DNA of 5,887 nucleotides. It comes from an uncultured Methanosarcinales archaeon (GTDB taxonomy: Archaea; Nanobdellota; Nanobdellia; Woesearchaeales; GW2011-AR9). The position numbers and the translations under genes are program-made. How positions within the stretch are numbered: position 1 is the stretch's first letter; every line of letters starts with the position of its first letter. Location: positions 26,114 through 32,000 of the forward strand of contig CAZIUU010000012.1 in NCBI GenBank assembly GCA_964542815.1. Direction: 5' to 3'. The notes under the pieces are model-generated. The model was not told where the DNA came from, ran no database searches, and was given only the letters and a program-made list of their open reading frames with translations. Shown here piece after piece: positions 1 through 5,887 of the stretch.

Positions 1-1008
1 AAGCTGTGCTACTACACGTTTTTCTACATCACCATATGCTTCTTCCCTTTTTGGAGCAATTGCATCAATTTCATCTATGAATATTACACCTGGTGAGTTT
101 TCTTTTGCTTCCTTGAATATGTCACGAAGTCTTGCCTCAGTTTCTCCGTAATACTTGTTCATTATTTCCGGACCATTAATAACAATGAAGTGAGAGTTAG
201 TTTCTGAAGCTACAGCTCGAGCCAGCAAAGTTTTACCGGTTCCCGGCGGGCCATGCAATAGCAATCCTTTAGGGGGCTCAATGCCTAACCTTTCAAATAT
301 CTCCGGATGTTTTAATGGCAGTTCTACCATTTCACGTATTTTTTTAATTTCATCGCCTAAGCCGCCGATATCTTCGTAATTTATTCCCGGAGCAGCTTCT
401 TCAGCTTCACTTATTTCTACCGCTTGAGGATTGAATTCTACTTCAGTTTCATCAGTTACCACTACAATTTCCTTCTTAGGATTGGTATCAATAACTCTAA
501 AATGAAGGTTTCCAAAGCCAAATCCGGCAAACTGGTTTTCTAAAGCCGAGAAGACGTCATCAATATCACGTCCGGGATCAACAAATCCCATCCTTCTTCT
601 GCCCGTCCGGCGTAATGCCACCAAGTCGCCCTTGACTAATGCTTTTCCCAGCAACCCCTGTTTGAATAGGTTAGGATGAGCCCGAATCATAACACCTTTG
701 TTTACTGGAGCAATTACCACTTTTTTAGCAGAATGAGCTTCAGTTTTTTTAACAAATACTAATTCTCCAATAGAAGTTTTGGCATTCTTTCTGGTGTTGC
801 CATCCATACGGATAATATTTAAGCCAATATCTCCAGGATAAGAACGGTCAACTATAGCTGCTGTTATCCTTTCTCCTCTGACTTCTACAATATCACCAGG
901 ATTTACGCCTAACTGGCGCATGAAAGAAGAATCAATTTTAACTAGACCTTTATTTACATCATCTTGTACTGCTTCCATTACTTTAAGCTTGATTTCTTGG
1001 TTAGGCAT
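1..1008 (-). CDS. cdc48: CDC48/VCP/p97-type AAA+ ATPase, N-terminal part (N domain plus start of D1); the 3' end lies beyond the left window edge
   Basis: Missing from the supplied ORF track because no stop codon falls in the window. My minus-strand translation from the ATG at 1008-1006 stays open for all 336 codons down to position 1. It begins [53 protein letters not shown], a CDC48 N-domain pattern. It continues through [59 protein letters not shown] (Walker A, nt ~229-252) and [18 protein letters not shown] (Walker B). Confidence 0.93.
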
Positions 1009-1026
1009 AGCTTATTTTAAAGGGAG

Positions 1027-1039
1027 TTTATATATAAAA
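1027..1039 (-). promoter_or_regulatory. Putative archaeal TATA box for cdc48
   Basis: The minus strand reads cTTTTATATATAAActccctttaaaataagctATG. The TTTATATA core ends about 22 nt upstream of the ATG at 1008, which fits a leaderless or very short-leader archaeal mRNA. Confidence 0.5.
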
Positions 1040-1088
1040 GTTGTGGTGTTACCATTGATAAATTTACTTTTGCAAAAGGAAATAATAC

Positions 1089-1574
1089 CTAATTCTCAAT
1101 AAAGCTCTGTAAAGAAAGATTGACTAAATTCTCTTTAGCCTGCATCTCTTTGAACTGAGGCTCAATTTTTATCATTACCTGCTCATCGCAGAAGGATCTT
1201 ACTAAAGGAACACCTTTTCCGCTCAGGCTGGAAATACATTCCGGAACTACGGCGCAAGATACTTGAGAACGTTCGGCTACTTCACGGTAAGTGAGAGGCG
1301 CTTCTTCGGTGTATAATACCAAAAAAACTTTCCTCTCCAGCTGATTTAAAGGAACAATGCTGGGTTTAGGAACTGGAGTTCCATTTTCCGCAGAATTCAA
1401 TTGTATTCGGTCCAACCGTTGCGAAAGCTTTTCAACTTTTACTTCAATCTGTTGTAGATAGTCAAACAGTGATTGTATCTCCTGCGTGTTATCATTAATT
1501 CCGCTTAAATGCTCCTCCAGAGCCTGGCGGACTTTTTGCAGTTCCAGCTGTATACTTTCATCTACATTAGACAT
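1089..1574 (-). CDS. DNA-binding protein: N-terminal coiled coil plus C-terminal winged helix-turn-helix (TrmB/MarR-like); putative transcription regulator
   Basis: The track ORF 1089-1580 starts at TTG. An in-frame ATG two codons downstream (1574-1572) gives MSNVDESIQLELQKVRQALEEHL. Residues ~1-60 are heptad-like and charged (coiled coil). A Pro-rich linker (GTPVPKPSIVP) follows. The C-terminus reads LNQLERKVFLVLYTEEAPLTYREVAERSQVSCAVVPECISSLSGKGVPLVR, the typical helix-turn-helix-wing pattern of archaeal wHTH regulators. Confidence 0.65.
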   Translation of the reverse strand: MSNVDESIQLELQKVRQALEEHLSGINDNTQEIQSLFDYLQQIEVKVEKLSQRLDRIQLNSAENGTPVPKPSIVPLNQLERKVFLVLYTEEAPLTYREVAERSQVSCAVVPECISSLSGKGVPLVRSFCDEQVMIKIEPQFKEMQAKENLVNLSLQSFIEN

Positions 1575-1721
1575 TTTCAAATCACAGATTTAATCTCTTT
1601 TCGCAACCTAATACGCGACGTTTATACATCTCGTATCTACCATCCACACCGAGAATTGGAATAACGAGGTGGTTTAAATAGCTTTCGTTTCAGCTTTAAA
1701 TTTCACTAGGGAATGATTAAC

Positions 1722-1729
1722 TTATTTTA
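1722..1729 (+). promoter_or_regulatory. Putative TATA box for the methyltransferase gene
   Basis: TTATTTTA ends 26 nt upstream of the ATG at 1756, and there is no SD-like motif in between. This fits a leaderless transcript. Confidence 0.4.
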
Positions 1730-1755
1730 TTGAAGAAAAGTGTCTTCGTATTAAA

Positions 1756-2376
1756 ATGTCTTTCCGCTCCAAAAAAGAATTGGAACTTGAACTAAGCAAG
1801 CTGAAAGCATTTGAAACGCCTTCAGTTAAGCTGGAACAATATTCTACTCCGGCACATATCGCTGCCGAATGGGTGTGGAACATGGCGATGAAGAGAGAAG
1901 TTGCCGGGAGAGTGATTTTAGATGCTGGCTGTGGAAATGGTATACTTGGATTAGGATTACTGTTATTGGGAGCAAAGAAAGTTTATTTTTTGGATACGGA
2001 TAAAACTGCGTTAGATATTTGTATCCAAAATTATAATCTACTAAAAGAAGAATATGAAATTGAAGAAGCCCAGTTTATCCATAGCGATATTTCGTTGTTT
2101 GATGGGGAAGTGGACATGGTAGTGCAAAACCCTCCCTTTGGAACGAAAGAAGAGCATGCCGACAAGAGGTTTTTGGAGAAAGCATTTTCAGTAGCAAAGA
2201 TAGTTTATTCCATGCATAAATATTCTACGGCATCATTTGTAGAAGCCATCTGTAAAGACTTCAGGTTTAAGATAACGGAGTTGTGGCGGTATGAACTGCC
2301 GATAAAGGCTACGTTTAAGTTCCACGAGAAGCCGGTGAAGTTTATTGACGTAGCAGTGTGGAGGATGGAGAAATAA
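1756..2376 (+). CDS. METTL5-family SAM-dependent RNA (N6-adenine) methyltransferase (COG2263-type)
   Basis: The 206-aa product is collinear with my recollection of METTL5 along its whole length. Matching blocks are KKELELELSKLKAFETPSVKLEQYSTPAHIAAEWVW (family signature LEQY.T.PHIAA), LDAGCGNGILGLGLLLLGAKKVYFLDTD (SAM motif I), VVQNPPFGTK (NPPF motif IV), and VYSMHKYST plus RYELPIKATFKFHEKP at the C-terminus. Confidence 0.9.
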   Translation: MSFRSKKELELELSKLKAFETPSVKLEQYSTPAHIAAEWVWNMAMKREVAGRVILDAGCGNGILGLGLLLLGAKKVYFLDTDKTALDICIQNYNLLKEEYEIEEAQFIHSDISLFDGEVDMVVQNPPFGTKEEHADKRFLEKAFSVAKIVYSMHKYSTASFVEAICKDFRFKITELWRYELPIKATFKFHEKPVKFIDVAVWRMEK

Positions 2377-2892
2377 TTACCTTTCTTTCCAATCCACAAA
2401 ATTATCTTTCTTTCTGTTGATGAAGAATAAAGTTACAAAGAAAGTAACCACCAAAATCACAAACCCAATCTTGCTTTTGCTTTGGAAGTACATCAACGTA
2501 GCTACAAACGTGGTTACGATACTACCCATGAATAAACCCATTACAATGGAATCCTGGAATTTGATGAATAGAGCGATGAGAAGAATGATTAGGTTAAATA
2601 TGATGATGAACATATACTTCTGCCCTTCATAGGCATTCTTATCCTGCTCCCAAGTTTTCTGTTCGGTAAAATACTGTTTTTGGCATTGTTCCTGCTTATC
2701 GGAAATGGCTACAGATTGAGCTTCACTGACTTTTTCAATAGCGGGATAAGGGTATTTGCTGTAACAATCCGGCCCTTGATAAAATGAATCTGTACCAGTA
2801 TATTTGGGAAAGAATACATTTGCTCCTAGGAATACCATGGGAACATAAAGTAAAACAATTATCAACACATATAATAGTTTAGTCCAGTTCAT
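2377..2892 (-). CDS. Integral membrane protein of unknown function (4 predicted TM helices with a Cys-containing extracytoplasmic loop)
   Basis: 171 aa. The N-terminal hydrophobic helix is WTKLLYVLIIVLLYVPMVFLGANVFF. A polar segment of ~70 aa follows, containing GPDCYSKYPYP and EQCQKQYF. Three further hydrophobic helices follow (YMFIIIFNLIILLIALFI, IVMGLFMGSIVTTFVATLMYF, IGFVILVVTFFVTLFFI). I recognise no family. Confidence 0.72.
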   Translation of the reverse strand: MNWTKLLYVLIIVLLYVPMVFLGANVFFPKYTGTDSFYQGPDCYSKYPYPAIEKVSEAQSVAISDKQEQCQKQYFTEQKTWEQDKNAYEGQKYMFIIIFNLIILLIALFIKFQDSIVMGLFMGSIVTTFVATLMYFQSKSKIGFVILVVTFFVTLFFINRKKDNFVDWKER

Positions 2893-2925
2893 TTTTGCTT
2901 CAAACAGAGTGAAAAAGGGAAAAAG

Positions 2926-2933
2926 TATTTAAA
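2926..2933. promoter_or_regulatory. TATA-like octamer TATTTAAA in the 69-nt divergent intergenic region, possibly serving both flanking genes
   Basis: It lies 28 nt upstream of the plus-strand ATG at 2962, preceded by the purine-rich BRE-like stretch GGGAAAAAG. It also lies 33 nt upstream of the minus-strand ATG at 2892. It is the only TATA-like element in the spacer. Confidence 0.45.
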
Positions 2934-2961
2934 GGTTCCCCTACTTCCTCCTATTACCAAG

Positions 2962-3585
2962 ATGTATCTTAAAATGATAAAACTAGCCCAAGGCGCAGAA
3001 GCGGTTATCTTTCGTGAAGGAGATAGAGTTATCAAAGAACGATTGAGCAAAGGTTATCGCATTCCGGAGATAGATGAAGCTTTACGCAAGTTCCGAACTA
3101 GAAGAGAAGCCAAGATATTACAGAGATTAGATGAGATACAGTTTCCTGCTCCACATTTACAAGAGTTTTCCGATAAGAGAATGTCTATTACTATGGATTT
3201 TCTTCCCGGGGAGAAGCTGAGAGATGTGTTGGAGAAAGGAGATGAGTATCAAGGATTGGCTAAAGAATTAGGCATGAAAATAGGAAAGCTTCATGCGCAG
3301 AATATTGTTCACGGAGACTTAACTACTTCAAATCTGTTAGTAGCGCCACAAACCAGAGAATTGAGCTTCATTGATTTCGGCTTGTCGATATTTTCGGATA
3401 AAGTAGAAGATAAAGCCGTAGATTTGTTCTTATTGGATAGAGCATTAGAAAGCAAGCATTACCAATTGTATCCGGAGATATTTGAGCAGATTATAGAAGG
3501 GTATAAAGAAGCTTATCCGGAAGCGGCAACAGTTTTGGACCGATTTAATGCCGTGATGAAAAGGGGCAGGAATAAGAAGAAGTGA
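2962..3585 (+). CDS. bud32: Bud32/PRPK atypical protein kinase, KEOPS complex subunit (tRNA t6A pathway)
   Basis: 207 aa with the small RIO-like kinase layout of Bud32. Motifs are LAQGAEAVIF (Gly-rich loop variant GAEA), RVIKER (beta3 Lys), RTRREAKILQRL, HGDLTTSNLL (catalytic loop), FIDFGLS (DFG equivalent) and DKAVDLFLLDRALES. An alternative start at ATG 2974 (MIKLAQGAEA) looks more like typical Bud32 N-termini. ATG 2962 fits the TATA spacing better. Confidence 0.9.
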   Translation: MYLKMIKLAQGAEAVIFREGDRVIKERLSKGYRIPEIDEALRKFRTRREAKILQRLDEIQFPAPHLQEFSDKRMSITMDFLPGEKLRDVLEKGDEYQGLAKELGMKIGKLHAQNIVHGDLTTSNLLVAPQTRELSFIDFGLSIFSDKVEDKAVDLFLLDRALESKHYQLYPEIFEQIIEGYKEAYPEAATVLDRFNAVMKRGRNKKK

Positions 3586-3610
3586 ATGGAGAATAGACAG
3601 AAAAGAATAA

Positions 3611-4156
3611 TCACTCTTCTCGACTTGCCCTAATATTCGCCATCATGAAAGCATGCTCTAAGAAAACATCCCGAAAAGTCTGCGAAGGGTCAGGATCAGA
3701 ACTGGAAAATCCGCCTTTGCTTTTGGCAGAGAGCAATAAAATCCGGAATAAAGTATCTGATTCATATTGGTTCATAATCTGCCCTAATTCTTTAATATTC
3801 AGGTCAACATAATTTCCATCACATGCATCCAAACGGTCACTACGATAAACTTGGGTGTACTCATTTCTTACGTTGGTATTAATGTGTTGTGCAGCCGAAA
3901 GCAGGTACATTTTATCAATGCCATAGCGAGCTCTCATCTCCAGGCTTTGAGCTCTGACTTTTTCATTTTCTTCAATAGATTTAGTTCCGGCAGTAGTATC
4001 CACCAACAAAAGCGAAGTCTCCTCGCCATCTTTTTGAAAGCCTTGGTAAAGTAAGCCAGTATAATTGTTTCTAATCTGTTTCCCAAATTGTCGGTAAAGA
4101 TGACAGACTATATCTATATCATCAGCTGGTTTTTTGAATACGCCCCCACCATGCAT
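3611..4156 (-). CDS. Hypothetical cytoplasmic protein (181 aa), last gene of the minus-strand operon; no recognisable family
   Basis: ATG-initiated ORF (MHGGGVFKKPADDIDIV...) starting 4 nt after the stop of the upstream ORF. It has no signal peptide or TM segment. The sequence downstream of its stop is T-rich on the minus strand (ttattcttttctgtctattc). The antisense ORF 3851-4054 is shorter and I consider it spurious. Confidence 0.68.
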   Translation of the reverse strand: MHGGGVFKKPADDIDIVCHLYRQFGKQIRNNYTGLLYQGFQKDGEETSLLLVDTTAGTKSIEENEKVRAQSLEMRARYGIDKMYLLSAAQHINTNVRNEYTQVYRSDRLDACDGNYVDLNIKELGQIMNQYESDTLFRILLLSAKSKGGFSSSDPDPSQTFRDVFLEHAFMMANIRASREE

Positions 4157-4160
4157 TTCA

Positions 4161-4724
4161 CTAAACTTTACGCAGGCGAGGTTCAGTATTCAGCATTGCA
4201 AGCACATAATCTGGTAAAGTATCTAAATTCTTATTTCTTCCCTCATTAATTTTCATCCTCTCCACAAGCAGCCTTCTTTCTTCTGCTCTTTTGAGTGCAG
4301 GAAATTCTCCGGCTAACCTGCGAAAATCTTCTAAAGTGAACGTCTTTACTTGCTGAATGATTGGATGCCTCTCTCCATACTCGGGAAACCATTCAGGGCG
4401 GGGCGGGCAACGAGCCCAGTCAGAGACGTCTTCTCCCCGGGCTTGCTCTCTTTGTATATAATAGTTCTGATTCCTAAAAGGAAGTACGGATGTACCAACA
4501 GGATAAACTAGACTAGTATGACTGAATCGTTCATCATAATAAAAACGGTGTGGAGCAGGCTCTAAATTGGTATCATCTTTGTAAAGAGGATTCAGAAAAC
4601 ACAAATCGTAATCTGAAGCTTCACAATTAGGTTCGGGCTTAACAAACCTGCTTTGAATGATCCTATTATCTCCGTTAGTAATAAACACGTCCTTATCAGT
4701 GATATAAACTCTGGCTTCTAACAT
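4161..4724 (-). CDS. Hypothetical protein (187 aa), paralogue B of the 5252-5797 product
   Basis: The ATG lies 2 nt after the upstream stop. A GGTGG(A) SD at 4732-4736 sits 7 nt upstream of it. The product shares ordered motif blocks with the 5252-5797 product (see findings). Confidence 0.75.
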   Translation of the reverse strand: MLEARVYITDKDVFITNGDNRIIQSRFVKPEPNCEASDYDLCFLNPLYKDDTNLEPAPHRFYYDERFSHTSLVYPVGTSVLPFRNQNYYIQREQARGEDVSDWARCPPRPEWFPEYGERHPIIQQVKTFTLEDFRRLAGEFPALKRAEERRLLVERMKINEGRNKNLDTLPDYVLAMLNTEPRLRKV

Positions 4725-4726
4725 TT

Positions 4727-5194
4727 CTATTCCACCTTCCGTAAACTCTTATCTCTAACCTTTTTTCCCTTTCTAACACACTTTTGGTAATTTAATTCTG
4801 CTGCTTCCAGGCAAAGTCTGGCCGCAGAATACACTGGCGGAAGTTCTTTTCCTAAATATTTAGTCAACTTGCCAGCACAGCTTTCCGGTTTATGGTTTTG
4901 CCCAGTAGAGCCGCTTTCTTTTTGGCTGGCATCTAAACAAGCACGGGCATCATGGTTAGCTTTATCCATAATCTCTTGCCTTTTCTGGCCCAAGTTGGTT
5001 ACACAATAGTGCATATCTGTGCGATATTGACCAGAACATTCTACTTCCCAGCGAATAGAGTTTCCCCTTTCTTCCAGTTCTTTTAGGTATTCCTCTGATT
5101 TTCTTAACAAGTCATTTGGATTACCCTCAGCCAGGCTAGGAGAAGCATAAGCTATAACTATAGCCGCCAGTCCGGATATAATTGTGTTTCTCAT
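4727..5194 (-). CDS. Secreted small protein with 6 cysteines (155 aa precursor), predicted helical; unknown function
   Basis: The track start at 5209 is a TTG lying inside the sequence tTTGGAGGcaacaaagATG. I place the start at ATG 5194-5192, with GGAGG (5203-5207) 8 nt upstream. The N-terminus MRNTIISGLAAIVIAYASPSLA|EG is a classic Sec signal peptide: a basic n-region, a hydrophobic core and an A-x-A-like cleavage site. The mature part has Cys in EVECSG, HYCVTN, ARACLD, PESCAGK, ARLCLE and QKCVRK. Confidence 0.75.
   Translation of the reverse strand: MRNTIISGLAAIVIAYASPSLAEGNPNDLLRKSEEYLKELEERGNSIRWEVECSGQYRTDMHYCVTNLGQKRQEIMDKANHDARACLDASQKESGSTGQNHKPESCAGKLTKYLGKELPPVYSAARLCLEAAELNYQKCVRKGKKVRDKSLRKVE
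4732..4736 (-). promoter_or_regulatory. Shine-Dalgarno-like GGTGG for ORF 4161-4724, embedded in the 3' end of the preceding ORF
   Basis: The minus strand reads gAAGGTGGAatagaaATG. The motif is complementary to the conserved 3' end of 16S rRNA (anti-SD CCUCC/CACCUCC). Spacing is 7 nt. Confidence 0.55.
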
Positions 5195-5202
5195 CTTTGT
5201 TG

Positions 5203-5207
5203 CCTCC
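5203..5207 (-). promoter_or_regulatory. Shine-Dalgarno GGAGG for the secreted-protein ORF
   Basis: Perfect GGAGG on the minus strand, 8 nt upstream of ATG 5194. Confidence 0.65.
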
Positions 5208-5251
5208 AAAAATTAGGTTTAACTTATTTTCATTCACTCTAGTCTTTTTCT

Positions 5252-5797
5252 TCATCTCTCTGCTTGCAGGAAATCCAGCATGGACCTTAGAGCAGGATTT
5301 CTTCCTTCTTCTAACTCTCTGATTCTATCTTCTAACTCTCGGATTTGGCTAGAGACACTTGCATTTTCAGCAGTACGGCTGGCACTATATCTTTCATAAA
5401 GATTCCGTAGTTCTGAACCGTTGAGCACTCTAACTTCCTGAACTATCGGATATTTCTGCCCATACTCTTTCGGCCAATAGGACCTTAAATGCGGTGGTTT
5501 TCCTTCGTCATCAAATTGGCGAACATGTGCCACTCCGATAAAATTAGGCACTAATCTGGTTCCGGTTGTAAAAGTAAAATCGAGGTGGTAATCTATATCT
5601 CTTCTTTCGTCTATAGCTGAAGGGTCTACATTTCCCCTAACGTATCCTAACCCGGTAAAATGGGGATGAGGAATTCTTCTCCCGAGAATATCATTTCTCT
5701 GGTCGGTAAGAAAATCATCTAGATCTGTGGTGTATAAGCGCAATTCCTTCACTCTAGAAAGGTCTATTTTCCAATCCAGATCAGATAAGTCGGCCAT
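5252..5797 (-). CDS. Hypothetical protein (181 aa), paralogue A of the 4161-4724 product; C-terminal coiled coil
   Basis: ATG-initiated ORF (MADLSDLDWKIDLSRVKELRLYTTD...) with GGAGGGG 8-10 nt upstream. It has no Cys, signal peptide or TM segment. The C-terminal heptad segment is SSQIRELEDRIRELEEGRN. Confidence 0.8.
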   Translation of the reverse strand: MADLSDLDWKIDLSRVKELRLYTTDLDDFLTDQRNDILGRRIPHPHFTGLGYVRGNVDPSAIDERRDIDYHLDFTFTTGTRLVPNFIGVAHVRQFDDEGKPPHLRSYWPKEYGQKYPIVQEVRVLNGSELRNLYERYSASRTAENASVSSQIRELEDRIRELEEGRNPALRSMLDFLQAER

Positions 5798-5798
5798 T

Positions 5799-5887
5799 TT
5801 AATAACCCCTCCACTTTGGGGGAACGTATCCCTCGCTAAGCTTTGCTGCTAGCCGCGAACAAAATTCGGTGCTATTAATCCTCTCCA
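5799..5887 (-). CDS. Possible 3' end of a further upstream operon gene (partial, continues beyond the right window edge)
   Basis: The minus-strand frame starting at 5885 is open for 28 codons (ERINSTEFCSRLAAKLSEGYVPPKWRGY). It ends at TAA 5801-5799, only 1 nt before the ATG of ORF 5252-5797. This matches the 2- and 4-nt couplings further down the operon. The stretch is short, so chance openness cannot be excluded. A second frame is open only to TAG 5851-5849. Confidence 0.3.
   Translation of the reverse strand, partial: ERINSTEFCSRLAAKLSEGYVPPKWRGY
5806..5812 (-). promoter_or_regulatory. Shine-Dalgarno GGAGGGG for ORF 5252-5797
   Basis: The minus strand reads gtGGAGGGGttattaaaATG. Confidence 0.6.

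Follow-up and report, generated by a model that had tools for sequence, protein, structure and literature searches.

The stretch of DNA analysed here (the window, 5,887 nt) carries four minus-strand open reading frames in the order A, C, B, D, separated by spacers of 57, 2 and 4 nt (Table 1). On re-reading the ORF list, we found the coordinates and gaps given in a first-pass annotation of this DNA to be exact. That annotation had also pointed to an open frame entering at the window edge; the frame spans 28 codons, from position 5885 to a TAA at 5801-5799, and ends 1 nt ahead of the ATG of A. Local alignments of the 28 C-terminal residues of this upstream gene with the E308, L022_298 and L012 147-aa proteins, among others, were no better than those of shuffles, and L022_298 itself gave nothing significant in profile-library searches. 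The right-hand border of the cassette described below falls beyond the window. The neighbours that had been recognised by eye are the genes they were taken for: positions 4-1008 are collinear with the CDC48 gene of relatives, the METTL5-like neighbour matches MTS (E 3.5e-12; source name 'methyltransferase [Candidatus Woesearchaeota archaeon]'), and Bud32, with the source name 'KEOPS complex kinase/ATPase Bud32', matches RIO1/Pkinase (Pfam). Bud32 is convergent with D and shares 85.6% nucleotide identity with relative L022; it provides a conserved anchor for aligning the window with relatives.

Table 1. Features at the right-hand end of the window and the basis of each assignment.
Feature	Coordinates	Strand	Basis
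Upstream gene, last 28 codons and stop	5799..5885	-	sequence reading
Gene A, 181 aa, A-type of the A/B family	5252..5797	-	ORF list, BLASTP
A-C spacer, 57 nt	5195..5251	-	sequence reading
Gene C, 155 aa	4727..5194	-	ORF list; public collection carries the same ATG form
Gene B, 187 aa, B-type of the A/B family	4161..4724	-	ORF list, BLASTP
Recombination junction	4153..4163	-	DNA alignment, blastn block ends
Gene D, 181 aa, 5′-truncated copy	3611..4156	-	blastn/tblastn versus relatives
Bud32 (KEOPS kinase)	2962..3585	+	RIO1/Pkinase match; source name

SD-like motifs precede A (GGAGG, 10 nt 5′ of the ATG), C (GGAGG, 8 nt before the ATG, within the A-C spacer) and B (GGTGG, 7 nt 5′ of the start); D is without one. 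The same spacer holds an A/T-rich stretch, AAAATAAGTTAAA, a possible candidate for an internal archaeal promoter. A scan for sigma-70 promoters and terminators stayed at chance level, its models being bacterial and inapplicable to archaea. Judged by spacing, A, C and B are likely co-transcribed, and their transcript probably reads through into D. All four are real genes rather than chance ORFs: each has homologues elsewhere, and A, B and D also show low dN/dS in pairwise comparison with homologues (0.21, 0.17-0.22 and 0.13, respectively); the homologue of C is weak. GC content is 0.39-0.43, like that of the surroundings.

The paralogy of A and B, proposed at first reading, is borne out by BLASTP (E=1e-12, 27% identity over the full length), and a family HMM scores both proteins above 170 bits. 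Their similarity is collinear from end to end and includes the family motifs (R)-V/L-Y-x-T/A-D/E-x-D-x-F, G-T-x-V-x-P and (E)Y-x-x-x-(Y/H)P-I/L, together with E-G-R-N/D-x-x-L near the C-terminus. A has no cysteine, and a Kyte-Doolittle scan found no hydrophobic segment in A, B or D. Comparisons drawn from a small sample of about 7 genomes show A to be 56% identical to its homologue P0002; A/A′ and B/B′ are each 56% identical, against 26% for A/B. Homologues A′ and B′ lie adjacent in L001, 2 nt apart and without C or D, and a remnant of an A-type gene, its last ~22 codons, directly precedes the B-type gene of L006 (E=1e-10). These arrangements show the A-B tandem to be ancestral and its partners to vary. 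B-type genes are the most widespread type and stand alone in L006, L009 and L014. Members of the family are extremely scarce. An exhaustive search of 1.84 billion proteins by profile returned 7 representatives at E<=1e-3, all on DPANN-type contigs, while 185,579 genomes held one further locus and 241 M metagenome records a single organism. The family, confined to DPANN and very small, consists of cytoplasmic alpha/beta proteins, and the duplication that gave rise to A and B is ancient.

None of the four products had been placeable in a known family by eye, and searches with A-D against Pfam, NCBIfam, PADLOC, PHROGs and PDB likewise gave no match. In PADLOC-DB 2.0, A, B, C and D found nothing at E<=1, nor did P0005-8, E308 or the 338-aa protein discussed below at E<=0.1; Pfam and NCBIfam matched no A/B family member, E308 or the 338-aa family; and sequence searches of PDB were empty, whether run with individual proteins or with profiles A3, A5 and A6. 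Toxin and antitoxin domains (PIN, RelE/ParE, MazF, HEPN; AbrB/MazE, RHH, HTH) are absent from the coupled genes according to Pfam and NCBIfam. Literature searches found nothing under the accession numbers and nothing directly relevant on DPANN hypervariable loci. The structure predictions suggested in the first-pass annotation succeeded in part. The AF2 model of A, built from a 3-sequence alignment, was unusable (pLDDT 47.5), whereas that of B (8 sequences; pLDDT 81.4, pTM 0.70) was usable and shows a predicted N-terminal β-sheet, a long C-terminal helix (residues 131-162) and a second helix (170-180). Foldseek returned no significant neighbour of the B model (best E 1.2 in PDB and 0.41 in BFVD; TM <=0.39); the predicted fold is without counterpart in either collection, and the A/B family is new, without an existing name. 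Recurring matches to Hint/intein structures (2lwy, 7cfv, 4e2t), among the highest-TM hits of the B model, had TM 0.22-0.31, E>7 and probability <=0.13; the N-terminal Cys/Ser, TxxH and terminal HN of that fold are not conserved, no Pfam Hint or intein match appeared even at E<=10, and we treat the resemblance as chance.

Across nine sequences, the only invariant residues of the family are Y, D, F, I, L, G, P, Y, P and R. They form no toxin-like catalytic motif, in agreement with the initial impression that no catalytic signature is present. Because these residues are of structural type plus one Asp, Tyr and Arg, we infer that A and B act by binding or as adaptors and not as enzymes. They probably pair through the predicted C-terminal helical hairpin, as a homodimer where the B-type stands alone and as an A/B heterodimer here; the idea of a dimer or adaptor draws on that predicted hairpin and on the fact that no residue invariant across the nine sequences looks catalytic. 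P0008 is an A-like domain fused to an E-N domain, and E308, an E-N protein, is encoded upstream of the B-type gene in both L006 and L014. From this one fusion protein and two adjacent genes, we infer that A/B proteins in some lineages work with the helical 'E-N' domain.

Several candidate relatives were discarded. Neither E308 nor the N-terminal domain of the 338-aa protein is a distant A/B homologue by hhalign (probability 0.05-0.14), and a strong match between profiles A3 and A6 was an artefact of including the P0008 fusion in A3. The L006 308-aa protein was ruled out as A-like on comparison, and the L009 323-aa protein is an AbrB/MazE-domain regulator. A 69-aa ORF upstream of E308 in L014 and L006, considered as a degraded A-type N-terminus, had an HMM score no better than shuffles; RVYYIDDE and YPL-EIE are visible in it by eye.

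Gene C had been read as a secreted cysteine protein, and its sequence fits that description. A hydrophobic, signal-like N-terminus (peak Kyte-Doolittle value 1.95 at residue 4) is followed by a predicted mature part with 6 Cys, features of a small exported protein of the disulfide type. Its single homologue is weak (E=1e-4, 4 Cys aligned) and is encoded in L016, 2 nt directly upstream of a B-type gene.

Gene D has a different origin. Positions 3599-4152 of the window match L022 1860-2425 by blastn, and the D protein aligns, over its residues 3-180, with L022_338 residues 156-337 at 78%. Four full-length homologues (P0031-P0034) of 336-338 aa, one of them only 45% identical, define a Woesearchaeota family with two domains, an N-terminal one of ~155 aa and a C-terminal one of ~183 aa. 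D is homologous to the C-terminal domain (78-82% identity) and retains all 70 sites that are invariant in the four full-length proteins, with 0/70 private changes. Unlike those proteins, it lacks the N-terminal domain: tblastn of the full-length 338-aa protein against the window matched residues 156-337 only. The missing domain carries the invariant Cys83-Glu84 and Cys143-His144-Asp145.

The junction maps to codons 1-2 of D. It comprises the stop codon of B (TAG), the flank TGAAAT, which also follows the B-type stop in L006, and the start of the 338-aa-gene homology, GCATGGTGGG, at D codon 2; the B-type 3′ flank common to the window and L006 is GTTTAGTGAAAT. Blastn blocks stop at 4152 against L022 and at 4155 against L006. 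The ATG of D consists of 'AT' from the B flank and the G that follows. The junction is not an assembly artefact: the 3′ end of B, D and Bud32 are present at 100% identity in three independent Logan assemblies. D is what a 5′ truncation has left of an unrelated resident gene for a 336-338-aa protein, its 3′ half, and the proposed role of D as the partner of B is not supported. The reverse direction, fusion in other lineages rather than truncation of D, is unlikely given that even the homologue with 45% identity has full length. D remains an intact ORF without decay at the conserved sites; the domain may function on its own, or the truncation may be recent. The lost N-terminal half could still be encoded at another place in the genome.

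The cassette is absent from relatives L020, L017 and L022, a presence/absence pattern that the first-pass annotation had proposed to look for. The same neighbourhood check went against the four genes as a recurring set, since A-C-B-D occurs as a set nowhere else in the homologous loci compared. Three pairs of close relatives have flanks that are 76-96% identical around a same-site B-type gene that is only 33-41% identical or absent. Between L006 and L014, TrmB (96.5% amino-acid identity), E308 (76%) and Dph5 (87%) are conserved, and the B-type gene is 33% identical without nucleotide similarity; homology blocks end 14 nt past the E308 stop and restart at the Dph5 stop. Between L001 and L016, an MTase (87.6% amino-acid identity) and the downstream DNA (91.6% nucleotide identity) are shared, the upstream gene differs, and the B-type genes are 39-41% identical; we looked for an intragenic breakpoint here, but the 3′ end is only 62-67% identical in nucleotides and no clear breakpoint emerged. 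L001_B and L006_B, by contrast, are 70% identical despite unrelated flanks over 17-18 kb. These comparisons show that B-type genes are replaced or exchanged, among close relatives as well as across genomic contexts that are unrelated; extreme divergence in situ is a possible alternative for individual pairs. Given the allele exchange and the 70% identity in unrelated contexts, the A/B family behaves as an accessory cassette that is exchanged horizontally.

Flexible or hypervariable islands in which alleles are replaced between conserved flanks are known from O-antigen, pilin and S-layer loci and from 'metagenomic islands'. The A/B sites resemble them in combining conserved flanks (76-96%) with a 33-41% identical gene version or a different gene set, and in carrying one B-type allele that is more similar to a copy from another genome than to the allele in the matching position. 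They differ in that the A/B products are small and cytoplasmic, without signal peptide or transmembrane segment, and are not surface structures; the replaced unit is about 0.6-1.7 kb and follows no glycosyltransferase or surface-antigen logic. Variable location, presence/absence among relatives and a SoFic-type gene (PADLOC, E 4.5e-36) at the adjacent or equivalent position in L022 also recall defence islands of the PADLOC kind, including SoFic/PDC-S04, but A-D, E308, the 338-aa protein and the family members match no model and carry no nuclease, NTPase, TIR, SIR2 or HEPN-type domain. With toxin-antitoxin and polymorphic toxin-immunity cassettes, the locus shares small, tightly coupled genes, rapid turnover and tandem paralogues; unlike in those, the tandem genes are paralogous to each other, no toxin fold or motif is present, and the B-type stands alone in three genomes.

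We favour, with a probability of about 0.62, a mosaic locus in which an exchanged A-C-B cassette abuts the truncated resident gene D, rather than a designed four-gene unit. Within a Woesearchaeota/Nanoarchaeia (DPANN) genome, the mosaic would occupy a variable region and have the accessory cassette A-C-B as its core. Recombination would have joined the cassette to the middle part of a 337-aa resident gene, the same event removing the N-terminal ~155 codons and leaving D as a stand-alone C-terminal domain with a junction-made ATG. The first-pass annotation had instead described a conserved gene followed by a variable partner, twice; taken as a full model, this gives a dedicated defence or toxin-immunity cassette of two modules, each a paralogue (A, B) with its partner (C, D), all four acting together. 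The tight spacing on one strand, the orphan products, the strain-specific presence, the hypervariable B-type genes, the C-like Cys-rich gene before the B-type gene in L016 and the SoFic-type Fic gene of L022 are all in its favour. We nevertheless hold it to be very improbable: D is half of an unrelated gene with a start codon made at the junction, A′ and B′ in L001 adjoin directly without partners, lone B-type genes occur in three genomes, and the order of A then partner does not recur, C following A in the window but preceding B in L016; the absence of PADLOC matches and of a toxin-like catalytic motif points the same way. A lineage-specific operon of the ordinary kind, passed on vertically and made up of hypothetical proteins that evolve fast, with divergence in situ and loss but no exchange, would account for the purifying selection on A, B and D, the uniform GC content and the lack of integrase, transposase, tRNA and border repeats, and DPANN genomes are rich in orphan genes. 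It too seems very doubtful against the incongruence of family and genome phylogeny seen here (L001_B is 70% identical to L006_B but 39% to its positional counterpart in close relative L016), the sharp homology breaks at gene borders between L006 and L014, and the truncation junction inside the 338-aa gene.

We give least credence to the reading of the locus as part of an integrated virus or of some other mobile element, and consider it extremely unlikely. The content is strain-specific and all-orphan, a resident gene is disrupted by the insertion, and the family member in L009 lies amid long runs of genes without Pfam match. Against this, IMG/VR, the PLSDB plasmids and the INPHARED phages hold no relatives of the family, PHROGs gave no match, and the gene is flanked by cellular genes in L006, L014 and L001. 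Within the window, we found no integrase or transposase, no tRNA or Rfam family, and no att-like or meaningful direct or inverted border repeats; a diversity-generating retroelement is not indicated either, as positions 3400-5887 hold only short, chance-level repeats and no window ORF has an RT domain. A further proposal makes the A/B genes part of a new conflict system, for example as sensor or adaptor, the unit being the B-type alone or the A-B pair, with C and D as bystanders. Here alleles are replaced between close relatives at two different sites and present or absent at a third, dN/dS exceeds that of the housekeeping neighbours, and defence or toxin-antitoxin-type genes lie within a few kb of family members: Mrr_cat and HEPN genes in L001, a HEPN-NTase pair and an AbrB/MazE-domain protein in L009, and Fic and ParE genes in L014. 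Such proximity is weak evidence, since HEPN, PIN and Fic are common across archaeal genomes; the flanks in L006 and L014 are stable and include housekeeping genes such as diphthine synthase, and no effector-like domain or motif and no PADLOC match were found. On balance we consider this proposal unlikely. For the original idea of conflict or defence, the PADLOC searches of A-D and the family offer no direct support; B-type replacement among close relatives and the SoFic-type gene of L022 support it indirectly.

For the mosaic locus, a conflict or interaction role of the A/B cassette is plausible, and the rapid allele turnover is less suggestive of housekeeping than of conflict or interaction between organisms, whether virus, host or competitor. 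The tiny genomes of the host-dependent DPANN archaea are full of genes that cannot be named, and this locus illustrates, concretely and in a form that can be checked, the behaviour of such orphans. The A/B family can land in a resident gene and so yield a new gene that is shorter and whose start codon was made at the junction. For annotation, the locus cautions that tight spacing on a shared strand does not amount to a functional operon, as one of its four 'coupled' genes, D, is a by-product of rearrangement. Should an arms race lie behind the rapid exchange, the family marks a conflict or host-interaction module that is new and specific to DPANN. More speculatively, and with low confidence, A/B could form the core of a previously unrecognised DPANN conflict or partner-recognition system, a novel-fold dimer whose alleles are exchanged among Woesearchaeales in an arms race with viruses or with the host cell that these episymbionts need. 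Such a system would be a cytoplasmic homo- or heterodimer, its alleles kept diverse and exchanged by recombination, and in some lineages it would be coupled to an 'E-N' protein or to a small exported Cys-rich protein.

The four minus-strand genes A, C, B and D are separated by spacers of 57 nt (A-C), 2 nt (C-B) and 4 nt (B-D), exactly as described in the first-pass annotation, and the open frame that it noted upstream of A spans 28 codons between the window edge and a TAA that stands 1 nt short of A's ATG. A and B are paralogous over their full length (BLASTP, E=1e-12, 27% identity). C, which had been taken for a secreted Cys protein, carries six cysteines and a hydrophobic N-terminus, features of its sequence consistent with that assignment; a scan for hydrophobic segments found none in A, B or D. 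SD-like motifs (GGAGG or GGTGG) occur 7-10 nt 5′ of the start codons of A, C and B, and none was found 5′ of the D start. None of the four products gave a match above noise (E<=1) in Pfam, NCBIfam, PADLOC or PHROGs, in keeping with the earlier remark that they could not be placed in a known family.

Coordinates of the window genes and of associated genes at other loci
Feature	Location	Strand	Length	Remarks
A	window 5797-5252	minus	181 aa	
C	window 5194-4727	minus	155 aa	
B	window 4724-4161	minus	187 aa	
D	window 4156-3611	minus	181 aa	
E308 gene	L006:6992-7918; L014:994-1920		308 aa	5′ of B-type gene in both
P0008	L012:920-1822			A-like domain fused to N-terminal ~100-aa helical domain (E-N) of E308 family
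Stand-alone E-N domain gene	L012:1932-2375			next gene after P0008
Fic-domain gene	L022:755-1756	minus	333 aa	between Bud32 and full-length 338-aa gene

All four ORFs are real genes. For A, B and D this judgement follows from the existence of homologues and from pairwise Nei-Gojobori dN/dS values of 0.21 for A and 0.17-0.22 for B, both rough with dS near saturation, and 0.13 for D; by the same method, Bud32, METTL5 and a 171-aa membrane protein gave 0.04-0.08. The neighbours had been correctly named as CDC48, METTL5 and Bud32: in profile searches the methyltransferase matched the MTS type and the kinase the RIO/Bud32 type, the names attached to the source entries include ‘KEOPS complex kinase/ATPase Bud32 [Nanoarchaeota archaeon]’ as well as ‘methyltransferase [Candidatus Woesearchaeota archaeon]’, and the CDC48 gene of relatives is collinear with window 4-1008. 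These identities place the organism among the DPANN archaea, in the Woesearchaeota/Nanoarchaeia group. Between CDC48 and the methyltransferase, all relatives keep a gene for a 163-aa protein with a coiled-coil N-terminus (window 1089-1580, minus; 161 aa in the close relatives L017 and L020), which has a weak TrmB/wHTH match (E 1.5e-4) under the Pfam cut-off. Within A, a 21-nt tandem direct repeat (window 5302-5343, 86% identity) codes for IRELEDR/IRELEEG, a heptad-like duplication within the long C-terminal helix.

The A/B family is very rare. A word-index homology search returned one further A homologue (P0002, 56%) and nothing for B; such counts are lower bounds, as the tool missed known relatives, namely B′ (P0037), the B-type homologue in L001, for query B, and D (P0010) for a 338-aa query. 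The census was therefore taken by exhaustive HMMER profile search, which recovered seven representatives in 1.84 billion proteins. GTDB species-representative genomes added one locus, from a Candidatus Nanoarchaeia archaeon, and a JGI metagenome scan found the same organism twice; no relatives occurred in IMG/VR, PLSDB or INPHARED. Across nine aligned members only Y, D, F, I, L, G, P, Y, P and R are invariant, with no catalytic-looking residue set among them. An AlphaFold2 model of B from an eight-sequence alignment (pLDDT 81.4, pTM 0.70) predicts a six-stranded N-terminal sheet and then three helices: a short one, one of 32 residues and a final one. Foldseek searches of the PDB and BFVD gave best E values of 1.2 and 0.41, with TM-scores <=0.39, so the structure search proposed earlier placed the predicted fold in no family. 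Several Hint/intein domains recur among the top TM-scores, far below significance and without the splicing residues, and we attribute them to chance. In the libraries searched, A/B is thus an undescribed protein family, and the modelled fold has no neighbour in the PDB or BFVD.

A and B descend from an old tandem duplication within this DPANN-only family. In L001, the A-type and B-type homologues A′ and B′ lie 2 nt apart, with neither C nor D present. A and B are 26% identical, A/A′ and B/B′ 56% each, which makes the duplication older than these lineages. In L006, the 83 nt that separate the E308 stop from the start of the B-type gene (L006:7919-8001) read, in one frame, DNRKMNELRNLALKSLLDFLQSSERS and then a stop; this remnant of an A-type gene comprises its last ~22 codons (ending in NELRNLALKSLLDFLQSSERS and a stop) and matches the 3′ end of A′ at 74% across 81 nt (E=1e-10), and window 5250-5303 at 83.6%. 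The remnant implies that A was lost there from an ancestral A-B tandem. The ancestral arrangement is the A-B tandem, in which A is dispensable.

The first-pass annotation had proposed that a conserved gene is followed by a variable partner, twice (A-C and B-D). This layout does not recur. Among L001, L006, L009, L012, L014 and L016, the only homologue of C or D is a Cys-rich ORF in L016, which ends 2 nt 5′ of the B-type gene and resembles C at E=1e-4 with four cysteines in register; the four genes are therefore not a fixed system, and the B-type gene is the sole universal element. The recurrent associations are A-B in two genomes plus one remnant, a Cys-rich gene followed by B in two, and E-N in three. 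L006 and L014 share the order TrmB, 69-aa gene, E308 and B-type gene, convergent with diphthine synthase; the E308 family had no match in Pfam, PDB or PADLOC, and both domains of P0008 are absent from Pfam, NCBIfam and PDB. In L009, an AbrB/MazE-domain regulator precedes the B-type gene.

The second supposed pair dissolves because D is a truncated resident gene made at a junction, not B's partner. In L022, whose Bud32 is 85.6% identical in nucleotides to that of the window, a Fic gene, a 338-aa gene, a 298-aa gene and a TrmB regulator lie, in that order, convergent with Bud32. D shares 78% identity with residues 156-337 of the 338-aa protein, and residues 1-155 match nothing in the window. Full-length homologues of 336-338 aa number four, one at only 45% identity, and this depth argues that the two-domain form is ancestral. 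DNA alignment places the B/D junction in D's first two codons: on its 5′ side lies the B-type 3′ flank ending in GTTTAGTGAAAT, common to L006, and on its 3′ side GCATGGTGGGGGC, the W-H-G-G-G stretch of the long gene, so that D's ATG is made up of bases from both. The contig is not chimeric, as three independent per-run assemblies contain the identical arrangement of B-end, D and Bud32. D retains 70/70 positions invariant among the four full-length homologues, which means that the gene was shortened only recently or that its C-terminal domain remains useful on its own. That domain has conserved acidic motifs (LLVDT, RYGID, RLDACD). The N-terminal domain lost from D has invariant Cys83-Glu84 and Cys143-His144-Asp145 in all four (P0031-P0034), which, speculatively, could form a thiol-enzyme-like site.

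Genomes exchange their B-type genes. The close relatives L006 and L014 resemble each other in TrmB (96.5% aa identity), AsnC (90%), Dph5 (87%), E308 (76%) and flanking DNA (79-87%), with homology blocks that end 14 nt past the E308 stop and restart precisely at that of Dph5; the two B-type genes show 33% identity and share no nucleotide similarity. L001 and L016 likewise share a convergent methyltransferase (87.6% aa) and downstream DNA (91.6% nt), with B-type genes 39-41% identical and different upstream genes. Conversely, the B-type genes of L001 and L006 are 70% identical (77.7% nt over 542 nt), in 17-18-kb loci that are otherwise unrelated save for the A remnant. Divergence between conserved flanks, together with this likeness, argues for exchange of cassettes or alleles rather than clock-like divergence. 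The presence/absence check suggested earlier gave a consistent picture: the A-C-B cassette is missing from the close relatives L020, L017 and L022. In L020 the 171-aa membrane protein is followed by DsbA-like and aminotransferase genes, L017 carries other genes, and in L022 the Fic gene and an intact 338-aa gene are found. Because the L022 Fic gene is missing from the window, we regard the Bud32-adjacent site as a gain/loss hot spot. The window locus shows no sign of an integrase, transposase, tRNA, Rfam family or border repeats.

The locus, its anatomy and evolution well documented, is thus a mosaic. It falls into a familiar class, that of accessory genes which vary between strains and are swapped between conserved flanks, and differs in its cytoplasmic products, the tiny replaced unit, its DPANN restriction and a truncation yielding a new start codon. 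From conservation pattern and model, the A/B proteins may be non-enzymatic binders or adaptors that pair via their C-terminal helices and, in some lineages, would bind E-N domain proteins. Of the conflict or defence role proposed earlier, no direct match to PADLOC was obtained for the family or for A-D; what stands is that gene turnover suggests conflict or partner interaction, with an indirect hint from the SoFic-type Fic at the neighbouring position in L022 (SoFic/PDC-S04 models, E 4.5e-36). HEPN, Mrr, ParE and Fic genes that lie within a few kb at other loci are a weak hint, since such genes are common in archaeal genomes.

Other features of these loci were also recorded. The E308 gene is headed by the 69-aa ORF and the TrmB-type regulator, and always sits just 5′ of the B-type gene. 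The B-type gene of L009 lies amid long co-oriented gene runs without Pfam match (L009:247-5730, 10687-14819), which could represent an integrated element or else just the usual dark matter of DPANN genomes; the second gene 3′ of it codes for a Cys-rich, membrane-anchored protein of 210 aa, with a HEPN-NTase pair nearby. In L017, a 4.3-kb stretch (L017:13174-17470) has no called genes and precedes a LAGLIDADG ORF; this probably represents an rRNA gene whose intron encodes a homing endonuclease.
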